This document shows, one piece after another, positions 1-46,017 of a stretch of DNA of 46,017 bases (position 1 is the first letter of the stretch; the number at the start of each line of letters is the position of its first letter). The DNA is taken from the sequence record NC_073056.1; one strand, given 5' to 3'. A program made the position numbers and the translations under genes. This DNA is from Escherichia phage rolling. The notes under the pieces are model-generated. The model worked only from the letters and a program-made list of their open reading frames with translations, was not told the origin of the DNA and did not search any database.

Positions 1-1
1 C

Positions 2-106
2 GCGCCAGCATTCGCAAGAAATGAGATAGAAGGTGTGGCGGATGGGGACCCGATTGATATACCGCAGGGCACGTTCATATCTGTTCGGGTTAATATGCCT
101 GAGTAA
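2..106 (+). CDS. 3' end of an upstream plus-strand ORF (partial; ...VNMPE*)
   Basis: Open frame entering the window and ending at TAA 104-106, followed by a terminator hairpin; read by eye, not in ORF track. Confidence 0.3.
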   Translation, partial: APAFARNEIEGVADGDPIDIPQGTFISVRVNMPE

Positions 107-117
107 AGCATAATGCG

Positions 118-141
118 AAGGGGCCATAAGGCCCCTTTTTT
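118..141 (+). terminator. Intrinsic terminator (AAGGGGCC-ATAA-GGCCCCTT + T-run)
   Basis: Perfect 8-bp GC-rich stem, 4-nt loop, T6 tract on plus strand; lies where rightward and leftward transcription converge. Confidence 0.6.
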
Positions 142-715
142 AGTTTGAGTTTTCCCAGTCCATCTTGCGCCGCACCAGCGGGCTTTCGTAGTAATCCTTG
201 CCTTCCACTTCCACTAAAGGCCAATCATTAACAATGACGTATGGCTCCGCGATATCTTCAATAACGCCGTGCGCGCTATGTTGTCCGAACGATACGCCCA
301 CCAGGATAACACCGGCAACGCGACGGGTCAGATATTCGCGAGCGCAACGTGCCTCAACCAGTCCGCGACGGATGCCGCTGGTGGCCTTAACCTCGTAGGT
401 CCAGACGGCATCAATCATGTGCTCACGGAAGTCGGGGCCGGACTTAACCTTGCGTTTACCGACCATGATAATATCGCCGCGGTCGATAGTATTGGCGCTA
501 AACAGGCCGGTACGCATAAGCAAGCCTTGCGGGATACAACTACGCCCGCCTGCCTGCCCTTCAAGGTACATGCCCGCAAACATCTCGCCCAGCACACCGA
601 CAAGTCGGCTTTGCTTGCACGCGTCAGACTTTAATCGCCACTGGTCAAACTCGACGCTCGCCAACATTGCCGCTATGTGGAATTGTTTACCTGATATTTC
701 GTATTCGCCGTACAT
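140..715 (-). CDS. Hypothetical protein (191 aa), last gene of leftward early operon
   Basis: ORF track; ATG with GAGGG RBS; no family recognised. Confidence 0.7.
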   Translation of the reverse strand: MYGEYEISGKQFHIAAMLASVEFDQWRLKSDACKQSRLVGVLGEMFAGMYLEGQAGGRSCIPQGLLMRTGLFSANTIDRGDIIMVGKRKVKSGPDFREHMIDAVWTYEVKATSGIRRGLVEARCAREYLTRRVAGVILVGVSFGQHSAHGVIEDIAEPYVIVNDWPLVEVEGKDYYESPLVRRKMDWENSN

Positions 716-757
716 TGTGAAGCCCTCATTGCTGCGGGCCGAAGCCCGCTATTAGAA

Positions 758-1276
758 TTATTTAAGTGCGCTAGTCACCAGTGTTTTTTCCATATTGCGG
801 AAGTCTTCCGGCGTCATGAGTATTTTGGACCCATCCTCGCCAGTGAGCACTACCATAGGCTGGACTTCTTGATCTGCCACACCGAAATTGGCGGCTTTAA
901 CGGTCTTGCCAGCAGATGGCAAAGGGTGCCACGTGCCGGTGGAGATAGGCCAACCCTTGAGGCTGTCGAATTGCGCTGCCGTTGTGTCGACCTGAATCTC
1001 GTCATGCACGGTCATGTAAGACTCGCCCAGCAGTGCGGCATACGCCACCAGGTCAACAATATTGTCTTCCTGGTGCTTACGGTGCTGGCGTACCAGCTTC
1101 AGGCAGATCAGGAAGGTCCAGGCTTCTTGCTCGGTCAGGTCGCGACCGGTAAGCGCGTTAAACACGACAGCGATCTGTTTAGCGCTGCGTTCTTCTTTCG
1201 CGTTGTCATAGCCGTTTTCTTTCCCGCGCTGTTCCATAGTGGTGGCGGCGTTCTTGCAGTATTCAAATGCTTTCAT
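758..1276 (-). CDS. Hypothetical protein (172 aa)
   Basis: ORF track; ATG with AAGGA RBS; promoter-like element and 5' hairpin upstream. Confidence 0.75.
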   Translation of the reverse strand: MKAFEYCKNAATTMEQRGKENGYDNAKEERSAKQIAVVFNALTGRDLTEQEAWTFLICLKLVRQHRKHQEDNIVDLVAYAALLGESYMTVHDEIQVDTTAAQFDSLKGWPISTGTWHPLPSAGKTVKAANFGVADQEVQPMVVLTGEDGSKILMTPEDFRNMEKTLVTSALK

Positions 1277-1320
1277 GATGTTTTCCTTTTAGTGGGGGCC
1301 GTATTGCCCCCGACGCGTTA

Positions 1321-1350
1321 ACTATAGTGCAACCAACCTATTGGTTGCAA
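1321..1350 (-). promoter_or_regulatory. Leftward sigma70-like promoter (TTGCAA-N18-TATAGT) with inverted ATTGGTTGCA motif pair in the spacer
   Basis: Minus-strand -35 TTGCAA (1345-1350), -10 TATAGT (1321-1326); inverted repeat TGCAACCAA (1328-1336) / TTGGTTGCA (1341-1349); followed by GGGGGC/GCCCCC hairpin 1294-1311. Confidence 0.5.
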
Positions 1351-1366
1351 GTAAATTTTGCCACGT

Positions 1367-1708
1367 TTATAGAATAAATTTTCGGGACCAGATCGCCTTA
1401 AATTCTGGCGGTGGGGTGTCGTCCAGCATGTGGCGCATGAACAACCGGCCCGTCGGGAATACTTCCAATTGCTTGGCGGTCGTGTCCCAGCATTCGCGCT
1501 GCCGGTTGGTCAGATACGCTATCTTGAAGCCTTGCTCTTCATACATGCGCAGCAGCGGCAGCATATCCATGTTCAGATCTTCGCGGACGTGCGCTTTGTG
1601 CCACTTTGCCCAAAAGGTTGATTTCGTTTTTATCCCCGGCACCAGGTCGGCACGCGCATCGCTTGAGCCGTTAATAACGCCATCCAAATCGCAAATCAGT
1701 AATTTCAT
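1367..1708 (-). CDS. HAD-like hydrolase motif protein (113 aa; LICDLDGV)
   Basis: ORF track; N-terminal DxDGV resembles HAD motif I; short for a full HAD fold; ATGA overlap with upstream gene. Confidence 0.6.
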   Translation of the reverse strand: MKLLICDLDGVINGSSDARADLVPGIKTKSTFWAKWHKAHVREDLNMDMLPLLRMYEEQGFKIAYLTNRQRECWDTTAKQLEVFPTGRLFMRHMLDDTPPPEFKAIWSRKFIL

Positions 1709-1929
1709 TTTAAACTCTCAATAAGGGTGTAACGGGCGCTTCGCGCAGTAAAGGAGTTGCACACGAAATGGCAACGCTGAGTCATGACAAGCCAACCGGT
1801 GAGGTCAAGGCCCAGGATGTATTCGGGGCGAGACGCGCGCACCACACGATTGCGTCGCTGGTCAATACCGTAGTCTTTTTGCATTTGGTCTACTACCGCT
1901 GGGTCGCGGTCAACGATTAAGATATTCAA
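1705..1929 (-). CDS. Hypothetical protein (74 aa)
   Basis: ORF track; non-ATG start preceded by AAGGAG-like RBS; translationally coupled to next gene. Confidence 0.5.
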   Translation of the reverse strand: MNILIVDRDPAVVDQMQKDYGIDQRRNRVVRASRPEYILGLDLTGWLVMTQRCHFVCNSFTARSARYTLIESLK

Positions 1930-2395
1930 GGAGTTCTCCTTCGCTCATTATTTCAATTTGTGCGCTGCTGGTGGGCGGCGCTTCGTCAAATATTATCAAT
2001 TGCTGGCACTTATTATTGCTCGGCCCAACTTCGCCGGTCACAGCATGGATGAATCGCACACGCCAGTCCAGAAGAATTATCATATTGGCAGTCTTCCGGG
2101 CCAGCTTCGCCCACTTCGTCGACGTGTCCTGATTCAGTAGCATGACAGTACGGCGACCGTGCGCAGCGCACTCGACCCACGGCAGCGGATCGGAGTACGG
2201 CGGATTGCACCACTTCCACCCTTTCAACTCTGACCAGTCCGCCTCAAGCGCGCTATGCTCTGCCGTGAAGTAACGCGGCAGCAGGTGATTGGCGTCGCTT
2301 GCCGCCATATCGTAACGGAATCGGTACTTGCGGCGCAGCGGTTTAAATAAAGCTGGCGGCGTGCGCCAGCTATCCTTTTGCTCATTCTTCGTCAT
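1910..2395 (-). CDS. DNA N6-adenine methyltransferase, phage Dam family
   Basis: N-terminal WRTPPALF...FRYDMAAS and catalytic NPPY (WCNPPYS) motifs; start taken at internal ATG (M14 of track ORF 1910..2434). Confidence 0.8.
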   Translation of the reverse strand: MTKNEQKDSWRTPPALFKPLRRKYRFRYDMAASDANHLLPRYFTAEHSALEADWSELKGWKWCNPPYSDPLPWVECAAHGRRTVMLLNQDTSTKWAKLARKTANMIILLDWRVRFIHAVTGEVGPSNNKCQQLIIFDEAPPTSSAQIEIMSEGELLEYLNR

Positions 2396-2834
2396 GGTCG
2401 GGGGATATCGCGTAAAGGGCAATTTTCTTATCACTGTTTAATATGCGTAGTATGCGCTTTGACACCTCGGCGCTAAGCGCATACCGGTGTAATTCTTCGC
2501 GGCCCAGCCACCCTACCGGAACCAGATCTTTCCGGTCGATCTTAGACTGGCGACCTTTGGGGCGCACGTACTCCTCGGCCCGTTTGCAATGCTCACGCAG
2601 CCCGTCGGCAGTGATGCGGTTTAGTGCAACGCTGGTGGTGTATCCGGTGCGCTGCATAATCCCCATCAATTCGAATAGCAGTTCGAAGCGATCCTCTAAC
2701 TCATGGCGCACTTTCTTCTCGCCTTCATATAGCGCCTGGTTGGTGTCTGCCAGCGCGTTCGCGCGTTCGACCTGTTCGCGGGCTTCGAGGCATTGCGCGG
2801 CCCAGTAATTTTTCTCTTCTTGTAAAATTTTCAT
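2382..2834 (-). CDS. Hypothetical protein (150 aa, coiled-coil-like)
   Basis: ORF track 2382..2876; start moved to internal ATG (M15) with GGAG RBS. Confidence 0.65.
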   Translation of the reverse strand: MKILQEEKNYWAAQCLEAREQVERANALADTNQALYEGEKKVRHELEDRFELLFELMGIMQRTGYTTSVALNRITADGLREHCKRAEEYVRPKGRQSKIDRKDLVPVGWLGREELHRYALSAEVSKRILRILNSDKKIALYAISPDHDEE

Positions 2835-2887
2835 CGTGTTGTCTCCAGGTATTAAAAAGGGCGTCCAACCGGACACCCTTAAGATAA

Positions 2888-2914
2888 TGCAACCAATCTA
2901 ATTACGCAACCAAT
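2888..2914 (-). promoter_or_regulatory. Direct pair of GCAACCAAT motifs upstream of gene 2382..2834
   Basis: TGCAACCAAT 2888-2897 and CGCAACCAAT 2905-2914; a GC hairpin (~2856-2877) follows in the 5' leader. Confidence 0.45.
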
Positions 2915-3238
2915 TTATTCATAAAAATTCGGGTCGCGCGCTACATCTACCAGATAAAGGTTGCTCATTCGGTTGCCGTAGTGCCCTGGCGTGCGCTGGC
3001 GACACACAACTGCGAAGCCTGGAGGGATTGTATTGCCGGTTTCGATAATCCACGCCACGCGCGCGCCAGACAGCTTCTTGCCGTTGCATTCGATACGCGT
3101 ACCGCCATCGGCAGTGTTAAGGTTGCCAATCTTGCTGCCGGTGGACTTAAGGCGAATAACGCCGGTCTTGCTGTCGTAGGAGAATAACTGGTTAGTCATT
3201 GCGACCGAGAAGTCGATGGCTTCGAATGTAGTATTCAT
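2915..3238 (-). CDS. HNH-endonuclease-like protein, apparently degenerate (107 aa)
   Basis: SYDSKTG...NGKK...ARVAW...GNTIPPG pattern resembles HNH_3 homing endonucleases, but the expected His (HRxxW) and DH residues are replaced. Confidence 0.5.
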   Translation of the reverse strand: MNTTFEAIDFSVAMTNQLFSYDSKTGVIRLKSTGSKIGNLNTADGGTRIECNGKKLSGARVAWIIETGNTIPPGFAVVCRQRTPGHYGNRMSNLYLVDVARDPNFYE

Positions 3239-3930
3239 TTTAAATTTCCCTCATTGACTGCTATTGCGAAGCCGCGCGGAGTGAGCGACCGTATTAATTT
3301 GGTGCGGGCAGATTTGCCACCGAGGCGACTATACTGCTTCGAGTACCCTTTTTCAACGAATACCGGCTTTTTCTCCGGCATACGAAAGCCGTTGCCGGTC
3401 CATAAACAGGTCAGCTTTGGATATGAATCGCGGTCGTTGATGTATTCTGGGAACAACGGGTGCGCGTCATCCTCCGGCAGATAGCCGCCATACTCCCACG
3501 GGTCAAACGAGTGGTCTGGCTTGCGCCACTGGGTGGACAGCACACTGCGCGGATTCTCAATCATATATGGCACTTCAAAGAAGTCACCCAGGTAAGCGGC
3601 AATCTTCGCGGTGCGCACGGCCTTAAGCTGAAAGGCGGGGTCTTTCGCACGCTTACGCGGGAACGCGGGCGCACCGCTCACCGCCAGATCCGTGCACGGT
3701 GGGAAAGCGTAGATGACGTCTGGCGTACCAAAATCGCCATTCATAGCGCGGTCTACGAAGTCCAGATCGATAAACTCATTGCGATAGCGGATGCCACGCC
3801 CATAGATACGGTAGTCGAGGTAAGACCCGTGATCGGCTTCGGAGTAGTTGAAACAGTAGCATTTATGCCCCATCTCGGCAGCACGCTCTACCATCAAGCC
3901 GCTGCCGTCAAATAATGACCAGATAATCAC
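3235..3930 (-). CDS. Compact DNA (cytosine-5)-methyltransferase-like protein (231 aa)
   Basis: Motif I-like SLFDGSG, motif IV-like FPPCTDLAVSG, motif VI-like MIENPRSV in canonical order; shorter than typical C5-MTases. Confidence 0.55.
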   Translation of the reverse strand: MIIWSLFDGSGLMVERAAEMGHKCYCFNYSEADHGSYLDYRIYGRGIRYRNEFIDLDFVDRAMNGDFGTPDVIYAFPPCTDLAVSGAPAFPRKRAKDPAFQLKAVRTAKIAAYLGDFFEVPYMIENPRSVLSTQWRKPDHSFDPWEYGGYLPEDDAHPLFPEYINDRDSYPKLTCLWTGNGFRMPEKKPVFVEKGYSKQYSRLGGKSARTKLIRSLTPRGFAIAVNEGNLK

Positions 3931-5351
3931 TTGCGCACCTTCTTAGCTTTCATGTATTCCATCAAATCGTCCTGAATATCGCGCTTACCGTCGCGGCGGT
4001 CTGCCACCAGTTCGTCCAGTGTCCCGCGTGCCTGGATAATGTAGACGAATACCGGTCGAGGGTGTCCGGCTTGCATCTGGCGTACCGGCCCGATACGCTC
4101 CACGATCTGCGCAAAGTGCTCATAGTTCCACGTATCCGAGAAGATAGCCAGGTGATGACCGCCGTCCTGCAAGTTGAGGCCGTGACCCGCCGATGCTGGG
4201 TGTGCGAACATGATGGGGATCTCGCCCCTGTTCCACGCTTCCACATCCTTATTGCCCTGCTTGCCTTTACCCATCGCAACGCCGTGGGGAAACTTCTTCT
4301 TCAGACGTGCCAGGTCGTGCTTGTACTGATACGCAACGAGCAACGGCGCGCCGTTCAACTCTTCTACGATACTTTCCAGCGCGTCCAGCTTGGCGTCGTG
4401 AATCTTCACCCACTCGTCGGTCCGTTCGCCGTCCTCGTCTACCTTATACACGGCACCGGAAGCAAGCTGGAGGCACTTGATGGTCTTCGCCGCAGCGTTC
4501 GCCGCTTCCACTGTTCCGCTTTCCAGTTCGGCAAATAGCTCGCTCTCAAACTGGTCGTAAATCTTGCGGGCTTTCTTCGGCAGGTCCACAACAACCGGCG
4601 TGTAGATGGGCTTGTCACATCCGAAGTATTCAGCCGCGTCCACGGTAAGGGATACATCGGACAGGCGTTGTTGGATCTCCTTCTCGGAGTTCTTGAGCGG
4701 GGCGTGCTGCATAGTGAAGCTGCCGGGTTTAACAGGCTTGCTAATAAACCAGCGATCGGTGAATGCTTTATAACTACTACCGAGGCGTTCTCCACCGTCG
4801 ACAAACCACGTCTGCCCCCATAAGTCCTTCAGTCCGTTTGGTGCAGGTGTGCCGGTAAGGTTAATCCAACGATTGACGTGCTTATGTGCGATCGCCGCCA
4901 GTGCGCGTGCGCGCTTACTACCCTGCTTACTTCGGTAGCCTTTCAGCTTAGTGGATTCATCGGCAACAACGACCGTAAAGGGCCACTCGTCGCCGTAATA
5001 CTCGACAAGCCACTCAACCACATCATAGTTAACGCAAACCACGTTAGCGTTGCTCTCAAGCGCTGCAATGCGGTCTTTCTCTGGTCCGGTGCCGTCTACT
5101 ACCAGCAGGGCTGGGAATCTCCATTTTTCTTGTTCCGGGGGCCACGTACCTGACGCAACGCGCAGCGGGGCTAGCACCAGTACGCGGTCTTCCTGGTTGG
5201 ATAGGATGCCAGTCTGGAACATTTTGTTGAGCGCCCACATAGTCGCGCCGGTTTTACCAGACCCCATTGTCGCCCAAATATTACAACGTTCGTGCTTGAG
5301 AATAAACGCGGTTATCAATTTCTGATATTCGCGACGTCGGAAGCGTGCCAT
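3927..5351 (-). CDS. Superfamily 2 (SNF2/DEAD-like) helicase
   Basis: Walker A TMGSGKTG, DExx box VVADEST; start at internal ATG M31 of track ORF 3927..5441. Confidence 0.8.
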   Translation of the reverse strand: MARFRRREYQKLITAFILKHERCNIWATMGSGKTGATMWALNKMFQTGILSNQEDRVLVLAPLRVASGTWPPEQEKWRFPALLVVDGTGPEKDRIAALESNANVVCVNYDVVEWLVEYYGDEWPFTVVVADESTKLKGYRSKQGSKRARALAAIAHKHVNRWINLTGTPAPNGLKDLWGQTWFVDGGERLGSSYKAFTDRWFISKPVKPGSFTMQHAPLKNSEKEIQQRLSDVSLTVDAAEYFGCDKPIYTPVVVDLPKKARKIYDQFESELFAELESGTVEAANAAAKTIKCLQLASGAVYKVDEDGERTDEWVKIHDAKLDALESIVEELNGAPLLVAYQYKHDLARLKKKFPHGVAMGKGKQGNKDVEAWNRGEIPIMFAHPASAGHGLNLQDGGHHLAIFSDTWNYEHFAQIVERIGPVRQMQAGHPRPVFVYIIQARGTLDELVADRRDGKRDIQDDLMEYMKAKKVRK

Positions 5352-5355
5352 ATCT

Positions 5356-5580
5356 TTATTCCGCCTTTTTCCAGACTTCGGTTTCACTGTTCCAATTCCT
5401 CTTTGTGGCGTCGTAGTTGGTGTCGTGTCCGATGTGCACACCGGTCGAGCGGAAGCTTTTAAACTTCTGCCAGCACACCGTCAACGGCAGCGGGTCATTC
5501 ATGCCTGCGATAAACCACACGCGATCACCTGGTTTGCACTCGCCCAGCTTGGTGAGTCGGTAATGTTCTTTCATCGTCAT
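5356..5580 (-). CDS. Hypothetical small protein (about 74 aa)
   Basis: C-terminal part of track ORF 5356..5787 from internal ATG (M70); upstream part overlaps a better Zn-ribbon ORF in another frame; weak RBS. Confidence 0.4.
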   Translation of the reverse strand: MTMKEHYRLTKLGECKPGDRVWFIAGMNDPLPLTVCWQKFKSFRSTGVHIGHDTNYDATKRNWNSETEVWKKAE

Positions 5581-5617
5581 GTATCCCAAAAATGGCGGGA
5601 CAAGCCCGCCGTATTGA

Positions 5618-5791
5618 TTATTCTTGTTCTGCGCGATAGCGGCGCTGCCTTTCACGCTCTTTCTTATTGCGGCACGATTTGCACTCGGCCCGATGACCGT
5701 CTGGACTGCGCGCAGTCTTGCCGGTGTATTTGTGGAACTGGGATAGCGGCTTGATGCATCCGCAATTACTGCAACGTTTTTCTTCAATCAT
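5618..5791 (-). CDS. Zinc-ribbon protein (57 aa; CSNCGC...CKSC)
   Basis: Four Cys in two CxxC pairs; internal ATG (M21) with GAGGA RBS; GCAACCAAT motif at 5848-5856 upstream. Confidence 0.5.
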   Translation of the reverse strand: MIEEKRCSNCGCIKPLSQFHKYTGKTARSPDGHRAECKSCRNKKERERQRRYRAEQE

Positions 5792-5831
5792 TTCTAAAAT
5801 CCTCGATAGTGCTAACCGGCACACTATACCG

Positions 5832-6110
5832 CTACGCGACCAATTCAGCAACCAATAAATTGCAGTCGGCTATGTTGTCTATAACGCGAACGTCAGCACC
5901 GCGGCGGGCCATCCGTTCATGTTCTCGCACCTGGTGCGGCTTCGGTTTTCCGCCGGGGCGCTTCACTTCGACGAATACTACTCTGCCGTTTATGATAATA
6001 ATCAGGTCGGGCGCACCTGCGCGCCCCTCCCATGCCAGTTTGCGGCAGAATCCGCCAACGGCTTTTACCAGCTTCATCAGGTGACTTTGTATCTTGCCTT
6101 CTGGAGTCAT
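5832..6110 (-). CDS. VRR-NUC domain nuclease
   Basis: PD-(D/E)xK-like GAPDLIIIINGRVVFVEVKRPGGKP signature; ATG start; ATGA overlap with next gene. Confidence 0.75.
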   Translation of the reverse strand: MTPEGKIQSHLMKLVKAVGGFCRKLAWEGRAGAPDLIIIINGRVVFVEVKRPGGKPKPHQVREHERMARRGADVRVIDNIADCNLLVAELVA

Positions 6111-6298
6111 TTGGTTTGCAACTCCACGTTACGCAGACGTAGATCTACCGGTATGTCAGATCGACCGGTTAGCGCCAGCGCCAGGTTTTCAGGCGTGACA
6201 AGTGCCGTAATGGTCTTGCCACGTTCCAGTCTAAGGACGATGCGAATCTCGGCATCGTCCGTCGCGCCAGCGCGCATTATGCTCATTTCTGCTTTCAT
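6107..6298 (-). CDS. Hypothetical small protein (63 aa)
   Basis: Track ORF 6107..6343 from internal ATG (M16) with AGGAAG RBS. Confidence 0.45.
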   Translation of the reverse strand: MKAEMSIMRAGATDDAEIRIVLRLERGKTITALVTPENLALALTGRSDIPVDLRLRNVELQTK

Positions 6299-6302
6299 AA
6301 TC

Positions 6303-8594
6303 TTACTTCCTGTACCGGTACATAATGTCGCCTTCGGCGGCAAGTGGGAAACCTTTCGCCCATATAGGCAGGTCGCACATCAGCGCGCAAAGCTCCTCGG
6401 TCGTGTAGTCGTCGGTGTCCGGCACTTCCGTGATCAATTCATCGTGCACTGACAGGACGATTTCATAGCCCGCAGCTTCAACACCAGGCATGGACCATGC
6501 GAGAATATCGCGGCACAACGCCTGTACGATGTTCTCCGTAAGTTTGCCGCCGTAGGTGTACTGGAATCCCCACTGGCGCGTCGTCTGATTCTCGCCCTGG
6601 TATTTGATGCGGGTACTGGTGCGCTTCTTGCCGGTGTCTTCGTCAATTTCAGTCGTGACAGACAGCGCGATGCCGGGGTAGCTCATGATGCGCCCCGACG
6701 GCAACTCAATTTTCAACCACCACCCCGCGGCGTTCGGGTCGTCGCGCTCCTCGTCGAAGGTTGGGTCGTGCTTCGCCTTCGTGCGCACAATCTTGAGCGC
6801 TTTCCTACCGTCCGGGCGAACGTTCGCGCCAGCCCAGTATGCTTTACCCGGATTGCGGATTGCACACAGCACCGCTTCCTCAAGCTCGGCCCAAAAGGCT
6901 ACGGTCTTCGGGTGCGACTCACGCCACATACGTTTGATCGCGTCGCAGGTCAACCACACGTTTTTAGGCAGTATGTAGGTTGGGCGCTCGTCTTTCTTGC
7001 CAGGCTTCGGCGGGCGCTTCGCTTCGTTGATGCGGGCAAACTCATAGCCACGCTTCGCCGCCGCCCAAATGTGATCGGGGAATGTTCCCTTCATTACGTC
7101 AGCCATCGCGTACAGGTCGAGGCCCAGGTTTTTAGCGAACTGCAAGAACGCAGCAACGCCGCCACCATATCCCAGTCCCAATTCACACGCCTTACCAATC
7201 TGGCGTAGGTCTTTGCGGTTGGCCTTGATGTAGTCCGGGTCGAGGCCGAACATCTTACCGGCAGTTTCACAATAGATATCGCGTCCGGCCTTAAACACCA
7301 TTAGCGCGGTTTTCTCGCCCGCGATCCAGGCAAGGCCGCGCCCTTCCACGTTGGAGTAGTCCGCTACGACAAACTTCTTGCCCTTAGCCGGGATAATGCA
7401 CCCGCGAACGGTCGAGGCGGTTAGCTTCGATATGTCATACGCCCAGTGTGCGGTACCGCGTAACAGGGAGTTGATGCCGTTGGTGAGCATATGAGATCGG
7501 ACCCAAAACGAAACGTCGCTCTCACCTTCTCGGCGCTTAATCTTCCCTTCGTGGTCATCACTGTACTCGCCACGTGCCAGGTTTTGAGGCTGAAAGCCTT
7601 TACCGGCCCAGCGTAGTGTGCGCTTTGCCCCACCGTACTGAAGACAACCACGGCGGCGACCATCGGCAGACAGGCCATTTACGAGCGGATTGTATTTAGT
7701 CGATGCCGTTGATGACGCACCGAGGCGCATCTCAATAAGCACTTTGCCCTCGTCGGGGAAGTCTGGATCTTCCAGCAAGTCATTCAGCGTGGATTTCTGC
7801 GCGTTGTGAATTGTGAACGCCGGGGCAATATCACGCAGGATTGGCAGGAAGTCATTGCCAGTCAGCTTACCGCCGAACAGTTCCCAGGCTTCTTCCTTCA
7901 ATTCCTCTTTATGCACCTGCACCGCCTTGATCGCGGCGTTAGCCAGGTCAACGTCCACATAGAAGCCACGGTCGTTAATCAACTGGTCAATAAGCAGGAT
8001 TTCGTCTTCCTTCGGCGTGTTACCCCAGTCCGGTATGCGCCAGTAGACTTCACGCATTGCGATAATATCCAGCGCGGCATAGCGCAGGAATTTAGCCCAT
8101 TCTTCCGGGTGTGTGTCGCGGGTGTAGCGGCGGATTTTGTAGGTCTTAGGGGTAGGCTTACAGAATCGTTTGATCAGCGCCTTGCCAGCCTTATCCTTCG
8201 CGTGCTCTGCGTCAACGCCCAGTACCCGGCATTGCATATCAAGACTACCCGGCAGCGCATGTCGGAAGGCCATAATCATGGTATCTTCGATCTGGCTTAC
8301 CGGCAGGTCAATACCCCACTTTTCACGGATAACCAGGCGGTCAAACAGGAGGCCGTTCGCCATCACTATTTTTGCTTTTTTGCGGGTTACCTGGCGGAGC
8401 GCCTTGCGTAGTTCACGCGGCATCGTGGGAGATTCAGTGGCGTCCCATGTCTGCACGCGGCCCTCGTCTATGGCGTAGGTGCAAATCATAATCTCGGTGG
8501 TGGGGTGTTCCGCGTAGGCATACGCACCTGCTTTCTTCAGGTCCACCCCGCTAAACGTCTCGGTGTCGAGAAATAGGCGTTCGAAGTCTTTCAT
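6303..8594 (-). CDS. DNA polymerase, family A, with 3'-5' exonuclease domain
   Basis: Exo I motif FLDTETFSG; Pol motif A DYSNVEGR, motif B KACELGLGYGG, motif C SVHDELITEV. Confidence 0.95.
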   Translation of the reverse strand: MKDFERLFLDTETFSGVDLKKAGAYAYAEHPTTEIMICTYAIDEGRVQTWDATESPTMPRELRKALRQVTRKKAKIVMANGLLFDRLVIREKWGIDLPVSQIEDTMIMAFRHALPGSLDMQCRVLGVDAEHAKDKAGKALIKRFCKPTPKTYKIRRYTRDTHPEEWAKFLRYAALDIIAMREVYWRIPDWGNTPKEDEILLIDQLINDRGFYVDVDLANAAIKAVQVHKEELKEEAWELFGGKLTGNDFLPILRDIAPAFTIHNAQKSTLNDLLEDPDFPDEGKVLIEMRLGASSTASTKYNPLVNGLSADGRRRGCLQYGGAKRTLRWAGKGFQPQNLARGEYSDDHEGKIKRREGESDVSFWVRSHMLTNGINSLLRGTAHWAYDISKLTASTVRGCIIPAKGKKFVVADYSNVEGRGLAWIAGEKTALMVFKAGRDIYCETAGKMFGLDPDYIKANRKDLRQIGKACELGLGYGGGVAAFLQFAKNLGLDLYAMADVMKGTFPDHIWAAAKRGYEFARINEAKRPPKPGKKDERPTYILPKNVWLTCDAIKRMWRESHPKTVAFWAELEEAVLCAIRNPGKAYWAGANVRPDGRKALKIVRTKAKHDPTFDEERDDPNAAGWWLKIELPSGRIMSYPGIALSVTTEIDEDTGKKRTSTRIKYQGENQTTRQWGFQYTYGGKLTENIVQALCRDILAWSMPGVEAAGYEIVLSVHDELITEVPDTDDYTTEELCALMCDLPIWAKGFPLAAEGDIMYRYRK

Positions 8595-8761
8595 TGCTTT
8601 ATCCTCACTACGGCGTCAGCGCTGCCGATCATGGAGAAGATTCCGTCGGAAAGGGCAATCTCTTCGCCGTTGTTGCGAATCTCGGCAACGGTAAAATACT
8701 CGCCCAGCAATTTGGACCACACACGCATTCCGACTTTTACTTCACTGGCTTTAATACGCAT
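8591..8761 (-). CDS. Hypothetical small protein (about 56 aa), translationally coupled to DNA polymerase
   Basis: Read by eye (below track cutoff): MRIKASEVKVGMRVW...; stop overlaps pol ATG in ATGA; AGGA RBS. Confidence 0.45.
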   Translation of the reverse strand: MRIKASEVKVGMRVWSKLLGEYFTVAEIRNNGEEIALSDGIFSMIGSADAVVRIKQ

Positions 8762-8773
8762 TTTTCATTGTCC

Positions 8774-8801
8774 TAATAAAAAGCCCGCATTAAGCGGGCT
8801 T
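8774..8801 (-). terminator. Intrinsic terminator/attenuator between SSB gene and polymerase
   Basis: Minus-strand hairpin AAGCCCGC/GCGGGCTT followed by U-rich tract. Confidence 0.5.
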
Positions 8802-8819
8802 GAATAGTGGGCTTTGCCC

Positions 8820-9599
8820 TTAACGGCGGCGACGTTTACGTGGTGCTTCGTCTTCGTCGTCTTCGTCCTCATCTTCGTCATCGCGGGACTTACGACGTTT
8901 ACGCGGCTTATCGTCTTCATCGTCGTCATCTTCATCACGGCGGCGCTTAGACTTGCGCGGTTTTTCATCTTCATCATCGTCGTCACGACGTTTTGACTTT
9001 TTGGATTTACGCGGTGCTTCGTCTTCGTCATCATCCAGGTCGTCGTCAGAGCAATATGCACCGCCGCCGCCACCGAAGGAATCCCCATCATCACGGAAGC
9101 GCATACCCAGCAGACCACAGCCTAAGCCTTTGCCGTTGGTATTGTTCCAGGCCCAAATATCTAAGGAAACGTTGCAATAGCAACCGGAATAGATTTCTTT
9201 CCCTTCGATTTCGTCGCCGTCGATGGTCAGACCCTGCTCCGTCTGCTTCTCGCCTTCGGAAGTCTGGATGATCGGCTGTTTGAATGATTTAGCGTTGATA
9301 TACAGCTTACCTTCAAACTCTTCCGTTACTTCTTCACGCTCATCACCATCTCGAACGGCACATTCTTTCGAATCCTGCGCGTAGTGGCGGTCCATCCACT
9401 TATCGGCGTTCTTCTCAGACTTCAGTTTTTCGGTGAGCACTGCGCGTGCCGCCGCTTCCACTTTGTCCACCTGCGGATCTTCTTTATCAAGAATAATCAC
9501 CGCACGATATGCCGGTTTTTGTCCATCCTGTTTAGGGGTATCACGCTCCCAAATTTTCAGGAAGCATACACGTACATTTTTCAGGTTGACTTTAGCCAT
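8820..9599 (-). CDS. SSB-like protein, DUF2815 family, with unusual alternating acidic/basic C-terminal tail
   Basis: N-terminus MAKVNLKNVRVCF...GQKPAYRAVIIL resembles DUF2815 phage SSB; start at internal ATG (M32) with GAGGA RBS; last ~76 aa are D/E blocks alternating with PRKxKxRR blocks. Confidence 0.7.
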   Translation of the reverse strand: MAKVNLKNVRVCFLKIWERDTPKQDGQKPAYRAVIILDKEDPQVDKVEAAARAVLTEKLKSEKNADKWMDRHYAQDSKECAVRDGDEREEVTEEFEGKLYINAKSFKQPIIQTSEGEKQTEQGLTIDGDEIEGKEIYSGCYCNVSLDIWAWNNTNGKGLGCGLLGMRFRDDGDSFGGGGGAYCSDDDLDDDEDEAPRKSKKSKRRDDDDEDEKPRKSKRRRDEDDDDEDDKPRKRRKSRDDEDEDEDDEDEAPRKRRRR

Positions 9600-9654
9600 T
9601 TTCCAATTCCTCATTTCACATGTATCGGGGTTATTAGAAGCCACCCCGTCCGGC

Positions 9655-9678
9655 TTGGTTGCTAATGTACTTGGTTGC
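9655..9678. promoter_or_regulatory. Pair of TTGGTTGC motifs in SSB upstream region
   Basis: TTGGTTGC at 9655-9662 and 9671-9678, between membrane protein gene and SSB gene. Confidence 0.4.
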
Positions 9679-9695
9679 GTTTCCGCGGTCAAGTG

Positions 9696-9929
9696 TTATT
9701 TATCAAAAAGTTTTAAAATCAGGTCGAGATATTTGTGCAGCCACACCAGTGGTGGGCGGTGCACGTTGTTTCCCATCCAGTTCAAACAGGCTTCGTTATA
9801 GCCGTCGTCCCATAAGCGGGATGGGTGGCGAATCATCCAGGCCAGCGCCAGCAGACCGCCGCAGGTATGTACTACGAATCCCAGCGCCGCAAGCGGCAGC
9901 ACCATAATCATTGCCAGAATCTTATTCAT
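9696..9929 (-). CDS. Small membrane protein (77 aa)
   Basis: Internal ATG (M43 of track ORF 9696..10055) 3 nt after upstream stop; hydrophobic ILAMIMVLPLAALGFVV... segment. Confidence 0.5.
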   Translation of the reverse strand: MNKILAMIMVLPLAALGFVVHTCGGLLALAWMIRHPSRLWDDGYNEACLNWMGNNVHRPPLVWLHKYLDLILKLFDK

Positions 9930-11352
9930 CGCCCAAATCCTCGTCGCTTGCTTCTTGCCATTCCGGGCGCGGGTCGTCAACTGGTGCCAGGACCGGTTTC
10001 GCCGGCGCACGCGTGATTTTATCTTGCAGTTTCGCCCACACTTTCGGTTTCTCATCCTTCAGCACCTTCTCGGCATCAGTAGGGCTGATTAATGATTCCT
10101 TGTACATCAGGTCGCGCTTGATCCGGGCCGTTGTGAATACAGCGATAACTTCGCTTTCATCCTTCCACTTACGCGCACCTTCACGACCAGCTACCAGCTT
10201 CAGGCCCAGCGCTTCGCCGTCACCGGCTAACACTGCTTTGAATACGGCAGTCTCGATCGCTTTGATGTGCTGGCGCATGGTTTCCAGGCCGTCGTAAGCC
10301 TTCTTCAGTTCTTCCGTGGTCATAGCACCGGCTGGCGCTTCTTTCTTGCCACGCTTCGCACGTCGGGCAGCTTTCCGGGCTTCGAGGTCCATGTTCTGGT
10401 CGTGGTTTTTGCATTCTTCCTCGGCGGCAATGCTTACATCGTCGCCCAGGTCTTCGTCGGTTGCCGTTGGTGGCGTCATTGTGTCGATGGCGGCTTTAGC
10501 GCGGGAACTACATTGGTCCGCAAATCGACACCACTGACACGCATCGGCGCTCGGACGGAAGTCTGCACGGGTGAGATTCTTCTTACCCTTAGCGAGGGCA
10601 TCCAGGGCGGCTACTGCGCGTTTTGCTGCGTACTTGGCGAAGATTTCCAGTGCTTCCACCGAAATATCCCACTCCGACGCCCCGCCGCAATACGGCTGGA
10701 ATATGACCAGGCGCACGGTTGTTATGTCGTACATCTTTTGCAGCTTGCGCAGCAGTCCGAGCGCATACAGCATAAGCTGTTTGTTCTCTTTCGCCTCGAC
10801 CTTATGGCGCCCGGTCTTCAGGTCGCCCACAATGAGCATGTACGTGCCGTCGGTCTTCTTCATTACCATAACCATATCGGCAGTACCGAAGGTCTTGATC
10901 GCTTCGCCGTCAATCTCGTAGCCTTTGTGCAGGACGCGAGTCAGATCCGCGCGCATCTCAAGCTGTACAAACTCGGCAACTTCAAGCAGCGGTCGCCAGT
11001 GGTCGATGTACGCGTCGCACTGTTTCACCATGTCGTCAGTTACCAGGATGGCGTCCTTAGGTGCTTTAGCTGCCGCTTTAACTGGTCCTTTACCCTGATT
11101 TTCGACGTAGCACCCTTTATATGTCTTCGCCGTGATGTGGTCTTCGCCTGCAATGATGCGGTTTAGTACCACTTCAGATACGGTGTGCATACTCGTACCG
11201 TTGATCGCGGCTTGCCCGGATTCGTTCGGAATACCTTTCTCCACCACCAGGGCGGCGGGACACCCCATCCATTTTTTAGCGCCGGATGGGCCGAGTAATG
11301 AGTGTTCTGTATTACTGCCGGATTGCGTCTTGCGCTTCGCTTTGATAGCCAT
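9922..11352 (-). CDS. PD-(D/E)xK nuclease, DUF2800/Cas4-like (phage exonuclease)
   Basis: N-terminal LLGPSGAKKWMGCP, GDLKTG, C-terminal Cys cluster CQWCRFADQC; conserved neighbour of DUF2815 and pol A. Confidence 0.75.
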   Translation of the reverse strand: MAIKAKRKTQSGSNTEHSLLGPSGAKKWMGCPAALVVEKGIPNESGQAAINGTSMHTVSEVVLNRIIAGEDHITAKTYKGCYVENQGKGPVKAAAKAPKDAILVTDDMVKQCDAYIDHWRPLLEVAEFVQLEMRADLTRVLHKGYEIDGEAIKTFGTADMVMVMKKTDGTYMLIVGDLKTGRHKVEAKENKQLMLYALGLLRKLQKMYDITTVRLVIFQPYCGGASEWDISVEALEIFAKYAAKRAVAALDALAKGKKNLTRADFRPSADACQWCRFADQCSSRAKAAIDTMTPPTATDEDLGDDVSIAAEEECKNHDQNMDLEARKAARRAKRGKKEAPAGAMTTEELKKAYDGLETMRQHIKAIETAVFKAVLAGDGEALGLKLVAGREGARKWKDESEVIAVFTTARIKRDLMYKESLISPTDAEKVLKDEKPKVWAKLQDKITRAPAKPVLAPVDDPRPEWQEASDEDLGDE

Positions 11353-11540
11353 TATTCGACCCTCGTAAATTGAGCAATATAATAATCATGCTTAATTCCT
11401 GCTTTCGCCGCGGCGTTATTCATTGTCGCTGCCAGTTCTTTCGCTTGCATCCAGCAACAATTCCAGTTCTGATTCATAATTATTTCCGGCTGTTCGTCGC
11501 CGGTGTTACGGCAGCGAAATAAAACAAAGAAAATACTCAT
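11352..11540 (-). CDS. Hypothetical small protein (62 aa)
   Basis: Internal ATG (M6 of track ORF 11352..11555); TAATG overlap with upstream gene. Confidence 0.4.
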   Translation of the reverse strand: MSIFFVLFRCRNTGDEQPEIIMNQNWNCCWMQAKELAATMNNAAAKAGIKHDYYIAQFTRVE

Positions 11541-11791
11541 TATGGCGTCTCCCAACGGTCAATAGTTTTTGCTTCAGATCCAACTGCAAAGCGAACATAT
11601 TCATGATTCGAGTCCGCCCATAAATAAAAGTCTGGATTAGCGAAGGTCGTGCGTTTAATTTGTGCCGGTGTTTCCCGCTTCTTACTAATTACGGCAACGC
11701 GCGATTGAAATGGGCCGGTGCGTTCGAATAGCCAATAATAAGGGCGCTGGTCGCGTGAATCCACCGCCTCGATTAGCGTGAAGCGTGCCAT
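11540..11791 (-). CDS. Hypothetical protein (83 aa)
   Basis: ORF track; GAGGA RBS. Confidence 0.6.
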   Translation of the reverse strand: MARFTLIEAVDSRDQRPYYWLFERTGPFQSRVAVISKKRETPAQIKRTTFANPDFYLWADSNHEYVRFAVGSEAKTIDRWETP

Positions 11792-11839
11792 TATCTCGTC
11801 CTCTAAAAATAGGCCCGCAGATTAGCGGGCCGGATAATA

Positions 11840-12358
11840 TTAATCTTCTAATTCGAAATACGTTTCTACGATTTCTTTTAAATCTTTGTGGAAGTCTTCG
11901 ACGTCGTCATCTTCCAGCTTGGCGACGGATTTAATTTCGAACGCTTCCAGCAGATCATCAAATTCGTCGTTTGCGTCGTCGTCATCTCCGCCCGCAATAA
12001 TAGCGGCATACTGTTTGATTTCGTCGCGCATTTCTTTAAGCGGATCGGCATCTTTCTTGCCTTTGCCTTTCGCCGGTGCTTTCTTAGATTTCGCCGGGGC
12101 TTCTTCCTCGTCCGCGTCGTCGTCTTCTTCTACGGCTTCTTTCTTAGCCTTGCCCTTTGCGGGCGCTTTTTTGGTCTTTGCCGGGGCTTCGTCTTCAGCA
12201 TCGTCATCTTCGGCTACTTCTTCTTTCGCCTTGCCCTTTGCCGGGGCTTTCTTCGCTTCCTGTTTACCAACGGCAGCGCCAGCAGTTTCATAATGCTTAG
12301 CGATGGTTTCCAGTGCTACAACGCCGCGAGTGATCAGGTTTACGATTTGCTCAAACAT
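11840..12358 (-). CDS. Charged low-complexity protein with three KKAPAKGKxKK / acidic repeats; first leftward early gene
   Basis: ORF track; ATG with GGAG RBS; repeats EEVAEDDDAEDEAPAKTKKAPAKGKAKK x3. Confidence 0.7.
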   Translation of the reverse strand: MFEQIVNLITRGVVALETIAKHYETAGAAVGKQEAKKAPAKGKAKEEVAEDDDAEDEAPAKTKKAPAKGKAKKEAVEEDDDADEEEAPAKSKKAPAKGKGKKDADPLKEMRDEIKQYAAIIAGGDDDDANDEFDDLLEAFEIKSVAKLEDDDVEDFHKDLKEIVETYFELED

Positions 12359-12419
12359 GGTATATCTCCGATTGGTTAATTTTAAGTGTTCGGTGCGGTA
12401 TGCCCCGTCAACGAGGTGA

Positions 12420-12449
12420 ATAATAGATTGGTTGCATGCGGGGTGTCAA
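12420..12449 (-). promoter_or_regulatory. Leftward early promoter (TTGACA-N18-TATTAT)
   Basis: Minus-strand -35 TTGACA (plus 12444-12449), -10 TATTAT (plus 12420-12425); ATTGGTTGCA motif (12427-12436) fills the spacer. Confidence 0.55.
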
Positions 12450-12460
12450 CAACTAATTTC

Positions 12461-12497
12461 AAAAAAAAAAAAGCGCCGAGGCAAAATGCGACGGCGC
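12461..12497 (-). terminator. Minus-strand intrinsic terminator in divergent control region
   Basis: GCGCCG/CGGCGC stem preceded on plus strand by A12, giving hairpin + U12 on minus-strand RNA. Confidence 0.55.
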
Positions 12498-12568
12498 TAA
12501 CCAATAAGAGACAATGAGACGTGATTATTATTACACGCGTGCGCGCCCGTTTCAATATTCAAAAGGAG

Positions 12569-12597
12569 TTGACACCCTGCAATTTTAGGTGTAGTTT
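12569..12597 (+). promoter_or_regulatory. Rightward promoter (TTGACA-N17-TAGTTT)
   Basis: Consensus -35 TTGACA 12569-12574, -10 TAGTTT 12592-12597, upstream of AGGAG RBS and ATG 12629. Confidence 0.55.
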
Positions 12598-12628
12598 CGT
12601 TGGTCATTAACCAATAGGAGACAGAACA

Positions 12629-12958
12629 ATGCATATCAACGACGCAATCGAAATGTTAACCAATGCTGTTAGCGGTGAGACAAGCCGGTCCTGGGCTTAT
12701 ACCGATGCCGTGGGTGAGGTGCTATTTGAAATCGAACGTCTGCGCAGTGTCGAAAAAGAATTGCGCGCCAAGCTGGAATTGCTAAACGGTACGGCAGCAA
12801 GCAAGTTGCAAAAGCACAACGAAGAAATGGAAGAATACAAAAAGCAGGTTATCCGTTTACGCGACGAGGGCAAGTCCTGGGCGATGATTGCCGAGTTGAC
12901 AGGAATTAATCAGAGCACCGTACGCTCATGGGTACGCAATAATAAAACTTCTAAATAA
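12629..12958 (+). CDS. HTH DNA-binding regulator (109 aa)
   Basis: C-terminal helix-turn-helix SWAMIAELTGINQSTVRSWVRN; ATG with AGGAG RBS. Confidence 0.75.
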   Translation: MHINDAIEMLTNAVSGETSRSWAYTDAVGEVLFEIERLRSVEKELRAKLELLNGTAASKLQKHNEEMEEYKKQVIRLRDEGKSWAMIAELTGINQSTVRSWVRNNKTSK

Positions 12959-12968
12959 GGCAACGGCA

Positions 12969-15230
12969 ATGAGAGATTATTTAATTGAGTTCGGCACCGT
13001 CGGCGGTAAATACGGCAAACGTGTTAAAAACCATTCTATGACTGAAGCCGAGTTTATGGAATACGTCGCTGATACCGTTGAATTATCCAGCGTAACCATT
13101 ACCGGCGACGAGACTAAGAAAGAATACGACGAGGTGAAAGGCAAGGCGGAAGGCATTGTCGCCACCACTAAAGGCCGGGGACGTCGTGCTACGGAAGTGG
13201 GTGTCCGTTCCGTACTGTTCTATGACCTGGACCGCACTGACAACCGTACCCTCGGTCGCGTTAAGCGTGCCTTTCGCAAATCCGGCTTATCCCACGTCTA
13301 CTACTCCACTACAGGCGACCGCCACCCGCTGAAGGGCGGCACACGTTGCGCCCGTTTCCTGGTGCTCACTGATAAACCGGTTGATGTTTCCGATTTAGGC
13401 CGTGCGCAGTTCGCACTATTGAAACACCTGGGGCTGGAAGACGTGCCGTTTGATGATTGCACAAAAAACGTTAACAACCTGCAATTCCTCCCCCATTCCG
13501 GATCTACCGTGTCGTGTCATCCTGGCACGCCAGCCCGTGTCCGTCGTCTGCTTCGCCTGGCTGACAAGCTGGGAGTGGAGAAAGAGGAAGTACGCCGCGA
13601 ACTGACCCAGGGCGACGATGGCGTGGCGGACGGGATTCTGGATTGGTGCTTCCAGGCTGGCTTTGAACCACTGTCATCCGGTCGCGGTTATGAAGTGCCG
13701 TGCCCGAACGAGCACCTGCATAGCGGCGGCGGGTCGACGGCTATCATGGTTAAGGATGGCGAGATCCGTTTCAAGTGTATGCACACCGGAAACGAGTGCT
13801 GTTCCGAACTGAACAGACACCAGCACCTGGCGCTACGTCTTATAGGGATCCCGGACCACCTGAACGTCGAACCGCACAACATGTCACGTAAGCAAATCGC
13901 CGCCATTCTCCCTGGACTGGACGACGAGGAAGTCGAATCGTGCTATGAACATATTGTTGATGCAGTTGGCGACGGCGAAGAATACGGCGTGTGCACCGAT
14001 GCGGATCTGGATAACGAGCCGGTCGCACTCTTCAGTAAGCACGACCCGATCATAGAAGGCCTGGTAAACTTCAAATCGACCTGGTACATGGCTGGCGAGT
14101 CGAACATCGGTAAATCGTTCTACGTGCTGGGGCAAATGGGCGCGGTTGCCGCGGGGATTCCGTTCGGTGGCGCGAAGGTAGTCCAGTCTCATTGCTTCTA
14201 TTTCGACGCGGAAGGTGGTGAAGCCTCCAACCAGCGTAAAGAAGCATTGCAGATTAAATACGAGCACGACCTGGACAAGCTGCACATTATCGATCTGCAA
14301 TCACGCGGCTGGGATATCACCAGCAAATCCGGCTTGCGTGAAGTTATCAGCTTCATCAACCGCACCGCTAACGGCGAGCCGGTTGGCCTGGTGGCGTTCG
14401 ACTCACTCAACCAGACTGTTGCGCTGCGGTCCGCCGATGCAAAACCGTTCGACGAGAATAACGCCAGCGATATGGGTGAAGTGGTCAAAGCGCTGAAGGC
14501 CATTGCGGAAAATACAGGCGGCAGTGCGGGCGTCATCCACCACCCAGCGAAGGGTGCAAACGGCAGCAGATCTCCCCGTGGGTCCGGCGCGCTTCATGGT
14601 GCTGTTGATTCTGCGTTCTTCCTGGAACAGCCGGATGACAACCAGCCAGGCCAACTCAACCTGTATCACGAAAAATCCCGTAACGGGATTAAGCAAGCGC
14701 CGCGTGGCTTCGTCCTGCTCAAATGCAAGGTGAAGGTGGATCTCCGTAAGTCCGAGGCGTTCGAAGCCCACCAGTCCACCAGCACCGGTCCGGACTTCGG
14801 CGATGTGGTTGCCGGTTGGGACGTCAAGCCAATTGCATCCACGCCACGCGACGAGACTCTCTACCTCGTACCGGTCGCCCTGGCACCGTTCGCTATCGAA
14901 CAGGCGAAGGCGGCTGGCAAGGCAGCAGTTAAGGAAGAGAACACCGCCGGTCCGCGCAACGAAAAAGAGAAAGTGCTTTATGCGGCGCTGGAAAAACTGA
15001 TGGAAGATAACCCGGACCATACCGGATTCAGTAAATCGGCAATTGTCCGCCAGGCAGGGCTGGCAAAAGGTGGCACTTCGACGAAGGCAATCGACGATAT
15101 GGTGGAGCGCGGAGTGATAGGTTTTTACACCGATCCGCACACCGGGGCCATCTATGGGTCGTCTAATTTGGTCATAAAAACGAATATACCCATCACGCTT
15201 TCGGCGACCGATGACGACCTGAAAGATTAA
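12969..15230 (+). CDS. Primase-helicase replication initiator (primase-polymerase N-domain, RecA-like ATPase, C-terminal winged-helix-like region)
   Basis: Walker A GESNIGKS, RecA-like AFDSLNQ / VIHHPAKG segments, C-terminal HTH-like tail. Confidence 0.85.
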   Translation: MRDYLIEFGTVGGKYGKRVKNHSMTEAEFMEYVADTVELSSVTITGDETKKEYDEVKGKAEGIVATTKGRGRRATEVGVRSVLFYDLDRTDNRTLGRVKRAFRKSGLSHVYYSTTGDRHPLKGGTRCARFLVLTDKPVDVSDLGRAQFALLKHLGLEDVPFDDCTKNVNNLQFLPHSGSTVSCHPGTPARVRRLLRLADKLGVEKEEVRRELTQGDDGVADGILDWCFQAGFEPLSSGRGYEVPCPNEHLHSGGGSTAIMVKDGEIRFKCMHTGNECCSELNRHQHLALRLIGIPDHLNVEPHNMSRKQIAAILPGLDDEEVESCYEHIVDAVGDGEEYGVCTDADLDNEPVALFSKHDPIIEGLVNFKSTWYMAGESNIGKSFYVLGQMGAVAAGIPFGGAKVVQSHCFYFDAEGGEASNQRKEALQIKYEHDLDKLHIIDLQSRGWDITSKSGLREVISFINRTANGEPVGLVAFDSLNQTVALRSADAKPFDENNASDMGEVVKALKAIAENTGGSAGVIHHPAKGANGSRSPRGSGALHGAVDSAFFLEQPDDNQPGQLNLYHEKSRNGIKQAPRGFVLLKCKVKVDLRKSEAFEAHQSTSTGPDFGDVVAGWDVKPIASTPRDETLYLVPVALAPFAIEQAKAAGKAAVKEENTAGPRNEKEKVLYAALEKLMEDNPDHTGFSKSAIVRQAGLAKGGTSTKAIDDMVERGVIGFYTDPHTGAIYGSSNLVIKTNIPITLSATDDDLKD

Positions 15231-15339
15231 TTTGTGCGCGTATTGGTTGCCGATATGGGAATTCCCATATCGCTAAAAGATTAAATTTTGCGCGCATTGG
15301 TTGCCATTTTGGGTGTTTTTAGCTGGTCGCATTGGTTGC
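15222..15339 (+). repeat. Tandem duplication of primase 3' end with three ATTGGTTGCC motifs and a 22-bp perfect palindrome
   Basis: AAAGATTAA..GCGCG.ATTGGTTGCC at 15222-15251 and 15276-15305 (~27/30 identical); palindrome CGATATGGGAATTCCCATATCG at 15251-15272; third ATTGGTTGC at 15331-15339. Confidence 0.7.
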
Positions 15340-15371
15340 CGTGTAGTGTAAATATAGTGAATAGTTATGCA

Positions 15372-15547
15372 GTTTTATTGCATAAAGTAAGCGGGACAAA
15401 AAGCGGGACAAACATGGGGCGGGACAAAGCGGGACAGCACCCCCTGTCCCGCCCGGATGGCGCGGCTTGCGGAGGAGCGGGACAGGCGGGACAAACCTCA
15501 GTCTTTCAGACTAGACGGGGTCAGTTGGCCCCCCTCGTCTGAGACTG
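15372..15547 (+). repeat. Iteron array 1: GCGGGACA x7 with TGCATAA motifs and conserved ~50-bp imperfect hairpin
   Basis: GCGGGACA at 15391, 15403, 15419, 15429, 15477, 15487 plus inverted TGTCCCGC at 15445; hairpin 15499-15547; AT-rich stretch just upstream. Confidence 0.85.
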
Positions 15548-15701
15548 CATAAAATCCGGGATTGCATAACGCACGGCAGCATGATGTGAATTGCGGTCGT
15601 CGATGAACTAGGCAACCAATGCGTGTTGAATAATGGAGAGTGAAAAATGCAGTTTGCAGTTGCAGCAGATAGCGATCAACTTTTTCATACGCATGATTAA
15701 T

Positions 15702-15742
15702 ATTGGTTGCATTCAGCCTGGCACCCTGCTAGATTGGTTGCA
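15702..15742 (+). promoter_or_regulatory. Promoter-like element with two ATTGGTTGCA motifs upstream of gene 15764
   Basis: ATTGGTTGC 15702-15710 and ATTGGTTGCA 15733-15742; TTGCAT-N17-TAGATT reads as a sigma70-like promoter. Confidence 0.45.
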
Positions 15743-15763
15743 CACCAACAAGAGGATTGAACA

Positions 15764-16090
15764 ATGAGAGCATTAATCTGGAATTACTCACTGGCAATGG
15801 CGAAGGCACAAGAAGCGGCGGAGTTCGCCGGTGAGGGGGCGGAAGCGGTAGAAAGACTATCGGCAGCGTGGTCCGTTGTTCGCGTCACGCAGCAGGCCAT
15901 CGCCTGTATGCTGGAGCGCCGCTTCGACACGATGGAAGAGATCCAGCCGCTGGCTTCTGCCATCCAGGACTACGCGCTTGCATTCGCCCGTGAGCGCCTG
16001 GCCTATCGCCTCGGTATTGGCGAGAAGGCATTGGCAAACGTCGCCCGGATTAAAGCCCAGCGCGAACTATTCGCCAAGCTTGCGAAATAA
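15764..16090 (+). CDS. Hypothetical protein (108 aa)
   Basis: ORF track; ATG with AGAGGA RBS. Confidence 0.7.
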   Translation: MRALIWNYSLAMAKAQEAAEFAGEGAEAVERLSAAWSVVRVTQQAIACMLERRFDTMEEIQPLASAIQDYALAFARERLAYRLGIGEKALANVARIKAQRELFAKLAK

Positions 16091-16099
16091 GGGGTCAAA

Positions 16100-16369
16100 A
16101 TGAGCCGTAGTCGAGCTAAACAGCTTTCTTGGCACATTCCCCTGCATTGCATACGAATATGGGCTAAGAACGCGATTGAGGGCGATTCCGTGTACTGGTG
16201 CTATCGCGATGACGTGAAGCCACTAACGCAGACTCGCTACTTGCACCAGTTCGCAGCACAACATGATTTCTATGTGCGGACTTCCTTGCAACCAATGGGA
16301 ATACGTATTACATTACGCCGGAAGCCCGCCGTTGAGCGGGTAGGCAAACACTGGAGACTGAGCAAATGA
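16100..16369 (+). CDS. Hypothetical protein (89 aa)
   Basis: ORF track; ATG with AAGGGG RBS. Confidence 0.65.
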   Translation: MSRSRAKQLSWHIPLHCIRIWAKNAIEGDSVYWCYRDDVKPLTQTRYLHQFAAQHDFYVRTSLQPMGIRITLRRKPAVERVGKHWRLSK

Positions 16370-17013
16370 AACTGATATTCCGCAATAAACATAATGGGCG
16401 ATTCCTTACCCCGATCGAAGTGCTGCCGAACTATGTGCGCATGTACCATGAGCCGAGCGACCGCGTATTCTGGTACAAGAAATCCGGCCTACATAAACAT
16501 TTGCAGGTTGTGCATCACGACGTGCGGGTCGGGGATGTGCTGCGTGATAGCAACGACGGCAAACTGTTCGTAGCCCAGCGCGTTAGTACTGTCAGCGTTA
16601 AACTGCAAAGCCGCAATACACAGCGCGTCGTACCGCCCGAAGGCTTAATTAACTTCACTCGCGTAGGTCGGAACTATTTGCTTAAGCAGTTCAAGCGCCA
16701 CGACGCCGTGGCGAAAGATATTACCCGTACGGAGCACCCATATACCAAATACGATGCCAGTCAGGCTAACGCGCGCATGAATGCCGCCATGCGCGACCTG
16801 ATTGACAAGCAGTATGCTGTTCGCCAGGCTAACGACGACGCGAAGAGCTACGGCGTTGGATTCATCCGGGTAGAACGAGACGGCAGTATGACGTCCATCG
16901 ACCCGCGCTCGACCCAACTGAAGATAGTCGAAGTGAGCAAATGTTGCCGGGCAGAAGTTGTGCGCGACCCCGGCGGGCAAGCCTTCTGTCGCGAGTGTGC
17001 GGGTGTGATATGA
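16366..17013 (+). CDS. Hypothetical protein (215 aa) with C-terminal Cys-rich zinc-ribbon-like motif
   Basis: ORF track; ATG with GGAG RBS; C-terminus CCRAEV...CRECAG. Confidence 0.7.
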   Translation: MKLIFRNKHNGRFLTPIEVLPNYVRMYHEPSDRVFWYKKSGLHKHLQVVHHDVRVGDVLRDSNDGKLFVAQRVSTVSVKLQSRNTQRVVPPEGLINFTRVGRNYLLKQFKRHDAVAKDITRTEHPYTKYDASQANARMNAAMRDLIDKQYAVRQANDDAKSYGVGFIRVERDGSMTSIDPRSTQLKIVEVSKCCRAEVVRDPGGQAFCRECAGVI

Positions 17014-17150
17014 GCGCAACCATCCGTGATATGCTTATGCACAACCGTTTTGAGATAGGCGGTCGGGTGTTTCGCAATTACTTCGTGGCGCGTGCCTGGG
17101 CGCGCCATATTGGCAAACCAGAGGGGGCAATACGATGCTACACGATTTGA
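17010..17150 (+). CDS. Hypothetical small protein (46 aa)
   Basis: Internal ATG (M24 of track ORF 16941..17150) in ATGA overlap with upstream stop. Confidence 0.4.
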   Translation: MSATIRDMLMHNRFEIGGRVFRNYFVARAWARHIGKPEGAIRCYTI

Positions 17151-17422
17151 TATTTTGGTTTGGTTTGGGGTGTGCGTCACTCTTTGCTATGGTGCTGGCG
17201 CTGTTGATTTGGATCTTTCTGGTATGGCCCGCGGTGGAAGCCGCCAGCATTACCCGGATGACGTTCCAGATATACAAGCGCCGAGGCATAACGGAACACC
17301 CGACCAGGTTGCGCATGTGGTGGCTATGGTATCGGGATATGATAGGGGGCAGGATGTTCGAGGCCGTCCGATCGGAAGGGTGGGAATGGAAAGGCGTCGG
17401 CAAGTGGTCCATTTTCGATTAA
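17135..17422 (+). CDS. Membrane protein (95 aa)
   Basis: ORF track; hydrophobic N-terminus FWFGLGCASLFAMVLALLIWIFLVW. Confidence 0.5.
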   Translation: MLHDLIFWFGLGCASLFAMVLALLIWIFLVWPAVEAASITRMTFQIYKRRGITEHPTRLRMWWLWYRDMIGGRMFEAVRSEGWEWKGVGKWSIFD

Positions 17423-17439
17423 TTATGCAAGCGTGATAT

Positions 17440-17474
17440 AGTCCCAGTGAGCTAAAACTTACTGGGACTTTTTT
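17440..17474 (+). terminator. Intrinsic terminator abutting the holin start codon
   Basis: 9-bp stem AGTCCCAGT/ACTGGGACT, 12-nt loop, T5 tract ending 1 nt before ATG 17475. Confidence 0.55.
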
Positions 17475-17765
17475 ATGGATAAGCTAAACGAGTGGTTATT
17501 CGCCCTCGCGTGTCTGGCGGGTGGCTTTGTTGGCGCCCGCATTCACGGCGAGGCTACGAAAGGGCCGCTAAACTTCGTTTTATATATCGTGGTCGGCTTC
17601 TTGTGCGCCGTGTTTGGGGCACCAGCTATTGCCGAGTGGTTTAATCTAACCGGACCGAGAACTGTCGCCGGTCTTGGCTTCGTAACGGCAATCTTCTGGA
17701 TGCCGGTCGCCGCCAGAATCCGTGAAGCAATCTCCTCGTTCCGTCTGCCGGGGAATGCAAAATGA
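17475..17765 (+). CDS. Putative holin (96 aa, multi-TM)
   Basis: Hydrophobic helices; sits directly upstream of endolysin. Confidence 0.55.
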   Translation: MDKLNEWLFALACLAGGFVGARIHGEATKGPLNFVLYIVVGFLCAVFGAPAIAEWFNLTGPRTVAGLGFVTAIFWMPVAARIREAISSFRLPGNAK

Positions 17766-18001
17766 TTATCGCCATCCTGTTATTAGTGATCGGGGCTTCG
17801 TCGCTGTATAACGTATACGCGCCATCCGTCCAGGATGGCATTTGCGGACGGGTGCTCTACCTGCTTACAGCAATGACCTGTATTATTGGCCTGATGCAAA
17901 CGGGGGGCGTATCGAATACAGTCTGGTCCGTGCTAATCTGGCTATTCGCATTACGCACACTGCGTAATGCTGTTTTAAATGGGGTAAAACATGCGATTTA
18001 G
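17762..18001 (+). CDS. Membrane protein, putative holin/antiholin partner (79 aa)
   Basis: Two or three predicted TM helices; ATG with GGGGA RBS; overlaps flanking genes. Confidence 0.5.
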   Translation: MIIAILLLVIGASSLYNVYAPSVQDGICGRVLYLLTAMTCIIGLMQTGGVSNTVWSVLIWLFALRTLRNAVLNGVKHAI

Positions 18002-18482
18002 TGACAACGGTCTAAGATTTACGGCAGCGTGGGAGTCGTTCAGCCCAGTGCCGTATTTCGCGACTAAGAAGGAGCAGGCCCGCGGCTTGTACACCTGGGG
18101 CTACGGTCATACTGGCACTAATCCGCCACAGAGCATTACCCGCGCGGAAGCGCTGGAGCTACTCAAGCGTGATGTGGCGTATGCCGAGAACTGGGTGAAC
18201 AAGTACGCACACCCGAGCATCAATCAGGCGCAATTCGACGCGCTGGTGGATCTGGTAATCAATGCCGGTCAAGGTCCGATCGTACCGGATAACATTGCCA
18301 ATGACTTCGATGACGCGGTGCGCCTTGGTGATTGGGCCAAAGTCCGTGCTACGCTGCCGCAGTTCCGCAAGCAAGGCGGTGAAGTGCTCAAGGGCCTGGT
18401 ACGTCGTGCAATCGGCAGACAGGCGCTATTCGATGGTAAGCAGTGGGACGTTGCCGAGAAAATCGGTCGTAACGCGGCATAA
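17991..18482 (+). CDS. Endolysin, lysozyme-like (GH24-type)
   Basis: GLYTWGYGHTG and FDALVDLVINAG resemble phage lysozyme motifs; follows holin genes. Confidence 0.8.
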   Translation: MRFSDNGLRFTAAWESFSPVPYFATKKEQARGLYTWGYGHTGTNPPQSITRAEALELLKRDVAYAENWVNKYAHPSINQAQFDALVDLVINAGQGPIVPDNIANDFDDAVRLGDWAKVRATLPQFRKQGGEVLKGLVRRAIGRQALFDGKQWDVAEKIGRNAA

Positions 18483-18498
18483 TAAGAGGAAACACAGT

Positions 18499-18666
18499 AT
18501 GTTAAAAAGTATTCTTGATCATAACGCGAACGCACTTGCCGCACTGGCTAAAACGGAAGACCCAGGCGCGCGCGCCATTATCGCGGACACTATCAGTCAT
18601 GCGGGTGTCTTTGACGCGAAGCTGCCAAGCCCGCCACCGCCGGAAGAACCAGGCCCAGCGGCATAA
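18499..18666 (+). CDS. Hypothetical small protein (55 aa, Pro-rich C-terminus)
   Basis: Internal ATG (M80 of track ORF 18262..18666) with AGAGGA RBS. Confidence 0.45.
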   Translation: MLKSILDHNANALAALAKTEDPGARAIIADTISHAGVFDAKLPSPPPPEEPGPAA

Positions 18667-18671
18667 ACACG

Positions 18672-18697
18672 AAGCCCGGTTAATTCCGGGCTTTTTA
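18672..18697 (+). terminator. Intrinsic terminator
   Basis: AAGCCCGG-TTAATT-CCGGGCTT followed by T5. Confidence 0.65.
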
Positions 18698-18762
18698 TTG
18701 CTTGACTTGCAACCAACATAAGGGCCATACTGCAACCAATCAACGAGAAGGAGTAACACACT

Positions 18763-18843
18763 ATGACACGCAATGATATTTATGTACTGGCAATCTGGTC
18801 CGCCGCCGCATTCATCGGTATGGTTATTTGCGAATTGCTATAG
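18763..18843 (+). CDS. Putative 26-aa hydrophobic peptide
   Basis: ATG with AAGGAG RBS at ideal spacing; MTRNDIYVLAIWSAAAFIGMVICELL; below track cutoff. Confidence 0.3.
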   Translation: MTRNDIYVLAIWSAAAFIGMVICELL

Positions 18844-18904
18844 CCCGCCGCCATAAGGACCGTGGTATATTGTCCCCGGACCCATAATCAGGAAGTAAAT
18901 TAAT

Positions 18905-20047
18905 ATGCACCCTCAAACTAAAATTACCGACGAGCAATTGATCGCTGAATTGCAATCTGGCACTACCTCGAAAGATATTGCGAAGAAATACGGCATTGCA
19001 CTTCGTAATGTCTATATGCGCAAAGCCCGCCTGTCGAAGAAAGGTATTGGACACGGCAACGATGCTGTAATCCGTAAGCGCGTTGCCGATGGCTTCGGCG
19101 TTAAGCGTGTATCCGCCCTGGTGCGTGGCAATGGCGAGGAGGTAATGTCCTGGGTCATCACCGAGCAGGACAAGGAGCGCCAACTCGAAGCAATGCGCGC
19201 CGTTGTCGAGGGCATGAATAGCGAAATCACACCGGCAGCACCAGTGAGCGCTCCGCCAGTCCCGATCCAGGCGCTTGACCTGCTTAACCTGTATACCGTG
19301 TCTGACTTCCACCTGGGAATGTTGGCGTGGGGCGAGGAAACTGGCGAAGACTGGGATATGGCAATCGCCGAAGACCTTTTTTACCGCTGGTTTGTCGAGG
19401 CCTTCGCACGCGCACCGGACGCTGGCACTGCCGTTATCAATATCCTCGGTGATATGGCTCATTTTGATAGCCTTGATGCCGTCACGCCAGCCAGTGGTCA
19501 TGTACTGGATGCCGATACCCGCTACCAGAAGTTGGTCCGCTACATGATTCGCATGGTGCGCAACGTGGTTGAACTGGCGCTGCAAAAACACCATAAGGTC
19601 AAACTGCTAATCGTCCAGGGTAATCATGATGAGTCCGGTATGATTTGGCTGGCTGAGATGTTTAATACCCTGTACGAGAACGAGCCGCGCGTCGATGTGG
19701 ACACGTCCCCGGACGTATACAAAATGGTGCAGCACGGTAAAACAACGCTGTTCTTCCACCACGGACACAAAGCACGCTTTGACGCTATCGAGCCGGTCAT
19801 GATTTCTAAATTCAGACAGGCTTTCGGGTCCAGTGAGTACAGCTACGCGCACGTAGGCCACTTGCACCACCAAAAGATTGTAGAATCCCGCAACATGATT
19901 GTTGAACAGCACCGGACCCTTGCCGCGAAAGATGCATATGCAAGCCGCGGCGGTTGGCTGTCCGGTCGTAGTGCAAACGTCATCACCTATAGCGCCAACT
20001 ACGGCGAAGTAGCGCGCTTAACCATTAGCCCGGAAATGTTGAAATGA
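18905..20047 (+). CDS. HTH domain fused to calcineurin-like metallophosphoesterase
   Basis: N-terminal HTH TSKDIAKKYGIALRNVYMRKARL; phosphoesterase motifs GDMAHFD, QGNHDE, HHGHK, HVGHLHH. Confidence 0.75.
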   Translation: MHPQTKITDEQLIAELQSGTTSKDIAKKYGIALRNVYMRKARLSKKGIGHGNDAVIRKRVADGFGVKRVSALVRGNGEEVMSWVITEQDKERQLEAMRAVVEGMNSEITPAAPVSAPPVPIQALDLLNLYTVSDFHLGMLAWGEETGEDWDMAIAEDLFYRWFVEAFARAPDAGTAVINILGDMAHFDSLDAVTPASGHVLDADTRYQKLVRYMIRMVRNVVELALQKHHKVKLLIVQGNHDESGMIWLAEMFNTLYENEPRVDVDTSPDVYKMVQHGKTTLFFHHGHKARFDAIEPVMISKFRQAFGSSEYSYAHVGHLHHQKIVESRNMIVEQHRTLAAKDAYASRGGWLSGRSANVITYSANYGEVARLTISPEMLK

Positions 20048-20256
20048 TTAGACAAGTATTCATGAGCACGCAGGCCACCCGCCTGAAAGAACTACGCAAA
20101 CAACTCGAAGGCTTGCGCCGATTCGAACGAACGGCAGCGGCAGTCGGTATGTCGATGGATGAGCGAATCGAGATACTGTCGCAAATACGATACACAGAAG
20201 GCGCGATAAGCGAAGTACAAAGCATGTTAACCCGATACTACGGGCGCGCCGTTTAA
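20044..20256 (+). CDS. Hypothetical protein (70 aa)
   Basis: ORF track; ATGA overlap with upstream gene. Confidence 0.55.
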   Translation: MIRQVFMSTQATRLKELRKQLEGLRRFERTAAAVGMSMDERIEILSQIRYTEGAISEVQSMLTRYYGRAV

Positions 20257-20274
20257 ACCCCGCAGCCTGCCGAT

Positions 20275-20303
20275 TTGGTGGGCTTTTTTGTGCCTGTTAT
20301 AAT
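20275..20303 (+). promoter_or_regulatory. Sigma70-like promoter with extended -10 (TTGGTG-N17-TGTTATAAT) upstream of terminase genes
   Basis: Consensus TATAAT at 20298-20303 preceded by TG; weak -35 TTGGTG 20275-20280. Confidence 0.45.
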
Positions 20304-20373
20304 CCCCCTTAGATGGCAGGGCCGTCTCCTATGTTGCCGATGGTCGGCGCATATGCACAAAAGGGCTTATATC

Positions 20374-20925
20374 ATGGCAGAAATCAAAGTTAAGGGCCGA
20401 CGCGCCAAACTGGACGGACGAGTGGCAGTTACCCCGCGCCGTAAACCAGGCGAGCAAACAGAACACACCAATCTTGGACCTGAGATCGAATACGGCAAAC
20501 GTCGTAAAGGCGGCAAATGTGGACGCCCGACCGACTACCGCACCGTATATTGTGACCAGCTTCGCCGCTATTTTGCTGATGCCGTAGCTTGGCAGATCAA
20601 CTACTCCGACAAGGGCGCTGCGCAAGTAATCCCTCACAACAAGATGCCGACTCTCGGTCGCTTTGCCGCGGATATTGGCGTTGGCATCGCTTGCCTGTAC
20701 CGCTGGGCGCGCGCACATGAGGAGTTCGCCGAAGCGATGGCGGACGCTATGGAGTTGCAGAAAACTTTCCTGATGGAAGCTGGCGGCGTGACCATCGCGG
20801 CGGGCTTCGCAACGTTCCTGCTTAAAGCCAACCACGGCATTCGTGACGATGCTCCGCTGGATGACGACGAAGATGATAACGGCGACGTCGTTGTCGAACC
20901 TACCGGCAAAGGCCAGGGTGAGTAA
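20374..20925 (+). CDS. Terminase small subunit
   Basis: Internal ATG (M34) with RBS; HTH-like MPTLGRFAADIGVGIACLYRWARAHEEF; immediately precedes TerL (TAATG overlap). Confidence 0.7.
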   Translation: MAEIKVKGRRAKLDGRVAVTPRRKPGEQTEHTNLGPEIEYGKRRKGGKCGRPTDYRTVYCDQLRRYFADAVAWQINYSDKGAAQVIPHNKMPTLGRFAADIGVGIACLYRWARAHEEFAEAMADAMELQKTFLMEAGGVTIAAGFATFLLKANHGIRDDAPLDDDEDDNGDVVVEPTGKGQGE

Positions 20926-22310
20926 TGCGTAACTATGCGGCAGAACACCGCGCACTCGAACGCTCGATCGCAAAGCGCAACCGACCTCCACGCCCTACGC
21001 GCGTTGCGCAGGCCGTCCGTCTGTATCAGCCTGATTGCCTACCGCACCAGGTGGAACTACTGCGCGACACGAAGACCAAAATCCTCGGCCTTTGCTCCGG
21101 CTTCGGTGGCGGCAAGTCGTGGGTTGCGGCACGTAAGGTCATCCAGCTTCTCACACTTAACCCTGGTCATGATGGCATCGTGACAGAACCGACTATTCCA
21201 CTCCTGGTTAAAATCATGTACCCGGAGCTTGAGAAGGCTTTCGATGAGGCTGGATTCCGGTGGAAGTTCAACAAGCAGGACAAGATTTACAGCGTGCTGG
21301 TGAAAGGCAAGTGGACCCGCGTTATCTGCGAGTCAATGGAGAACTACACCCGCCTTATCGGGGTTAACGCCGCGTGGATTGTTGCCGATGAGTTCGACAC
21401 CACGAAGCAAGACGTCGCAATGGCGGCGTATCACAAATTGCTCGGTCGTCTGCGTGCGGGCCTGGTGCGCCAGTTTGTCATCGTATCCACGCCGGAAGGC
21501 TTCCGGGCGATGTATCAGATTTTCGAAGTGGAGAAGGATAGCCAAAAACGTTTGATCAGGGCAAAGACTACCGACAACCACCACTTACCGGCAGACTTTA
21601 TCGACACGCTGCGAAGCCAGTACCCGGCAAACCTGATTGACGCATACCTGAACGGCCTGTTTGTCAACCTTACGTCTGGCGCGGTCTATAAGATGTTTAA
21701 CCGAGAAGAGAACGCCAGCACCGAGGAAGTGCATCCGGATGATACGCTGATTATCGGTATGGACTTTAACGTCACTAAAATGGCGGCGGTTGTGTACGTC
21801 AGACGGCAGCGCACTATCGAGAACAAGGAGTTCCGCGACGAGATTCACGCAGTGGATGAATTTGTGGACCTGTTTGATACCCCGGCTATGATTGAGGCGA
21901 TCGAGGAGCGCTACCCGGAACATTGTGCTGCCGGTCGGGTCGTCGTTTACCCGGATAGCAGTGGCAAGTCGCGTAAGACTGTTAACGCGTCGTCGTCCGA
22001 TATCGCGCAACTGGAAGACGCTGGCTTTGAGGTGGAGTATGACAGCGTTAACCCGCCCGTGAAAGACAGATTGATCGCGATGAATACGATGATGTGCAAC
22101 TCGAAGGGCGTGCGCCAGTATTTTGTCAACCTGGATAAATGCCCTACACTAGCGAAATGTCTGGAACAGCAGGTTTATGACCTGAAGAAAGGCGAGCCGG
22201 ATAAAACCGCCGGTGTGGACCACATGAACGATGCCGCGGGCTACCCTGTTGCGCACCTGTTCCCAGTGATTCGACCTATCGCCGTTGTTCCATCTGTAGA
22301 CTTCTACTAA
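20925..22310 (+). CDS. Terminase large subunit
   Basis: Walker A LGLCSGFGGGKSW; size and position before portal. Confidence 0.85.
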   Translation: MRNYAAEHRALERSIAKRNRPPRPTRVAQAVRLYQPDCLPHQVELLRDTKTKILGLCSGFGGGKSWVAARKVIQLLTLNPGHDGIVTEPTIPLLVKIMYPELEKAFDEAGFRWKFNKQDKIYSVLVKGKWTRVICESMENYTRLIGVNAAWIVADEFDTTKQDVAMAAYHKLLGRLRAGLVRQFVIVSTPEGFRAMYQIFEVEKDSQKRLIRAKTTDNHHLPADFIDTLRSQYPANLIDAYLNGLFVNLTSGAVYKMFNREENASTEEVHPDDTLIIGMDFNVTKMAAVVYVRRQRTIENKEFRDEIHAVDEFVDLFDTPAMIEAIEERYPEHCAAGRVVVYPDSSGKSRKTVNASSSDIAQLEDAGFEVEYDSVNPPVKDRLIAMNTMMCNSKGVRQYFVNLDKCPTLAKCLEQQVYDLKKGEPDKTAGVDHMNDAAGYPVAHLFPVIRPIAVVPSVDFY

Positions 22311-22320
22311 GGAAACGACC

Positions 22321-23841
22321 ATGACCGTTAACGTTGACAACCAGCACCCACTCTATGCGCGCATCGCGCAGGAGTGGAAAATGATCCGGGATTGCGTAGC
22401 GGGGGAGTGCGCCGTGAAGGCGTGCGGCCCCTTGTACCTGCCACATCCCGCCAGTGGCGATAATACCGACCCGAAAGCACGGGCGCGATATAAGGCGTAT
22501 AAGCAACGCGCTGTATTCCTGAACGCCACCGCACGCACGCTTAATGCGCTGTTAGGCGTCGCCTTCGCTAAGCCGGTAAGTCTGGACCTTTCCGGGGCGA
22601 TGGCTGACCTGATTGATGACGTAGACGGCAGCGGAATGCCACTGCCGCAACTCCTGCGCGGTGCTATGTCGGAAGTGCTGCAATCGGGCCGCGCGGGCTT
22701 TATGGTGGACTACGACCGCCAGGCTAACTTTGATGAACTGGGTAACGTAGTGCCGCAGACCGCCGCCGAGATGGCGACGCACCGCCCGCTTATCCGCCTG
22801 TATACGGCAGAACAGATCATCAACTGGCGGCAGACCCACGGGATTGACACGCTAATCGTGCTGAAGGAAACGGACGAAATCAGCACCGAAGACCCGGACG
22901 ACTTTGCAAACCACGAAGTAACGATCTGGACTGAATTGCGCATGATTAACGGCGCAGCACACGCCCGCCGCTGGTTTTACAACGCAGACACGTCCGAGGT
23001 GCAGATGGATTTGCCGCGTGGCTTCACCCGCACCGAGCTTGTGCCGCTGGTGGATGCTGCCGGTCGAGCGCTTACTCAACTGCCATTTTGCTGGTGCGGT
23101 GCGGTGGACAACAACGCAACGCCTGACGCCGCGCCGCTGGCGGATATTGCATCCATCAACATTAAGCATTACAACGCTGAGGCGGACGTTGCCGAGATCG
23201 CGCACATCGTGGGTCAGCCTACCCTTGTCGCCACGGGCTTGACTCAATCATGGGCCGACAAAAACCTGAAGGGCGGGATTGCTCTCGGCGCGACTAAGGG
23301 TGTTATCCTGGGCCAGAACATGGACGCTAAACTGATTCAGGCCGAGGAGCGCAACTTGTCTGTTGCACTTTGTGAGCGCCGCGAATTGCAGATGGCTAAA
23401 CTGGGCGCGGCCCTGGTTGAGAAGGGGACCGCACCCAAGACGGCAACTGAAGCGGCATACGATGCGCAGACTGACAATAGTATCCTGTCGCTCATTGCAG
23501 GTAACGTTGAGAAGGCTTTCAACCGTGCGCTGCAAATCGTCCAGCTATTCACGGGTGATACCGCGGACCAGCGCGTGACGCTGAACAAGTTCTACACCGA
23601 AATCACGGTTGACGCGCAGCTTATGACCGCAATGATGGCTGGTGTGCAGACCGGTACGGTCCGACTGGCTGACTTCATCAAGTGGATGATGGCGCAGGGC
23701 GTTATCGATGACTCGCAAACCGTCGAGCAGGTGGAAGACGAATTGCGAAATCAGAATCCATTGCCTCAAATGTCCCCTGATGCGGTAGAATCTACCGAAG
23801 AAGACCCGGACAAGGTAGCGGACAATGGCGAGAACAATTAA
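22321..23841 (+). CDS. Portal protein
   Basis: 506 aa ORF directly after TerL with AAGGA RBS; acidic C-terminus; call from synteny. Confidence 0.75.
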   Translation: MTVNVDNQHPLYARIAQEWKMIRDCVAGECAVKACGPLYLPHPASGDNTDPKARARYKAYKQRAVFLNATARTLNALLGVAFAKPVSLDLSGAMADLIDDVDGSGMPLPQLLRGAMSEVLQSGRAGFMVDYDRQANFDELGNVVPQTAAEMATHRPLIRLYTAEQIINWRQTHGIDTLIVLKETDEISTEDPDDFANHEVTIWTELRMINGAAHARRWFYNADTSEVQMDLPRGFTRTELVPLVDAAGRALTQLPFCWCGAVDNNATPDAAPLADIASINIKHYNAEADVAEIAHIVGQPTLVATGLTQSWADKNLKGGIALGATKGVILGQNMDAKLIQAEERNLSVALCERRELQMAKLGAALVEKGTAPKTATEAAYDAQTDNSILSLIAGNVEKAFNRALQIVQLFTGDTADQRVTLNKFYTEITVDAQLMTAMMAGVQTGTVRLADFIKWMMAQGVIDDSQTVEQVEDELRNQNPLPQMSPDAVESTEEDPDKVADNGENN

Positions 23842-24928
23842 TCAACATATGGCGGATCGTATGATTCGCCGTCACATCTTCACCCAGCGCCTGAGCAATG
23901 ATCAGGCGCTGCGGGTGTTGGCTATGTGGGAGAAGTTCCGACCCACGTTACTTGGCAAGCTGACCGAGTTACTTGATGGCAAAAAGTCCATGAATAACAA
24001 GGCACTGACCACACTGTTAACGCAAATAGACAAAACCGTCAAAACGGAACTGCGCACCGAGTTTAAGGCGCTGGCTGAAAGCCTTCAGGAGTTTGCCGAC
24101 ACCGAGGCTGATTATCTTGCCGATACATTAACGGCAGCGATCCAGCCTGCGGTAGCCGTACCGGCTGTTGAGGTTGTTGGCGTAGTGACTGGCGCGCAGA
24201 TTGCAGCCACGGCTATGAAAAACCCGTTCCAGGGAAACACCATGATGCAATGGCCTGATTCACTTTCTGAGTGGATCAGGACGCAGATCGGGAATCAGGT
24301 GCGCGCTGGATTCATCCAGGGCAAGCCGACTATGGAAATTATCGCGGACGTAAAGCGCGCTCTCGGCGGTCGTAGCGCGCAAGCTATCTCAAGTGTTGTT
24401 AAGTCCGCAGTAAACCACTATGCGGCGACCGCCCGCGAGTTATTGGTGAAAGCTAATGACGATATTCTCGAAGGTCGCCAATGGTTGGCTACATTGGATA
24501 CGCACACATCACCAATGTGCCAACTACGCGATCGCCTGTTTTATCCTGTTGACGTCACTCCCGACACCAAAGGAAAGCGCGGCGGGAAAGTGGTGGCTGG
24601 ATCACAATATGGCGCTGGTCCGGGCAAGCTACATTATTGCTGCCGTTCGACGGAGACGTGGAAAGTTAAAGGCATGGAAGATTGGCCCAGTGGTAAGCGT
24701 CCGGCACTGAAGGCTGACGCGGGTCGATTGCTGAGTGAGCAGGTCGACGCTCAGACTGATTTCTTCTCATGGGTGCAGCGCCAGCCGCGCCATATTCTGG
24801 AGGAATTATATGGGGTGCAGCGCGCAGACCAGATTATGCGCGGCGTGAAAGTGCCTAAGATGTTCACCGATACCGGCGAACTAATGACTATTGCACAGCT
24901 TAAAAACCGGGGGTTATGGCGTGATTAA
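23825..24928 (+). CDS. Head morphogenesis protein (Mu F / SPP1 gp7-like)
   Basis: Position after portal; conserved-looking HYAATARELL...WLATLDTHTSPMC segment. Confidence 0.75.
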   Translation: MARTINQHMADRMIRRHIFTQRLSNDQALRVLAMWEKFRPTLLGKLTELLDGKKSMNNKALTTLLTQIDKTVKTELRTEFKALAESLQEFADTEADYLADTLTAAIQPAVAVPAVEVVGVVTGAQIAATAMKNPFQGNTMMQWPDSLSEWIRTQIGNQVRAGFIQGKPTMEIIADVKRALGGRSAQAISSVVKSAVNHYAATARELLVKANDDILEGRQWLATLDTHTSPMCQLRDRLFYPVDVTPDTKGKRGGKVVAGSQYGAGPGKLHYCCRSTETWKVKGMEDWPSGKRPALKADAGRLLSEQVDAQTDFFSWVQRQPRHILEELYGVQRADQIMRGVKVPKMFTDTGELMTIAQLKNRGLWRD

Positions 24929-25229
24929 ATATGCGGCTATTGGACTGGTTATCGGTCTGGCGGTTGGATTCTGGCAGGGTGATTCCTACCGCACTGGCGT
25001 TGTGGCGAAAGCGGCGCAAGAAGCGCAAGCGAAAGCCCAACGGCAGCAAACTAAGGTTGTTGAGGGGTCGGTGAAAGCTGAGCAGGCCCGCGACGTGGAA
25101 TACCGGACTATCACGAAAGAGGTTGTAAAATATGTTACGCGTCCTAACCGTCCTGATTGTAGTTTTGATGCTGAGCGCGTGCGGATCAAGCAAAGCGCCA
25201 TCGACGCCGCTAACCGAGTCGGTCTATAG
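24921..25229 (+). CDS. i-spanin (Rz-like)
   Basis: N-terminal TM AAIGLVIGLAVGFW then Ala/Gln-rich coiled coil; start uncertain (in-frame GTG 24921 or track start 24891); contains overlapping o-spanin. Confidence 0.65.
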   Translation: MIKYAAIGLVIGLAVGFWQGDSYRTGVVAKAAQEAQAKAQRQQTKVVEGSVKAEQARDVEYRTITKEVVKYVTRPNRPDCSFDAERVRIKQSAIDAANRVGL

Positions 25230-25362
25230 ACCGCCTTGCACATTTGAGAATGCCTCGGCAGACCCAGACGAAGACTTGCTTGTTGATGTTAAAAATATGG
25301 AGTGCGGATCTAAGCTGCGGGCGCAAGTGCTGGAGTTGCAGAAAATAATTCTGGGGCCGTGA
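25132..25362 (+). CDS. o-spanin (Rz1-like lipoprotein), overlapping Rz in +1 frame
   Basis: Signal peptide with lipobox LSAC, Pro-rich mature part; ATG with AGAGG RBS. Confidence 0.75.
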   Translation: MLRVLTVLIVVLMLSACGSSKAPSTPLTESVYRPPCTFENASADPDEDLLVDVKNMECGSKLRAQVLELQKIILGP

Positions 25363-25379
25363 TGGCCCCCCTTTTGTTA
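25340..25379 (+). terminator. Terminator hairpin, left copy of a 40-bp direct repeat
   Basis: AGAAAATAATTCTGGGGCCGTGATGGCCCC + T-run; GGGGCC/GGCCCC stem, Rz1 stop codon in the loop. Confidence 0.7.
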
Positions 25380-25380
25380 A

Positions 25381-25893
25381 CTACAAACGCATCGGCATGA
25401 TAACTAAAAAGGAACCTCCTTTGAACAGCACGCGTGTTGCCTTGTCTACTCCCTGAAATTCCAGTTTTAAGCCCTCAAACTTATGGTCGAACAATTTAGC
25501 AATTTTGCAGGCGTCGGACAGGTATGCCCCTTTAAACCCGATAGCCTCCACTTTATTGCTGACGAAAGACGTAACTCTTCTCCAGTCTGGAAATCGTCCG
25601 TCTACAATCTCGATGGGTATGGTAGCTATTAATACGTCTTTACTATCGAAGAACGCGGCGGAGGTGCCGTCTATGTTGCAGTATTCGAATTTAGTAGGTA
25701 AGCGGCCTTTAATTGATACTATTTTACTTTCACCTTCTGGAACAACCGCGGACCCGCAGAACAAACGGTGACCGTCGGTAGCCACGATGAATCCTTTCTC
25801 GTCGAAAAATACACCATTTAGGAAGTATCGGACGTCATTAGTTGCGGCGCACATCGTAGCGGCTTTAATGTCGGCATAGTTAACTTTAATCAT
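25381..25893 (-). CDS. Truncated beta-sliding-clamp (DnaN) homologue (about 170 aa)
   Basis: DVRYFLNGVFF...VATDGHRLF, IVDGRFPDWRRV and C-terminal LVIMPMRL match DnaN domain II/III hallmarks as recalled from E. coli DnaN; start at internal ATG (M27) with GAGGA RBS. Confidence 0.75.
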   Translation of the reverse strand: MIKVNYADIKAATMCAATNDVRYFLNGVFFDEKGFIVATDGHRLFCGSAVVPEGESKIVSIKGRLPTKFEYCNIDGTSAAFFDSKDVLIATIPIEIVDGRFPDWRRVTSFVSNKVEAIGFKGAYLSDACKIAKLFDHKFEGLKLEFQGVDKATRVLFKGGSFLVIMPMRL

Positions 25894-25915
25894 TTTCATT
25901 TCCTCGTGGTTATGT

Positions 25916-25955
25916 AGAAAATAATTCTGGGGCCGTGATGGCCCCTTTTTTGTTA
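25916..25955 (+). terminator. Terminator hairpin, right copy of the 40-bp direct repeat
   Basis: 30/30 identical to 25340-25369 then T6; duplicates the last codons of Rz1 plus the hairpin. Confidence 0.7.
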
Positions 25956-26717
25956 GCGCGGAATACCGCAAATCTCGTTGAGTGTTTTCACGTCCAGCGC
26001 CACCGCCGTGGACTTCGTCTTGTTCTGATATGGAATGAACTGTTCAACTTCAGGCCACGCCTTGATCAGCTTCTTATCGGTATTGTGCATATCCAGCACG
26101 CCGGTAACAGTTAGCTTGAACGCGTCATACTTTGCGCGCAACTCGCGGCGGGCCTTGTCATTTCGGTCCAGGCGCTTGCAGAAATCATGATCGGCCGGGT
26201 AGTCTACGCGTCCGCGCGGGAGATATATCGGCAGCACTTTTCCGTCCTCATCCACTTCGCACACTGACGCGAGCATAATTTCCGCGTACCCCGGTACAAT
26301 ATCGCTAACGTCAGGCGCGAGCGTATTCATATATTTCTCTTCCCAGTATCCGCGATGCCGGCGGTAGCTGTATCCGTCACCGCTCATATACAGGGATCGG
26401 ATGTTACCGCCTGCGTTGATTTCGAAATTGTCGCAGTAAACGCACCCAATACCCTTCTGACGGTCTTTGTTATAGCTATACGTCGCCTTGTCGGTGTAAA
26501 CGCTGACGCCATACATCTGCGACTGGTTATTGCGGATTTCTTCGATATATGCGCGTAGCTCGGCGAACGTGCGAATGCCTTTTGGCATACAGTCCAGCGT
26601 AATTGCGTACGCCAGGTCGCGAGAGTCCATCATGATTGATTTGGCTTCAGTCGCGATTTCGTGGTCGCGCAGGATGTTAGCCAGAATCTGGTTTTTAATG
26701 TCTTTTGTCAGTCGCAT
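25953..26717 (-). CDS. Hypothetical protein (254 aa), moron gene antisense to the late operon
   Basis: Track ORF 25953..26762 from internal ATG (M16) with GAGGA RBS; no family recognised. Confidence 0.65.
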   Translation of the reverse strand: MRLTKDIKNQILANILRDHEIATEAKSIMMDSRDLAYAITLDCMPKGIRTFAELRAYIEEIRNNQSQMYGVSVYTDKATYSYNKDRQKGIGCVYCDNFEINAGGNIRSLYMSGDGYSYRRHRGYWEEKYMNTLAPDVSDIVPGYAEIMLASVCEVDEDGKVLPIYLPRGRVDYPADHDFCKRLDRNDKARRELRAKYDAFKLTVTGVLDMHNTDKKLIKAWPEVEQFIPYQNKTKSTAVALDVKTLNEICGIPR

Positions 26718-26739
26718 TTGTGTTTCCTCATTGTTGGTG

Positions 26740-26811
26740 TGCAACCAATATAGTGCAACCAATACCTGTATTGCAAGCGAATTTTGCGATTATTTTTATC
26801 GCTGATAATAT
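26740..26811. promoter_or_regulatory. Back-to-back divergent promoters (leftward for moron genes, rightward for scaffold/capsid)
   Basis: Leftward: TTGCAA (26771-26776) N18 TATATT (plus 26747-26752), with TGCAACCAAT at 26740-26749 and 26754-26763; rightward: TTGCGA (26784-26789) N16 TAATAT (26806-26811). Confidence 0.5.
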
Positions 26812-26866
26812 TAAAGGCGTGAAGTCGAGCGGGTGGCCCGCTCTGCCACGATCCCAGGGGGATAGC

Positions 26867-27571
26867 ATGGAAATTACTAAAGCAGAATATGACGCGTTGC
26901 CGGAAGGTATGAAGGCGCTTTTTGTTGCCAATGGCGACGGGTATAAATCAACATTTATGTCCGCTGAGGAAGTACAGGCGGAAATCAAGGGTCTGAAAGA
27001 CAACAACGCAAAGCTGGTGAGCGAGAAGAAAGCAGAAGCTGAACGCCGCGCCGAAGCCGAGCGCCTTGCAAAAGAGAAAGAGGAAGCCGCCGCGCGCAAA
27101 AATGGCGACCTCGAAGCGATCGATAAGTCCTGGAAGGATAAGTTTGCAAAACACGAAGCAGACACATCGGGGAAAATCGAATCCTATCGCAAGCAGATCC
27201 ACGACCTCACTGTCGGCAGCGCTGCCAAAGACCTGGCATCGAAGCTGTTTGGTAAGAATGCTGGCATCATGCAACGCCACGTAATGGAGCGCCTCGCGCT
27301 GGAAGACGGCGAAGACGGCAGCTTGAAAGTGCGTGTCTTGCAGGATGGCAAACCGTCCGCGCTTACTATGGACGAGCTTGAAAAAGAGTTTCGTAATAAC
27401 GCTGATTTTGCATCCGTCCTGGCGGGCACGCCAGCAGGTGGCGCACCGAGCAAACCGACACAGGTTATCGAAGATGCGAAGTCTAAAATCACGATGGGCC
27501 ATAGCTTCGGTATCACCGACCTGACAAAACAGGCAGGGGATATCATCGCTAAGATGGGCGACGACGAGTAA
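26867..27571 (+). CDS. Scaffolding protein (putative)
   Basis: Internal ATG (M55) with RBS; Ala/Glu/Lys-rich coiled-coil; immediately upstream of capsid gene. Confidence 0.65.
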   Translation: MEITKAEYDALPEGMKALFVANGDGYKSTFMSAEEVQAEIKGLKDNNAKLVSEKKAEAERRAEAERLAKEKEEAAARKNGDLEAIDKSWKDKFAKHEADTSGKIESYRKQIHDLTVGSAAKDLASKLFGKNAGIMQRHVMERLALEDGEDGSLKVRVLQDGKPSALTMDELEKEFRNNADFASVLAGTPAGGAPSKPTQVIEDAKSKITMGHSFGITDLTKQAGDIIAKMGDDE

Positions 27572-27575
27572 GCAG

Positions 27576-27600
27576 ATCGCCCGCGAAAGCGGGCGATTTT
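27576..27600 (+). terminator. Hairpin / partial terminator between scaffold and capsid genes
   Basis: ATCGCCCGC-GAAA-GCGGGCGAT stem-loop followed by T4. Confidence 0.4.
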
Positions 27601-27668
27601 GCGAGCGCGTAAATCTAAGGTAACATTAACGTCACTGGGCGAATGCTCACAACTCAAAGGATTTCGAT

Positions 27669-28769
27669 ATGTCTTTAACAGTGTTCCAGCGTAAACTCGT
27701 TACCGCGGTTACGCAAATGATTCCCGACAACCTGAACGTGTTCAACGCTGCCGCTAATGGCGCTGTTGTTCTCGGTACAGGTGAAGTGCTGAAGGACGTT
27801 GTAGAAAAAATGTCAGTAGGCTTGATCGCCAACCTCGTTACTGACCGTAACGCATATGCGCCTGTTGGCACACCGGCAACCGCTAAAGTGCTGGCGCGTA
27901 TGCTGACCAACTCGGTTAACCTCTCCGCGAAAGTGGGTCCGGTAGCAATCACTAAGGCTATGATGGCTAAAATCGAAACCAACGTTAACAGCGTTGCGGC
28001 TGAGATTGCGGCACAGGCTACTCAAGCGATTATGCTGCATTACCTGAAAGCTGGTATCGGCGCAAGTAAAGCGGCGATCGAGAGCAACGCAGCGGCAGCA
28101 TACACCCAACCGGCGCGCGTAGATGGCGTTGGCGGTCGTACCTTCCCGACCCTGGCAGACTTCCCGCTGGCGGCTTCTAAGTTCGGCGATCAGGCGTCTT
28201 TGATTAAGTCCTGGTTTATGGATGGCGTTACCTGGGCTAACTTCATTGCCTATCAGGCGCTTCCTTCCGCTGAGCAGGTATTCGCGATCGGCGATCTGCA
28301 AGTAATGGGCGATGGCCTGGGCCGTCGATTCATTATCTCCGATGCCGCTGCCGATGCTATGGGCGCGGGCAAAATGCTGGGTCTGGTCCCTGGCGCGGTT
28401 GCAGTTACCACCAACGGCCTCGATATGCTGGCGCAGGAAAAAGGCGGTAATGAGAACATCGAACGCTGGTGGCAGGGTGAGTTCGACTTCAACGTGGCTG
28501 TTAAAGGCTATCGTCTGAAGGCGTCCGCTCGTACTCCGGTTGAAGGTGTCCGCTCGTTCACACTGGCGGATATCACCACTAAAGACAACTGGGAGCTGGA
28601 TCAGGGCCAGGTAGACAACGCTCCGGCAACCGTCCAGGATGTTGGCGCGGTGGGTGATGGCGATACTAAAGGCCGTCGCAAGACCCAGGCAGCGCAGGCC
28701 GTGCCGACCCGTAACATCAAGGAAACGGCTGGCGTACTGGTTACGCTGACTGCTACCAGCGCGTCGTAA
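27669..28769 (+). CDS. Major capsid protein
   Basis: 366 aa ORF after scaffold with AAGGA RBS, followed by strong terminator; call from synteny and composition. Confidence 0.8.
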   Translation: MSLTVFQRKLVTAVTQMIPDNLNVFNAAANGAVVLGTGEVLKDVVEKMSVGLIANLVTDRNAYAPVGTPATAKVLARMLTNSVNLSAKVGPVAITKAMMAKIETNVNSVAAEIAAQATQAIMLHYLKAGIGASKAAIESNAAAAYTQPARVDGVGGRTFPTLADFPLAASKFGDQASLIKSWFMDGVTWANFIAYQALPSAEQVFAIGDLQVMGDGLGRRFIISDAAADAMGAGKMLGLVPGAVAVTTNGLDMLAQEKGGNENIERWWQGEFDFNVAVKGYRLKASARTPVEGVRSFTLADITTKDNWELDQGQVDNAPATVQDVGAVGDGDTKGRRKTQAAQAVPTRNIKETAGVLVTLTATSAS

Positions 28770-28786
28770 TCGGCGCACATCCCAAA

Positions 28787-28812
28787 GGGGCGGGCTTATG
28801 CCCGCCTTTTTT
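28787..28812 (+). terminator. Intrinsic terminator after capsid gene
   Basis: GGCGGGC-TTAT-GCCCGCC followed by T6. Confidence 0.7.
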
Positions 28813-28827
28813 ATAGGAGCGAATAAA

Positions 28828-29328
28828 ATGTATGGCGACCCGCAAACCTTTACTGATTATGCCGCTGCGCGAGGCGTTGAGATTACGCTGGGCGATGCAA
28901 CGCGACACCTTACCATCGTTAATGACTTCCTTAACGGCATCAACTGGATCGGCGAACAAGCGGACCAGACCGGAATCGACGCATGGCCCCGCATTAACTA
29001 CCCGTCAGACGGTAAGCCGGTGCGGGACACGCTCACTGAAGTTGTGGCGGTAGTGCCTGCCGGGCAGATCGTAGACTTCGCATCAATCCCCGTTGCCGTT
29101 GAGCAAGCCGTTTACCGGCTGGCGCTGTTAGTGGCGGAAGATATTGATATTTCGCCGATCGGCGGTGGAAAGGAGACTATCCGCGAAACGGTTGGACCGA
29201 TCACGATGGAATATGACCCCGCGACGATTGGCGGATACGTGGCGTTCCCGTGGTGGGATGGCTTGCTGGGCTACTGGGTGAACGTAGACGGCAACGCTTC
29301 AGGTAACTTTGACGTATACAGGGGCTAA
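28828..29328 (+). CDS. Head-tail connector / head completion protein (putative)
   Basis: Internal ATG (M11) with AGGAG RBS; position between capsid and tail genes. Confidence 0.55.
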   Translation: MYGDPQTFTDYAAARGVEITLGDATRHLTIVNDFLNGINWIGEQADQTGIDAWPRINYPSDGKPVRDTLTEVVAVVPAGQIVDFASIPVAVEQAVYRLALLVAEDIDISPIGGGKETIRETVGPITMEYDPATIGGYVAFPWWDGLLGYWVNVDGNASGNFDVYRG

Positions 29329-29329
29329 T

Positions 29330-29443
29330 ATGAATCCGGCTGTTATTGCAGCGTTGCTGGCGGCGCTGGCGACGAAAGAGAAAGAGGAAGAACCAGTACC
29401 GCCGGAAACACCGGCGCAGGAGGAAGACGATGGCGGGCTTTGA
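29330..29443 (+). CDS. Putative small acidic protein (37 aa)
   Basis: Read by eye; ATG in TAATATG overlap with upstream stop; overlaps next gene start. Confidence 0.3.
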   Translation: MNPAVIAALLAALATKEKEEEPVPPETPAQEEDDGGL

Positions 29444-29783
29444 CTACGCGGGCTTAAAGCGGAAAGTTAATCCGCTGATTAAAAAATTCGGCACGACAGT
29501 TACCGTGACGCGTCCTGGATCTGTTGACCGCGTTAACGGCGACGAAGTGGTAATCCCGCCGACCTCGTTTGATATTGTCGGACTGCGGGAGGAGTACAAG
29601 CCACGCGAGATCGACGGAACGCGAGTTATTGCCGGTGATGTTAAGTTTTTATGTCAGGCGGCGGAGCAAGTGCAGGTAGGCGATCTTGTTAACCTGAATA
29701 ACACAGATTACCGTGTTATCAATCCTACCCCACTGCAACCGGCGGGCACTACCATGCTGTTTCAATTACAGCTAAGGGGCTAA
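29430..29783 (+). CDS. Head-tail joining protein (putative)
   Basis: Internal ATG (M29) with AGGAGG RBS; 117 aa; synteny. Confidence 0.55.
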   Translation: MAGFDYAGLKRKVNPLIKKFGTTVTVTRPGSVDRVNGDEVVIPPTSFDIVGLREEYKPREIDGTRVIAGDVKFLCQAAEQVQVGDLVNLNNTDYRVINPTPLQPAGTTMLFQLQLRG

Positions 29784-29784
29784 C

Positions 29785-30378
29785 GTGGCTGAGGTCTACT
29801 CGTTCGCCGCTACCATTGCAACATGGGTAGATAAGACGAAGGAGAACAACGACAAGGCGGTGCGGGCGACCGGTATGCAAATACTCGGACGCCTGATTGA
29901 GATCTCCCCGGTGGGCGACCCCCGCCGGTGGAAGATAAACAAGGCGTACGCGATGGCCCGCCAGCACGCGAACAAGGTGAACGCCGCACAGCGCCGCAAG
30001 AATGGCGGCAAACTGAAGCGCGGGCAGAAAAAGCACGCCAGTGTATTGGTATCGTTCAAGACTAAAAACGGCAACGTCACGTTCCGCCAGCGTGGCTGGG
30101 CCGCGAAGAACTACACCGGCGGACGCTTCCGGGGGAACTGGCAGGTGTCTTTCGACCGTCCGGCTGTTGGCGCGGTTGACCGAGTGGATAAGGCCGGAAC
30201 GGCAACATTAGCGGCGGGGCGTGACGTACTGGCGCATTACGATTCTGGCGAATACGGGTCGATCTGGTTTACTAACAACGTGCCGTATGCGCAGCGACTT
30301 GAGTATGGCTGGAGTAAACAAGCGCCCGCGGGGATTGTTCGCGTCGTAGCGGCAGAAATCAATTCTAAGGTGAAATAA
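29785..30378 (+). CDS. Tail completion / neck protein (HK97 gp10-like, putative)
   Basis: ORF track; RBS AAGGGG; position and size. Confidence 0.55.
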   Translation: MAEVYSFAATIATWVDKTKENNDKAVRATGMQILGRLIEISPVGDPRRWKINKAYAMARQHANKVNAAQRRKNGGKLKRGQKKHASVLVSFKTKNGNVTFRQRGWAAKNYTGGRFRGNWQVSFDRPAVGAVDRVDKAGTATLAAGRDVLAHYDSGEYGSIWFTNNVPYAQRLEYGWSKQAPAGIVRVVAAEINSKVK

Positions 30379-30800
30379 TGAGCAATACTCTAATCCGCAA
30401 GGCGCTTAACAGCGTAGTAGAAGAATTATCGGTAAGCCTGAGCACTAACCAGCGCCCGATCCAAGTTAACTGGGAGAACGTGAGGGGCGACCACGCTAAT
30501 GGCAATGGCGTGTACCTGGAGCCGTACTTGCTTCCGGCCCCGACCCAGTTTGTTGGCATTCAGCAGAAGGGCCGGATCTATGCAGGCGTCTATCAGGTTG
30601 CCGTAGTGTTCCCTGCTGGCACTGGCACACAGTACGCGAGCGAACTGGCGGACGCCATCGCGACGTCAGCCAAGTGGCAGGGCGTCAAGATTGCTGGCGC
30701 GGCTTTCCAGCTTCAGGACGCGCCATACACCAGTTCGGTGATTGAAGATGACGACCGCGCCCGCATCGTGGTATCGGTCCTGTATAACTGTTGCGCCTGA
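30378..30800 (+). CDS. Tail terminator protein (putative)
   Basis: ORF track; directly upstream of major tail gene. Confidence 0.55.
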   Translation: MSNTLIRKALNSVVEELSVSLSTNQRPIQVNWENVRGDHANGNGVYLEPYLLPAPTQFVGIQQKGRIYAGVYQVAVVFPAGTGTQYASELADAIATSAKWQGVKIAGAAFQLQDAPYTSSVIEDDDRARIVVSVLYNCCA

Positions 30801-30860
30801 TTTGGCGCAATTCTGCGCGTGCTGTATCATTAAACCGTATATCTAAACAGGAGCTTCATT

Positions 30861-31586
30861 ATGGGTTATCAACTTCCTAACGGGTCCAGCGTCCAGATTG
30901 GGTCCGTATTAGGCGCAGGCATCGCGGTTACGGCAGCTACCAACGCCACCGCGTCAATCTCCGACCTTACCACTGGTTGCGTTATCACCTGCGCGGCATC
31001 TCACGGTCTGGCAGTTGGTGACGTGGTAATGTTCACCAAAACCCCGTGGGTCCGTGCGCTAAACCGCGCGTTTATCGTGGGTAAAGTGGAAACCAACGAC
31101 GTGACGCTGGCGCGCTTCGACACCGAAGACGTCACCAAATATCCCACCGGCGCTTTTGGCGTAGGCACACCGGGCGAAGTGGTGAAGGTGTCGAGCTTTA
31201 TCGACTTCCCGTTTATCACTAACGTTGCCGTGTCGGGTGGCGACCAGCAGACGACTACCTTCCAGCCGTTGCAGGTTAACACCGCGATCAGTCTGAACAC
31301 CACGAAAAACCCGTTGGTCCAGACTTACACCTTCACCCACGACGAAGAAGACCCGATCCGCCCTATCCTGGAAGACCTGGACGATACACAGAAAACCACT
31401 GTTATTAAGTTCACGAACCCAGCGGCAGCAAGCGGAAAAGGTGAAATTCGTATTTACCCGGCTAAGGTATCTTTCCAGAAGATTCCGTCCGCTGAAGTAA
31501 ACAACGTGGAAACGGTACAATCCACTCTGACCATGCAGTCTGATATGGTTATCTACCGTAAGGATCTGGTCGAGGCATTGTCTTGA
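30861..31586 (+). CDS. Major tail (tube) protein
   Basis: ORF track; CAGGAG RBS; followed by terminator and G/GT chaperone genes. Confidence 0.75.
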   Translation: MGYQLPNGSSVQIGSVLGAGIAVTAATNATASISDLTTGCVITCAASHGLAVGDVVMFTKTPWVRALNRAFIVGKVETNDVTLARFDTEDVTKYPTGAFGVGTPGEVVKVSSFIDFPFITNVAVSGGDQQTTTFQPLQVNTAISLNTTKNPLVQTYTFTHDEEDPIRPILEDLDDTQKTTVIKFTNPAAASGKGEIRIYPAKVSFQKIPSAEVNNVETVQSTLTMQSDMVIYRKDLVEALS

Positions 31587-31616
31587 TTTGGTCGCTTAAA
31601 TAGCGAGTGTTAATAT

Positions 31617-31639
31617 GGGGCCTGCACGGCCCCTTTTTT
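31617..31639 (+). terminator. Intrinsic terminator after major tail gene
   Basis: GGGGCC-TGCAC-GGCCCC followed by T6. Confidence 0.7.
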
Positions 31640-31655
31640 ATTGGAGAATATTACA

Positions 31656-32018
31656 ATGGCTAAATCACCACTCTTCACACTTGACCCTAAGCCGACCTTT
31701 AAGCTGCCGATTGAGATCCCGCGCCCTGGTGAGAACGAGCCAGGCAAGATGACCTTTACCGTCCGCCACCGCCCGATCGACGAGTTTTCGCAGACCATGC
31801 AGGACACCGAACGCAAGCTGTCGGAATATAACGACAATGACCCGGACGGCTTTAACGTTATGGTCGAGGCCATCATGCACGTCGCTGAAGGCTGGAATCT
31901 GCCAGACCAATTTAACGCGGAGAACGTCCGCCGCCTGGTAGTCAACTACCCGCGCGCGTTCGGCGTGTTCCACACCTCGTACTATCTCGAACTGATGGGA
32001 TTGCGTGAAAAAAACTGA
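31656..32018 (+). CDS. Tail assembly chaperone (gpG-like)
   Basis: Internal ATG (M6) with GGAG RBS; ends in slippery A_AAA_AAC just before stop. Confidence 0.75.
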   Translation: MAKSPLFTLDPKPTFKLPIEIPRPGENEPGKMTFTVRHRPIDEFSQTMQDTERKLSEYNDNDPDGFNVMVEAIMHVAEGWNLPDQFNAENVRRLVVNYPRAFGVFHTSYYLELMGLREKN

Positions 32019-32332
32019 TTGAGGCGGCGCGACGCTTTTATGGCCCGCCGCCACCCTCCGAAGATTTAGCCGCTAGTTTATGGGGTGCGGCCCCCGAGGA
32101 TGTTTGTCCACCTGTTGCGCTATGGCCCGACAACGCGAAGATAGTCGCCGTATTCACAGATTGCTCTACGCAATGGCGCACCGGATTCGGTGGGGCATAC
32201 GGCATCGACTACGGCGTTCTGGAGTGGCTATTTAAGATGCACGGCATCGAAAACGAGCAACGTGCATTTAAAGATATAAAGCTAATGGAGCGAATCGCGC
32301 TTGATGAAATGGCGCAACAAAACCCCGCATAA
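31656..32332 (+). CDS. Tail assembly chaperone G-T fusion by -1 programmed frameshift (join 31656..32015, 32015..32332)
   Basis: Heptamer A AAA AAC at 32009-32015; the -1 frame is closed just upstream and open for ~105 codons downstream to TAA 32330-32332. Confidence 0.65.
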
Positions 32333-32336
32333 TGAA

Positions 32337-32661
32337 GCGGGACGGATCGGGACGTCCCGATTTGTCCCGTTTTGTCCCGCCCCCAGTAAAACTGCATACC
32401 TACCCACTTTCATTGCATAAACTCAAAGCGGGACAAGCGGGACGCCCCGATCCGTCCCGCCCATTAAATGTGCATACCTATTCAGATCTCGTGCATAAAA
32501 CAAACGGGACAAAAAGCGGGACAAACATGGGGCGGGACAAAGCGGGACAGCACCCCGTCCCCGTCAGTGCTGCCGCGGGTTTTAGCCGATCGGGACAGGC
32601 GGGACAAAGCCCAGTCTTTCAGACTAGACGGGGGTCAGTTGGCCCCCCTCGTCTGAGACTG
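32337..32661 (+). repeat. Iteron array 2: GCGGGACA-type repeats (>=14 copies) with TGCATAA motifs and the same conserved hairpin
   Basis: Copies at 32337, 32347, 32428, 32437, 32516, 32532, 32542, 32599 and inverted copies; palindrome CGGGACGTCCCG 32348-32359; ~52-bp and ~65-bp blocks near-identical to array 1; hairpin 32612-32661. Confidence 0.85.
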
Positions 32662-32730
32662 AATAAGGTTTGTTTGAAATTCGCTGATACAATGTCAATC
32701 GGCAACTGCATAAAAAAAGGGGACTGCATA

Positions 32731-35376
32731 ATGGCAGATCAAGCAGCAGGCATCACGCTAAAGGCGGATGTTGCACAAATCAGAACGGCGAATACGGTGC
32801 TGGACTCATTCGCGCAGAAGTCCGAGAACACCGAAAACAAGGTTAAGAAATTAAACGACACGCTCGGCAACTCGAAAAAGGTGACGAGTGACGCCGCGGG
32901 CGGAATGGAGAAACTTGCGAACGAATCGCAGCGCGCCGCAGATGGCATGACGAAGCAGGAGCGACTTGCCAACCGCTTAGGCATGTCAACCAAAAACCTC
33001 GGCTTTGCCTCACGTAACGCCGCATTTCAGTTACAGGATATTGCGGTCACGCTTGAGATGGGTATGCCGGTGCACCGTGTCATGCTTCAGCAGCTACCGC
33101 AGTTAACTGGGGCATTCGGTGGCCTGGGTAACACGCTGCGTTATGTTGCTGGTTTTCTCGGTCCGGTAGGGATCGGTCTTGCTGCGGTAACGGCGACGTT
33201 AGGCGTAGGCGTGGCGATTACGTCCCGCGCCGAAAACCAGGTAGCGGCGCTGAATAAGACGCTGGCGCTATCAGGTAATATCTCTGGCCTCACCGCTAAC
33301 CAGATCCTGGTGCTGTCGGAGAACGCCGAACGCATGGGCGGGTCATTCAGCAAGACGCGTGACACAATTCAGGCACTGGCGGCAGCAGGTGTGAAAGCGG
33401 GTGCTGACTTCGGCGCACTGGCGAAAGTGGTGAACGACTTCGCGAAGGTGTCTAATCAGCCGATCGCGGACGTGGTGGAGTCCATCTCCAAATTGTCCAA
33501 CGACCCGGTGGGCGGCTTGCGCGCACTGGCGGACAAGTATCACGTCGTTACCGAGGCGCAGATCCAGCAGGTGCAATCCCTGGTGACGACGGGCCGCGAA
33601 ACCGAAGCGGTGGCGTTGGCTAACAAAACAGCCGCGGCGTCGTTCACCAGCATGACCAACGAGATCAAGTCCAACATGGGTACGCTTGAGCGGTCAATGA
33701 ACGTAGTCACATCGGCAGCCAAATCTATGTGGGATGCCATCCTGGATGTGGGCCGCGCGCAGTCCTCGAATGAGTCCGAGATGAAAGCGCGTGAATCCTT
33801 GCAGCGCATGACAACGGCCTACTATGCCGAGATGAAAGCGGTAAACGCTGCCGGTGGGGTAATGACCGAGGCGCAGAAAGCACGAATTAACATGCTTTAT
33901 AGCGAACTGGTCGCCCAGGAGAAAGTAGTAGCGTCACTCACCCTGCGCAACCGTGCTGAGCGTGACAACGCAAGCGCCGCGGACAAATCAGCGAAGGCGA
34001 ACGAGGAGGCCAACCGCACCGCCCGCGACCGCGCCGCGTTCGAGAAGGAATTTGCCACCAACGCGCAGAAGCGCGCCGACGAGATCGCCCGCCTCAATTT
34101 GCTGAATAAGCGCGGTGTGATTAACGAGAAAGAACTAGCCGAGGCGGTGAAGCAGGTCAACGAGCGCTACAAAGACCCCGCACCGAAGAAGGCGGCGGCT
34201 ATTCGCGTGGATGCTGGTGTCAAAATGCTGGAGGTCGCACGGAGCGAACTGGCGCAGCTTAAGGAGTCCGGCAAGCAGATCGAGGCCAATGCGACAACGC
34301 AGACCCGCACGCAGCGCGCACAGGCCGCGTTGAATAAGCTGGTGGCGGATAATGAGCAGATGGTCACAGCAAGCAAGGAGCGCACACTAACGGCAGCAGA
34401 AAAGCAGCAGATGGCGGAGTTCGAGGCGGTTAAAGCAGTACGCGAGCAGATCGTCGAAGAAGCCAAGTTGCTGGACGCGAAAGAGAAGCAGATCAAGGCA
34501 CACGCCCAGGTCGAGGCATTCATCAAGAACCAGAACGCTGAGCTAAGGGCCACCGCTGCGGGCTATGCGCTTTCCACTCGCGAAGCGGCTAACCTGCGCG
34601 AAGAATTACAGCTAATTGACCGCCTTCAGCGTGTCGGCGCTAACGATACTGATATTGACAACGCGGTGTCTAAGCTGCGCGAAGTGCAGGAAGCACAGAC
34701 CGGTGCTAACGCCTCGTTGTGGGATGGCTTCAGCCGCGGGCTTAAGGATAGCGTGGATGAAATGGGTAACGGCTACACGCAGATGACGTCACTCACAAAA
34801 TTCACGTTCGGCGCTATGCAGGACACGATGAACAAGTTTTTCGAGACGGGCAAGCTGAGCGCGAAGGATATGGTTAAGTCCATCCTGAGCGAATTAATCA
34901 AGCTGGCTACCTCGCAGGCGTTCAAATCCGTCGTTAGCGCTTTCGGCGGTGACGGCGGCAAAAACGGATTGTTCGGCGCTATCTTCTCCGGCCTCACTAA
35001 GAACGCAGACGGCGGAGCGTACGCAGGAGGCAACCTCGCGGCCTATTCGGGGCAAGTGGTAAGCCAGCCTACCTTTTTCAGCTATGGCGTCCAGGCGTTC
35101 GCGAAGGGCGCAGGATTGATGGGTGAGGCTGGACCCGAGGCAATCATGCCACTGAAGCGCGGGCCGGATGGGAAACTGGGCGTTGCCGCTGCCGGTGTTG
35201 GTGGGGGTGGGATGATTGTAACGACCAACGTGAACATGGGGACCGGTAAAACGGACACCAGTGTGAGCGGACCGGACCCACGCACCGCGCAGGCGTTCGG
35301 CAAGCAAATCACCGAGTCGGTCAAGGCCGAGATCGTGAAAGCGACGAAACCGGGTGGAGTACTTTACAAACGATGA
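32731..35376 (+). CDS. Tape measure protein
   Basis: 881 aa from internal ATG (M134 of track ORF 32332..35376; upstream part runs through the repeat array); coiled-coil Ala/Gln-rich centre, Gly-rich C-terminus. Confidence 0.85.
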   Translation: MADQAAGITLKADVAQIRTANTVLDSFAQKSENTENKVKKLNDTLGNSKKVTSDAAGGMEKLANESQRAADGMTKQERLANRLGMSTKNLGFASRNAAFQLQDIAVTLEMGMPVHRVMLQQLPQLTGAFGGLGNTLRYVAGFLGPVGIGLAAVTATLGVGVAITSRAENQVAALNKTLALSGNISGLTANQILVLSENAERMGGSFSKTRDTIQALAAAGVKAGADFGALAKVVNDFAKVSNQPIADVVESISKLSNDPVGGLRALADKYHVVTEAQIQQVQSLVTTGRETEAVALANKTAAASFTSMTNEIKSNMGTLERSMNVVTSAAKSMWDAILDVGRAQSSNESEMKARESLQRMTTAYYAEMKAVNAAGGVMTEAQKARINMLYSELVAQEKVVASLTLRNRAERDNASAADKSAKANEEANRTARDRAAFEKEFATNAQKRADEIARLNLLNKRGVINEKELAEAVKQVNERYKDPAPKKAAAIRVDAGVKMLEVARSELAQLKESGKQIEANATTQTRTQRAQAALNKLVADNEQMVTASKERTLTAAEKQQMAEFEAVKAVREQIVEEAKLLDAKEKQIKAHAQVEAFIKNQNAELRATAAGYALSTREAANLREELQLIDRLQRVGANDTDIDNAVSKLREVQEAQTGANASLWDGFSRGLKDSVDEMGNGYTQMTSLTKFTFGAMQDTMNKFFETGKLSAKDMVKSILSELIKLATSQAFKSVVSAFGGDGGKNGLFGAIFSGLTKNADGGAYAGGNLAAYSGQVVSQPTFFSYGVQAFAKGAGLMGEAGPEAIMPLKRGPDGKLGVAAAGVGGGGMIVTTNVNMGTGKTDTSVSGPDPRTAQAFGKQITESVKAEIVKATKPGGVLYKR

Positions 35377-35383
35377 TAAAATG

Positions 35384-35412
35384 GCCCTCACATACAACGT
35401 GGGGGCTTTTTT
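35384..35412 (+). terminator. Intrinsic terminator abutting start of minor tail gene
   Basis: GCCCTCAC-ATACAAC-GTGGGGGC followed by T6, then ATG 35413. Confidence 0.55.
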
Positions 35413-36012
35413 ATGGCGCAAGGTACAATCACACTAACGAACGGAAGTAAGACCGTCACGGGCGCGGGGACGGCGTTCCTGAGCGAGATCGGGAAGGTCC
35501 GCGTATTTGCCCGCATCGACGGCAACGACTACACCGGTAAAATCGCTGCATTCAACTCTGACACCGTCATCACCCTGGTGGATAACTGGGCCGGTCCGAC
35601 AAAAGCCGGTGCAGCCTACGAGCTAATCGAAGCGCACGACCCGCGATCAAACGAATGGCCCTATTACTGGCACATGCAATTGCAGGGCGGCGGCGACGTG
35701 CAATTGGCTTTCCGGTCGGAGGAATTGCAATTCGGTAACGGCTATGGTCAGAACATCGCAGACGGCCCGAACGCCGAGACGAAACAGTTCCCCGTGCAAT
35801 TCATCGGACTGACTACGGACAAGTGGTGTGACCCTAGACTGGTGTACAACTTCCTTCGCGGGCACTTCGTCAAGCCGTTTGTCGTCACCGCGCCGGATGG
35901 CGAAACAGGTTTATTCGTGGTCGAGCGTTCGAGCTTGTCGTACACTGACAACGGACACTACACGGCAACTGTATCAGCCACCCTTAAGACTGCTATTGGA
36001 TTCGTAAGATGA
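35413..36012 (+). CDS. Minor tail protein (gpM-position)
   Basis: ORF track; first gene after tape measure. Confidence 0.65.
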   Translation: MAQGTITLTNGSKTVTGAGTAFLSEIGKVRVFARIDGNDYTGKIAAFNSDTVITLVDNWAGPTKAGAAYELIEAHDPRSNEWPYYWHMQLQGGGDVQLAFRSEELQFGNGYGQNIADGPNAETKQFPVQFIGLTTDKWCDPRLVYNFLRGHFVKPFVVTAPDGETGLFVVERSSLSYTDNGHYTATVSATLKTAIGFVR

Positions 36013-36797
36013 ATAAACTATATCGCGAGGCGACGCGCTTTGACCCATCGGGCCGCGTTCGCCTGATTCACATTGACGCGCAGGACGTGGAGCCGGGCGA
36101 CGGCGCGATCGGCGCGGGCCACCACTATTTTCATTACTGCTTTATTCCGCATACTGCCGAAGATATTGCTGCCGCTGGTGGAGACGAGGACAAGCTGAAG
36201 CCAAAATCTATCTTCTTTGGCGGGCAGGAGTTCGAATTTTGGCCCTTCGATTTGTCCGGCCTCAACTTCTCCACATCAACGGCAGCAGAACCGCAGCTAA
36301 CTATCGTCGATATTGGCGGGATTATTACCCGGCTGTCGCTGAATCACGACCAGCTACTAGGCGCGAAGGTTGAGATCATCGACACGTTCGCGAAGTTCCT
36401 GGACAACGGGCCGGATCCAGACCCGACGCAAAAACGTGTACAGGAGTTTTACATCGACTCCCAGGTGGGCCGAAATCCGGGCAAACAAATCACCTTCGCA
36501 TTATCCTCGCCCGCGGATATGGAGGGGCAAGTAGTCCCGCGCCGCCAAATCATGAATATGTGCGAATGGGCGCTAAATGGGAAGTACGCCAGCGGGGACG
36601 GGTGCACCTGGAACCTTGCACAGCCTGGCATTAAGTATTACGACGAGCGCGGCAATGAAGTCATCGCGATGGATATGGACCGATGCGGCGGATGTTTGTC
36701 AGACTGTTACCTTCGTTTCGGACAAGGGCTTGCGGATCCGAAAGCGGCGGTACTGGACTACGGCGGCTTTCCGGGGTCCAGATTAATTAAGGGGTAG
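36009..36797 (+). CDS. Minor tail protein, gpL-like
   Basis: C-terminal Cys cluster CGGCLSDC as in lambda gpL; synteny. Confidence 0.75.
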   Translation: MNKLYREATRFDPSGRVRLIHIDAQDVEPGDGAIGAGHHYFHYCFIPHTAEDIAAAGGDEDKLKPKSIFFGGQEFEFWPFDLSGLNFSTSTAAEPQLTIVDIGGIITRLSLNHDQLLGAKVEIIDTFAKFLDNGPDPDPTQKRVQEFYIDSQVGRNPGKQITFALSSPADMEGQVVPRRQIMNMCEWALNGKYASGDGCTWNLAQPGIKYYDERGNEVIAMDMDRCGGCLSDCYLRFGQGLADPKAAVLDYGGFPGSRLIKG

Positions 36798-36799
36798 TC

Positions 36800-37540
36800 A
36801 TGTTAACGAAAAAGGTTAAGAGCGATATCGCCGCACACGTTGCGGCATGTATGCCTGAAGAAGCGTGTGGCCTGGTCGTCATGGTGGGCCGCAAACAAGT
36901 ATTCGTCCCATGCATGAACGTGTTCGAAGACCCGACCGGCGCGCGCTCGCGTAAGGACGCGTTTACAATTAGTGATATGGCATGGATGGACGCCGAGGAT
37001 ATAGGCGACGTCGTGCGCGTAGTCCACTCACATCCAGGCCAGCGCGAGCTAACCCCGTCATTGGGCGACGTTAACGGATGCAACGGCAGCGGCATAGTGT
37101 GGACCATTACCAACGAGTACGGCGACTTTATCGAGATCGACCCTGAAGACCCACCACTGGTAGGTCGCCGATTTGTTCTCGGAATTACGGATTGCTATGG
37201 CCTCGTCATGGACTGGCACAAAAAGCAGGGCGTGAATCTGCCTGACTTCCGCGTGCCGTACAACTGGTGGGAGATGGGCGAAAGCCTGTACATGGATAAC
37301 TGGTATGATGCGGGATTCAGGGAGTGCGCGGAGAATACGCCGGGGGCAATGGTCATCATGCAGATTAGCGCACCAGTGCCAAACCATGCTGGGATCTTCC
37401 TTCCGGGCAACCAACTACTACACCATATCTACGGCAGCCTGTCGAGCGTGGTCCCCTTCCGGGCAGGATTTTTCCGCGACAATGTGGTTAAATGGGTACG
37501 TCATAAAGACTTACCTGGGGAAATCACAGAATGGCAATGA
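36800..37540 (+). CDS. Tail assembly protein gpK-like (JAMM/MPN + NlpC/P60-like)
   Basis: JAMM motif HSHPGQRELTPSLGD (HxHx7Sx2D); synteny. Confidence 0.8.
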   Translation: MLTKKVKSDIAAHVAACMPEEACGLVVMVGRKQVFVPCMNVFEDPTGARSRKDAFTISDMAWMDAEDIGDVVRVVHSHPGQRELTPSLGDVNGCNGSGIVWTITNEYGDFIEIDPEDPPLVGRRFVLGITDCYGLVMDWHKKQGVNLPDFRVPYNWWEMGESLYMDNWYDAGFRECAENTPGAMVIMQISAPVPNHAGIFLPGNQLLHHIYGSLSSVVPFRAGFFRDNVVKWVRHKDLPGEITEWQ

Positions 37541-38148
37541 CCACATTTAAATTGTACGGCGTCTTAGGACGTCGTTTTGGTAAAGTGCATAAGCTGGACT
37601 GCTTCACACCTGGCGAGGGTATCACCGGCCTATGCGTGAAGTTGCCAGGCTTACAGGACTTTCTAATGTCGGCCCACCTGGAAAACATGATGTTCAAGGT
37701 GCGCAAGGGTAATCACACAATGACCGGCTACGACGAGTTGGGTGAGTTCCACGGCGACCGCGTAGTTACCATCGCGCCGGTTATGACTGGTGCTAAAAGC
37801 GGACTTGGACAATTGCTGGCTGGCGTAGCTATCGTGGTGGCGTCTTTCTACACTGGCGGGCTTGCCGCTGCCGCTTTCGGTGCTTCCGCGGCGACCGCTG
37901 CCGCTATTGGGACGGCGACGTTTTCTTTTGGTATGTCGCTTGCGCTGGGCGGCGCTATGCAATTGCTGTCACCGCAACCAAAAGGATTGCAGACACGGCA
38001 GGACGTGGATAACAAGGCGTCGTATGCGTTTGGCGGGCCTGTAAACACGACCGCGCAAGGTACGGCACTTGGTGTATTATGGGGCGAGCGTGAGATCGGC
38101 GGCGCTATTATTTCAGCCGGAATTGTAACCGAGGATTTGAACGAATGA
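37531..38148 (+). CDS. Tail assembly protein gpI-like
   Basis: Gly/Ala-rich hydrophobic C-terminus; synteny between K-like and J-like genes. Confidence 0.7.
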   Translation: MAMTTFKLYGVLGRRFGKVHKLDCFTPGEGITGLCVKLPGLQDFLMSAHLENMMFKVRKGNHTMTGYDELGEFHGDRVVTIAPVMTGAKSGLGQLLAGVAIVVASFYTGGLAAAAFGASAATAAAIGTATFSFGMSLALGGAMQLLSPQPKGLQTRQDVDNKASYAFGGPVNTTAQGTALGVLWGEREIGGAIISAGIVTEDLNE

Positions 38149-41100
38149 CGATTGTATACGACGTCACGGGTCATAAAGGCGGAGGTGGCAAACAGCACAC
38201 CCCACAGGAGACGCCTGATAGCCTGCATTCGCTGGCTAAAATCCGCATCTTGCTCGCACTGGGCGAGGGCGAATTTGAAGGCAGTCCCGACCCTAACGAA
38301 TTACGGCAGCGTGTATACCTGGACGGCACACCGATCCAGAACGCCGACCTGTCGGATAACTTCCCCGGCGCGCGCGTGGAGTTCCGCCCCGGCACGCAGC
38401 ACCAGGATGTGATTCACGGTTTTTCAGCGGTGGAAAGCGAGCAAACAGTAGGCGTAAAACTGGAGAACGGCGCGCCGTGGGTGCGCCAGATTTCGGACAC
38501 CAGTTTGGACGCCGTGCGCATTCGAATCGGTATTCCGGCCCTGTACACCAACGAAGATAATGGCGACCTGGTGGGCGGGCGCATCGACTATAAAATCGTT
38601 GTGTATACCGACAATGCTGATCCGCGGGAGTTTACATTCGCTGCCGTTGGTAAAACAATGTCGCTGTATGAGCGAGATCACCGCATCGAATTACCGCCGA
38701 ACGTTAACACCGGCTGGCGCGTGGAGGTGCACCGCACAACGGCTGATTCCACATCGGCAAAAGTGGTCAACGATATCCGGGTACAATCCATTACAGAGAT
38801 TATCGACGCCCGCCTGAGATACCCGCTAACGGCGCTGTTGTTCGTGGAGTTCGACGCTAAGGCGTTCCAGAACATCCCGCGCGTGTCCATCAAGTGCAAA
38901 GGCCGCAAAGTGCTGGTCCCGAACAACTATGACCCGATTAATCATACCTATTCGGGGGACTGGGATGGCACATTTAAACGCGCATGGACGGATAACCCTG
39001 CGTGGCACTGGTACGATATTTGTATTACTGAGCGCTTCGGCCTTGGTCGTCGTGTCAAGCCGCAAATGCTAAACCGCTATGCGCTATACCAGATCGCCCA
39101 GCGCTGCGATCAGAAAGTCAGTGACGGCAACGGCGGACAGGAAATCCGATTTAAGAATGATATGTACATTCAGTCGCAGACCGACGCATGGACCGTGCTG
39201 AAGGATTTAGCGGCAATCTTTGCAGGAATGACCTGGTGGGGCAACCAGATGTTGAATATTGTCAGTGACCAGCCGGTCGCAGCGGTATCGCATACTATCA
39301 CCAACGCCTCGGTCATTGATGGTCGATTCGACTACGCATCGGGAAGCCAGAAAACTCGGTATTCCACGTTCGCGGTAGCATACGGCAACCCGAAGAACCA
39401 CTATGATGACGCCATCGCAACGGGCCAGCGTGTCGAACTGGTGCGCCGCCATAAGATTAACCGCCTTGATATCACGGCGATCGGCTGTACGCGAGAATCT
39501 GAAGCGCAACGCCGCGGTCACTGGGCGCTAATCTCCAACCAGCTTGACCAGCAAGTTAGCTTCAAGGTTGGCATGGAGGGGCTATTCTTTATTCCGGGGA
39601 GCGTAGTCTCGATCGCAGATACTAACATTTCTGGTGGCTTCGAGACACGCGGCGGACGCCTGTTGTCAGATCCGGGCACGCGTGCCGTGCTGAACACGGA
39701 CAGCGAAATCACGTTCCGCCCTGGTGATAAATTCCTGGTGCGCACCGATAGCGGTAATGTGGAGACTCGCGAGATTGCCAGCGTCAACGGCAACCAGGTC
39801 ACGCTAAAAACCGCACTGGACTCCGACCCGATTCCCGATCAGCCGTTTTGCGTGGATGGCGACGATATCCAGTTGCAGAAGTTCCGCATCACCGATCTGG
39901 AATATGACGACGCTACCAGCACTTTTTCGGTGCGCGGGATTGAGTACAACGATAGCAAATATGATGCCGTTGATAATGGCGCGCGTCTTGATCCAGGTAT
40001 CTTCACTCAAGTGCCGGACGGCGTGATGAAGGGGCCAGAATCCGTTACTATCACCCCGTCGCAGATTTCATCGCAAGGCCAGCTAATCACCAACGTAGAT
40101 ATTGTTTTTCCGCCGGTGAAGGATGCCGTTGTGTACGAAATCCAGTGGCGACGTACCAGCTTGCAGAATATGGAAGTACAGTGGGGCAACGACTGGGTTA
40201 ACATCCCCCGCACGGCGTCGAACGGCGCGCACATCCCGAACGTGTTTTCTGGTAACTACCAGGCACGCGTCCGCGCTATCGGTATGGGCGAGATTTCATC
40301 CCCGTGGGTATCATCTGCAATCACGCCGGTAGAGGGTCGTCTTGGCGGGCTTAACGCGCCTATCATCACCAACGCGATTTCGGGTCTTCACCAAATTTTG
40401 TGGAAGTGGAACCACAACAACGCCGCGACGGATATTTCGTATACCGAGCTTGAAGTGCGCAAGCTGGGTGAGACTGAATGGAAATTCTTGACCAACGTCC
40501 CATATCCGGGGTCGGACTATGCGCAAACGTCGCTGGAGTTCGGGATCTACCAGCAGTTGCGCGCACGCGTAGCGGATAAAATCGGCAACCTGTCGGACTG
40601 GTCAGACCCGTTTGACGGTCAGGTGAGTGACAAAGTTGACGAGTACATGCAGGGGCTTGATGACGAGTTCTTGACTTCCGAGGACGGTAAACACTTCCAG
40701 GAAGCAATCGACACCATTCCGCAGGGCATTTATGAGGCCATGCTCACCGACGCGCAGCAGTTGTTTAACGCCCGCTCCGAGTATCAAGGGATTTATGCGG
40801 AAATCAAGGTGGCGTACAACGTTGCGGTGGACGCAAACGAGGCCGTAGCGCAACTGGAAACGCTGATCGGCACACGCCTTGACGATGCGGAAGCGTCAAT
40901 CCACACGTTGCAGACTGCGCAAAGCACGCACGAACAAGCGTTCGCCCAGTATCAACAAACTGTTGCCGCTAAGTTCGGGGAACAGGAAGCTGCCATCCAG
41001 CAGGTACAAACGGCAACGGCAGACGTAGCGGGCGCGCTGGCTGAGTATAAGACCCAGGTAGCGGCACAGTTCGGTCAGCAGTCCACAGCGATCGAGCAGA

Positions 41101-41564
41101 AGATGACGTCTTCGTTTAACCATGCTGGTGGAAGCGCCACATACCGCCTTAAAGCTGGCGTGACGTATAACGGGACTTACTATGATGCCGGTATGCAGCT
41201 TTCCGTTGTGGCGGAAGGCGGCGCGGTTAAATCGCGTATTGCGTTCAAGGCGGACCAGTTCTACATCATGCACCCATCTAATGGGTCGCTTTCGTCCGCG
41301 TTTATCGTTGACGGTGGTCAGGTGTACATCGACACCGCCCGCATCAAGAATGCGTCCATTAACTTTGCGCAGATAACGGACACGTTGCAGTCCAACAACT
41401 ACGACGGCAGTACTCGAGGATGGCGCTTAGGTAAGGATGGAACGTTTATCAACCTGGGGACTGGAAGCGGTGGTGGTACAAAGCAGACCAACACCAACTA
41501 CAGCGTTAAAGACGAGAACGGTGTTTTACGCGTGCAACTTGGCGAGCTTACTGGTCGCTGGTAG
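38145..41564 (+). CDS. Central tail fibre / host specificity protein, gpJ-like
   Basis: 1139 aa, size and position match lambda J. Confidence 0.85.
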   Translation: MTIVYDVTGHKGGGGKQHTPQETPDSLHSLAKIRILLALGEGEFEGSPDPNELRQRVYLDGTPIQNADLSDNFPGARVEFRPGTQHQDVIHGFSAVESEQTVGVKLENGAPWVRQISDTSLDAVRIRIGIPALYTNEDNGDLVGGRIDYKIVVYTDNADPREFTFAAVGKTMSLYERDHRIELPPNVNTGWRVEVHRTTADSTSAKVVNDIRVQSITEIIDARLRYPLTALLFVEFDAKAFQNIPRVSIKCKGRKVLVPNNYDPINHTYSGDWDGTFKRAWTDNPAWHWYDICITERFGLGRRVKPQMLNRYALYQIAQRCDQKVSDGNGGQEIRFKNDMYIQSQTDAWTVLKDLAAIFAGMTWWGNQMLNIVSDQPVAAVSHTITNASVIDGRFDYASGSQKTRYSTFAVAYGNPKNHYDDAIATGQRVELVRRHKINRLDITAIGCTRESEAQRRGHWALISNQLDQQVSFKVGMEGLFFIPGSVVSIADTNISGGFETRGGRLLSDPGTRAVLNTDSEITFRPGDKFLVRTDSGNVETREIASVNGNQVTLKTALDSDPIPDQPFCVDGDDIQLQKFRITDLEYDDATSTFSVRGIEYNDSKYDAVDNGARLDPGIFTQVPDGVMKGPESVTITPSQISSQGQLITNVDIVFPPVKDAVVYEIQWRRTSLQNMEVQWGNDWVNIPRTASNGAHIPNVFSGNYQARVRAIGMGEISSPWVSSAITPVEGRLGGLNAPIITNAISGLHQILWKWNHNNAATDISYTELEVRKLGETEWKFLTNVPYPGSDYAQTSLEFGIYQQLRARVADKIGNLSDWSDPFDGQVSDKVDEYMQGLDDEFLTSEDGKHFQEAIDTIPQGIYEAMLTDAQQLFNARSEYQGIYAEIKVAYNVAVDANEAVAQLETLIGTRLDDAEASIHTLQTAQSTHEQAFAQYQQTVAAKFGEQEAAIQQVQTATADVAGALAEYKTQVAAQFGQQSTAIEQKMTSSFNHAGGSATYRLKAGVTYNGTYYDAGMQLSVVAEGGAVKSRIAFKADQFYIMHPSNGSLSSAFIVDGGQVYIDTARIKNASINFAQITDTLQSNNYDGSTRGWRLGKDGTFINLGTGSGGGTKQTNTNYSVKDENGVLRVQLGELTGRW

Positions 41565-41567
41565 TAT

Positions 41568-41586
41568 GGGGCTTCGGCCCCTTTTT
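41568..41586 (+). terminator. Intrinsic terminator after J-like gene
   Basis: GGGGC-TTCG-GCCCC followed by T5. Confidence 0.65.
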
Positions 41587-41599
41587 AACGAGGTTATTT

Positions 41600-41902
41600 A
41601 TGGCATTCGGTATCGCAACGTGGGACGCGCAAGGACGCCCAAACAACTACGGCATTAAACCGGTAAGCGTGATCGGAAGGATTCATCTTGCGGAAGGACA
41701 AAAATCAGGCGCATGGTCATTCCCTGTGCCGGCGGGGATGAAGGTCGGATACGTGGTCGCACTGGATAAAGGCGCGGTCGGGCCAGGACGCAGAATAACC
41801 GCCAGCGGGAACACTATCACGGTTTCCGCGGCAAGTGAGGTTGGTGGCGGGGTTTACTCCGCATCTGAATGTGACGTTATTGTTTTTGTGGAGCGAGCAT
41901 AA
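41600..41902 (+). CDS. Hypothetical tail-associated protein (100 aa)
   Basis: ORF track; RBS; location in tail-fibre module. Confidence 0.55.
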   Translation: MAFGIATWDAQGRPNNYGIKPVSVIGRIHLAEGQKSGAWSFPVPAGMKVGYVVALDKGAVGPGRRITASGNTITVSAASEVGGGVYSASECDVIVFVERA

Positions 41903-42576
41903 TGGCTAATTACGGCGCGTTGATTGACTTACCAAACGGCAACCCGTTTATCACGCCAGAATCGACGCCGTTTTGTCTATTCCGCCGTGTGGTTGTTGGG
42001 TCTTCGGCTAACGGCACTGCGCAGTCGGCGGCTGCCGATATTAATTTGGGCGGTGACTACCCTGCAATAGCGTTTGTGAAAACTACGAACACCGCCCAGC
42101 CGACCGTCGTAGGGTCTTCTCGCGTTGGTAATGTGGTGAAGGTGAGCGCCAGCAATCCATTTGGGCAAGGATTCACGATGACGGCATACATCTTTGCCAT
42201 ATTCCCACAGACCCTTCCGCGGTGGGGCTTCGCTATTTGGGATAAGACGGGGAGGCTAGTGCTGACGAACGAGAGCCGGGTACTAAGCGATTTAGTTACC
42301 GTCGGATCGCCAGGCGCTAACGGGGGGATTAACATTGACCAGACGCTAAACGGCAGCTACGCCGTCGCTCCGGGCATATTGGGGTCTACGCTGATCCGGT
42401 TTTTTGTGCAGGGCCAGCCGCAGGTAATATCGGTAACGGCGTACACGGGGGCCAGATTTGATGGGTCGCGAACGCGTATATCGGCAGCGTCGTCGGGGAA
42501 CGCCACGGGGGATGTGGTTGGGTATACTAACAACGGCAACGCGATTATGGCGATTAACACTGCCAATTATGATTGA
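41902..42576 (+). CDS. Hypothetical tail-associated protein (224 aa)
   Basis: ORF track; Gly/Ser/Thr-rich. Confidence 0.6.
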   Translation: MANYGALIDLPNGNPFITPESTPFCLFRRVVVGSSANGTAQSAAADINLGGDYPAIAFVKTTNTAQPTVVGSSRVGNVVKVSASNPFGQGFTMTAYIFAIFPQTLPRWGFAIWDKTGRLVLTNESRVLSDLVTVGSPGANGGINIDQTLNGSYAVAPGILGSTLIRFFVQGQPQVISVTAYTGARFDGSRTRISAASSGNATGDVVGYTNNGNAIMAINTANYD

Positions 42577-42579
42577 AGA

Positions 42580-42600
42580 AAGCCCCGAAAGGGGCTTATT
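42580..42600. terminator. Hairpin between convergent genes (putative bidirectional terminator)
   Basis: AAGCCCC-GAAA-GGGGCTT; overlaps the stop of the minus-strand lipoprotein gene. Confidence 0.5.
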
Positions 42601-42814
42601 TGCAGGTTGTGCTTTTGAAATGGCCTACAGACACGTACTGGAAACTAAACGGATAGCCAGCCCGTAACATTTTATGACCGCTAACGTCCGCAACCCCAAA
42701 CACAGGGACTGAGTACTCCATACCACTATTCATGTATGTTGCGTCGCAGATTTTAGACGGCATATTGGCACAACCGGACAAAAGAACCACACAAATCATA
42801 ATTAAAGTTTTCAT
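42596..42814 (-). CDS. Small outer-membrane lipoprotein, Cor/Llp-like putative superinfection-exclusion protein
   Basis: Internal ATG (M22) with AGGAG RBS; signal peptide with lipobox LLSGC; 72 aa; antisense, next to tail fibre genes. Confidence 0.65.
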   Translation of the reverse strand: MKTLIMICVVLLSGCANMPSKICDATYMNSGMEYSVPVFGVADVSGHKMLRAGYPFSFQYVSVGHFKSTTCK

Positions 42815-42894
42815 GGTATCATCTCCTATATTTGGTTGGGTTTTAGTATTGCACCGCTCAACCAAGAATGCAACCAATTTATGAGGATTCAGCT

Positions 42895-44919
42895 ATGGCA
42901 GCGGGTACACTATCCGTAACGAATAACAGCAAGGCGGTAGTCGGTGTCGGCACGACGTTCACCGCGTTTAAAGCTGGCGACTTCTTAACGTTGGTGGTGG
43001 GGCAAGTCCCTTACACTGTTGCTATCGCGTCCGTCGAAAGCGACACCGCGCTTACGCTGGTGCTGCCGTTCGACGGCCCCACGGCAACCGGCCTTGCCTG
43101 GGATGGCGTTGCGCGTGATACCATGTCCCTGGCGACGATGGGCGTAACAGTCCAGGCGCAGAAAGCATTTCGCTTGATGATTGCAGATGAAAACAACTGG
43201 CGTGCCATCTTCGGCGACGCTGAAGAAATCACAGTGACGTTACCAAACGGGCAGGTTATGCAGGGCATGTCATGGGGCTATCTGTCAAGTCTTCTAAAAG
43301 ACGTTGACCCGGTGGAGCTTCAGAATATTGCCAACCAGGCGGTGAGCGCGAAAAACCAGGCTGTAACCGCGAAAAACGATGCTGTGTCTGCCAAGAATGA
43401 TGCGCAGACTGCGAAGACTGCCGCAGAAACAGCGCGCACGCAAGCCCAGTCGGCTAAGACCGCCGCAGAGTCAGCACGTGACGACGCGCAGACGGCTAAG
43501 ACTGCCGCAGAAACAGCACGCACCCAGGCACAGACCGCGAAGACCGCCGCAGAAACCGCCAAGGGTGCGGCGGAAGACGCCCGCGATGAGGCGAAGCAAT
43601 ATGCAGAGCAAGCCGGAGCACCATATAAGCAGGTATTACAACCGCTACCAGACGTGTGGATTCCGTTTAACGATTCGCTGGATATGCTCGCAGGCTTCGC
43701 GCCCGGATACAAGACGGTTACGGTAGCCGACGACGAGGTTACTATGCCGAGCGACAAGGTGGTGTCGCTCAAGCGCGCATCAACGGCAACATATATTAAC
43801 AAGTCCGGCGAGTTTAAAATCGCAGAGATTGACGAGCCGAGATTCGAAAAATACGGCCTGCTCATTGAAGGCCAACGCACTAACCACATCATCAACGGGG
43901 GCGCTCCGGCTGGCTGGGGCCACAGCACATCGGTTGGCGTGGTTACGGGTACAGATGCTTTCGGTTTCTTGTATGGAAAGTTTGGTATCGGCCAGGGCGA
44001 CGTGGGCAGTACGACTGCGCTTAACCTGGCTTCCGTAACATCAGCAAACAGTCTGGATACTTCCGGCGTCGATAAGTATGTAACGGCGTCATGCCGCTTT
44101 CGGTCCGACAAGGATGTACGTCTTCGTGTGCGTTTTGCAGAAGGCGCGGATCAAGGCAGCATGGCTTTCTCTGGCGACGCGTACATTAAATTAAGCGATT
44201 TGTCCGTGTCTAAGACGGGTGTCGCGGCAGACCGCATTACCGTAGAAGTCGAGAAAGACGAAGCCACCGGATGGAATCGTGCGGTGGTAATGCTGCAAGC
44301 TACCACGGCGCTGGTGAACGCGCAGATCCAGATCTCGCCAGTGAGCAGTTATGCTGCCGGTGATTATATCGAACTGGCAACTCCGCAGGTTGAGTTAGGG
44401 ATCGGGGCGTCTTCATATATCATCTCCGGCACATCTCCAACCACACGCGCTAGCGATATGGTGACGGTACCGGCTAACCGCAACCTGTATAACCTGCCGT
44501 TTACGGTGCTTGTAGAAGTTCACAAGAACTGGTCTAAGGCGCCGAACGCAGCGCAGCGTGTATTCGACACCGGCGGTCATCAATCGGGTGCGGCTATTAT
44601 CCTGGGATTCGGGTCTGGCGCTATTGACGGGTATCCGTACTGCGACATCGGCGGTGCTAACAGACGTTTGAATGAAAACGCAGGGCTTAAGCATATGGTT
44701 ATGGGTATGCGTGTGAAAGAAAACCAGGACACTTGCGCGGTGAGTAACGGCATTCTTTCGACCGAATCGAAAACCACATGGACCTACCTGAAAGGGTCTG
44801 CGACGCTGCGAATCGGGGGTCAAACAACGACTGGAGACAGACACCTGTTCGGGCACGTCCGTAACTTCCGTATCTGGCATAATGCGCTGACCGACCTACA
44901 AATGGGGGAATTAGTGTGA
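42895..44919 (+). CDS. Tail fibre protein with internal Ala/Thr/Lys-rich tandem repeats
   Basis: Internal ATG (M10) with GAGGA RBS; repeats AKNDA.. / QTAKTAAETARTQ. Confidence 0.75.
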   Translation: MAAGTLSVTNNSKAVVGVGTTFTAFKAGDFLTLVVGQVPYTVAIASVESDTALTLVLPFDGPTATGLAWDGVARDTMSLATMGVTVQAQKAFRLMIADENNWRAIFGDAEEITVTLPNGQVMQGMSWGYLSSLLKDVDPVELQNIANQAVSAKNQAVTAKNDAVSAKNDAQTAKTAAETARTQAQSAKTAAESARDDAQTAKTAAETARTQAQTAKTAAETAKGAAEDARDEAKQYAEQAGAPYKQVLQPLPDVWIPFNDSLDMLAGFAPGYKTVTVADDEVTMPSDKVVSLKRASTATYINKSGEFKIAEIDEPRFEKYGLLIEGQRTNHIINGGAPAGWGHSTSVGVVTGTDAFGFLYGKFGIGQGDVGSTTALNLASVTSANSLDTSGVDKYVTASCRFRSDKDVRLRVRFAEGADQGSMAFSGDAYIKLSDLSVSKTGVAADRITVEVEKDEATGWNRAVVMLQATTALVNAQIQISPVSSYAAGDYIELATPQVELGIGASSYIISGTSPTTRASDMVTVPANRNLYNLPFTVLVEVHKNWSKAPNAAQRVFDTGGHQSGAAIILGFGSGAIDGYPYCDIGGANRRLNENAGLKHMVMGMRVKENQDTCAVSNGILSTESKTTWTYLKGSATLRIGGQTTTGDRHLFGHVRNFRIWHNALTDLQMGELV

Positions 44920-45173
44920 AAGACTTAACGCTGAAGTTTGAAAGCAAGGCCGCTTTTGCAGCCTTCAAAGCGCAATTGAATTGGGACGAGAACGAGGCGT
45001 TGCAGGATGATATTCTGCTTGATGTCATCGGCAACGTGTATGAGGGTGATGAGGATAATCTCGTTGCCGTTGAGGGGTACTTCGTTAACGTGCGCATTCT
45101 TGACGACGACCACGGCATTAACTTTGAGCAGTATGCCGTTGTGTTAGACTCCCCACTTCGTCAATGGGCTTAA
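44916..45173 (+). CDS. Hypothetical protein (85 aa), possible tail fibre assembly/chaperone
   Basis: ORF track; start overlaps upstream stop (GTGA); acidic. Confidence 0.5.
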   Translation: MKDLTLKFESKAAFAAFKAQLNWDENEALQDDILLDVIGNVYEGDEDNLVAVEGYFVNVRILDDDHGINFEQYAVVLDSPLRQWA

Positions 45174-45184
45174 GAGGGTAAATC

Positions 45185-46017
45185 ATGGTTACTAAAACAA
45201 ACATCCCCGCGGATATTACGGCGCTGCAAAATGCTACTTCATCATTGTCGTCTGACAAGATGGATAAATCCGACAACCTTGCCGGGTTAACTGACTTGTC
45301 CAAGTCGCGGAATAACCTGGGTTTAGGAGCGTTGGCGACTAAAGATTCGGCGGCGCTAAACTCCCCAGATACGACCGGTATTCTGCCCTTAGATAAGGGC
45401 GGTTTAGGCACTGGTACCATCCCTGGCGCACGGGAGACGATGCATATTTATGGTCATGGCGCTACATTCGGGGTCATAAATAATATCCTCACATACTTCA
45501 ACAATGTTGCGGATAACGGCGGACTCTTCTCGTTTCGAGATGGTGCCGTTGACGCCACGAACACCTACAAATTCGGCTCAGCAATACTGTTTCGCACAGC
45601 CGACACCTACGGACTGTTAAGTGTTGACCACAACAGCGGAAACGTTAGAGCATCCGGTGGTATAGTTTCTGGTGGGATCGCGACCTCAGCATACATCAAC
45701 AACATGTGGGGTACGCGTAACACCACCGTAGACAGTAACGGGTTTATTAAAACCGCGTCGCCCATCGTCAAGATCTACAGTGACGGCGTCGCGGAGACTA
45801 ACGACGAGGCAGAAGGCGTTACGGTGACCCGCATATCTGCAGGGGTGTATGTTGTGGAGGGGTGTCTAGGCCTCAACGCGGACCCATCCTGGGGCGGGCC
45901 TGACGGCGGGATTGAGATTCCGACGGACGCTAACAAGCAGCCTCGTTTATGGGTTGATTATAGCGTGCGCGCGGACGGCTCGGTGGAAGTTCGCACATAC
46001 CACCGCACACACCCACA
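45185..46017 (+). CDS. Tail fibre / tailspike protein, N-terminal part (runs off window end)
   Basis: ATG 45185 with RBS; open to 46017; N-terminus ...LSKSRNNLGLGALA resembles tail-fibre N-terminal motifs. Confidence 0.6.
   Translation, partial: MVTKTNIPADITALQNATSSLSSDKMDKSDNLAGLTDLSKSRNNLGLGALATKDSAALNSPDTTGILPLDKGGLGTGTIPGARETMHIYGHGATFGVINNILTYFNNVADNGGLFSFRDGAVDATNTYKFGSAILFRTADTYGLLSVDHNSGNVRASGGIVSGGIATSAYINNMWGTRNTTVDSNGFIKTASPIVKIYSDGVAETNDEAEGVTVTRISAGVYVVEGCLGLNADPSWGGPDGGIEIPTDANKQPRLWVDYSVRADGSVEVRTYHRTHP

Follow-up and report, generated by a model that had tools for sequence, protein, structure and literature searches.

Positions 1321-1350 of the window, the 46,017-nucleotide stretch of Escherichia phage rolling (NC_073056.1) that was analysed here in full, cover a predicted leftward promoter in which two copies of an 8-bp word, TTGGTTGC, lie back to back. 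Megablast placed the window in the genus Dhillonvirus (HK578/SO-1-like virulent siphophages of E. coli), with about 92% identity to phages CHD5UKE2 and Bas83 across 20 kb. We carried the Bas83 annotation onto the window by tblastn to obtain a gene map. The gene at 11840-12358, which adjoins the divergent control region, was placed on the minus strand following the SO-1 annotation, a correction of the transferred map; it has the window's best sigma70 match in front of it and a terminator behind it.

The word is strongly over-represented, which bears out the recurrent motif of the original prediction. We counted 12 exact copies of TTGGTTGCA against 0.53 expected from shuffled sequence, and 0 of 100 shuffles reached 12; with up to one mismatch, ATTGGTTGCA gave 18 copies against 3.5 expected. 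What is conserved at the centre is an asymmetric 8-mer, TTGGTTGC. It occurs 22 times where an order-2 Markov model predicts about 2.5, which puts it among the two most over-represented words of the genome. All positions originally listed do hold copies: 1328-1349 (everted), 2888-2914 (two direct), 5847-5856, 9655-9678 (two), 12427-12436, 15242-15340 (three), 15702-15742 (two), 18708-18740 (two), 26740-26763 (two) and 42869-42878, the last together with a degenerate TTGGTTGA. The suggestion that the motif is half of a palindrome did not survive, since a search of the window that allowed two mismatches found the 14-bp TTGGTTGCAACCAA nowhere, single copies apart. Within pairs of TTGGTTGC the starts lie 10-34 bp apart, and direct, inverted and everted pairs all occur.

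The copies are concentrated outside genes. Non-coding DNA makes up 7.9% of the window and holds 17 of the 22 copies (binomial p = 3e-15). Together with the copies that sit in promoter spacers beside -10 hexamers, this bears out the original view that the motif marks intergenic promoter regions. Two of the five coding copies (5848 and 42870) fall within a few codons of a gene end, beside regulatory DNA. Relative to transcription, 12 copies are in sense and 8 in antisense orientation. Conservation was measured on alignments of ten regulatory regions, for which 48 Dhillon-like loci were gathered from IMG/VR and phage records. Within motif copies, 135/140 alignment columns were invariant, against 729/1089 in other non-coding DNA (Fisher p = 2e-16), and the bases between paired copies and in the promoter spacers varied freely among relatives. 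Judged by these alignments, TTGGTTGC is under purifying selection.

Position of the word within predicted early promoters

The copies and the genes that bear on their interpretation are as follows; offsets are given relative to the predicted transcription start.

1321-1350, minus strand: P1, predicted by consensus scan (TTGCAA-18-TATAGT), upstream of the DUF6378 gene 758-1276; a 31-nt block here is invariant in 5 whole genomes
1329-1336, minus strand: P1 copy of TTGGTTGC at -22..-15, separated by 2 nt from the -10 TATAGT; unchanged in 25 related genomes
1341-1348, plus strand: second P1 copy, reading GCAACCAA on the gene strand, overlapping the -35 TTGCAA and everted relative to the copy at 1329
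2881-2913, minus strand: P2, predicted; a copy at -39..-32 (2906-2913) supplies the -35 TTGCGT, and a second in direct orientation at -22..-15 (2889-2896) precedes the -10 TATCTT, which most relatives have as TATATT; both copies invariant, bases between them variable
5618-5791, minus strand: gene of a 57-aa Cys4 zinc-ribbon protein with a basic C-terminal helix, 'Lar-like' in Bas83; candidate binder of the word on the basis of co-occurrence
5823-5855, minus strand: P5, predicted promoter of the zinc-ribbon gene, -10 TATAGT; copy 5848-5855 at -39..-32 provides the -35 TTGCTG, and a degenerate TTGGTCGC lies at about -27..-20
9655-9692, minus strand: P9, predicted promoter of the ssDNA-annealing protein gene, TTGACC-17-TACATT (9692..9664); reverse copies GCAACCAA at -21..-14 (9671-9678) and -5..+3 (9655-9662)
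12420-12449, minus strand: gp46 promoter, TTGACA-18-TATTAT, strongest sigma70 match in the window (11/12), predicted to drive the gene 11840-12358; its sole copy, reverse, is 12428-12435 at -22..-15, then tcTATTAT
12629-12958, plus strand: 109-aa protein with a coiled coil and a sigma-region-4/LuxR-like helix-turn-helix (HTH), found in Dhillonvirus only
15243-15339, plus strand: three direct copies of the form (G)CGC(R)(Y)ATTGGTTGCC, at 15243, 15297 and 15332, located immediately after the helicase-primase gene, where they flank GCGGGACA repeats; promoter geometry not evident
15612-15619, minus strand: fourth member of this CGCATTGGTTGCC sub-family, inverted, on the far side of the GCGGGACA repeats; missing from the original list
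15703-15741, plus strand: P15b, predicted promoter upstream of the gene 15764-16090; copy 15703-15710 at -39..-32 (TTGCAT is the -35), 17-nt spacer, -10 TAGATT; copy 15734-15741 at -8..-1
16288-16295, minus strand: copy inside the gene 16100-16369, conserved in Bas83 and SO-1 (three phages); missing from the original list
18702-18739, plus strand: P18, predicted, TTGACT-18-CATACT (18702..18731; TATACT in relatives), ahead of a short ORF (18763-18843); copies 18709-18716 at -29..-22 and 18732-18739 at -6..+2, both reverse
26741-26776, minus strand: P26, predicted, TTGCAA-18-TATATT (26776..26747), for the Nmad5 gene 25953-26717, which lies on the strand opposite to the late genes; copies at -22..-15 (26755-26762) and -8..-1 (26741-26748)
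37407: copy in coding DNA, missing from the original list
37974: copy in coding DNA, likewise missing from it
42845-42877, minus strand: P42, predicted, ahead of a small gene on the minus strand within the tail region; copy 42870-42877 at -39..-32 provides the -35 TTGCAT, a degenerate TTGGTTGA lies at about -27..-20, and the -10 is AATACT

Five of these promoters (the TTGACA, TTGACC, TTGACT and two TTGCAA sets) were found by consensus scan and the others were read by hand. Each of the five contains a copy of the word. Their -35-like and -10-like hexamers stand 17 or 18 bp apart, inside the 16-18 bp range of sigma70-type promoters, and are conserved in relatives: TTGACA, TTGACC and TTGCAA are kept, and the -10 varies solely at tolerated positions. 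By this pattern of conservation the hexamers around the word, at promoter positions that are predicted, behave as real -35 and -10 elements. P9 is a case in point, since its -35 TTGACC and both GCAACCAA copies never change in relatives, while half of the spacer and the third -10 base (TA[A/C/G]ATT) vary and the upstream gene is replaced in some genomes. In the gp46 promoter, relatives differ by a 1-nt indel on the -35 side of the word, so that the spacing of word and -10 is preserved and that of word and -35 is not.

We then compiled the offsets between the word and -10-like hexamers for 49 copies from the window, Klebsiella phage VLCpiS11a (L006) and L180, with 0.64 copies expected per offset. 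Four registers stood out. At the same-strand offset of +27 there were 10 copies (Poisson p = 2e-9), corresponding to a word at -39..-32 whose TTGC opens the -35. The offset of +10 had 5 copies (p = 5e-4; word at -22..-15) and that of -4 had 10 (p = 2e-9; word at -8..-1), whereas on the opposite strand 9 copies (p = 3e-8) lay at +8, with GCAACCAA straight after the -10. The direct juxtaposition of word and -10 that had been noted originally is indeed present at 1329 (acTATAGT), 26755 (acTATATT), 2889 (atTATCTT) and, in reverse, 12428 (tcTATTAT). A phage-specific promoter element, the other possibility raised at the time, does not fit if it is taken to be read in one register, because the word occurs in at least three positions and in both orientations relative to the -10. 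We also rejected the idea that all copies are -35 elements, a -10 being found at the right distance for just 5-6 of 20 copies.

Most word-bearing promoters have two copies, one of them sometimes degenerate. The layouts comprise -39..-32 with -8..-1 (15703/15734), -22..-15 with -8..-1 (26755/26741) and -39..-32 with -22..-15 (2906/2889). By eye, the promoters of the holin, gp58, small terminase and scaffold genes have an extended -10 look (TGnTAnAnT) and are without the word; predicted promoters of this extended -10 kind lie at about 17434, 18863, 20295 and 26803. Because it is absent from these and present in the others, the word marks promoters that serve the early operons, leftward as well as rightward, and opposite-strand genes within the late region.

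Distribution of the word and of the zinc-ribbon gene

For the phyletic comparison we used 80 IMG/VR loci anchored on the DNA polymerase, with identities from 98% down to 30%. The word was enriched, at 8-15 copies per about 20 kb against roughly 0.8 expected, only in Dhillonvirus, in the clade of phages like VLCpiS11a and in L180; the latter two made up the sister clade of our test (7 loci). TGTTGGTTGC is the top 10-mer of VLCpiS11a. Jersey/Kaguna-like relatives, K1H included, had 0-4 copies and more distant polymerase relatives at most one or two. The whole K1H genome contains 5 copies, every one in coding DNA. An IMG/VR pattern scan for two copies within 30 bp returned mostly tandem repeats and chance matches; iteron-like clusters in the unrelated contigs L041, L101 and L075 were seen in the same scan.

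Three genes track the word, namely those of a small N6-adenine methyltransferase, of Nmad5 and of the 57-aa protein at 5618-5791. Of these, the 57-aa protein alone is present in every word-bearing lineage, the zinc-ribbon gene and the word occurring together in Dhillonvirus, the VLCpiS11a-like phages, L180, L221, L222, L239 and L263; Nmad5 and the methyltransferase co-occur with the word almost as well. Homologues of the 57-aa protein are distant in L221 and L239, whose DNA polymerases are 26-27% identical, and in the short contigs L222 and L263. In all four contigs copies of (T/C)TGGTTGC lie upstream of the zinc-ribbon gene, and in L221, L222 and L239 this upstream region has the same layout of -35 plus start-site or spacer copies. 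The orthologue of P5 carries the word in these four contigs, in the VLCpiS11a-like phages and in L180, and the two-copy layout of P15b recurs in the latter two and in L222. L221 has a word pair in front of Nmad5 as well, and its word variant CTGGTTGC accompanies a variant zinc-ribbon protein. The enrichment in L239 is weak by itself (6 copies against 2.9). Zinc-ribbon homologues with the loop SSVAS instead of YTGKT belong to phages without the word. Thus, the 57-aa protein co-occurs with the motif across lineages and has it upstream of its own gene. Since the lineages are related, this co-occurrence rests on few independent events, and it makes the 57-aa protein a lead.

An AlphaFold model of the protein (pLDDT 81) shows a Cys4 zinc ribbon followed by a 19-residue basic helix. 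In PHROG profile comparisons it matches a segment of the families of endonuclease VII and HNH endonucleases, as well as the C-terminal end of one family of phage sigma factors. A profile search retrieved 3832 cluster representatives, mostly tandem arrays of 2-8 modules, and among ten representatives run against Pfam there were Stc1-like zinc modules and fusions to Endonuclease_7, HNH and Bro-N/T5orf172. Such a family pattern is what would be expected of a DNA-binding accessory module. The 57-aa protein matches the profiles of these Stc1-like, endonuclease-VII-associated modules (PF12898; PHROGs 5558, 1035, 2340 and 2255); in contrast to their arrays and fusions, it stands alone as one module that carries a basic helix. 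Its label of 'Lar-like restriction alleviation protein' comes from PHROGs, and the protein has no match to the Lar Pfam family. Fold searches with it gave nothing significant, and a scan of bacterial genomes for this zinc-ribbon subtype gave one distant match and added no prophage lineage.

Candidate readers of the word

The original prediction proposed two phage proteins as regulators, the 109-aa HTH protein and an HTH-phosphoesterase. Neither has a homologue in any of the 7 sister-clade loci, which keep the word at orthologous promoters, and several deeper lineages likewise have the word with its architecture but neither of the two proteins. In the phosphoesterase, gp58 (18905-20047), Pfam and PHROGs see a metallophosphoesterase or DNA-repair exonuclease only, with no HTH; it is 76% identical in K1H, which is without the word, and this distribution does not support it as the regulator. 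For the 109-aa protein one can imagine coiled-coil dimers that place two HTH domains on two words with flexible spacing, in the manner of NarL. It is the window's only Pfam-recognisable HTH protein (HTH_23, HTH_28, Sigma70_r4_2), resembles LuxR-type and sigma region 4 domains and occurs in all Dhillonvirus loci that cover its region; its gene is the first of the rightward early operon, where a degenerate TTGGTCAT...AACCAA (12600-12616) comes after its own promoter. However, tblastn and phmmer found no homologue in VLCpiS11a-like phages or L180, where its place is taken by an XRE/DicA-like protein, and the regulator would have to have been swapped with some 20 operators retained, so that we regard this model as unlikely. 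The XRE/DicA-like protein was rejected in turn, being found with and without the word and sharing no recognition-helix signature among the word-bearing lineages. A DNA-binding protein of the host (Enterobacterales), recruited by these phage lineages, could explain why E. coli, Sodalis and Klebsiella phages share one identical word although their HTH regulators differ, and ATTGGT, its first six bases, may resemble half-sites of FadR-type GntR regulators such as PdhR and UxuR/ExuR. We know of no E. coli regulator site that matches the conserved TTGGTTGC, and to our knowledge none of the consensus sequences of sigma54, CytR, PdhR/UxuR, RutR, IHF or DnaA fits the 8 conserved bases. K1H also infects E. 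coli, lacks the word and carries another spacer word, TGAATAGT, in its orthologous promoters, which argues against a host factor, as does the pairing of the L221 word variant with a variant zinc-ribbon protein; we give a host protein only a slim chance. Slightly less improbable, in our estimation, is a replication protein that binds the word like a DnaA box, for example the helicase-primase with its conserved N-terminal zinc finger, and couples early transcription to replication. Copies do cluster directly behind the helicase-primase gene, by origin-like repeats, in the window (15243-15619), in VLCpiS11a (4793-5323) and in L180 (2978-3743, ten copies), and in a distant phage, L117, ten copies lie immediately after the primase gene, although these may be a chance match, given that a pattern search selects repeats. 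The helicase-primase is 45-49% identical between word-bearing clades against 32-34% to K1H, in which the zinc-finger segment is missing. Yet most copies are dispersed at promoters with a precise -10 register: four flank the GCGGGACA repeats, and the 13 other non-coding copies are spread over 40 kb at promoters. A helicase-primase of the window's type was not found in L239 (19.5 kb) or in the 5.2-kb L221 contig, both of which bear the word. The origin-type repeats are clade-specific (GCGGGACA in the window, CTCGCAA in VLCpiS11a), and the C-terminal winged helix of the helicase-primase, whose recognition region differs among clades that share the word, follows them; it therefore probably reads those repeats rather than the word, and we rejected it as the binder.

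Two further explanations do without a dedicated binding protein. The sigma70 holoenzyme, host or phage-modified, might itself read the word, either as an extended TTGCAx -35 or as a -10/discriminator/start module, TAnATTGGTTGCA. Ten copies supply a -35 at 17-nt spacing, ten are preceded by TAnA to form a TAnATT -10, the word holds two TTG triplets, and the non-coding copies are without exception in or near promoter-like sites. This reading has difficulty with the variety of registers (at least three, in both orientations relative to the -10), with the small share of copies (5-6 of 20) that have a -10-like hexamer 16-18 nt downstream of TTGC, and with relatives that manage on the same host without the word. 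Moreover, the TTGG upstream of the -35 hexamer is invariant, and we know of no sigma70 contact at that position; direct recognition by the polymerase seems to us as doubtful as the 109-aa model. Far less probable still is an action in RNA, through hairpins such as that at 1328-1349 or through pairing with other transcripts, in processing, termination or translational control. The sequence at 1328-1349 can form a 9-bp stem and was caught by a terminator scan on the plus strand; TTGGT-N5-ACCAA mini-hairpins precede three ribosome-binding sites; and a candidate small RNA contains AUUGGUUA, complementary to AACCAAU beside two Shine-Dalgarno sequences. Against an RNA signal, most pairs are direct repeats that are unable to pair mutually, copies lie at -39..-15 upstream of the predicted starts, and both orientations relative to transcription are represented; the copies are invariant, so that there are no compensatory changes to score. 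Rfam had no family match at gathering score in the whole window. As an intrinsic terminator, 1328-1349 was rejected: the scan called it on the plus strand only, with 4 G-C pairs and a weak tail, AGTAAATTTT, and the local genes are on the minus strand, on which the stem is followed by CTATAGTT.

Proposed mechanism and comparison with known systems

The enrichment, positional register, conservation and phyletic distribution of TTGGTTGC are observed directly in these genomes, and from them we infer protein binding at the word, repression as its outcome and a candidate for the binder. The presence of both orientations at the same promoter positions, and relative to transcription, suggests that the word acts in DNA through a bound protein; it would exclude a directional polymerase contact and an RNA signal. 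TTGGTTGC is thus most likely the docking site of a regulator. More specifically, we consider it somewhat better than an even bet that the word represents a set of operators inside the cores of sigma70-type promoters, those of early genes and of opposite-strand moron genes, and is read by a lineage-specific binding factor. Of the operator for a dimeric regulator that was originally envisaged, the operator part stands, given the two orientations at the same positions, and the half-site of a symmetric dimer does not, the unit being asymmetric and its spacing free.

A sequence-specific protein bound to TTGGTTGC would occlude RNA polymerase at its preferred sites, which are over the -35 (TTGC forming its first four bases), in the spacer two bases from the -10, and over the start site. 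Because all preferred positions fall between -39 and +3, we propose competition with the polymerase, and because the promoters own good hexamers of their own, repression is the simplest reading; its most likely effect would be shut-off or feedback limitation of early transcription, with the lysis and structural genes served by extended -10 promoters without the word. Repression is suggested by geometry alone, and copies that cover the -35 might just as well bring in polymerase, in the manner of Pho boxes. The best candidate for the binder would be the 57-aa zinc-ribbon protein, with one word per molecule. A monomeric module of this kind would read a single word, and this would account for the free spacing and orientation of the copies. 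Tentatively, and with the balance of probability against so specific a claim, we suggest that the 57-aa protein may be a monomeric, sequence-specific regulator of (T/C)TGGTTGC, two molecules of which would throttle each early or moron promoter, its own included. The CGCATTGGTTGCC sub-family at 15243-15619, which flanks origin-like repeats with no visible promoter, is not accounted for by the operator model; a second, DnaA-box-like role near the origin is possible for it.

If correct, the proposal would mean that Dhillonvirus, together with several relatives not yet described, controls early genes by a compact switch acting across the genome, and that the switch protein represents a new class among phage transcription factors. 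Dhillonviruses are common E. coli phages that are used in therapy collections and in studies of defence systems, and we found nothing published on the timing of their gene expression and, in the literature searched, no transcript data for the genus. Searches for TTGGTTGC, alone or in the context of phage, promoter, operator or repressor, brought up nothing but primers and unrelated papers, and the promoter literature on Dhillonvirus, HK578, SO-1 and Jerseyvirinae yielded nothing relevant to it. The word maps about ten early and moron promoters, including those of candidate anti-defence genes, and so offers a handle on their control. Should the 57-aa protein prove to be the binder, it would be a new and very small DNA-reading module among bacterial and phage regulators, and it would provide a matched protein-operator pair for synthetic circuits. 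Should a host protein bind instead, the word would expose an E. coli regulator so far not known.

Several known systems share part of this arrangement. DnaA boxes are asymmetric 9-mers, clustered near an origin and also present in promoters where the bound protein regulates transcription; the word resembles them in its asymmetry, its two orientations and variable spacing, and its placement partly near a putative origin and partly in promoters. Unlike DnaA boxes, most of its copies are in promoters and not at the putative origin, and the neighbouring origin-type repeats differ from it in sequence. The 9-bp MotA box of T4 occurs in dozens of middle promoters, in one orientation at about -30, where it replaces the -35 and activates through sigma appropriation. 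The present word is likewise phage-specific, recurs in one temporal class of promoters and overlaps the -35 region of promoters with a normal sigma70 -10, but it has at least four preferred registers on both strands and coexists with canonical -35 hexamers, which sets it apart from elements of the MotA type. In P1 late promoters, an Lpa-dependent element near -22, an inverted repeat of about 9 bp, replaces the -35 and activates. The -22..-15 class of our word is similarly placed directly upstream of a sigma70-type -10; in contrast to the P1 element, the word is a mark of early genes and is accompanied by good -35 hexamers.

In site architecture the word behaves like the heptamers of NarL/NarP and the octamers of CytR, which are E. 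coli host regulators with helix-turn-helix domains and known signals. They too are short asymmetric words, single or paired, direct or inverted, with variable spacing and a position that differs by promoter, although the sequence of our word is unrelated to theirs. (The CytR octamer GTTGCATT has three copies in the window, by chance.) Finally, the operators of P22 Arc at Pant and of TetR at tetA and the LexA boxes are dyad-symmetric sites in promoter cores that serve one or a few promoters. Like them, the word overlaps the -35, spacer or start of sigma70 promoters, often with more than one site per promoter. No inverted repeat of fixed spacing underlies it, however; in contrast to those operators, TTGGTTGC is 8 bp long and asymmetric, can face either way, and is present at essentially every early promoter of this virulent phage.

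A candidate small RNA and the genes of the window

Three features concern gene content:
12462-12555, minus strand: candidate small RNA (promoter, then about 58 nt ending in a terminator hairpin and U12)
18763-18843, plus strand: unannotated small ORF with the hydrophobic product MTRNDIYVLAIWSAAAFIGMVICELL
1367-1708, minus strand: polynucleotide-kinase-like gene

The promoter of the candidate small RNA is TTGAAA-17-(TG)tAATAAT at 12555..12527, and the roughly 58 nt that follow begin with a free 5' stretch, which leads into GCGCCG-N13-CGGCGC, a terminator hairpin (-16.7 kcal/mol, z = -3.0), and end in U12. Dhillonviruses keep this region invariant, and in one genome (L018) the hairpin stem carries two compensatory pair changes. 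The 5' part, UCUCUUAUUGGUUA, pairs at 14 of 14 positions (one of them G-U) with UAACCAAUAGGAGA, the ribosome-binding region (12608-12621) of the HTH gene, which encodes a 109-aa protein; the ribosome-binding region of the gene at 11840-12358 is near-complementary to UCUCUUAUUGGUUA as well. One-nucleotide indels speak against coding by the plus-strand 'ORF' that the annotation of the related phage Bas83 places here.

The gene at 11840-12358 is itself annotated on conflicting strands in public records, minus in SO-1 and others (11840-12358) but plus in Bas83 (11888-12379). We favour the minus strand, as it offers a promoter, a terminator and a full-length PHROG match (phrog_3127). The product contains acidic stretches with KKAPAKGKAK repeats between them. 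The small ORF lies directly 3' of P18, the plus-strand promoter at 18702..18739, has a good ribosome-binding site and is kept in relatives. Compared with Bas83, SO-1, Maverick and AV129, the 3' end of the polynucleotide-kinase-like gene has been shortened by a deletion.

Recurrent words in promoters, leaders and coding DNA

Four further sets of sites recur in the window or in phage K1H:
About 17434-17442, 18863-18871, 20295-20303 and 26803-26811: extended -10-like sites TGaTATAGT, TGgTATATT, TGtTATAAT and TGaTAATAT
12370-12379, 12610-12616, 15743-15750, 18733-18741, 26732-26739 and 42826-42834: AACCAA(T/C)
24 coding sites, e.g. 2972, 6698, 23440 and 39124: 8-mer ACGGCAAC / GTTGCCGT
K1H (L005) 29585, 31731, 13026, 35261 and 36594: TGAATAGT

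The extended -10-like sites stand upstream of the holin, gp58 (phosphoesterase), small-terminase and scaffold genes, respectively. All four lack both a clear -35 and any copy of the main word, the conserved 8-mer of the early and moron promoters; they may represent a late or lysis promoter class. In K1H, TGAATAGT is a separate recurrent promoter word: the orthologous early genes have TTGACA-17/18-TATAGT promoters whose spacer holds it, and it is also contained in three near-identical 35-nt promoter repeats.

Many 5' leaders carry AACCAA(T/C) 2-10 nt 5' of their Shine-Dalgarno sequences, sometimes forming with a main-word copy the mini-palindrome TTGGT-N5-ACCAA.

In the coding DNA of the window, the 8-mer ACGGCAAC / GTTGCCGT (and GCTGCCGTTG) occurs about ten times as often as expected; it is likewise enriched in K1H, VLCpiS11a and SO-1.

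Repeat clusters and distant lineages

Two clusters combine GCGGGACA(AA) repeats and TGCATAA words:
15380-15500
32340-32610

They have long stretches in common and match 'region A' and 'region B' of the SO-1 annotation. The cluster that follows the helicase-primase gene resembles an origin. Its counterpart in Klebsiella phage VLCpiS11a (L006 4743-5297) is made of CTCGCAA/TTGCGAG.

In an IMG/VR contig of 65% G+C (L117 6313-6626), ten copies of TTGGTTGCAC, mostly in pairs 10 bp apart, lie between the genes for a VapE-type primase and a VRR-NUC protein in a distantly related replication module. This cluster may be due to chance or may be a sign of wider distribution. In other distant lineages (L239 9980-12998; L221 3186-5074), the zinc-ribbon gene, whose 57-aa product is a candidate binder of the main word, adjoins the DNA-modification genes MT-A70 or C5 methyltransferase and Nmad5, which hints that its module concerns DNA modification or anti-restriction.

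Follow-up and report, generated by a model that had tools for sequence, protein, structure and literature searches.

The window analysed is the 46,017-nt sequence of Escherichia phage rolling (NC_073056.1), a Dhillonvirus (HK578-like) coliphage whose DNA is ~94% identical to that of published isolates. An earlier sequence-only reading had placed two methyltransferase-like genes within 2 kb of this sequence, and both open reading frames were found on the minus strand in the positions it gave them (Table 1). Two further genes lie between them, encoding a 150-aa protein and a 107-aa HNH endonuclease. The 150-aa protein had no match in Pfam, NCBIfam or PADLOC, and one GenBank note on it reads "Possible DNA ligase but no evidence". 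The HNH gene is annotated in relatives as "putative homing endonuclease"; its start codon and the stop codon of the cytosine methyltransferase gene overlap as ATGA. A gene for an SNF2-type helicase is located immediately upstream of the cytosine methyltransferase gene, and the stop codon of the former overlaps the start codon of the latter (GTGA). The helicase gene and both methyltransferase genes belong to the leftward replication-gene cluster. A promoter scan showed no enrichment over shuffled sequence (12 vs 9.5±3.1), and the status of the methyltransferase genes as part of an "early operon" is an assumption.

Table 1. Genes and sequence motifs of the methyltransferase region of Escherichia phage rolling, numbered on the whole window
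Feature	Coordinates	Strand	Details
Dam-type N6-adenine DNA methyltransferase gene	1910..2395	-	161 aa from ATG 2395; Pfam PF05869; PHROG 111, E=1.8e-56
NPPY, catalytic motif IV of the adenine enzyme	2195..2206	-	W-C-N-P-P-Y (nearly) invariant in the alignment of relatives
DMAAS segment, conserved N-terminal motif of the PF05869 family	2297..2311	-	D29, M30, A31 and A32 invariant in the alignment of relatives
Intervening gene, 150 aa, function unassigned	2382..2834	-	PHROG 10530, E=9.7e-81, label "DNA ligase"; context only
HNH (homing-type) endonuclease gene, 107 aa	2915..3238	-	PHROG 99, E=7.8e-16
Predicted compact C5-cytosine DNA methyltransferase gene, "Dcm-like", 231 aa	3235..3930	-	PHROG 757, E=1e-81 (residues 1-229)
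LGGKSARTKLIRSLTPRG, basic C-terminal segment (motif IX-like)	3271..3324	-	Many residues invariant in 36 relatives
KLTCLWTGN, motif VIII-like segment	3391..3417	-	K172, T174 and W177 invariant in 36 relatives
Motif VI, ENP (canonical enzymes: ENV)	3550..3558	-	E125, N126 and P127 invariant in 36 relatives
Motif IV, PPCTDLAVSG	3673..3702	-	P77, P78, C79, T80, S85 and G86 invariant in 36 relatives
Motif I, FDGSG, AdoMet-binding loop	3898..3912	-	Residues 7-11; F7, G9, S10 and G11 invariant in 36 relatives
SNF2-type DNA helicase gene	3927..5441	-	PF00176, E=6.5e-11; PHROG 62, E=1.3e-156

Regarding the adenine enzyme, the mechanical open reading frame (1910..2434, minus strand) encodes 174 aa from a GTG at 2434. 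The true start is likely the ATG at 2395, because the Pfam match begins at this methionine and relatives annotate a gene of 486 nt; the GTG-initiated form was rejected in its favour. The match to PF05869 ("Dam") spans residues 14-151 of the 174-aa frame and profile positions 3-146 of 169, with E=1.6e-36 and 125.9 bits vs a Pfam gathering threshold of 28.1, and the same domain is present in all the database relatives (15/15). Against the NCBIfam equivalog TIGR01712 the protein scored 91.1 bits (E=5.2e-26), just below the cutoff of 97.05; with this near miss it keeps family membership and does not earn the equivalog-level name. The Pfam score and the retention of NPPY in the relatives uphold the earlier description of a Dam-family N6-adenine methyltransferase. 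Judging from the sequence, the DMAAS segment is probably the AdoMet-binding region, and the enzyme most likely methylates adenine in GATC.

Small size and the NPPY motif are shared with the phage Dam proteins of the PF05869 family (Stx/VT-2, HP1, T1). The adenine enzyme is 36% identical to the Dam of Stx-converting phages over 84% of the length and 27-30% identical to T1-like phage Dam, whereas its sequence is unrelated to Dam proteins of the host or T4 type. For the VT-2, HP1 and T1 proteins, cloned or induced methyltransferases are described in the literature. A PDB profile search with the adenine-family alignment returned nothing relevant, and no close relative with a solved structure.

The gene for the cytosine enzyme starts with GTG, with AAGAAGG just upstream. 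A longer form of 236 aa, as annotated in Oekolampad, is impossible here due to an in-frame TAA five codons upstream. Conservation in this family was judged on 36 relatives, whose identity to the 231-aa protein ranges from 55 to 84%. The sequence-only reading had recognised C5-methyltransferase motifs I, IV and VI-like (FDGSG, PPC, ENP) and all three proved to be conserved; since F7, G9-G11, P77-T80 and E125-P127 are invariant in the 36 relatives, these matches are not due to chance. The motifs follow the canonical order (I, IV, VI), with proline replacing valine in motif VI, and the codon of the predicted catalytic Cys79 lies at 3694..3696 (minus strand). It had also been pointed out that T takes the place of Q after the catalytic cysteine, and T80 does follow Cys79. 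Nevertheless, T80 does not stand up as a mark of odd chemistry, since it is invariant in the family and the catalytically active DNMT3A carries N at the same position (SPCNDLS), so a T there is not alarming.

In the cytosine enzyme, the QxRxR of motif VIII is replaced by K172-L-T174-C-L-W, with no pair of arginines, and by its position the KLTCLWTGN segment may be the equivalent of this motif. About 22 residues (181-202) separate it from the basic segment LGGKSARTKLIRSLTPRG, in agreement with the earlier view that a normal target-recognition domain would not fit into so short a protein; the whole protein has 231 aa vs 327-330 aa for M.HhaI and M.HaeIII. Invariant residues in LGGKSARTKLIRSLTPRG are L203, G204, G205, K206, T210, K211, I213, R214, S215, P218, R219 and G220, and this segment is a candidate DNA-contact element that could stand in for the target-recognition domain.

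The cytosine enzyme had no match in Pfam, NCBIfam or PADLOC, the methyltransferase models of the latter included, nor in a PDB sequence profile search. With PF00145 nothing was obtained even at E<=10, and weak matches to this profile were found in 25 of the 36 relatives (best E=1.3e-6). As the profile databases give no match for the 231-aa protein, its C5 assignment rests on PHROG, fold and homology. The AF2 model had a pLDDT of 91.2 and a pTM of 0.89, and Foldseek returned 57 PDB matches for it at E<=1e-3, with DNMT3A/3B on top. The model presents the fold of a C5-MTase catalytic domain. The PDB profile search with the cytosine-family alignment gave nothing relevant and no solved close relative.

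In the hhalign comparison of the cytosine family with DNMT3A (catalytic-domain query, 100% identical to chain 5yx2_A), only motifs I-IV were aligned, in the N-terminal third and with a probability of 48%. This alignment placed LFDGIATG of DNMT3A against motif I FDGSG, and SPCNDLSIV against PPCTDLAVS. DNMT3A and DNMT3B have PC(N/T)DLS in motif IV in common with the cytosine enzyme, rather than PCQ, but they are only 12-17% identical to it and nothing points to a specific evolutionary link; their catalytic domains are also larger (~285 aa), have a larger recognition region and form tetramers on CpG. By eye only, the C-terminal ARTKLIRSLTPRGFA of the phage protein resembles DNMT3A ARQRLLGRSWSVPVI, a likeness that was given no weight. 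E. coli Dcm, M.HhaI and M.HaeIII (PF00145) have motifs I, IV and VI in common with the cytosine enzyme, but these canonical bacterial C5-MTases are ~100 residues longer and carry a large target-recognition domain and the QxRxR of motif VIII, which are absent here. The CCWGG target of E. coli Dcm is the presumed target of the phage enzyme. The compact "Dcm-like" family occurs in 1510 phage records, among them T4-like, rV5-like, T1-like, Vibrio and Campylobacter phages with very different replication and packaging types. Small size is a general feature of it, as nearly all the best 150 of 1976 cluster representatives measure 200-260 aa.

The cytosine enzyme is 54% identical (E=5e-86) to the "Dcm-like" bas06_0055 protein of phage KarlJaspers (Bas06) over its full length, with residues 2-231 aligned to residues 5-236 (231 aa vs 236 aa). 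Both share the segments PPCTDL, ENP, WRKP, KxT-LWTGNGF and GGKS-RTK-IRSLTPRGFA, although KarlJaspers and K42 are Drexlerviridae of the genus Hanrivervirus with other gene neighbours, whereas the cytosine enzyme belongs to a Dhillonvirus. The K42 Dcm, ortholog of the KarlJaspers protein, raised 5mC on the msDNA of retron Ec86 as determined by LC-MS, a quadruple active-site mutant (C82, E128, K175, K176) did not, and the enzyme is the reported phage trigger of this retron (bioRxiv 10.1101/2023.08.16.553469). Residues C82, E128 and K175 correspond to C79, E125 and K172 in our protein, which are invariant in the family; K176 corresponds to L173, in a column that varies, and the K42 residues were mutated jointly only. 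The homology to a reported 5mC-forming enzyme and the modelled fold place the 231-aa protein in the C5-cytosine methyltransferase family.

The evidence on the target of the K42 enzyme is less direct. E. coli MG1655 carries its own Dcm. In the experiments in this strain, control msDNA was poorly methylated though it carries CCTGG (bioRxiv 10.1101/2023.08.16.553469), so the phage enzyme may have another specificity or substrate preference than host Dcm. Mutation of the CCTGG of msDNA to AATGG, ACTGG or CATGG abolished Ec86 defence in all three cases; the name "Dcm" was the ground for assuming CCWGG specificity, which was tested indirectly only (bioRxiv 10.1101/2023.08.16.553469). Furthermore, phage KP36 encodes a member 43% identical to the cytosine enzyme, annotated as "hypothetical protein". 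KP36 DNA was fully resistant to EcoRII at 155 sites, and the authors of that work concluded that the phage lacked a gene for a cytosine methyltransferase; this resistance could come from the host Dcm.

At the genome level, GATC occurs 156 times (0.77 of the Markov expectation) and CCWGG 152 times (0.95), so neither site is avoided. GAATTC and CTGCAG are found once each, vs 9-13 expected. A hypermodification pathway with 5mC as precursor was rejected, as no TET/5mYOX dioxygenase, glycosyltransferase or hydroxymethylase partner appears in the complete annotation of a relative with 93.6% identity. No methylome or digest data were found in the literature for any Dhillonvirus. The two genes themselves are not new, since GenBank entries of near-identical Dhillonvirus genomes already label them as "Dam-like N6-adenine methyltransferase" and "Dcm-like C5 cytosine methyltransferase".

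Taking these data together, we consider it likely that an orphan Dam-type and a minimal C5 methyltransferase mark the progeny DNA of the phage and thereby give protection from restriction. Both genes would be orphans, with no partner restriction enzyme. The adenine enzyme would use NPPY to methylate adenine, most likely in GATC. In the cytosine enzyme, Cys79 (PPCT) would attack C6 of a flipped-out cytosine, Glu125 (ENP) would protonate N3 and AdoMet would be bound by the FDGSG loop; the product would be 5-methylcytosine, with the Dcm site CCWGG as the probable target. Synthesised alongside the replication proteins, the two enzymes would methylate phage DNA newly produced in the cell, so that the progeny could be marked whatever the Dam and Dcm status of the host. 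Marks of the Dam and Dcm type should protect this progeny from the restriction enzymes they block, at the cost that cytosine methylation may be open to sensing by retron Ec86. We infer both the target sequences proposed for the two proteins and the anti-restriction benefit. In the BASEL collection, methyltransferase genes of related Drexlerviridae had no simple link to restriction resistance, and the restriction systems tested there affected Dhillonvirus phages more strongly than Queuovirinae (Nonagvirus and Seuratvirus).

Alternatively, the cytosine enzyme could be an active C5 methyltransferase acting on something other than CCWGG, such as a shorter or relaxed motif, or hairpin or single-stranded DNA. 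The ~22 residues left for recognition, the identity of only 54% to the tested homolog, a specificity that was assumed and not mapped in the K42 work, and the poor methylation of the MG1655 control msDNA despite its CCTGG and the host Dcm are all consistent with it. It is nonetheless rather unlikely, considering that each of the three altered CCTGG sequences cost the retron its defence, that KP36 DNA resists EcoRII and that CCWGG is abundant and not depleted in the genome. It is very improbable that the 231-aa protein does not form 5mC in DNA at all and is instead an RNA methyltransferase of the DNMT2 type, an enzyme transferring another group (e.g. carboxymethyl, from Cx-SAM) or a catalytically dead DNA-binder. 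It gave no PF00145 match, and E. coli makes Cx-SAM, but the family keeps the catalytic Cys, the Glu of ENP and the AdoMet loop without variation, the 5mC formed on DNA by the homolog was seen by LC-MS and disappeared in the active-site mutant, and the protein resembles 8yf3 and Dnmt2 no more closely than it does ordinary DNA C5-MTases.

The other question concerns the benefit for the phage. Both methyltransferases could mainly serve phage DNA metabolism, through marks for packaging or replication control, avoidance of host mismatch repair or upkeep of full methylation on fast-replicating DNA, instead of anti-restriction. In favour of this role, Dam and Dcm are already present in E. coli K-12 hosts, and both genes are located among the replication genes, with the start of the cytosine gene sharing bases with the SNF2 helicase stop codon. 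The lack of a simple correlation between methyltransferases and restriction resistance in the BASEL Drexlerviridae goes in the same direction. The spread of the compact family over 1510 records of very different phage types, however, fits a portable defence-evasion gene better, and a role in DNA metabolism seems quite unlikely as the main function. Marking of progeny DNA against restriction is the reading we prefer.

On a wider scale, the phage protein could be one of a very large group of minimal C5 methyltransferases that escape Pfam and recognise their sites without a target-recognition domain, or with a specificity unlike host Dcm; this is a speculative and, in our opinion, unlikely generalisation. 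Recognition could take place as a dimer on a palindromic site, read by the catalytic loop together with the conserved basic segment near the C terminus, in the manner of DNMT3 oligomers; specificity might instead be relaxed or structure-dependent, unlike that of host Dcm. If true, a specificity unlike host Dcm would explain how retron Ec86 tells phage from host cytosine methylation. In any case, the way in which a C5 enzyme of 231 aa with ~22 residues for a recognition domain finds its site is a tractable structural question.

For phage biology the findings add little that is new, given the existing Dhillonvirus annotations and a family member already characterised as a 5mC-forming trigger of Ec86. 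They do reveal an annotation gap, as Pfam, NCBIfam and PADLOC fail to detect the compact C5 family and its members stand as "hypothetical" in many records, so that methylation-based predictions of host range can overlook such genes. Moreover, a phage carrying a compact C5 gene may be sensitive to hosts with retron Ec86, e.g. E. coli BL21, and this sensitivity matters for the choice of therapeutic or laboratory phages.

The two DNA methyltransferase-like genes proposed by the sequence-only reading are confirmed in the window, and the interpretation given to them is supported. An ORF carrying the NPPY motif and a 231-aa ORF with FDGSG, PPCTDLAVSG and ENP at the residues named were found where they had been placed (see table). 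Both genes are already known from the annotation of relatives and from a characterised homologue. The first 8.6 kb of the window is matched by 171 phage records, nearly all of them Escherichia phages of the genus Dhillonvirus, the HK578-like small siphoviruses; the best of these records reach ~94% identity and cover 98% of the query. The surrounding minus-strand gene run carries replication functions, including an SNF2 helicase, a VRR-NUC-type nuclease and DNA polymerase I, as well as an SSB/annealing protein and an exonuclease according to the annotation of relatives. Since the promoter-like sites are not enriched over shuffled sequence, the "early operon" to which the methyltransferase genes had been assigned is plausible, rather than proven.

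Coordinates in the window of the features discussed
Feature	Position	Strand	Remarks
Minus-strand gene run	~140 to 12,358	-	replication functions
ORF of the adenine enzyme	1910..2434	-	contains NPPY
NPPY motif	2195..2206	-	
Most likely adenine gene	1910..2395	-	161 aa
Protein labelled "DNA ligase"	2382..2834	-	150 aa; between the methyltransferase genes
Stretch without the 243-nt ORF of relatives	2876..2915		
HNH (homing-type) endonuclease gene	2915..3238	-	107 aa; immediately downstream of the cytosine gene
ORF of the cytosine enzyme	3235..3930	-	231 aa; FDGSG, PPCTDLAVSG, ENP
Zinc-ribbon protein	5618..5791	-	57 aa; CxxC...CxxC
Terminator-like hairpins	11,831; 8,801; 5,610	-	
Strong leftward promoter-like sites	12,449-12,420; 12,555-12,527	-	
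ORF adjoining the Nmad5 gene	25381..25971	-	196 aa
Nmad5 protein	25953..26762	-	269 aa

Concerning the adenine enzyme, the real gene is most likely the shorter version, because an internal Met is where the Pfam match begins and the gene is annotated with 486 nt in relatives. PF05869 (Pfam Dam) is present in 15 of 15 word-indexed relatives, and the score against TIGR01712, the NCBIfam phage Dam equivalog, is slightly under the cutoff. By tblastn the enzyme matches 1751 phage records, among them Stx-converting phages, at 36% identity, and T1-like phages, at 27-30%. The Dam enzymes of VT-2, HP1 and T1 methylate GATC. In published papers they are described as cloned or phage-induced adenine methyltransferases.

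The cytosine gene has a GTG start that shares GTGA with the helicase stop, with AAGAAGG directly upstream, and its own stop overlaps the ATG of the HNH endonuclease gene (ATGA). The motif residues, T80 included, are all invariant across 36 aligned relatives that share 55-84% identity with the window protein; judged from sequence, these motifs are conserved features and not chance strings. No match to the enzyme was found in Pfam, NCBIfam or PADLOC, and the profile of its family found nothing among PDB sequences. PHROG 757 ("DNA methyltransferase") matches it end to end (E=1e-81), weak matches to PF00145, the Pfam C5-cytosine methyltransferase family, occur in 25 of the 36 relatives (best 1.3e-6), and in GenBank the gene of close relatives is already named "Dcm-like C5 cytosine methyltransferase". 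The AlphaFold2 model built from the family alignment has high confidence (pLDDT 91.2, pTM 0.89) and Foldseek ranks DNMT3A/3B catalytic domains first (E about 1e-6), from which the fold is predicted to be that of a C5 methyltransferase catalytic domain.

The sequence-only reading had also stressed a T in place of the usual Q and a missing target-recognition domain. The T is present, but it is not alarming after the catalytic Cys, because DNMT3A reads SPCNDLS, which hhalign pairs with PPCTDLAVS (the DNMT3A catalytic domain sequence used is identical to PDB chain 5yx2_A). The missing domain stands: ~22 residues (181-202) occupy its usual place, between the motif VIII-like K172-x-T174-x-L-W and a conserved basic C-terminal segment, LGGKS-RTK-IRSLTPRG.

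By tblastn, this family is present in 1510 of 50,697 phage records, carried by Dhillonvirus, T1-like, T4-like and rV5-like coliphages and by Klebsiella, Salmonella, Vibrio and Campylobacter phages. At E<=1e-3 an exhaustive profile search gave 1976 cluster representatives; of the 150 best, nearly all are 200-260 aa long. At the sequence level, these compact proteins form a large, coherent family. One member, of 43% identity and labelled "hypothetical protein", is found in Klebsiella phage KP36 (JF501022.1 47558..48232, tblastn match H67). The 2013 study of KP36 reported DNA fully resistant to EcoRII (155 predicted sites), described the genome as without a cytosine methyltransferase gene and credited the resistance to the host.

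The characterised homologue is the Dcm of K42, a KarlJaspers/Bas06-like Drexlerviridae phage. Mutants escaping retron Ec86 all disrupted the 711-bp dcm gene, expression of K42 Dcm was toxic only when Ec86 was present, LC-MS showed increased msDNA 5mC with the wild-type enzyme and not with a C82A/E128A/K175A/K176A mutant, and alteration of the msDNA CCTGG motif abolished Ec86 defence (preprint 10.1101/2023.08.16.553469); the Ec86-Dcm finding was restated in a later paper. The Dcm-like product of KarlJaspers (711-bp gene) is 54% identical to the window enzyme over the full length (E=5e-86). C82, E128 and K175 of K42 Dcm correspond to C79, E125 and K172 in the window, whereas K176 corresponds to Leu173, in a variable column. 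MG1655 has its own Dcm. The K42 experiments were done in this strain and the control msDNA carried little 5mC (10.1101/2023.08.16.553469), so the phage enzyme may differ from the host Dcm in how efficiently it works, in the form of substrate it takes or in its specificity.

Regarding the sites themselves, the window contains 156 GATC and 152 CCWGG, or 0.77 and 0.95 times the numbers expected under a Markov model. The six-base palindromes GAATTC and CTGCAG are each found a single time where 9-13 would be expected, and CTAG is found 14 times where the Markov model predicts 60. The rarity of these last three indicates restriction-site avoidance alongside methylation. The counts fit a phage in which GATC and CCWGG are tolerated because they are methylated and some other palindromes are avoided, and do not separate host from phage methylation. 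A role of 5mC as hypermodification precursor seems unlikely, since the annotation of a 93.6%-identical relative includes no dioxygenase, glycosyltransferase or hydroxymethylase. Within the head-gene block, on the opposite strand, lies the gene of an Nmad5 protein (Pfam "nucleotide modification associated domain 5", E=8.3e-56), and the adjoining ORF has a weak sliding-clamp-like match under the cutoff. Point mutations in nmad5 enable other Dhillonvirus phages to escape the defence system Tmn (PMC11846954). Nmad5 may be a third DNA-modification-linked gene of this genome.

In Shigella phage 1b the match is confined to the last 57 residues of the cytosine methyltransferase, beside a homing endonuclease, which hints at an endonuclease-associated disruption of the gene in that phage. 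Relatives have a 243-nt ORF, missing from the window, between the "DNA ligase"-labelled ORF and the HNH gene (Oekolampad bas18_0034, RuthEpting Bas85_0036; 3333..3575 in relative record L001, 26912..27154 in L004). The "DNA ligase" label itself, used in PHROG 10530 as well as in some GenBank records, looks like a propagated annotation, because the protein has no match in Pfam, NCBIfam or PADLOC and falls far short of the size of known ligases. The zinc-ribbon protein, in the same leftward cluster as the methyltransferases, matches PHROG 5558 ("Lar-like restriction alleviation protein", E=3e-16); this label is uncertain because endonuclease VII and HNH zinc-ribbon families are matched too.

Taken together, both proteins are quite probably active orphan methyltransferases, which would place 6mA and 5mC on replicating phage DNA. 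GATC is the somewhat favoured target of the adenine enzyme, and CCWGG is favoured to a similar degree for the cytosine enzyme. Anti-restriction would be their natural purpose. The restriction systems tested in the BASEL study are not known to recognise GATC or CCWGG. In the related Drexlerviridae, BASEL found that the restriction phenotype had no simple relation to the methyltransferase genes, and it reported a higher sensitivity of Dhillonvirus than of Queuovirinae to those systems. The question of note is how a 231-aa C5 enzyme devoid of a recognition domain selects its site, and for the compact Dcm-like family a documented cost is the activation of retron Ec86.

What the first reader, a model, noticed from the sequence alone, without database searches (positions are those of the whole stretch)
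2915..3238. HNH-like protein with substituted catalytic residues between the two methyltransferase genes
The protein follows the N-terminal pattern of HNH_3 homing endonucleases, but the conserved His of the HRxxW motif is Ala (ARVAW) and the downstream DH-containing motif is replaced (VCRQRTPG). It may be an inactivated endonuclease kept as a DNA-binding factor.
Basis: partly seen in the sequence, partly recalled or inferred. Interest (0 to 1): 0.45.

Follow-up and report, generated by a model that had tools for sequence, protein, structure and literature searches.

The report
Nuclease-dead HNH-like core phage protein
This small gene of a Dhillonvirus coliphage descends from an I-HmuI/HNH_3-type homing endonuclease, has lost its catalytic Asp-His pair, and is still kept under strong selection in every genome of the genus, so it is probably a non-cutting DNA-binding or adaptor protein rather than the "HNH endonuclease" it is usually annotated as.

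Summary
ORF 2915..3238 (-) encodes 107 aa containing GARVAW and VVCRQRTPGHYGNR. It is a real gene: dN/dS is about 0.05, and it occurs in about 155 of 156 Dhillonvirus genomes, always just downstream of the SNF2 helicase gene.

It is homologous to HNH_3/I-HmuI endonucleases:
- phrog_99, E = 8e-16
- hhalign against canonical HNH_3, 98% probability, E = 3e-13

It does not match Pfam HNH_3.

Three independent aligners all place hydrophobic or Cys residues where I-HmuI has Asp74-His75. None of the 13 clade members has Asp or His there. The "HR" His is Ala. The C-terminal helix and the AP2 domain of canonical relatives are missing.

The structural Asn (N93) is kept, and D102 aligns with the metal-binding Asn. 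The loop between the two beta strands is longer, and its RTPGHYGNR stretch, including the clade-specific invariant His86, is the most conserved segment.

Divergent orthologs carry extra helix-turn-helix modules. My reading is a domesticated, nuclease-dead homing-endonuclease module that binds DNA. The DNA binding is inferred, not shown.

A side finding: the motif GCAACCAA(T) is about tenfold over-represented, and a pair always sits right after this gene.

The parts
2915..3238 (-). Coding sequence of the 107-aa degenerate HNH_3/I-HmuI-like protein (the stop TAA is at 2915-2917)
3246..3251 (-). Shine-Dalgarno-like GAGGGA, 7 nt upstream of the ATG
   Evidence: Read directly from the sequence.
3235..3238 (-). 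ATGA overlap: the start codon of this gene overlaps the stop codon of the upstream Dcm-like methyltransferase gene, which suggests translational coupling
   Evidence: Sequence and ORF coordinates. The same overlap is annotated in KarlBarth.
3050..3067 (-). Codons for G58-A59-R60-V61-A62-W63. This is the counterpart of the canonical 'AHRLAW' motif, with the invariant His replaced by Ala
   Evidence: Alignments. H61 is invariant in 59 canonical proteins. The position is A in 11 of 13 clade members, P in the eiAU-type ortholog and L in P0008.
2969..3010 (-). Codons for V77-R90 (VVCRQRTPGHYGNR). This covers the end of strand beta1, where the canonical D-H should be, plus the loop, which is lengthened by 2-4 residues. 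It includes the clade-specific invariant His86 and the retained N89-R90
   Evidence: hhalign maps V78/C79 to canonical D/H. Other aligners shift the register by 1-2 residues but never find D or H. R82-R90 is identical in all Dhillonvirus-like members down to 55% identity, and H86 and R90 are invariant in all 13.
2957..2962 (-). Codons for N93-L94, the retained 'NL' (the structural Asn of the HNH motif, equal to I-HmuI N87)
   Evidence: Invariant in both the degenerate and the canonical sets. Mapped to I-HmuI through.
2933..2935 (-). Codon for D102, which aligns with the metal-binding Asn of the canonical helix (I-HmuI N96). [quoted passage not shown]
   Evidence: MAFFT mapping. The AF2 model shows no helix after residue 98. 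The role of the Asn at the helix N-terminus is described in PMC3384342.
2850..2880 (-). Hairpin with a 10-bp stem (2857-2880) followed by a U-rich tail. It is a likely intrinsic terminator closing the helicase / Dcm-like / HNH-like transcription unit
   Evidence: RNA fold. A terminator is annotated at the same place in phage vB_EcoS_WF5505. The simple consensus scan did not list it.
2889..2913 (+). Direct pair of the over-represented motif GCAACCAA(T), at 2889-2896 and 2906-2913. The nearer copy ends 1 nt from the stop codon. Whether it belongs functionally to this gene is unknown
   Evidence: 22 copies in the window against 2.0 expected. A pair is kept immediately after this gene in almost every relative, including those at 55-62% identity; HK578, L011, keeps one copy.

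Best explanation
The gene encodes a domesticated, catalytically dead derivative of an I-HmuI/HNH_3-type homing endonuclease.

What it keeps:
- the N-terminal antiparallel beta-sheet, which in I-HmuI reads the DNA major groove
- the beta hairpin of the His-Me finger

What it has lost:
- the Asp-His catalytic pair
- the family-typical 'HR' His
- most of the finger's alpha-helix
- the C-terminal AP2 DNA-binding domain found in its closest active relatives

The lengthened loop between the two strands (RTPGHYGNR, with an invariant new His86) has become the most conserved part of the protein. This suggests a new binding surface.

The gene is fixed as a core gene of the leftward early/replication operon, immediately after the SNF2-family helicase gene, in Dhillonvirus, Eiauvirus and a few metagenomic relatives.

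Most likely it binds DNA without cutting it and acts as a regulatory or replication accessory factor.

Shown here: the homology, the fold, the loss of catalytic residues, purifying selection, fixation and synteny.
Inferred: absence of nuclease activity, DNA binding, and the biological role.
For: Gene reality and selection:
- Median pairwise dN/dS is 0.051 at dS 0.63. This is similar to the neighbouring Dcm-like gene (0.030), helicase (0.027) and Dam (0.087).

Fixation:
- tblastn finds the protein at >=80% identity in 155 phage records.
- 156 records carry the Dhillonvirus-type helicase at >=80% identity.

Homology:
- phrog_99, E=7.8e-16.
- hhalign against 59 canonical HNH_3 proteins: 98%, E=2.7e-13.
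- The canonical-only HMM hits only this ORF in the window.
- The canonical profile matches I-HmuI 1u3e at E=1.4e-5, with DH on D74-H75.

Fold:
- AF2 pLDDT 91.2, pTM 0.83.
- BFVD: TM 0.91 to an independently predicted ortholog and 0.81 to the eiAU protein, then phage HNH/homing endonucleases at TM 0.6-0.7.

Catalytic loss:
- The D-H positions are V/V/C in Dhillonvirus and I-T-L, V-T-C, V-R-C or I-R-P in the others. No D, E or H occurs there in any of 13 members.
- There is no Pfam HNH_3 hit at E<=10, whereas relatives score E=1e-13 to 1e-34.

Literature:
- H75 is the general base of I-HmuI. The small beta-sheet makes sequence-specific major-groove contacts. SMAD MH1 is a His-Me finger that lost catalysis but kept this DNA-binding surface (PMC3384342; PMC5714182).

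Support for DNA binding:
- The eiAU-type ortholog carries an N-terminal extension resembling the C-terminal HTH domain of I-HmuI (Pfam PF22083 E=3.2e-4; 1u3e residues 118-173 is its best PDB match).
- P0008 carries a C-terminal XRE-like HTH (weak).
- In tandem HNH_3 proteins, a degenerate N-terminal copy next to an intact copy is recurrent.

Independence from the methyltransferases:
- The Dcm-like gene is absent in Shigella phage EP23 (L013) and in L022.
- There is no methyltransferase at all near P0008 (L019).
- The gene always follows the SNF2 helicase.
Against: - No experiment exists. Absence of nuclease activity is inferred from sequence only.
- The protein has also lost the AP2 domain and the helix that contact DNA in active relatives. 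Residual DNA affinity could therefore be weak or absent.
- An Asp/Asn (D102) still aligns with the metal-binding Asn, and the invariant His86 has no assigned role.
- The HTH matches in divergent orthologs are below curated thresholds (PF22083 20.7 bits against 27; PDB E=0.068; XRE-like E about 1).
- The AF2 model depended on an alignment dominated by canonical HNH_3 sequences. The first, shallow alignment gave pLDDT 43.
- Related phages with a 65%-identical helicase (for example Bas74) lack the gene, so it is not generally required by this replication module.
Confidence: 0.6

Rival explanations
1. The protein-interaction adaptor hypothesis. The dead nuclease scaffold and its hyper-conserved loop bind a protein rather than DNA. 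Candidates are the SNF2 helicase encoded just upstream, another replication protein, or a host defence or repair factor (an anti-defence decoy).
For: - The gene is constantly adjacent to the SNF2 helicase gene across genera.
- The DNA-contacting helix and the AP2 domain have been lost.
- The most conserved segment is a remodelled loop that is variable in canonical nucleases.
- Small genus-restricted Dhillonvirus proteins do engage host defence proteins, for example Ksap1, two genes away (PMC11564622).
Against: - Divergent orthologs have gained HTH-type modules, which are DNA-binding modules.
- The scaffold that is kept is the one that contacts DNA in I-HmuI.
Confidence: 0.22
2. It is still an active nuclease or nickase that uses a non-canonical site. 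The suggested site is His86 as a relocated general base, D102/N104 as the metal ligand, and N93 as the structural Asn.
For: - His86 is invariant in all 13 clade members, is absent from canonical relatives, and lies in the loop next to the finger.
- D102 aligns with I-HmuI N96.
- N93 is retained.
- His-Me fingers tolerate active-site variation, for example Tyr in R.PacI.
Against: - The position of the general base is C, L or P, and the neighbouring metal-ligand Asp is hydrophobic. Neither is conserved within the clade.
- His86 falls in an insertion with no canonical counterpart.
- The alpha-helix carrying the metal ligand is cut to about 5 residues.
- In the published classification, groups lacking the His or Tyr are taken as inactive.
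- I could not measure distances in the model because no coordinates were available.
Confidence: 0.08
3. It is an accessory subunit or controller of the adjacent DNA methyltransferase(s). Examples would be a target-recognition or regulatory partner of the unusually short (231 aa) Dcm-like enzyme to which it is translationally coupled.
For: - The ATGA overlap with the Dcm-like gene.
- Methyltransferase genes lie next to it in both Dhillonvirus and Eiauvirus.
- The Dcm-like protein has no Pfam hit and is short.
Against: - The gene is intact and conserved where the Dcm-like gene is missing (EP23/L013 at 93% identity; L022).
- It is also conserved where no methyltransferase is nearby (L019).
- The order relative to the methyltransferases differs between genera.
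Confidence: 0.05
4. It is a decaying remnant of a homing endonuclease gene with no function of its own.
For: - Catalytic residues and C-terminal domains are lost.
- One genome (SSL-2009a) shows a frameshift.
Against: - dN/dS is 0.05 over dS up to about 1.2.
- It is intact in about 155 of 156 genomes.
- It is conserved at 38-62% identity in other genera at the same locus.
- It has its own ribosome-binding site and start coupling.
Confidence: 0.02

Closest known systems
I-HmuI (PDB 1U3E) and Pfam HNH_3 (PF13392) homing endonucleases, including HNH_3-AP2 proteins of phages and bacteria (His-Me finger group 2 of Jablonska et al. 2017)
   Same: - Homologous over about 93 residues.
   Different: - Lacks D74/H75 equivalents, the 'HR' His, most of the finger helix, the downstream N-x-x-N motif, and any AP2/NUMOD/HTH domain.
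- The loop is 2-4 residues longer, with a new invariant His.
- Not sporadic or mobile: it is fixed at one locus in a whole genus.
- Fails the Pfam HNH_3 model.
MH1 domain of SMAD proteins ('a degraded homing endonuclease', Grishin 2001; His-Me finger group 16)
   Same: - Same evolutionary logic: a His-Me finger nuclease that lost its catalytic residues while keeping the beta-sheet DNA-binding surface shared with I-HmuI and I-PpoI.
- Exapted as a non-cutting factor.
   Different: - MH1 is eukaryotic, Zn-stabilised and experimentally shown to bind DNA.
- Here DNA binding is untested and no Zn ligands are conserved.
Degenerate N-terminal copies in tandem HNH_3 proteins (for example P0014, P0016, P0018, P0019, P0028)
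   Same: - The same module with the same kinds of substitutions (A/S/V for the HR His; LF, VV, TY, SF for DH), with NL kept.
- These are among the closest sequence relatives outside the clade.
   Different: - Those copies are fused to an intact catalytic copy and presumably serve it.
- The Dhillonvirus protein stands alone, and the phage encodes no intact HNH_3 module.
Terminase-associated HNH endonucleases of cos phages (HK97 gp74 type, GVE2 HNHE)
   Same: Small phage-encoded HNH-family proteins that are core rather than mobile genes.
   Different: - Those belong to a different HNH subfamily with an intact H-N-H and a Zn site.
- They lie next to the terminase genes and nick DNA.
- This gene is in the replication operon, far from the terminase, and lacks the catalytic residues.

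Membership tests
HNH_3 / I-HmuI-type His-Me finger nucleases | Significant profile similarity to family members | tested here: met
   phrog_99 E=7.8e-16. hhalign against 59 Pfam-HNH_3 proteins: 98%, E=2.7e-13. Canonical-only HMM E=9e-8.
HNH_3 / I-HmuI-type His-Me finger nucleases | Passes the curated Pfam PF13392 model | tested here: not met
   No Pfam family at E<=10. Relatives score 33-117 bits against a cut-off of 24.8.
HNH_3 / I-HmuI-type His-Me finger nucleases | General-base His at the end of strand beta1 (I-HmuI H75), preceded by Asp (D74) | tested here: not met
   Aligned residues are V78-C79, V77-V78 or A76-V77, depending on the aligner. In 13 clade members the His position is C, L or P.
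HNH_3 / I-HmuI-type His-Me finger nucleases | Structural Asn of the H-N-H motif (I-HmuI N87, 'NL') | tested here: met
   N93-L94 is invariant in both the clade and the canonical set.
HNH_3 / I-HmuI-type His-Me finger nucleases | Metal-binding Asn at the N-terminus of the finger's alpha-helix (I-HmuI N96) | tested here: inconclusive
   D102 (N in some members) aligns with it. However, the protein ends at residue 107 and the model shows no helix after residue 98.
HNH_3 / I-HmuI-type His-Me finger nucleases | Fold: small antiparallel beta-sheet plus beta-beta-alpha finger | tested here: met
   [not shown]
HNH_3 / I-HmuI-type His-Me finger nucleases | DNA nicking or cleavage activity | not testable with these tools
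   Needs a biochemical assay.
Free-standing homing endonuclease genes (mobile) | Sporadic presence or absence among close relatives, with insertion at varying sites | tested here: not met
   Present at >=80% identity in 155 records against 156 with the Dhillonvirus helicase. Same locus in 17 of 17 loci examined. dN/dS 0.05.
Degraded His-Me finger DNA-binding domains (SMAD MH1 type), as an analogy rather than homology | Loss of the catalytic His with retention of the beta-sheet DNA-binding scaffold | tested here: met
   The concept comes from PMC3384342 and PMC5714182.
Degraded His-Me finger DNA-binding domains (SMAD MH1 type), as an analogy rather than homology | Demonstrated DNA binding | not testable with these tools
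   There are only indirect hints: HTH fusions in orthologs.
Terminase-associated packaging HNH endonucleases | Gene adjacent to the terminase / cos site, with an intact H-N-H and Zn site | tested here: not met
   The gene lies in the replication operon about 25 kb from the terminase genes in KarlBarth. The catalytic residues are absent.
Ksap1 (KpAvs2 trigger of Dhillonvirus) | 74-aa protein between the methyltransferase and phosphatase genes | tested here: not met
   Ksap1 corresponds to window 1705..1929 (-), 74 aa with L47 and T50, and not to this 107-aa ORF.

The most novel reading that the evidence does not exclude
The protein is a sequence-specific, non-cutting DNA-binding regulator that evolved from a homing endonuclease. 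Under this reading it recognises the GCAACCAAT motif.

Facts about the motif:
- It is about tenfold over-represented and almost exclusively intergenic in Dhillonvirus and Eiauvirus, the two genera that share this gene.
- It is clustered next to the primase-helicase gene.
- Some copies lie inside the spacers of several promoter-like sites.
- A pair of copies follows this gene's own stop codon in nearly every relative examined.

This would be a phage counterpart of the SMAD-MH1 / plant-AP2 exaptations. It would control early-to-late transcription or origin function.
Probability: 0.12. Interest if true: 0.7.

Novelty: new variant of a known kind. Interest (0 to 1): 0.4.

Why it matters
- Roughly a hundred GenBank records call this gene an 'HNH' or 'homing' endonuclease. 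The evidence says it is neither mobile nor likely to cut DNA, so those annotations mislead.
- It is a clean prokaryotic-virus example of a selfish homing-endonuclease module being domesticated after losing catalysis. It is fixed genus-wide, strongly constrained, and has a remodelled loop as the new conserved surface. This route is otherwise known mainly from eukaryotic SMAD MH1 and AP2 domains.
- Dhillonviruses are part of the BASEL collection and are widely used in defence-system studies. They have no annotated regulator, so a candidate DNA-binding core protein and a candidate regulatory motif are directly testable.

Tried and rejected
- Pfam and NCBIfam scans of the protein gave nothing.
- PDB sequence searches with the clade profiles gave only chance hits.
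- The word-indexed protein search with the single sequence or the clade profile found only close relatives.
- The exhaustive HMM search found just 17 hits in 1.8 billion representatives. The clade is therefore narrow.
- The first AF2 run, on 5 near-identical sequences, was unusable at pLDDT 43.
- The afdb50 fold library was unavailable.
- Model coordinates are not exposed, so I could not measure His86-D102-N93 distances.
- The I-HmuI structure paper (PMID 15313606) is not held.
- Literature searches for Dhillonvirus + HNH and for inactive or degenerate HNH found nothing on this gene.
- The Retron-Eco7 paper reports an unnamed Dhillonvirus 'phage98' trigger of unknown function. I could not identify which gene it is, because no supplements are held.
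- Ksap1 was considered and excluded as being this gene.
- The methyltransferase-partner idea was tested against gene content and weakened.
- The link between the motif and this protein could not be separated from a link to the primase-helicase. Dhillonvirus and eiAU are simply closer to each other (45% identity) than to Bas74 (30-35%).
- A literature search for the motif found nothing relevant.

Full report
**What the window is.**
- A 2.2-kb stretch around the finding matches 157 phage records at 88-93% nucleotide identity. Nearly all are Escherichia/Shigella phages of the genus Dhillonvirus (HK578-like siphoviruses).
- The local gene order on the minus strand is: DNA polymerase I, small ORFs, VRR-NUC-like, SNF2-family helicase (3927..5441), Dcm-like methyltransferase (3235..3930), the target ORF (2915..3238), a 150-aa protein (2382..2834), Dam (1910..2434), a 74-aa ORF, and a HAD/PNK-like phosphatase.

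**Observation check.**
- It has a GAGGGA ribosome-binding site, and its ATG overlaps the TGA of the Dcm-like gene (ATGA).
- A 10-bp-stem hairpin with a U-rich tail follows at 2850-2880. It is annotated as a terminator in phage vB_EcoS_WF5505.

**It is a real, selected gene.**
- Across 17 orthologs (the window, KarlBarth and 15 IMG/VR Dhillonvirus contigs), median pairwise dN/dS is 0.051 at median dS 0.63.
- The comparison values are Dcm-like 0.030, helicase 0.027 and Dam 0.087.
- tblastn finds the protein at >=80% identity in 155 phage records. The Dhillonvirus-type helicase is found at >=80% identity in 156 records.
- This is a core gene, not a sporadic homing-endonuclease gene. One genome (SSL-2009a) appears frameshifted.

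**Homology to HNH_3/I-HmuI.**
- Pfam and NCBIfam give no hit. PHROGs places residues 9-99 in phrog_99, 'HNH endonuclease', at E=7.8e-16.
- An exhaustive HMM search of 1.84 billion representatives returns only 17 proteins. They fall into three groups:
  - a small clade with the same degenerate motifs (P0006, the eiAU-type P0007, P0008)
  - canonical proteins that pass Pfam HNH_3, often with a C-terminal AP2 domain (P0009, P0011, P0012, P0017)
  - tandem proteins with one degenerate and one intact copy
- A second indexed search enlarged the clade to 13 members down to 36% identity.
- Profile-profile comparison of this clade with 59 canonical HNH_3 proteins gives 98% probability, E=2.7e-13, over 93 columns.
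- An HMM built only from canonical proteins hits this ORF (E=9e-8) and nothing else in the window.
- The canonical-rich profile in turn matches I-HmuI (1u3e) at E=1.4e-5, with its DH on D74-H75.

**Structure.**
- With a 72-sequence alignment, AlphaFold2 gives pLDDT 91.2 and pTM 0.83. The shallow alignment had failed.
- In BFVD, the model superposes on an independently predicted Dhillonvirus ortholog (TM 0.91) and on the eiAU protein (0.81). After those come dozens of phage HNH/homing endonucleases at TM 0.6-0.7.
- The model has the N-terminal beta-sheet and the two finger strands (75-79 and 94-98) but no helix after residue 98.

**Status of the catalytic positions.**
- In I-HmuI, H75 is the general base and an Asn at the N-terminus of the finger's helix binds the metal. 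The small beta-sheet reads the major groove (PMC3384342).
- Three aligners place the canonical D-H on V78-C79 (hhalign, MAFFT A2), V77-V78 (MAFFT A4) or A76-V77 (HMMER). None gives an acidic residue or His.
- Across the 13 clade members this stretch reads VVC, ITL, ICL, VTC, VRC or IRP. The catalytic position is therefore not even conserved.
- The invariant His of the canonical 'AHRLAW' motif is A59 (P or L in two members).
- Retained residues are R60, A62-W63, P72, N89-R90 and the structural N93-L94.
- D102 (N in some members) aligns with the metal-binding N96 of I-HmuI. It lies five residues from the C-terminus, so the helix is truncated. The AP2 domain of the closest active relatives is absent.
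- The loop between the strands is 2-4 residues longer than in canonical proteins. Its R82-R90 stretch (RTPGHYGNR) is identical in all Dhillonvirus-like members down to 55% identity. H86 is invariant in all 13 and falls in the insertion.
- I therefore consider canonical His-Me catalysis lost. This follows the rule used in the superfamily classification, where groups lacking the His or Tyr are taken as inactive (PMC5714182).
- A relocated site using H86/D102 is not excluded, because I could not inspect the coordinates.

**Genomic context across relatives.** The gene always follows the SNF2 helicase gene.
- Directly after it in Shigella phage EP23 (L013) and in L022.
- After the Dcm-like gene in most Dhillonviruses, and in L020 and L023.
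- After an 87-nt gap in Edwardsiella phage eiAU, where the methyltransferases come after it.
- After a DUF7167 gene in L019, where no methyltransferase is present.
- The methyltransferases are therefore accessory neighbours rather than obligate partners.
- Guernseyvirinae-like phages with a 65%-identical helicase (for example Bas74) lack the gene.

**Hints about function.**
- The eiAU-type ortholog has an N-terminal extension whose best PDB match is the C-terminal HTH domain of I-HmuI (residues 118-173; VSQVLQGHKKSHRGYVFR against VTDVLKGHRIHHKGYTFR; E=0.068). It also gives a sub-threshold Pfam I-HmuI_NUMOD-like hit at E=3.2e-4.
- P0008 has a C-terminal XRE-like HTH signature (weak).
- In tandem HNH_3 proteins, the N-terminal copy is often degenerate in the same ways while the second copy is intact.
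- The SMAD MH1 domain is an established precedent for a degraded His-Me finger that kept the I-HmuI/I-PpoI-type DNA-binding surface.
- Together these points make a non-cutting DNA-binding role the best-supported mechanism, but it is inferred. A protein-adaptor role is the main rival.

**Side finding.**
- The 8-mer GCAACCAA (usually GCAACCAAT) occurs 22 times in the window against 2.0 +/- 1.3 expected.
- In KarlBarth it occurs 19 times, and 15 of those copies lie in the 5.5% of the genome that is intergenic.
- In the distantly related eiAU-183 it occurs 23 times against 1.6 expected, including a cluster just after the primase-helicase gene. The window has an analogous cluster at 15243-15734.
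- It is not enriched in Bas74 (3 against 1.4) and is only mildly enriched in T1 (8 against 1.9).
- A direct pair sits immediately after the stop codon of the HNH-like gene in almost every relative, including those at 55-62% identity; HK578 (L011) keeps a single copy.
- Some copies lie in the spacer of good sigma-70-like promoters.
- The binder is unknown. The primase-helicase is an equally good candidate, and the phylogenetic pattern does not discriminate between the two.

**Verdict.**
- The thing is a domesticated, almost certainly nuclease-dead HNH_3/I-HmuI module, fixed as a core gene. It is a new variant of a known kind and of moderate interest.
- Its role is open, and the experiments that would settle it are straightforward.

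Noticed in passing
window, 22 sites including 1329/1341, 2889/2906, 9655/9671, 15243-15734 (6 copies), 18709/18732, 26741/26755; also L024 (KarlBarth) and L025 (eiAU-183): The 8-mer GCAACCAA (mostly GCAACCAAT) is about tenfold over-represented.
- Window: 22 copies against 2.0 expected.
- eiAU-183: 23 against 1.6 expected.
- KarlBarth: 15 of 19 copies lie in the 5.5% of the genome that is intergenic.
- It often occurs in pairs 12-23 bp apart, clusters next to the primase-helicase gene, and sometimes lies in promoter spacers.
- It is not enriched in Bas74 and only weakly enriched in T1.
- It is probably a phage-specific operator or iteron whose binder is unknown.
   Followed up: partly
window 1705..1929 (-): This 74-aa ORF (phrog_10685) lies between the Dam and HAD/PNK-like phosphatase genes. 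By position, length and the presence of L47 and T50, it matches Ksap1, the Dhillonvirus protein that directly activates the Klebsiella Avs2 defence protein (PMC11564622).
   Followed up: partly
window 3235..3930 (-): The 'Dcm-like' methyltransferase is only 231 aa. It has no Pfam or NCBIfam hit (only phrog_757), although it shows FxGxG, PC and ENP-like motifs. It is absent from Shigella phage EP23 (L013) and from the metagenomic relative L022, so it is an accessory insertion between the helicase and the HNH-like gene.
   Followed up: partly
window 2382..2876 (-), probable true start at 2834: The next gene downstream is labelled 'DNA ligase' by PHROG phrog_10530 (E=1e-80), yet it is only about 150 aa with no Pfam hit. 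One GenBank record notes 'possible DNA ligase but no evidence'. It is missing in HK578 (L011) and was not detected in L017. The first in-frame start listed (GTG at 2876) lies inside the terminator hairpin. The PHROG alignment starts at Met15.
   Followed up: no
window 5618..5851 (-): This 77-aa Cys-rich ORF (CSNCGC...CKSCRNKK) hits only the N-terminal Zn-ribbon part of Lar-like, endonuclease VII and HNH PHROG families (E=1e-17 to 1e-6). It may be a second truncated nuclease-derived module in the same operon.
   Followed up: no
L018 4860-5315 / P0007 (Edwardsiella phage eiAU, eiDWF); L019 3112-3594 / P0008: Divergent orthologs carry extra modules.
- The eiAU type has an N-terminal extension resembling the C-terminal HTH domain of I-HmuI. 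This is permuted relative to I-HmuI.
- P0008 has a C-terminal XRE-like HTH.
- Both matches are below curated thresholds.
   Followed up: partly
P0014, P0016, P0018, P0019, P0028, P0033, P0040 and others: Many 250-290-aa proteins consist of two HNH_3 modules in tandem. The N-terminal copy has lost the D-H pair or the Asp alone (LF, VV, TY, SF, TH, KH), and the C-terminal copy is intact. This is a recurrent 'pseudo-dimer' architecture that I have not seen described.
   Followed up: partly
window 15357-15552 and 32470-32666: A direct repeat of about 200 nt (82-97% identical) lies in two regions 17 kb apart. It includes GGGGTCAGTTGGCCCC hairpins and GGGGCGGGACAAAGCGGGACA repeats, with further inverted copies at 32337-32460. 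Its function is unknown.
   Followed up: no
PMC12640716 (Retron-Eco7 paper): Escape mutants of a Dhillonvirus ('phage98') map to an unnamed gene of unknown function that triggers Retron-Eco7. I could not find out which gene it is, so it remains open whether it is the ORF studied here.
   Followed up: partly

Follow-up and report, generated by a model that had tools for sequence, protein, structure and literature searches.

A blocky, charge-segregated C-terminal tail on the DUF2815-type SSB of Escherichia phage rolling and its relatives

We analyzed the genome of Escherichia phage rolling (NC_073056.1), a Dhillonvirus (HK578-like) genome of 46,017 nt, which is referred to here in its whole length as the window. 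On the minus strand, genes for a DUF2800 nuclease, an SSB, and a family A DNA polymerase follow one another in the order of the nuclease-SSB-polymerase (duf2800-gp2.5-polA) module already described (PMC8093625). The positions of these genes, of the helicase-primase gene on the other strand, and of the features discussed below are collected in Table 1. The longest minus-strand open reading frame around the SSB gene (8820-9692) runs from a TTG at 9692 to the stop codon at 8820-8822. The start codon is most likely the ATG at 9599 (MAKVNLKNV...) rather than this TTG, and a GAGGA lies 8 nt upstream of the ATG (9608-9612). With this start, the protein is therefore 259 residues long. The promoter candidate upstream of the gene is weak evidence because one consensus match was found against 1.1 expected. 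The terminator-like hairpin 3′ of the gene is kept in phage 22664B1.

Table 1. Coordinates of the SSB gene, its tail, and related features in the window
Feature	Position	Strand	Basis or remark
SSB gene, DUF2815 / Enc34-ORF6 / T7-gp2.5 type	8820-9599	minus	259 aa + stop; ORF, PF10991, PHROG 112
SSB OB-fold ssDNA-binding core, about residues 1-176	9072-9599	minus	AF2 pLDDT 87-98 over residues 1-170; Foldseek
Gly-rich hinge GGGGGAYC, joins SSB core to tail	9051-9074	minus	sequence; pLDDT <50 at residues 177-181
SSB tail, predicted disordered blocky polyampholyte, 76 aa, four units	8823-9050	minus	sequence + pLDDT
Proximal acidic-Leu motif of SSB, S-D-D-D-L-D-D-D, candidate docking motif	9027-9050	minus	first acidic block, after Gly hinge
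Tail unit 1, SDDDLDDDEDE + APRKSKKSKRR	8985-9050	minus	sequence
Tail unit 2, DDDDEDE + KPRKSKRRR	8937-8984	minus	middle unit, differs among relatives
Tail unit 3, DEDDDDEDD + KPRKRRKSR	8883-8936	minus	middle unit, differs among relatives
Tail unit 4, DDEDEDEDDEDE + APRKRRRR	8823-8882 (APRKRRRR at 8823-8846)	minus	Arg-rich end where the canonical tip is hydrophobic
Promoter candidate, sigma-70-like, TTGACC-17-TACATT	9664-9692	minus	upstream of SSB; consensus match only
Intrinsic-terminator-like hairpin, AAGCCCGC-TTAAT-GCGGGCTT + T run	8781-8801	minus	19 nt after SSB stop
DUF2800 / PD-(D/E)XK (Cas4-like) nuclease	9922-11352	minus	Pfam PF10926, E 4.8e-69
Acidic-Leu motif in nuclease linker, TDEDL	10447-10461	minus	motif scan
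Acidic-Leu motif at nuclease C-terminal tip, SDEDLGDE-stop	9934-9948 (tip motif)	minus	motif scan
Family A DNA polymerase, third member of module, candidate docking partner	6303-8594	minus	Pfam PF00476
Replicative helicase-primase	12969-15230	plus	PHROG 3228
Acidic-Leu motif at helicase-primase C-terminal tip, ..SATDDDLKD-stop	15207-15221	plus	motif scan

The long reading frame matched Pfam PF10991 over its residues 34-223 (108.7 bits against a cutoff of 26, E 3.4e-31), and the protein matched PHROG 112 ("Gp2.5-like ssDNA binding and annealing protein") with an E value of 3.7e-51. Sequence matches in the PDB were 4klk, 4jg2, and 5odj, and a Foldseek search with the AF2 model returned 4klk, 5odl/5odj/5odk, 4jg2, and 1je5 (E 2e-12 to 3e-6). 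SSBs of the PF10991 type prefer ssDNA, which is held via two aromatic stacks and basic cleft residues. The hallmark of the family is an OB-fold barrel with a long capping helix directly after strand β2 (PMC5686142). We found this arrangement, an OB barrel with the long helix straight after strand β2, in the AF2 model, where strands at residues 2-20 and 30-38 are followed by helices at 43-59 and 62-72 (pLDDT >87). Y137, G139, and C140 are invariant in an alignment of 63 sequences, and the Gly-rich hinge is found throughout the DUF2815 family. On its sequence matches and predicted fold, the phage protein is an SSB of the DUF2815 / Enc34-ORF6 / T7-gp2.5 type.

The initial annotation had already proposed an SSB of the DUF2815 family, and this identity holds up, with the Pfam and PHROG matches joined by the match of the AF2 model to Enc34 ORF6, 4KLK, 4JG2, and gp2.5. 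It had also described the last ~76 residues as alternating acidic and basic blocks, and the minus-strand translation of 8823-9050 is exactly as it was given: S-DDDLDDDEDE-APRKSKKSKRR-DDDDEDE-KPRKSKRRR-DEDDDDEDD-KPRKRRKSR-DDEDEDEDDEDE-APRKRRRR, followed by the stop codon. The tail is composed of 37 D/E, 27 K/R, 5 S, 4 P, 2 A, and 1 L, which gives a fraction of charged residues of 0.84, a net charge of -10, and a net charge per residue of -0.13. Its charges are segregated far beyond chance. Kappa was 0.55 compared with 0.10 ± 0.04 in 5000 shuffles, none of which reached 0.55 (maximum 0.37), and the sign of the charge switched 7 times along the tail compared with 31 switches expected (shuffle minimum 18). 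A search of the 46-kb window in all six frames found no second segment of this kind. The mean pLDDT per 10-residue block was 42-63 for the stretch that begins at residue 171 and includes the C terminus, and the AF2 model shows the tail without secondary structure except for a three-residue helix at 185-187; the tail is predicted to be disordered. In its charge fraction, the presence of both signs, their segregation, and the predicted disorder, it has the makeup of a blocky strong polyampholyte disordered region. At the DNA level, Tandem Repeats Finder reported a 57-nt period at 8854-8981 (2.3 copies, 78% matches), and the four P-R-K triplets are encoded by CCG-CGT-AAA, CCG-CGC-AAG, CCG-CGT-AAA, and CCA-CGT-AAA. 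Alternative frames over the tail (a minus-strand ORF at 8765-9118 and Ser-rich plus-strand ORFs at 8814-8996 and 8953-9180) had no family match and were set aside; they are open only because of the GAY/GAA/CGT codon repeats.

We then compared the tail among relatives. Tails were read from the individual loci, as the low-complexity filter masks the tail in tblastn; a scan of viral contigs with the SSB alone gave Dhillonvirus relatives only, and more distant phages were added by accession. One clade of 43 relatives, drawn from Dhillonvirus, Jerseyvirus, Kagunavirus, Cornellvirus, Serratia phage Smarc3, and metagenomic sequences, carries alternating tails with one to five basic blocks. Charge segregation was found in all 43 tails (z = 4.1-11.3 against shuffles), 42 of which are net negative, with a median net charge of -7. 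The OB-domain identity to the query goes down to ~36-40% in isolated phages of the clade (42% in another homologue set), and the alternating pattern is still present at that distance. The 16 Dhillonvirus tails are 42-79 residues long, all in frame, and differ by in-frame indels only. Their "..EAPRKRRRR" end is nearly invariant in 15 of the 16 sequences, and variation in the D-x-D-L and PRKRRRR codons is mostly synonymous. The copy number of the repeat unit ranges from 1 to 5 among relatives and from 2 to 4 inside one genus, with L004 and P0003 having two units and the Jerseyvirus and Kagunavirus tails a single one. The middle units are thus dispensable, because natural relatives do without them, and multivalency is, given these one- and two-unit natural tails, not essential. 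The tail terminus is basic in most members of the clade, with an Arg run standing where the hydrophobic tip would be, and relatives end in ..PRRERRRR or ..RPRRRSR; Cornellvirus-type tails have an acidic end (..SYEDDE), so an Arg terminus is not universal in the clade. Four members (P0016, P0090, P0186, and P0084) have Lys/Ala/Pro-rich basic blocks that resemble histone H1 tails, an analogy that suggests DNA binding by the basic blocks. The comparison shows a tail whose pattern is conserved and whose sequence is not: selection maintains the arrangement of charges, and the sequence and the number of units are left to drift. Judged by these relatives, the alternating tail is a trait of the whole enterobacterial siphophage clade and not peculiar to phage rolling.

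The tail is out of frame in MZ234008.1 (phage 22664B1), where one added base gives a perfect tail; the frameshift is therefore an error or a very recent mutation. If it is real, the polyampholyte part would not be essential for growth. The "frameshifted" proteins P0002 and P0008 read in the frame of the minus-strand ORF 8765-9118, and we found no evidence of programmed frameshifting at the SSB tail in the alternative frames, in these two proteins, or in 22664B1.

The accepted rule for SSB C-terminal tails is an acidic tail with a hydrophobic tip, and neither T7 gp2.5 nor E. coli SSB can do without this tip. The tail of the rolling SSB is neither purely acidic nor closed by an acidic-hydrophobic tip, having 27 K/R in four blocks and ending in ..PRKRRRR. 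DUF2815 has roughly 2000 homologues; among the about 180 listed outside the clade, the tail is in nearly all cases short, acidic throughout, and closed by a hydrophobic residue, and several lineages keep the hydrophobic tip and have interleaved basic blocks as an internal linker. In a rough NJ tree of DUF2815, for which the sampling is biased to relatives of the query, alternating tails arose separately in other branches of the family, and the state of the clade is derived. The rolling SSB departs from DUF2815 in its peripheral tail and not in the family-defining domain. The initial annotation had called interleaved basic blocks unusual, a view borne out by the mostly purely acidic tails of the homologues outside the clade and by that of Enc34 ORF6, and had proposed that tail conservation be compared among DUF2815 homologues; in that comparison, the alternating pattern persisted to about 36-40% OB-domain identity. 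We found no account of this tail in the literature covered, which dealt with Enc34/DUF2815, Dhillonvirus SSBs, polyampholyte SSBs, phage SSB tails and retrons, and the LAST motif.

In the acidic-Leu motif of the first acidic block, the D-x-D-L core is invariant in all 16 Dhillonvirus SSBs, with synonymous codon variation. The core is conserved throughout the clade, and the D-D-L motif occupies the position of the D-[DE]-F motif found family-wide in DUF2815. Scanning the window for [ST][DE][DEN]DL gave 4 sites compared with 0.12-0.25 expected, each of them in the SSB, nuclease, or helicase-primase; in HK578, these four sites are again present and are the only ones. The HK578 helicase-primase ends in the identical tip, and Smarc3 (ATHEDLE-stop) and templet (TTEGDLE-stop) have related ones. 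The nuclease motif is conserved, and nine nucleases were aligned. Between the SSB motif and the nuclease tip there is covariation (permutation P = 0.0006 for 8 lineages and 0.007 for 6 independent lineages). As read from these scans and alignments, the three proteins have the acidic-Leu motif in common, and its form in the SSB changes together with that at the nuclease tip.

To place the tail among known systems, we compared it with characterized SSBs. Enc34 ORF6 (5ODJ/5ODK/5ODL) shares with the rolling SSB its Pfam family, fold, plan of core, Gly hinge, and disordered tail, and gene module, whereas the structure-based identity is only about 19%, and the ORF6 tail is purely acidic, with ~29 residues and 16 D/E, compared with 76 residues, four basic blocks, and an Arg-rich end in rolling. 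Crystals of Enc34 ORF6, 4JG2, 4KLK, and gp2.5 show the tail placed in a neighboring molecule's concave β-sheet, and deletion of the Enc34 tail leads to a gain of dsDNA binding (PMC5686142). T7 gp2.5 belongs to the same fold class (Foldseek E 1e-6) and carries the same SSB and annealing annotation; there is no significant sequence similarity, and the kinship is by fold only. Its tail is purely acidic with an essential terminal Phe, whereas the rolling SSB has no aromatic or hydrophobic tip, an RRRR end, and 27 basic residues. In gp2.5, the acidic tail and ssDNA are competitors for the binding cleft, and replisome partners are docked through the same tail. The T7 helicase-primase gp4 also has an acidic tail, which parallels the acidic-Leu motif common to the rolling SSB and helicase-primase. 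In T4 gp32, a short basic K/R/S-rich element at the N terminus gives cooperative neighbor contacts and an acidic C-terminal domain gates DNA and partner binding (PMC12893549 and PMC5892887). The likeness to the rolling SSB, basic and acidic elements in one SSB, is a functional analogy only: the fold of gp32 is unrelated, and its two elements stand at opposite ends, whereas the rolling SSB alternates both in one tail. The LAST motif of gp32, (Lys/Arg)3(Ser/Thr)2, is by inspection absent from the rolling tail, in which the blocks are P-R-K-S-K-K-S-K-R-R-like. E. coli SSB condensates depend on the disordered region (PMC11947617), and in PRD1 P12 cooperativity is in part due to a disordered tail (PMC11886824). 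These proteins resemble the rolling SSB in a disordered C-terminal region that tunes cooperativity and condensation; the E. coli protein, however, has a Gly/Gln/Pro-rich linker with almost no charge and a DDDIPF tip, P12 has a helix plus tail, and neither is a blocky polyampholyte. Acidic and basic tracts also alternate in the eukaryotic proteins NPM1, nucleolin, and HMGB1, the last with an acidic tail; there the basic tracts can be bound by acidic ones instead of nucleic acid, resulting in autoinhibition and multivalent self-association; they have no homology to the rolling tail, and the analogy is one of sequence physics only.

SSB C-terminal tails are hubs that organize replication, recombination, and repair proteins, and we infer that the tail of the rolling SSB is an electrostatic, multivalent regulator. 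The explanation that we propose, to which we give a little less than an even chance, is that a short acidic tail has been rebuilt into a blocky polyampholyte that regulates DNA binding, self-association, and partner docking. The rebuilt tail would consist of a conserved proximal S-D-D/E-D-L-x-D-D straight after the Gly hinge, zero to three duplicated units of an acidic block and then a P-R/K-rich basic block, and an Arg-rich C terminus (PRKRRRR) where an acidic-hydrophobic tip is usual. The acidic parts, above all the D-D-L motif, would fill the basic ssDNA-binding face of their own or a neighboring SSB, as they do in gp2.5 and Enc34 ORF6, and this occupation would keep free SSB off dsDNA and give partners a docking site. 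The basic blocks, which a purely acidic tail does not have, would touch the backbone of the DNA and also bind the acidic blocks of tails nearby. Contacts among SSBs and of SSB with DNA would thereby become multivalent, tunable, and sensitive to salt (cooperative coating, annealing, and possibly condensation), and evolution would adjust their strength as repeat units are gained or lost in frame. It is possible, though somewhat unlikely, that this siphophage clade (Dhillonvirus, Guernseyvirinae, and relatives) has rewired the interaction code of the SSB, combining a shared S/T-D/E-x-D-L docking network on one receptor with a self-associating, DNA-condensing scaffold. The motif in the SSB tail, at both disordered nuclease ends, and at the helicase-primase tip would then address a single receptor, which could be the OB face of the SSB or else the polymerase, while the blocks and the Arg-rich end would organize a replication/recombination body that evolution would tune through the number of repeats.

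Several other explanations bear on the same observations. The basic blocks, chiefly the Arg-rich end, may form a new docking code that places the SSB on an acidic site of a replisome partner, with DNA and SSB-SSB contacts secondary; this partner could be the polymerase, or the site could be one of the acidic tips on the nuclease and helicase-primase. The missing hydrophobic tip, otherwise essential, and its replacement by a nearly invariant ..EAPRKRRRR in Dhillonvirus or by ..PRRERRRR/..RPRRRSR speak for this, as do the acidic tips of the clade's helicase-primase and nuclease (..TDDDLKD-stop and ..SDEDLGDE-stop), which could pair with basic blocks. Against it, Arg/Lys runs are generic binders, the acidic receptor site is only hypothetical, Cornellvirus-type tails end acidic, and the lineages outside the clade that have a hydrophobic tip carry the basic blocks as an internal linker and not at the tip; we think such a code conceivable but on the improbable side. 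Largely neutral expansion, by slippage or unequal recombination in the GAY/GAA-rich tail, would leave only the proximal acidic motif with a role and make the rest a tolerated spacer. The relatedness of the units in DNA (57-nt period, 78% matches), the copy number of 1-5 among relatives and 2-4 in one genus, and the one deposited genome with its tail out of frame (22664B1) are in keeping with it. It is nonetheless unlikely, given that the pattern lasts to about 36-40% core identity despite sequence turnover, that 16 of 16 Dhillonvirus tails are in frame with a nearly invariant terminal unit and synonymous differences in the P-R-K codons, and that similar tails arose independently in other DUF2815 branches; acidic-codon slippage alone would not make and keep matched basic blocks.

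Charge segregation promotes the coacervation of polyampholytes, and the values of the tail (kappa 0.55, charged fraction 0.84) and its multivalent repeats could make it a condensate scaffold that drives phase separation of the SSB, with or without DNA, into a replication/recombination compartment. The requirement of E. coli SSB condensates for its disordered region (PMC11947617) points the same way, but the one-unit tails of Jerseyvirus and Kagunavirus offer little multivalency, and a net charge of -10 on a monomeric or dimeric core may disfavor self-coacervation without DNA or polyamines, so we consider this distinctly unlikely. Loss of the tip and gain of basic blocks might also serve to avoid host SSB-interacting proteins or to alter recognition by SSB-sensing defense. 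Phage SSBs are common triggers of defense systems, and a Dhillonvirus SSB triggers type III Sir2-HerA (PMC13434337); in the tested cases, however, the sensing of T7 gp2.5 by Retron-Eco8 and DARNA depends on the OB fold and ssDNA binding and not on the tail. We consider such a host-interaction or anti-defense adaptation very unlikely. Finally, the tandem DNA repeats inside the coding sequence raise the question of a DNA-level element, origin iterons or protein-binding sites within the gene, with the protein pattern as a by-product; in lambda, iterons of the origin lie within a gene for replication. In the tail, the copies of the repeat match at just 78%, their number varies freely, and the protein pattern is also found in relatives whose DNA is quite different. 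We rejected iterons, an extremely improbable reading, because variation from unit to unit and from phage to phage is largely synonymous or charge-conserving: the copies differ mainly at synonymous positions, and the charge class is kept.

The tail represents a conserved break with the tail rule in a large, experimentally accessible group of coliphages and Salmonella phages, which includes K-12-infecting Dhillonviruses of laboratory collections and Jersey-like phages. Its natural series of one to five units offers a way to ask how ssDNA binding, cooperativity, annealing, and the recruitment of partners depend on charge patterning in a disordered tail. The tail may matter for recombineering tools derived from gp2.5-type annealing proteins and for the sensing of phage SSBs by defense systems. 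The co-varying motif of the SSB, nuclease, and helicase-primase provides a testable contact map for the widespread, little-studied duf2800-gp2.5-polA module.

The initial annotation described the last 76 residues of an SSB-like, DUF2815-type protein as acidic blocks interleaved with basic ones, and the sequence that it quoted matches the end of the minus-strand ORF exactly. In each of the four units, an Asp/Glu block precedes an Arg-, Lys-, and Ser-rich block that opens with x-Pro-Arg-Lys. Of the 76 residues, 37 are D/E and 27 are K/R (charged fraction 0.84; net charge −10). The charges are segregated far more than expected by chance, with kappa at 0.55 vs. 0.10 ± 0.04 in shuffles (0 of 5,000 as high) and 7 sign switches against an expected 31. 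A scan of all six frames found no second segment of this type in the window. Tandem Repeats Finder detected a 57-nt period at 8854-8981, and the four P-R-K triplets differ in their synonymous codons. Long open frames also overlap the tail (8765-9118 on the minus strand; 8814-8996 and 8953-9180 on the plus strand), one Met/Thr/Lys-rich and one Ser-rich; we rejected them as separate genes and regard them as by-products of the repetitive GAY/GAA/CGT codons.

The family call held as well. The protein scores 108.7 bits against Pfam PF10991 (Enc34_ssDNA-bd, formerly DUF2815) and also matches PHROG 112 ([quoted passage not shown]), and its sequence matches PDB chains 4KLK, 4JG2, and 5ODJ. An AF2 model built from an alignment of 63 sequences has a confident OB core (pLDDT 87-98 as 10-residue block means, residues 1-170), for which Foldseek returned 4KLK, Enc34 ORF6 (5ODL/5ODJ/5ODK), 4JG2, and T7 gp2.5 (1JE5) with E values from 2e-12 to 3e-6. 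From residue 171 to the end, the tail is predicted to be disordered (block means 42-63), with no modeled secondary structure other than a helix of three residues at the D-D-L motif. Translation likely starts at the ATG at 9599, which has a GAGGA 8 nt upstream, and the protein is therefore 259 aa long. Promoter-like and terminator-like matches bracket the gene, which suggests a separate, strongly expressed single-gene unit within the early/replication region.

Features of the SSB region and sites of the acidic-Leu motif in the window
Feature	Position	Strand	Remark
SNF2-type helicase	3927-5441		near SSB
Family A polymerase	6303-8594		one flank of SSB
56-aa ORF	8591-8761	minus	conserved; between SSB terminator and polymerase gene
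Intrinsic-terminator-like hairpin and T-run	8801-8781	minus	directly after SSB stop; consensus match only
SSB-encoding ORF	8820-9692	minus	
Alternating-charge tail	8823-9050	minus	76 residues, four units
Acidic-Leu motif	9036-9050	minus	start of SSB tail
Sigma-70-like promoter match (hexamer pair)	9692-9664	minus	5′ of SSB; consensus match only
119-aa ORF	9696-10055	minus	between nuclease and SSB; PHROG 11211 match
DUF2800 / PD-(D/E)XK nuclease	9922-11352		other flank of SSB
Acidic-Leu motif	9934-9948	minus	nuclease C-terminal tip (..EASDEDLGDE)
Acidic-Leu motif	10447-10461	minus	nuclease inter-domain linker
Helicase-primase	12969-15230		near SSB
Acidic-Leu motif	15207-15221	plus	helicase-primase tip (..SATDDDLKD)

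The window shares 96.8% identity with Escherichia phage Ioannina and 80-97% with ∼150 Dhillonvirus (HK578-like) genomes. Family, fold, and gene module are already known, the last as duf2800-gp2.5-polA (PMC8093625). A literature search found no account of the alternating tail, of the tip replacement, or of a motif common to SSB, nuclease, and helicase-primase. The tail is a real, conserved, and testable deviation from the standard SSB design, carried by experimentally tractable phages. Two small ORFs adjoin the gene. The 56-aa ORF shares 4 nt at its 3′ end with the polymerase start, has no Pfam match, and is annotated in HK578 as hypothetical, similar to Sodalis phage SO-1 gp40. The 119-aa ORF overlaps the nuclease gene end; because its PHROG match covers residues 43-119 only, the true product is probably a hydrophobic protein of ∼80 aa with an internal Met start, and its counterpart in phage 22664B1 is annotated as 80 aa.

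We compared 228 homologues, a sample skewed toward the query, drawn from a word-indexed search (82), representatives at 50% identity of 2,033 hits (150), and phage proteins (5). Most have a tail of ∼20-35 residues in which the Gly hinge is followed by a proximal motif, D-[DE]-F-x-[DE]-[LIV], and the C terminus is acidic-hydrophobic (e.g., ..DDLV, ..EDFV, or ..DDIPW), so the interleaved basic blocks are indeed unusual, and the alternating tail is a derived state. In an approximate NJ tree of OB domains, the query is one of 43 sequences that form an unbroken group, with members from Dhillonvirus, Guernseyvirinae (Jerseyvirus, Kagunavirus, and Cornellvirus), Serratia phage Smarc3, and metagenomes; OB-domain identity to the query is 36-57% among the isolated phages. 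The initial annotation asked whether homologues conserve the tail, and in this clade its pattern is conserved: all 43 tails alternate with strong charge segregation (z = 4.1-11.3), 42 of them are net negative (median −7), and each has 1-5 basic blocks, at an arbitrary threshold. The minimal form is a single unit, as in ..SVDDLEDDEDE-TPRRERRRNR (Jerseyvirus and Kagunavirus). Four clade members (P0016, P0090, P0186, and P0084) have Lys/Ala/Pro-rich, histone H1-like tails, that of P0016 being net positive (+8).

Alternating tails recur in separate branches (homologues P0136/P0138, P0216/P0193/P0177, P0162, P0065/P0077, and P0221), and this recurrence argues for selection over accident. Several of these branches retain the hydrophobic tip (..DDDI, ..DDLV, or ..DDLM), the alternating part being an inserted linker. 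P0216 and P0193 carry DDDDDD-RRSSRRR repeats, and P0177 has a 175-aa tail rich in Arg-Asp/Arg-Ser.

Within the first acidic block, D-x-D-L is invariant. Across the six-frame translation, [ST][DE][DEN]DL occurs at only four sites, compared with expectations of 0.25 (nucleotide shuffles) and 0.12 (residue shuffles within proteins); without the SSB, three sites remain vs. 0.11 expected (P = 0.0005). HK578 has the identical four sites and no more. The nuclease tip carries the motif in 15 Dhillonvirus loci, Smarc3 (..ASDEDLA), Jerseyvirus (..VTEDDLEA), and Kagunavirus (..VTEEDLE), and helicase-primases end in ..HEDLE in Smarc3 and ..EGDLE in Jerseyvirus. Where the SSB has the canonical D-x-F type, the nuclease tip differs in parallel: DASNDFEELSD is paired with ..GADFEALD, PTDADFDEIEV with ..TSDFETEEM, and VNVDEEFEELD with ..VNVHEEFDSLDPE. 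Over eight lineages, matched pairs outscored mismatched ones (sum of 164 vs. a permutation mean of 116.5), a sum reached in 0.06% of permutations (P = 0.0006), or 0.7% with six independent lineages. The natural reading of this covariation is that a single co-evolving site binds both the proximal SSB motif and the nuclease tip. The polymerase is a plausible candidate by analogy with T7, where gp5 is the docking site for the acidic tails of both gp2.5 and gp4. Also plausible is the concave β-sheet of the SSB itself, since crystals of Enc34 ORF6, 4JG2, 4KLK, and gp2.5 place the tail there, with 842 Å2 buried (PMC5686142). Directly after the linker motif (TDEDLGDD), the nuclease has a 37-aa insertion (∼10327-10437, minus strand; VSIAAEEECKNHDQNMDLEARKAARRAKRGKKEAPAG) in which an acidic stretch precedes a basic one, like an SSB tail unit; it is present in the window and HK578 and absent from seven other aligned nucleases.

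Most likely, we infer by analogy with gp2.5 and Enc34 ORF6, the acidic parts would act as an ssDNA mimic that covers the DNA-binding face in cis or trans, suppresses dsDNA binding, and displays the docking motif; in support, deletion of the Enc34 ORF6 tail yields dsDNA binding (PMC5686142). In Enc34 ORF6, the characterized member of the family, the tail is purely acidic (D/E at 16 of the last 29 residues; PMC5686142), whereas here basic blocks would add a second valence, able to pair with acidic blocks on neighboring tails or, as the histone H1-like blocks of clade relatives suggest, to contact the DNA backbone. The Arg-rich end takes the place of the lost hydrophobic tip, and the expected outcome would be tunable, salt-sensitive cooperativity and annealing, possibly condensation. 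A disordered tail likewise contributes to cooperativity in PRD1 P12 (PMC11886824), and T4 gp32 offers a functional parallel, with a basic cooperativity element at one end and an acidic regulatory domain at the other.

Possible alternatives are that the Arg-rich end is purely a docking code, that the tail scaffolds condensates, or that it is a largely neutral spacer. Free variation in unit number fits a spacer. Among 16 Dhillonvirus tails (42-79 aa), the first and last units (..DEDEAPRKRRRR) are near-constant, and middle units are gained or lost by in-frame repeat recombination. One deposited genome even has the tail out of frame (MZ234008.1, phage vB_EcoS-22664B1; CDS 366-1175), reading ..MTKMKHRARLRSPNVV.. 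and overrunning the normal stop. However, a single base is missing there in gacGACgat, outside a homopolymer, and restoring it yields a flawless three-unit tail, so the frameshift is either an error or a very recent event. All 16 tails are in frame, and codon variation at D-x-D-L and the terminal P-R-K-R-R-R-R is mainly synonymous; the pattern is therefore preserved in the protein, and this synonymous variation disfavors a DNA-level function of the repeats. For T7 gp2.5 with Retron-Eco8 and with DARNA, recognition by defense systems maps to the OB fold, not the tail, and a Dhillonvirus SSB reportedly triggers type III Sir2-HerA (PMC13434337). As in 22664B1, the tail of protein P0008 is annotated in the shifted frame and reads past the usual stop. 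In the locus IMGVR_UViG_3300045988_003101, the 3′ contig end falls inside the SSB tail, and its final codons translate to AVSYTHLRAHET, the coding of Nextera adapter sequence (..GCTGTCTCTTATACACATCTCCGAGCCCACGAGAC), which suggests adapter contamination.

Follow-up and report, generated by a model that had tools for sequence, protein, structure and literature searches.

A conserved head protein of a phage replication and recombination module carries a charge-balanced repeat linker

The gene at the head of a leftward set of replication genes encodes a 172-aa protein that, judged by profile matching, falls in PHROG 3127, a widespread phage family that is catalogued but uncharacterised. Comparison of homologues shows that two conserved ends carry the sequence constraint and that the KKAPAKGK/acidic repeat between them is an expandable, charge-balanced flexible linker. 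Comparison of gene order likewise shows that the head gene belongs to the syntenic core of the replication/recombination module in several phage groups, and this genomic context offers the strongest lead to the role of the protein. We tentatively suggest that the protein may serve this module as a flexible electrostatic adaptor. It is no histone-like protein; the reading as such in an initial annotation of this DNA was largely a compositional impression.

Gene, control signals and protein family

The window (the whole 46,017-nt stretch of DNA that was analysed) represents an E. coli siphophage of Dhillonvirus type. Around the gene, 1.6 kb of sequence aligns with 153 phage records at 80-95% identity, and nearly all of these are Escherichia phages of the genus Dhillonvirus (HK578/SSL-2009a/SO-1 type). 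The gene is real and its location correct; re-checking the translation gave an open reading frame of 172 aa with an ATG start. The gene and its control signals are as follows.

11840..12358, minus strand: coding sequence, 172 aa, PHROG 3127 member
12420..12449, minus strand: sigma-70-type promoter, TTGACA, 18-nt spacer, TATTAT, matching 11 of 12 consensus positions
12359..12419, minus strand: 5' leader, with a GGAG Shine-Dalgarno sequence (12366-12369) inside TTAACCAATCGGAGA
12358-12380 and 12606-12628: inverted repeat I1, from a repeat search that also returned direct repeat D4
11812-11831, minus strand: intrinsic terminator immediately downstream of the stop codon, GGCCCGC-loop-GCGGGCC plus a T-run

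The TTGACA-18-TATTAT element is the strongest leftward sigma-70-like promoter of the divergent control region, 11840..12358(-) is the first gene downstream of it, and the promoter is also kept in other Dhillonviruses, including EE09. A T12 tract lies directly upstream of the promoter (12449..12420, minus strand). The GGAG ribosome-binding site stands 7 nt before the ATG, and the TTAACCAATCGGAGA leader motif is common to the 172-aa gene and the divergent rightward gene; most relatives carry an insertion of an extra ~125 nt in the leader. The terminator has a folding energy of -17.2 kcal/mol (z = -4.8), and relatives keep its stem but differ in the loop. In the control region, Rfam scans returned sub-threshold, terminator-like matches only. 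A further promoter-like site, at 9692..9664, belongs to the SSB gene. The initial annotation had described a promoter-proximal gene of a leftward early operon, which is consistent with its position as the first gene after an 11/12-match promoter with a GGAG ribosome-binding site, the 'early' class being deduced from the promoter type. With these signals the gene resembles a promoter-proximal unit, and its terminator would reduce transcription of the replication genes that follow. With a strong promoter of its own, a strong ribosome-binding site and an immediate terminator, the level of the 172-aa protein would lie well above that of the products of the downstream genes.

Published proteomics of phage EE09, a single non-quantitative study at one time point, detected only four phage proteins in infected cells at 25 min, among them CDS56 and CDS61, and CDS56 is absent from its list of 24 lysate/virion-preparation proteins (PMC10673088). 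We mapped CDS56 to the orthologue of the 172-aa protein, with an annotation that bears a spurious 60-residue N-terminal extension, and CDS61 to the SSB. Since it was detected among only four proteins in infected cells and is absent from the virion list, the 172-aa protein appears to be abundant and non-structural. The analysis also corrects several misleading GenBank labels: 'prohead core protein' for the orthologue in phage vB_EcoS-UDS3lw, the N-terminally extended CDSs of 232 aa, and 'Gam', 'transposase' and 'resolvase' for the neighbouring HTH gene.

Residues 1-172 match positions 1-178 of the 178 in the phrog_3127 profile (E = 1.2e-49), and the same profile matches 43 of 43 diverse homologues. 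Members such as SO-1 gp46, eiAU Gp46, EE09 CDS56 and welsh_33 share the architecture, the genomic position and the variable repeat linker of the 172-aa protein, with no substantive difference, and the closest database members (P0001-P0003) are 98-99% identical to it. A search of 5.8 billion proteins yielded 173 homologues. A profile of the C-terminal 70 residues, run against 1.84 billion cluster representatives, found 40 representatives at 50% clustering; most of these are small (about 115-212 aa), and essentially all carry the domain C-terminally, a few being shorter gene fragments, and three of the 40 contain two matched C-domain stretches. The initial annotation had named a homology search as a check: the match is to PHROG 3127, and Pfam, including Linker_histone, Hc1, HC2 and AT_hook, gave no family even at E <= 10. 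What the Pfam and NCBIfam searches did return was low-complexity noise only (for example BUD22, at 15.8 bits where the cut-off is 37). Sequence searches of the PDB, run with the 172-aa protein alone and with the C-domain profile, found nothing below E = 0.09, and Foldseek against BFVD retrieved only family members, unnamed proteins and the '13.88 kDa late protein' of Salmonella phage MB78, a distant homologue whose name makes early expression of the 172-aa gene less certain. The searchable literature yielded no functional study of the gene.

Conserved ends and the repeat linker

The protein and its repeat divide as follows.

12275..12358, minus strand: N-terminal amphipathic helix, residues 1-28 (MFEQIVNLITRGVVALETIAKHYETAGA), conserved
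12044..12274, minus strand: disordered block-polyampholyte linker, residues 29-105, three KKAPAKGK and two acidic blocks
11843..12043, minus strand: acidic three-helix domain, residues 106-172, conserved
12230-12256, minus strand: basic block 1, AKKAPAKGK, residues 35-43
12149-12178, minus strand: basic block 2, KTKKAPAKGK, residues 61-70
12062-12091, minus strand: basic block 3, KSKKAPAKGK, residues 90-99
12046..12253, no strand assigned: DNA tandem repeat encoding the linker, period 81-87 nt, 2.5 copies

Three near-identical basic blocks, (A/T/S)KKAPAKGK, are separated by two D/E-rich stretches, and the conserved, non-repeated C-terminal domain starts after the third block. Tandem Repeats Finder reports the repeat at 12046-12253 with a period of 87, 2.5 copies, 77% matches and a score of 224, and a second repeat search found three 65-nt copies spaced by 87 and 81 nt. 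The lysine-rich blocks alternating with acidic stretches that were described at the outset are present, and so are the non-repetitive ends. The repeat length given there, ~35 aa, is to be replaced by a period of 27-29 aa (81-87 nt), and the count of three repeats holds for the basic blocks but not for the repeat itself, which comprises 2.5 units with only two inter-block acidic stretches.

The charge of the protein is unevenly distributed. Overall there are 29 K+R against 50 D+E (net -21, pI 4.5); the repeat region (residues 32-102) is balanced at net 0, with 20 K/R against 20 D/E, and the C-terminal domain (the last ~70 residues) carries a net charge of about -18 to -20. Within the linker, opposite charges are segregated far beyond chance, with a Das-Pappu-type delta of 0.270 against 0.079 +/- 0.030 in 5000 shuffles, none of which reached the observed value (z = 6.5; kappa about 0.53). 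The likeness to linker-histone tails that had been noted thus holds for basic blocks of 9-10 residues but not for the whole protein or for its repeat region.

AF2 models contain helices and disorder only, with no winged-helix domain. The N-helix is modelled over residues 2-26/28 at low pLDDT; it has a hydrophobic moment of 1.28 per residue on the Kyte-Doolittle scale, and its residues R11, V13, A15, E17 and A20 are invariant in 43 sequences reaching down to ~30% identity. Over residues 22-102 pLDDT is below 50, and disorder extends through about residue 105. The C-domain forms three helices (106-123, 127-143 and 150-168), with a pLDDT of 75-79 for the full-length protein and of 82-89 when the natural short-linker homologue P0090 is modelled, and it has 25 invariant columns in the family alignment. 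An EF-hand-like reading of the GDxDDxxDxF loop was rejected, as its spacing is unlike that of the canonical loop.

Whereas the N-helix and the C-domain are conserved to about 30% identity, the repeat linker is the least conserved part of the protein. It is hypervariable in length and sequence, with about 17 to 90 aa and one to three basic blocks among homologues, and spans 17-81 aa among 97 Dhillonvirus-type cluster representatives. In this set 44 representatives, including the window, have three basic and two acidic blocks, 37 have two and one, and forms with a single basic block are rare. Natural single-block variants include P0090 (122 aa, on full-length 44.8-kb phage contigs) and P0097 (115 aa). 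Several variants, P0037 and P0015 for example, are separated by exactly one repeat unit; repeat copy number apparently changes by whole units, by unequal recombination or slippage as far as these alignments indicate. Because copy number varies and near-linkerless forms sit on full-length phage contigs, repeat number does not appear to be critical. The basic block abutting the C-domain is retained in all homologues, with K99 nearly invariant and K101 invariant.

The replication module and the tail of its SSB

The genes around the head gene are the following.

9922-11352, minus strand: PD-(D/E)XK nuclease (DUF2800), leftward set
8820..9614, minus strand: gp2.5/Enc34-type SSB (DUF2815), leftward set, putative functional partner of the 172-aa protein
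6303-8594, minus strand: DNA polymerase A, leftward set
12629-12958, divergent (rightward): small HTH protein (regulator), from the ORF map and annotated relatives
12969-15230, divergent (rightward): primase-helicase, from the ORF map and annotated relatives

The leftward order is the 172-aa gene, small ORFs, nuclease, SSB and PolA, all on the minus strand. Relatives at 45-60% identity, from metagenomic phages, Guernseyvirinae (Shemara, Tsm2) and Eiauvirus, hold the same position. Throughout Dhillonvirus, Guernseyvirinae, Eiauvirus and the metagenomic relatives, the family gene is either the first of the nuclease-SSB-PolA set or a neighbour of the first, and it is transcribed away from the HTH regulator and primase-helicase; ORF3 of Enc34 occupies an equivalent position at the head of its nuclease-SSB-PolA set. 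The duf2800-gp2.5-polA module is among the commonest replication/recombination cassettes in tailed phages, and has been described without mention of the small head gene (PMC8093625). The host-takeover role suggested in the initial annotation is not indicated for a gene that is part of the syntenic core of this module in several phage groups.

From viral contigs, 80 loci with gp2.5/Enc34-type SSBs were fetched. The C-domain profile finds the family in every fetched locus that has an SSB at least 43% identical to that of the window and an intact upstream flank. An iterated profile, restricted to the SSB loci, finds a related small ORF in 77 of 90, on the strand of the SSB in 77 of 77 and, with few exceptions, 1-5 kb upstream of it; flanks are cut in most of the 13 misses. 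Low-complexity linkers may assist the iterated profile, with a risk of drift, a concern that is reduced because synteny is consistent and the head protein of locus L069 matches phrog_3127 independently (E = 5e-6). The hits of the iterated profile share an N-terminal helix and the C-terminal motif LR..I....A....LL..(F/G)GV.K(L/F)S.L.D..L..F.

Head proteins of the module in other phages are represented by PHROGs 18562, 408, 3709 and 7721, and the links among these families and PHROG 3127 rest on weak profile matches, with E from 1e-3 to 1e-10. Eleven of 43 PHROG 3127 members also match phrog_18562 (best E = 9e-6), and the distant L069 protein matches phrog_18562, 408 and 3709 besides phrog_3127 (E = 5.4e-6). 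Enc34 ORF3 belongs to phrog_7721 and matches phrog_18562 at E = 3.8e-3; direct comparison with it by hhalign gave a 12-residue match only, at 5% probability. Like the 172-aa protein, the head proteins of the four families are small, are encoded upstream of the nuclease and SSB on the same strand, and consist of an N-helix, a disordered linker rich in Pro/Ala/Lys/Glu and a C-terminal helical domain. Their linkers differ in that many are Pro/Ala-rich with few charges, and in most the C-domain is near neutral, in contrast to the strongly acidic domain of the 172-aa protein.

The only other coding tandem repeat of the replication region encodes the tail of the SSB (8854-8981; period 57 nt and 2.3 copies by Tandem Repeats Finder), with DDDDEDEKPRKSKRRR-type units and the C-terminal end APRKRRRR. 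Classical gp2.5-type SSBs, the Enc34 SSB (ORF6) among them, have short tails that are purely acidic (PMC5686142). Every locus found with the PHROG 3127 C-domain profile (A2) has an SSB tail of alternating acidic and basic runs with 6-29 K+R, and about 35 of the fetched loci have classical tails with K+R <= 3. Long block tails also occur in five further loci with distant head-gene relatives (L063, L064, L076, L087 and L088), whose head proteins have acidic C-domains (-5 to -11) and RGRP-type motifs in their linkers.

Across the 77 loci, net charge of the head-protein C-domain and K+R of the SSB tail are correlated at r = -0.75, a statistic that ignores kinship. The pairing of an acidic C-domain with a basic-block SSB tail falls in two well-separated clades on a tree of the SSB core, and the covariation thus rests on about two independent clades. 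Exceptions to the trend are Enc34, with a charge of about -9 in ORF3 (a residue count on the translation) and a purely acidic SSB tail, and loci L085 (-8) and L075 (-6). Many relatives have a near-neutral C-domain (-4 to +1), and acidity of this domain is therefore lineage-specific within the wider family. By eye, in about a dozen Dhillonvirus loci, the repeat number of the head protein had no clear relation to SSB tail length. The charge covariation is suggestive of electrostatic coupling between head protein and SSB, though a general tendency of the lineage to expand charged low-complexity sequence could instead underlie the pattern. A stronger version, which we regard as rather doubtful, is that the head protein and the gp2.5-type SSB form a co-evolving electrostatic pair: in at least two separate lineages a tandem acidic/basic block tail would have replaced the acidic tail while the C-domain became strongly acidic, and the two proteins, each an abundant block polyampholyte, could form a fuzzy multivalent complex or condensate that concentrates SSB and replisome on phage DNA. 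If such a complex or condensate forms, repeat copy number would tune its valency.

Possible roles of the protein

An architectural DNA-binding protein of H1-like or HMGA-like type, whose Lys/Ala/Pro blocks would sit in the minor groove under modulation by the acidic parts, after the manner of HMGA or of HMGB proteins with acidic tails, is suggested by the three KKAPAKGK blocks, by the constant retention of the block beside the C-domain with its nearly invariant K99 and invariant K101, and by an abundance that would fit an architectural factor. Distant relatives moreover carry RGRP cores, namely APAKRGRPAKSKA (P0103), APRGRGRPPK (L076), PKRGRGRPAG (L088) and KPRGRPKK (L074), although the Pfam AT_hook matches of RGRP-bearing relatives are sub-threshold (14.4, 13.3 and 11.7 bits against a cut-off of 17.4). 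HMGA and the bacterial CarD-type HMGA-like domains combine AT-hooks with an acidic region. The 172-aa protein resembles them in its short basic Pro/Gly-containing motifs within a disordered chain, in its acidic segments and in the RGRP cores of some family members; it differs in having PAKGK rather than RGRP and no AT_hook match, in the excess of acidic over basic residues, and in its folded conserved ends, which are absent from HMGA. The tails of linker histone H1 and the H1-like Lys/Ala/Pro repeat proteins (AlgP, Hc1, HupB/MDP1 tails) are strongly basic. Their local K/A/P composition is like that of the blocks of 9-10 residues, but the 172-aa protein has a pI of 4.5, no winged-helix globular domain and no Pfam match. 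A net charge of -21 with a neutral linker, the lack of any AT_hook, Linker_histone, Hc1 or HC2 match at E <= 10 in a protein without an RGRP core, a number of basic blocks that is not conserved (1-3), an RGRP core that is not kept even among close relatives (KRTRAAK against KRGRPAK) and constraint concentrated in the non-basic ends all argue against DNA binding of the H1 kind, which is weakly supported and in our judgement improbable. Weak DNA contact by the basic blocks is possible, because one block is always retained and RGRP cores occur in distant relatives.

The acidity that speaks against a histone-like protein would suit a host-takeover or anti-defence decoy, that is, an abundant, first-expressed acidic protein that mimics nucleic acid, as T7 Ocr does, and blocks a host DNA-binding enzyme or nucleoid protein. 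Its net charge of -21 overall and -20 in the C-domain, its place as the first gene after a near-consensus promoter with a terminator of its own, and its abundance in infected cells would all agree with such a role. The gene is, however, a syntenic core gene of a replication module across distant phage groups rather than a variable accessory, and the near-neutral C-domains (-4 to +1) of many relatives make the acidity a lineage-specific trait. In addition, no sequence or fold similarity to solved DNA mimics (Ocr, ArdA or Arn type) was found, and a three-helix bundle of ~65 residues is small for a DNA mimic. A decoy role is accordingly an unlikely one. A structural or assembly protein, as implied by the 'prohead core protein' annotation in vB_EcoS-UDS3lw, is highly improbable: the charged, disordered composition is loosely like that of scaffolding or internal proteins, but the gene sits within the replication module at a distance from the phage-head genes, no function is assigned to PHROG 3127, and the EE09 orthologue was seen in infected cells and not among the 24 lysate/virion proteins.

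We therefore return to a flexible electrostatic adaptor of the replication/recombination module as the best available explanation, one that we hold tentatively and that draws on comparison of sequences, models and gene order. The 172-aa protein would be a non-enzymatic, highly expressed and mostly disordered accessory of a module that comprises the DUF2800 PD-(D/E)XK nuclease, the gp2.5/Enc34-type SSB (also an annealing protein), PolA, and the divergent HTH regulator and primase-helicase. It may act as a bivalent electrostatic tether or adaptor, in which the N-helix would self-associate or dock on a conserved partner, while the strongly acidic C-domain, together with the acidic blocks, would contact basic surfaces, the best candidate being the basic blocks of the polyampholyte tail of the SSB. 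The Lys-rich blocks could make weak, non-specific contacts with DNA or acidic partners. The net effect would be that interactions of SSB and replisome on phage DNA are organised or buffered.

The acidic C-terminal tails of T7 gp2.5, T7 gp4 and E. coli SSB serve as electrostatic hubs of interaction (for the SSBs, PMC5686142). With these tails the 172-aa protein shares a replication context, disordered charged segments and an aromatic-acidic C-terminus, ending in ...TYFELED. Unlike those tails, the charged element here is a separate protein with folded ends, and its cognate SSB has a polyampholytic tail that closes with basic residues (APRKRRRR) rather than with an acidic-aromatic tip.

If an adaptor role is correct, T7-type replication systems would gain a component, and the departure of the SSB tails of these phages from the canonical acidic tail would be explained. 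That explanation would in turn bear on SSB-sensing defence such as Retron-Eco8, which Dhillonviruses escape via SSB mutations; the literature on defence triggers in Dhillonvirus/SECphi18 concerns other genes, namely those for Ksap1, the portal protein, the SSB and the DNA polymerase. A conserved head gene in a very common module, charge-block repeats in both the head protein and the SSB, and the covariation of their charges together provide a testable lead.

The leader of the repeat-protein gene

In most relatives, the 5' leader of the gene for the KKAPAKGK-repeat protein (11840-12358, minus strand) carries an extra segment of ~125 nt within the interval from promoter to ATG, and the window represents the short-leader form of this gene.

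L009 (EE09) 4840-5025, and the corresponding stretch of most Dhillonvirus loci: leader insert, absent from the window

Because the insert is in frame, many GenBank and UniProt entries give a protein of 207-239 aa, and the N-terminal extension in these entries (MQDANWRG...) is spurious. An Rfam scan of the leader insert found nothing. Some Dhillonviruses also differ in sequence downstream of the orthologous gene (relatives' loci L001, L003, L013 and L016). In L001 and L003 the downstream sequence is annotated as a 114-nt ORF of about 37 aa (MDYEMRI(T/M)LDFIAENWAAF...), inserted ahead of the next conserved gene and missing from the window.

A candidate small RNA and the divergent neighbour

The interval between the divergent promoters contains a candidate small RNA of ~58 nt, preceded by a promoter-like site.

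12555..12527, minus strand: promoter-like site of the candidate small RNA, TTGAAA-17-AATAAT with a TG upstream
~12462-12521, minus strand: candidate small RNA
12629-12958, plus strand: divergent neighbour, 109 aa, putative helix-turn-helix (HTH) protein

The 5' part of the candidate is single-stranded (CGUCUCAUUGUCUCUUAUUGGUUA) and is followed by a terminator hairpin and then U12 (dG -16.7 kcal/mol, z = -3.2). The candidate is kept across Dhillonviruses, with compensatory changes in the hairpin stem of the relative's locus L011; Rfam gave no match for it. A duplex of 16-17 bp could form between its 5' part and the Shine-Dalgarno leader (12606-12624) of the rightward-transcribed HTH gene, at a predicted energy of -24.1 kcal/mol that is among the best for non-self sites in the window, where site energies have a mean of -9.4 and a standard deviation of 3.3. 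The predicted pairing with the leader of the repeat-protein gene itself is weaker (-18.2 kcal/mol).

Labels of the 109-aa neighbour vary by record between 'Gam nuclease inhibitor', 'transposase' and 'resolvase'. The only domain detected was a C-terminal sigma-70 region-4 or IS630-type helix-turn-helix, with sub-threshold scores, which a coiled coil probably precedes. A small transcription regulator is the more likely identity, rather than Gam, a transposase or a resolvase.

Repeats in other proteins of the window

Repeated segments were also found in two other genes.

43333-43560, plus strand: tandemly repeated DNA, period lengths 21 and 42 nt, within ORF 42868-44919
8820-9614, minus strand: gp2.5/Enc34-type SSB, with the tail-encoding DNA repeat at 8854-8981

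The repeats at 43333-43560 code for AKxxAxxA heptad-like units (…DAQTAKTAAETARTQAQ…), consistent with a repetitive coiled-coil shaft; the 683-aa product of this ORF is probably a tail-fibre protein.

Whereas the canonical SSB tail is short and acidic, the C-terminal tail of the window SSB consists of acidic/basic blocks in tandem, with DDDDEDEKPRKSKRRR-type units and APRKRRRR as its last residues. A tandem acidic/basic block tail also occurs in a second, separate SSB clade, and the block-type tail was found in every relative with a member of the repeat-protein family.
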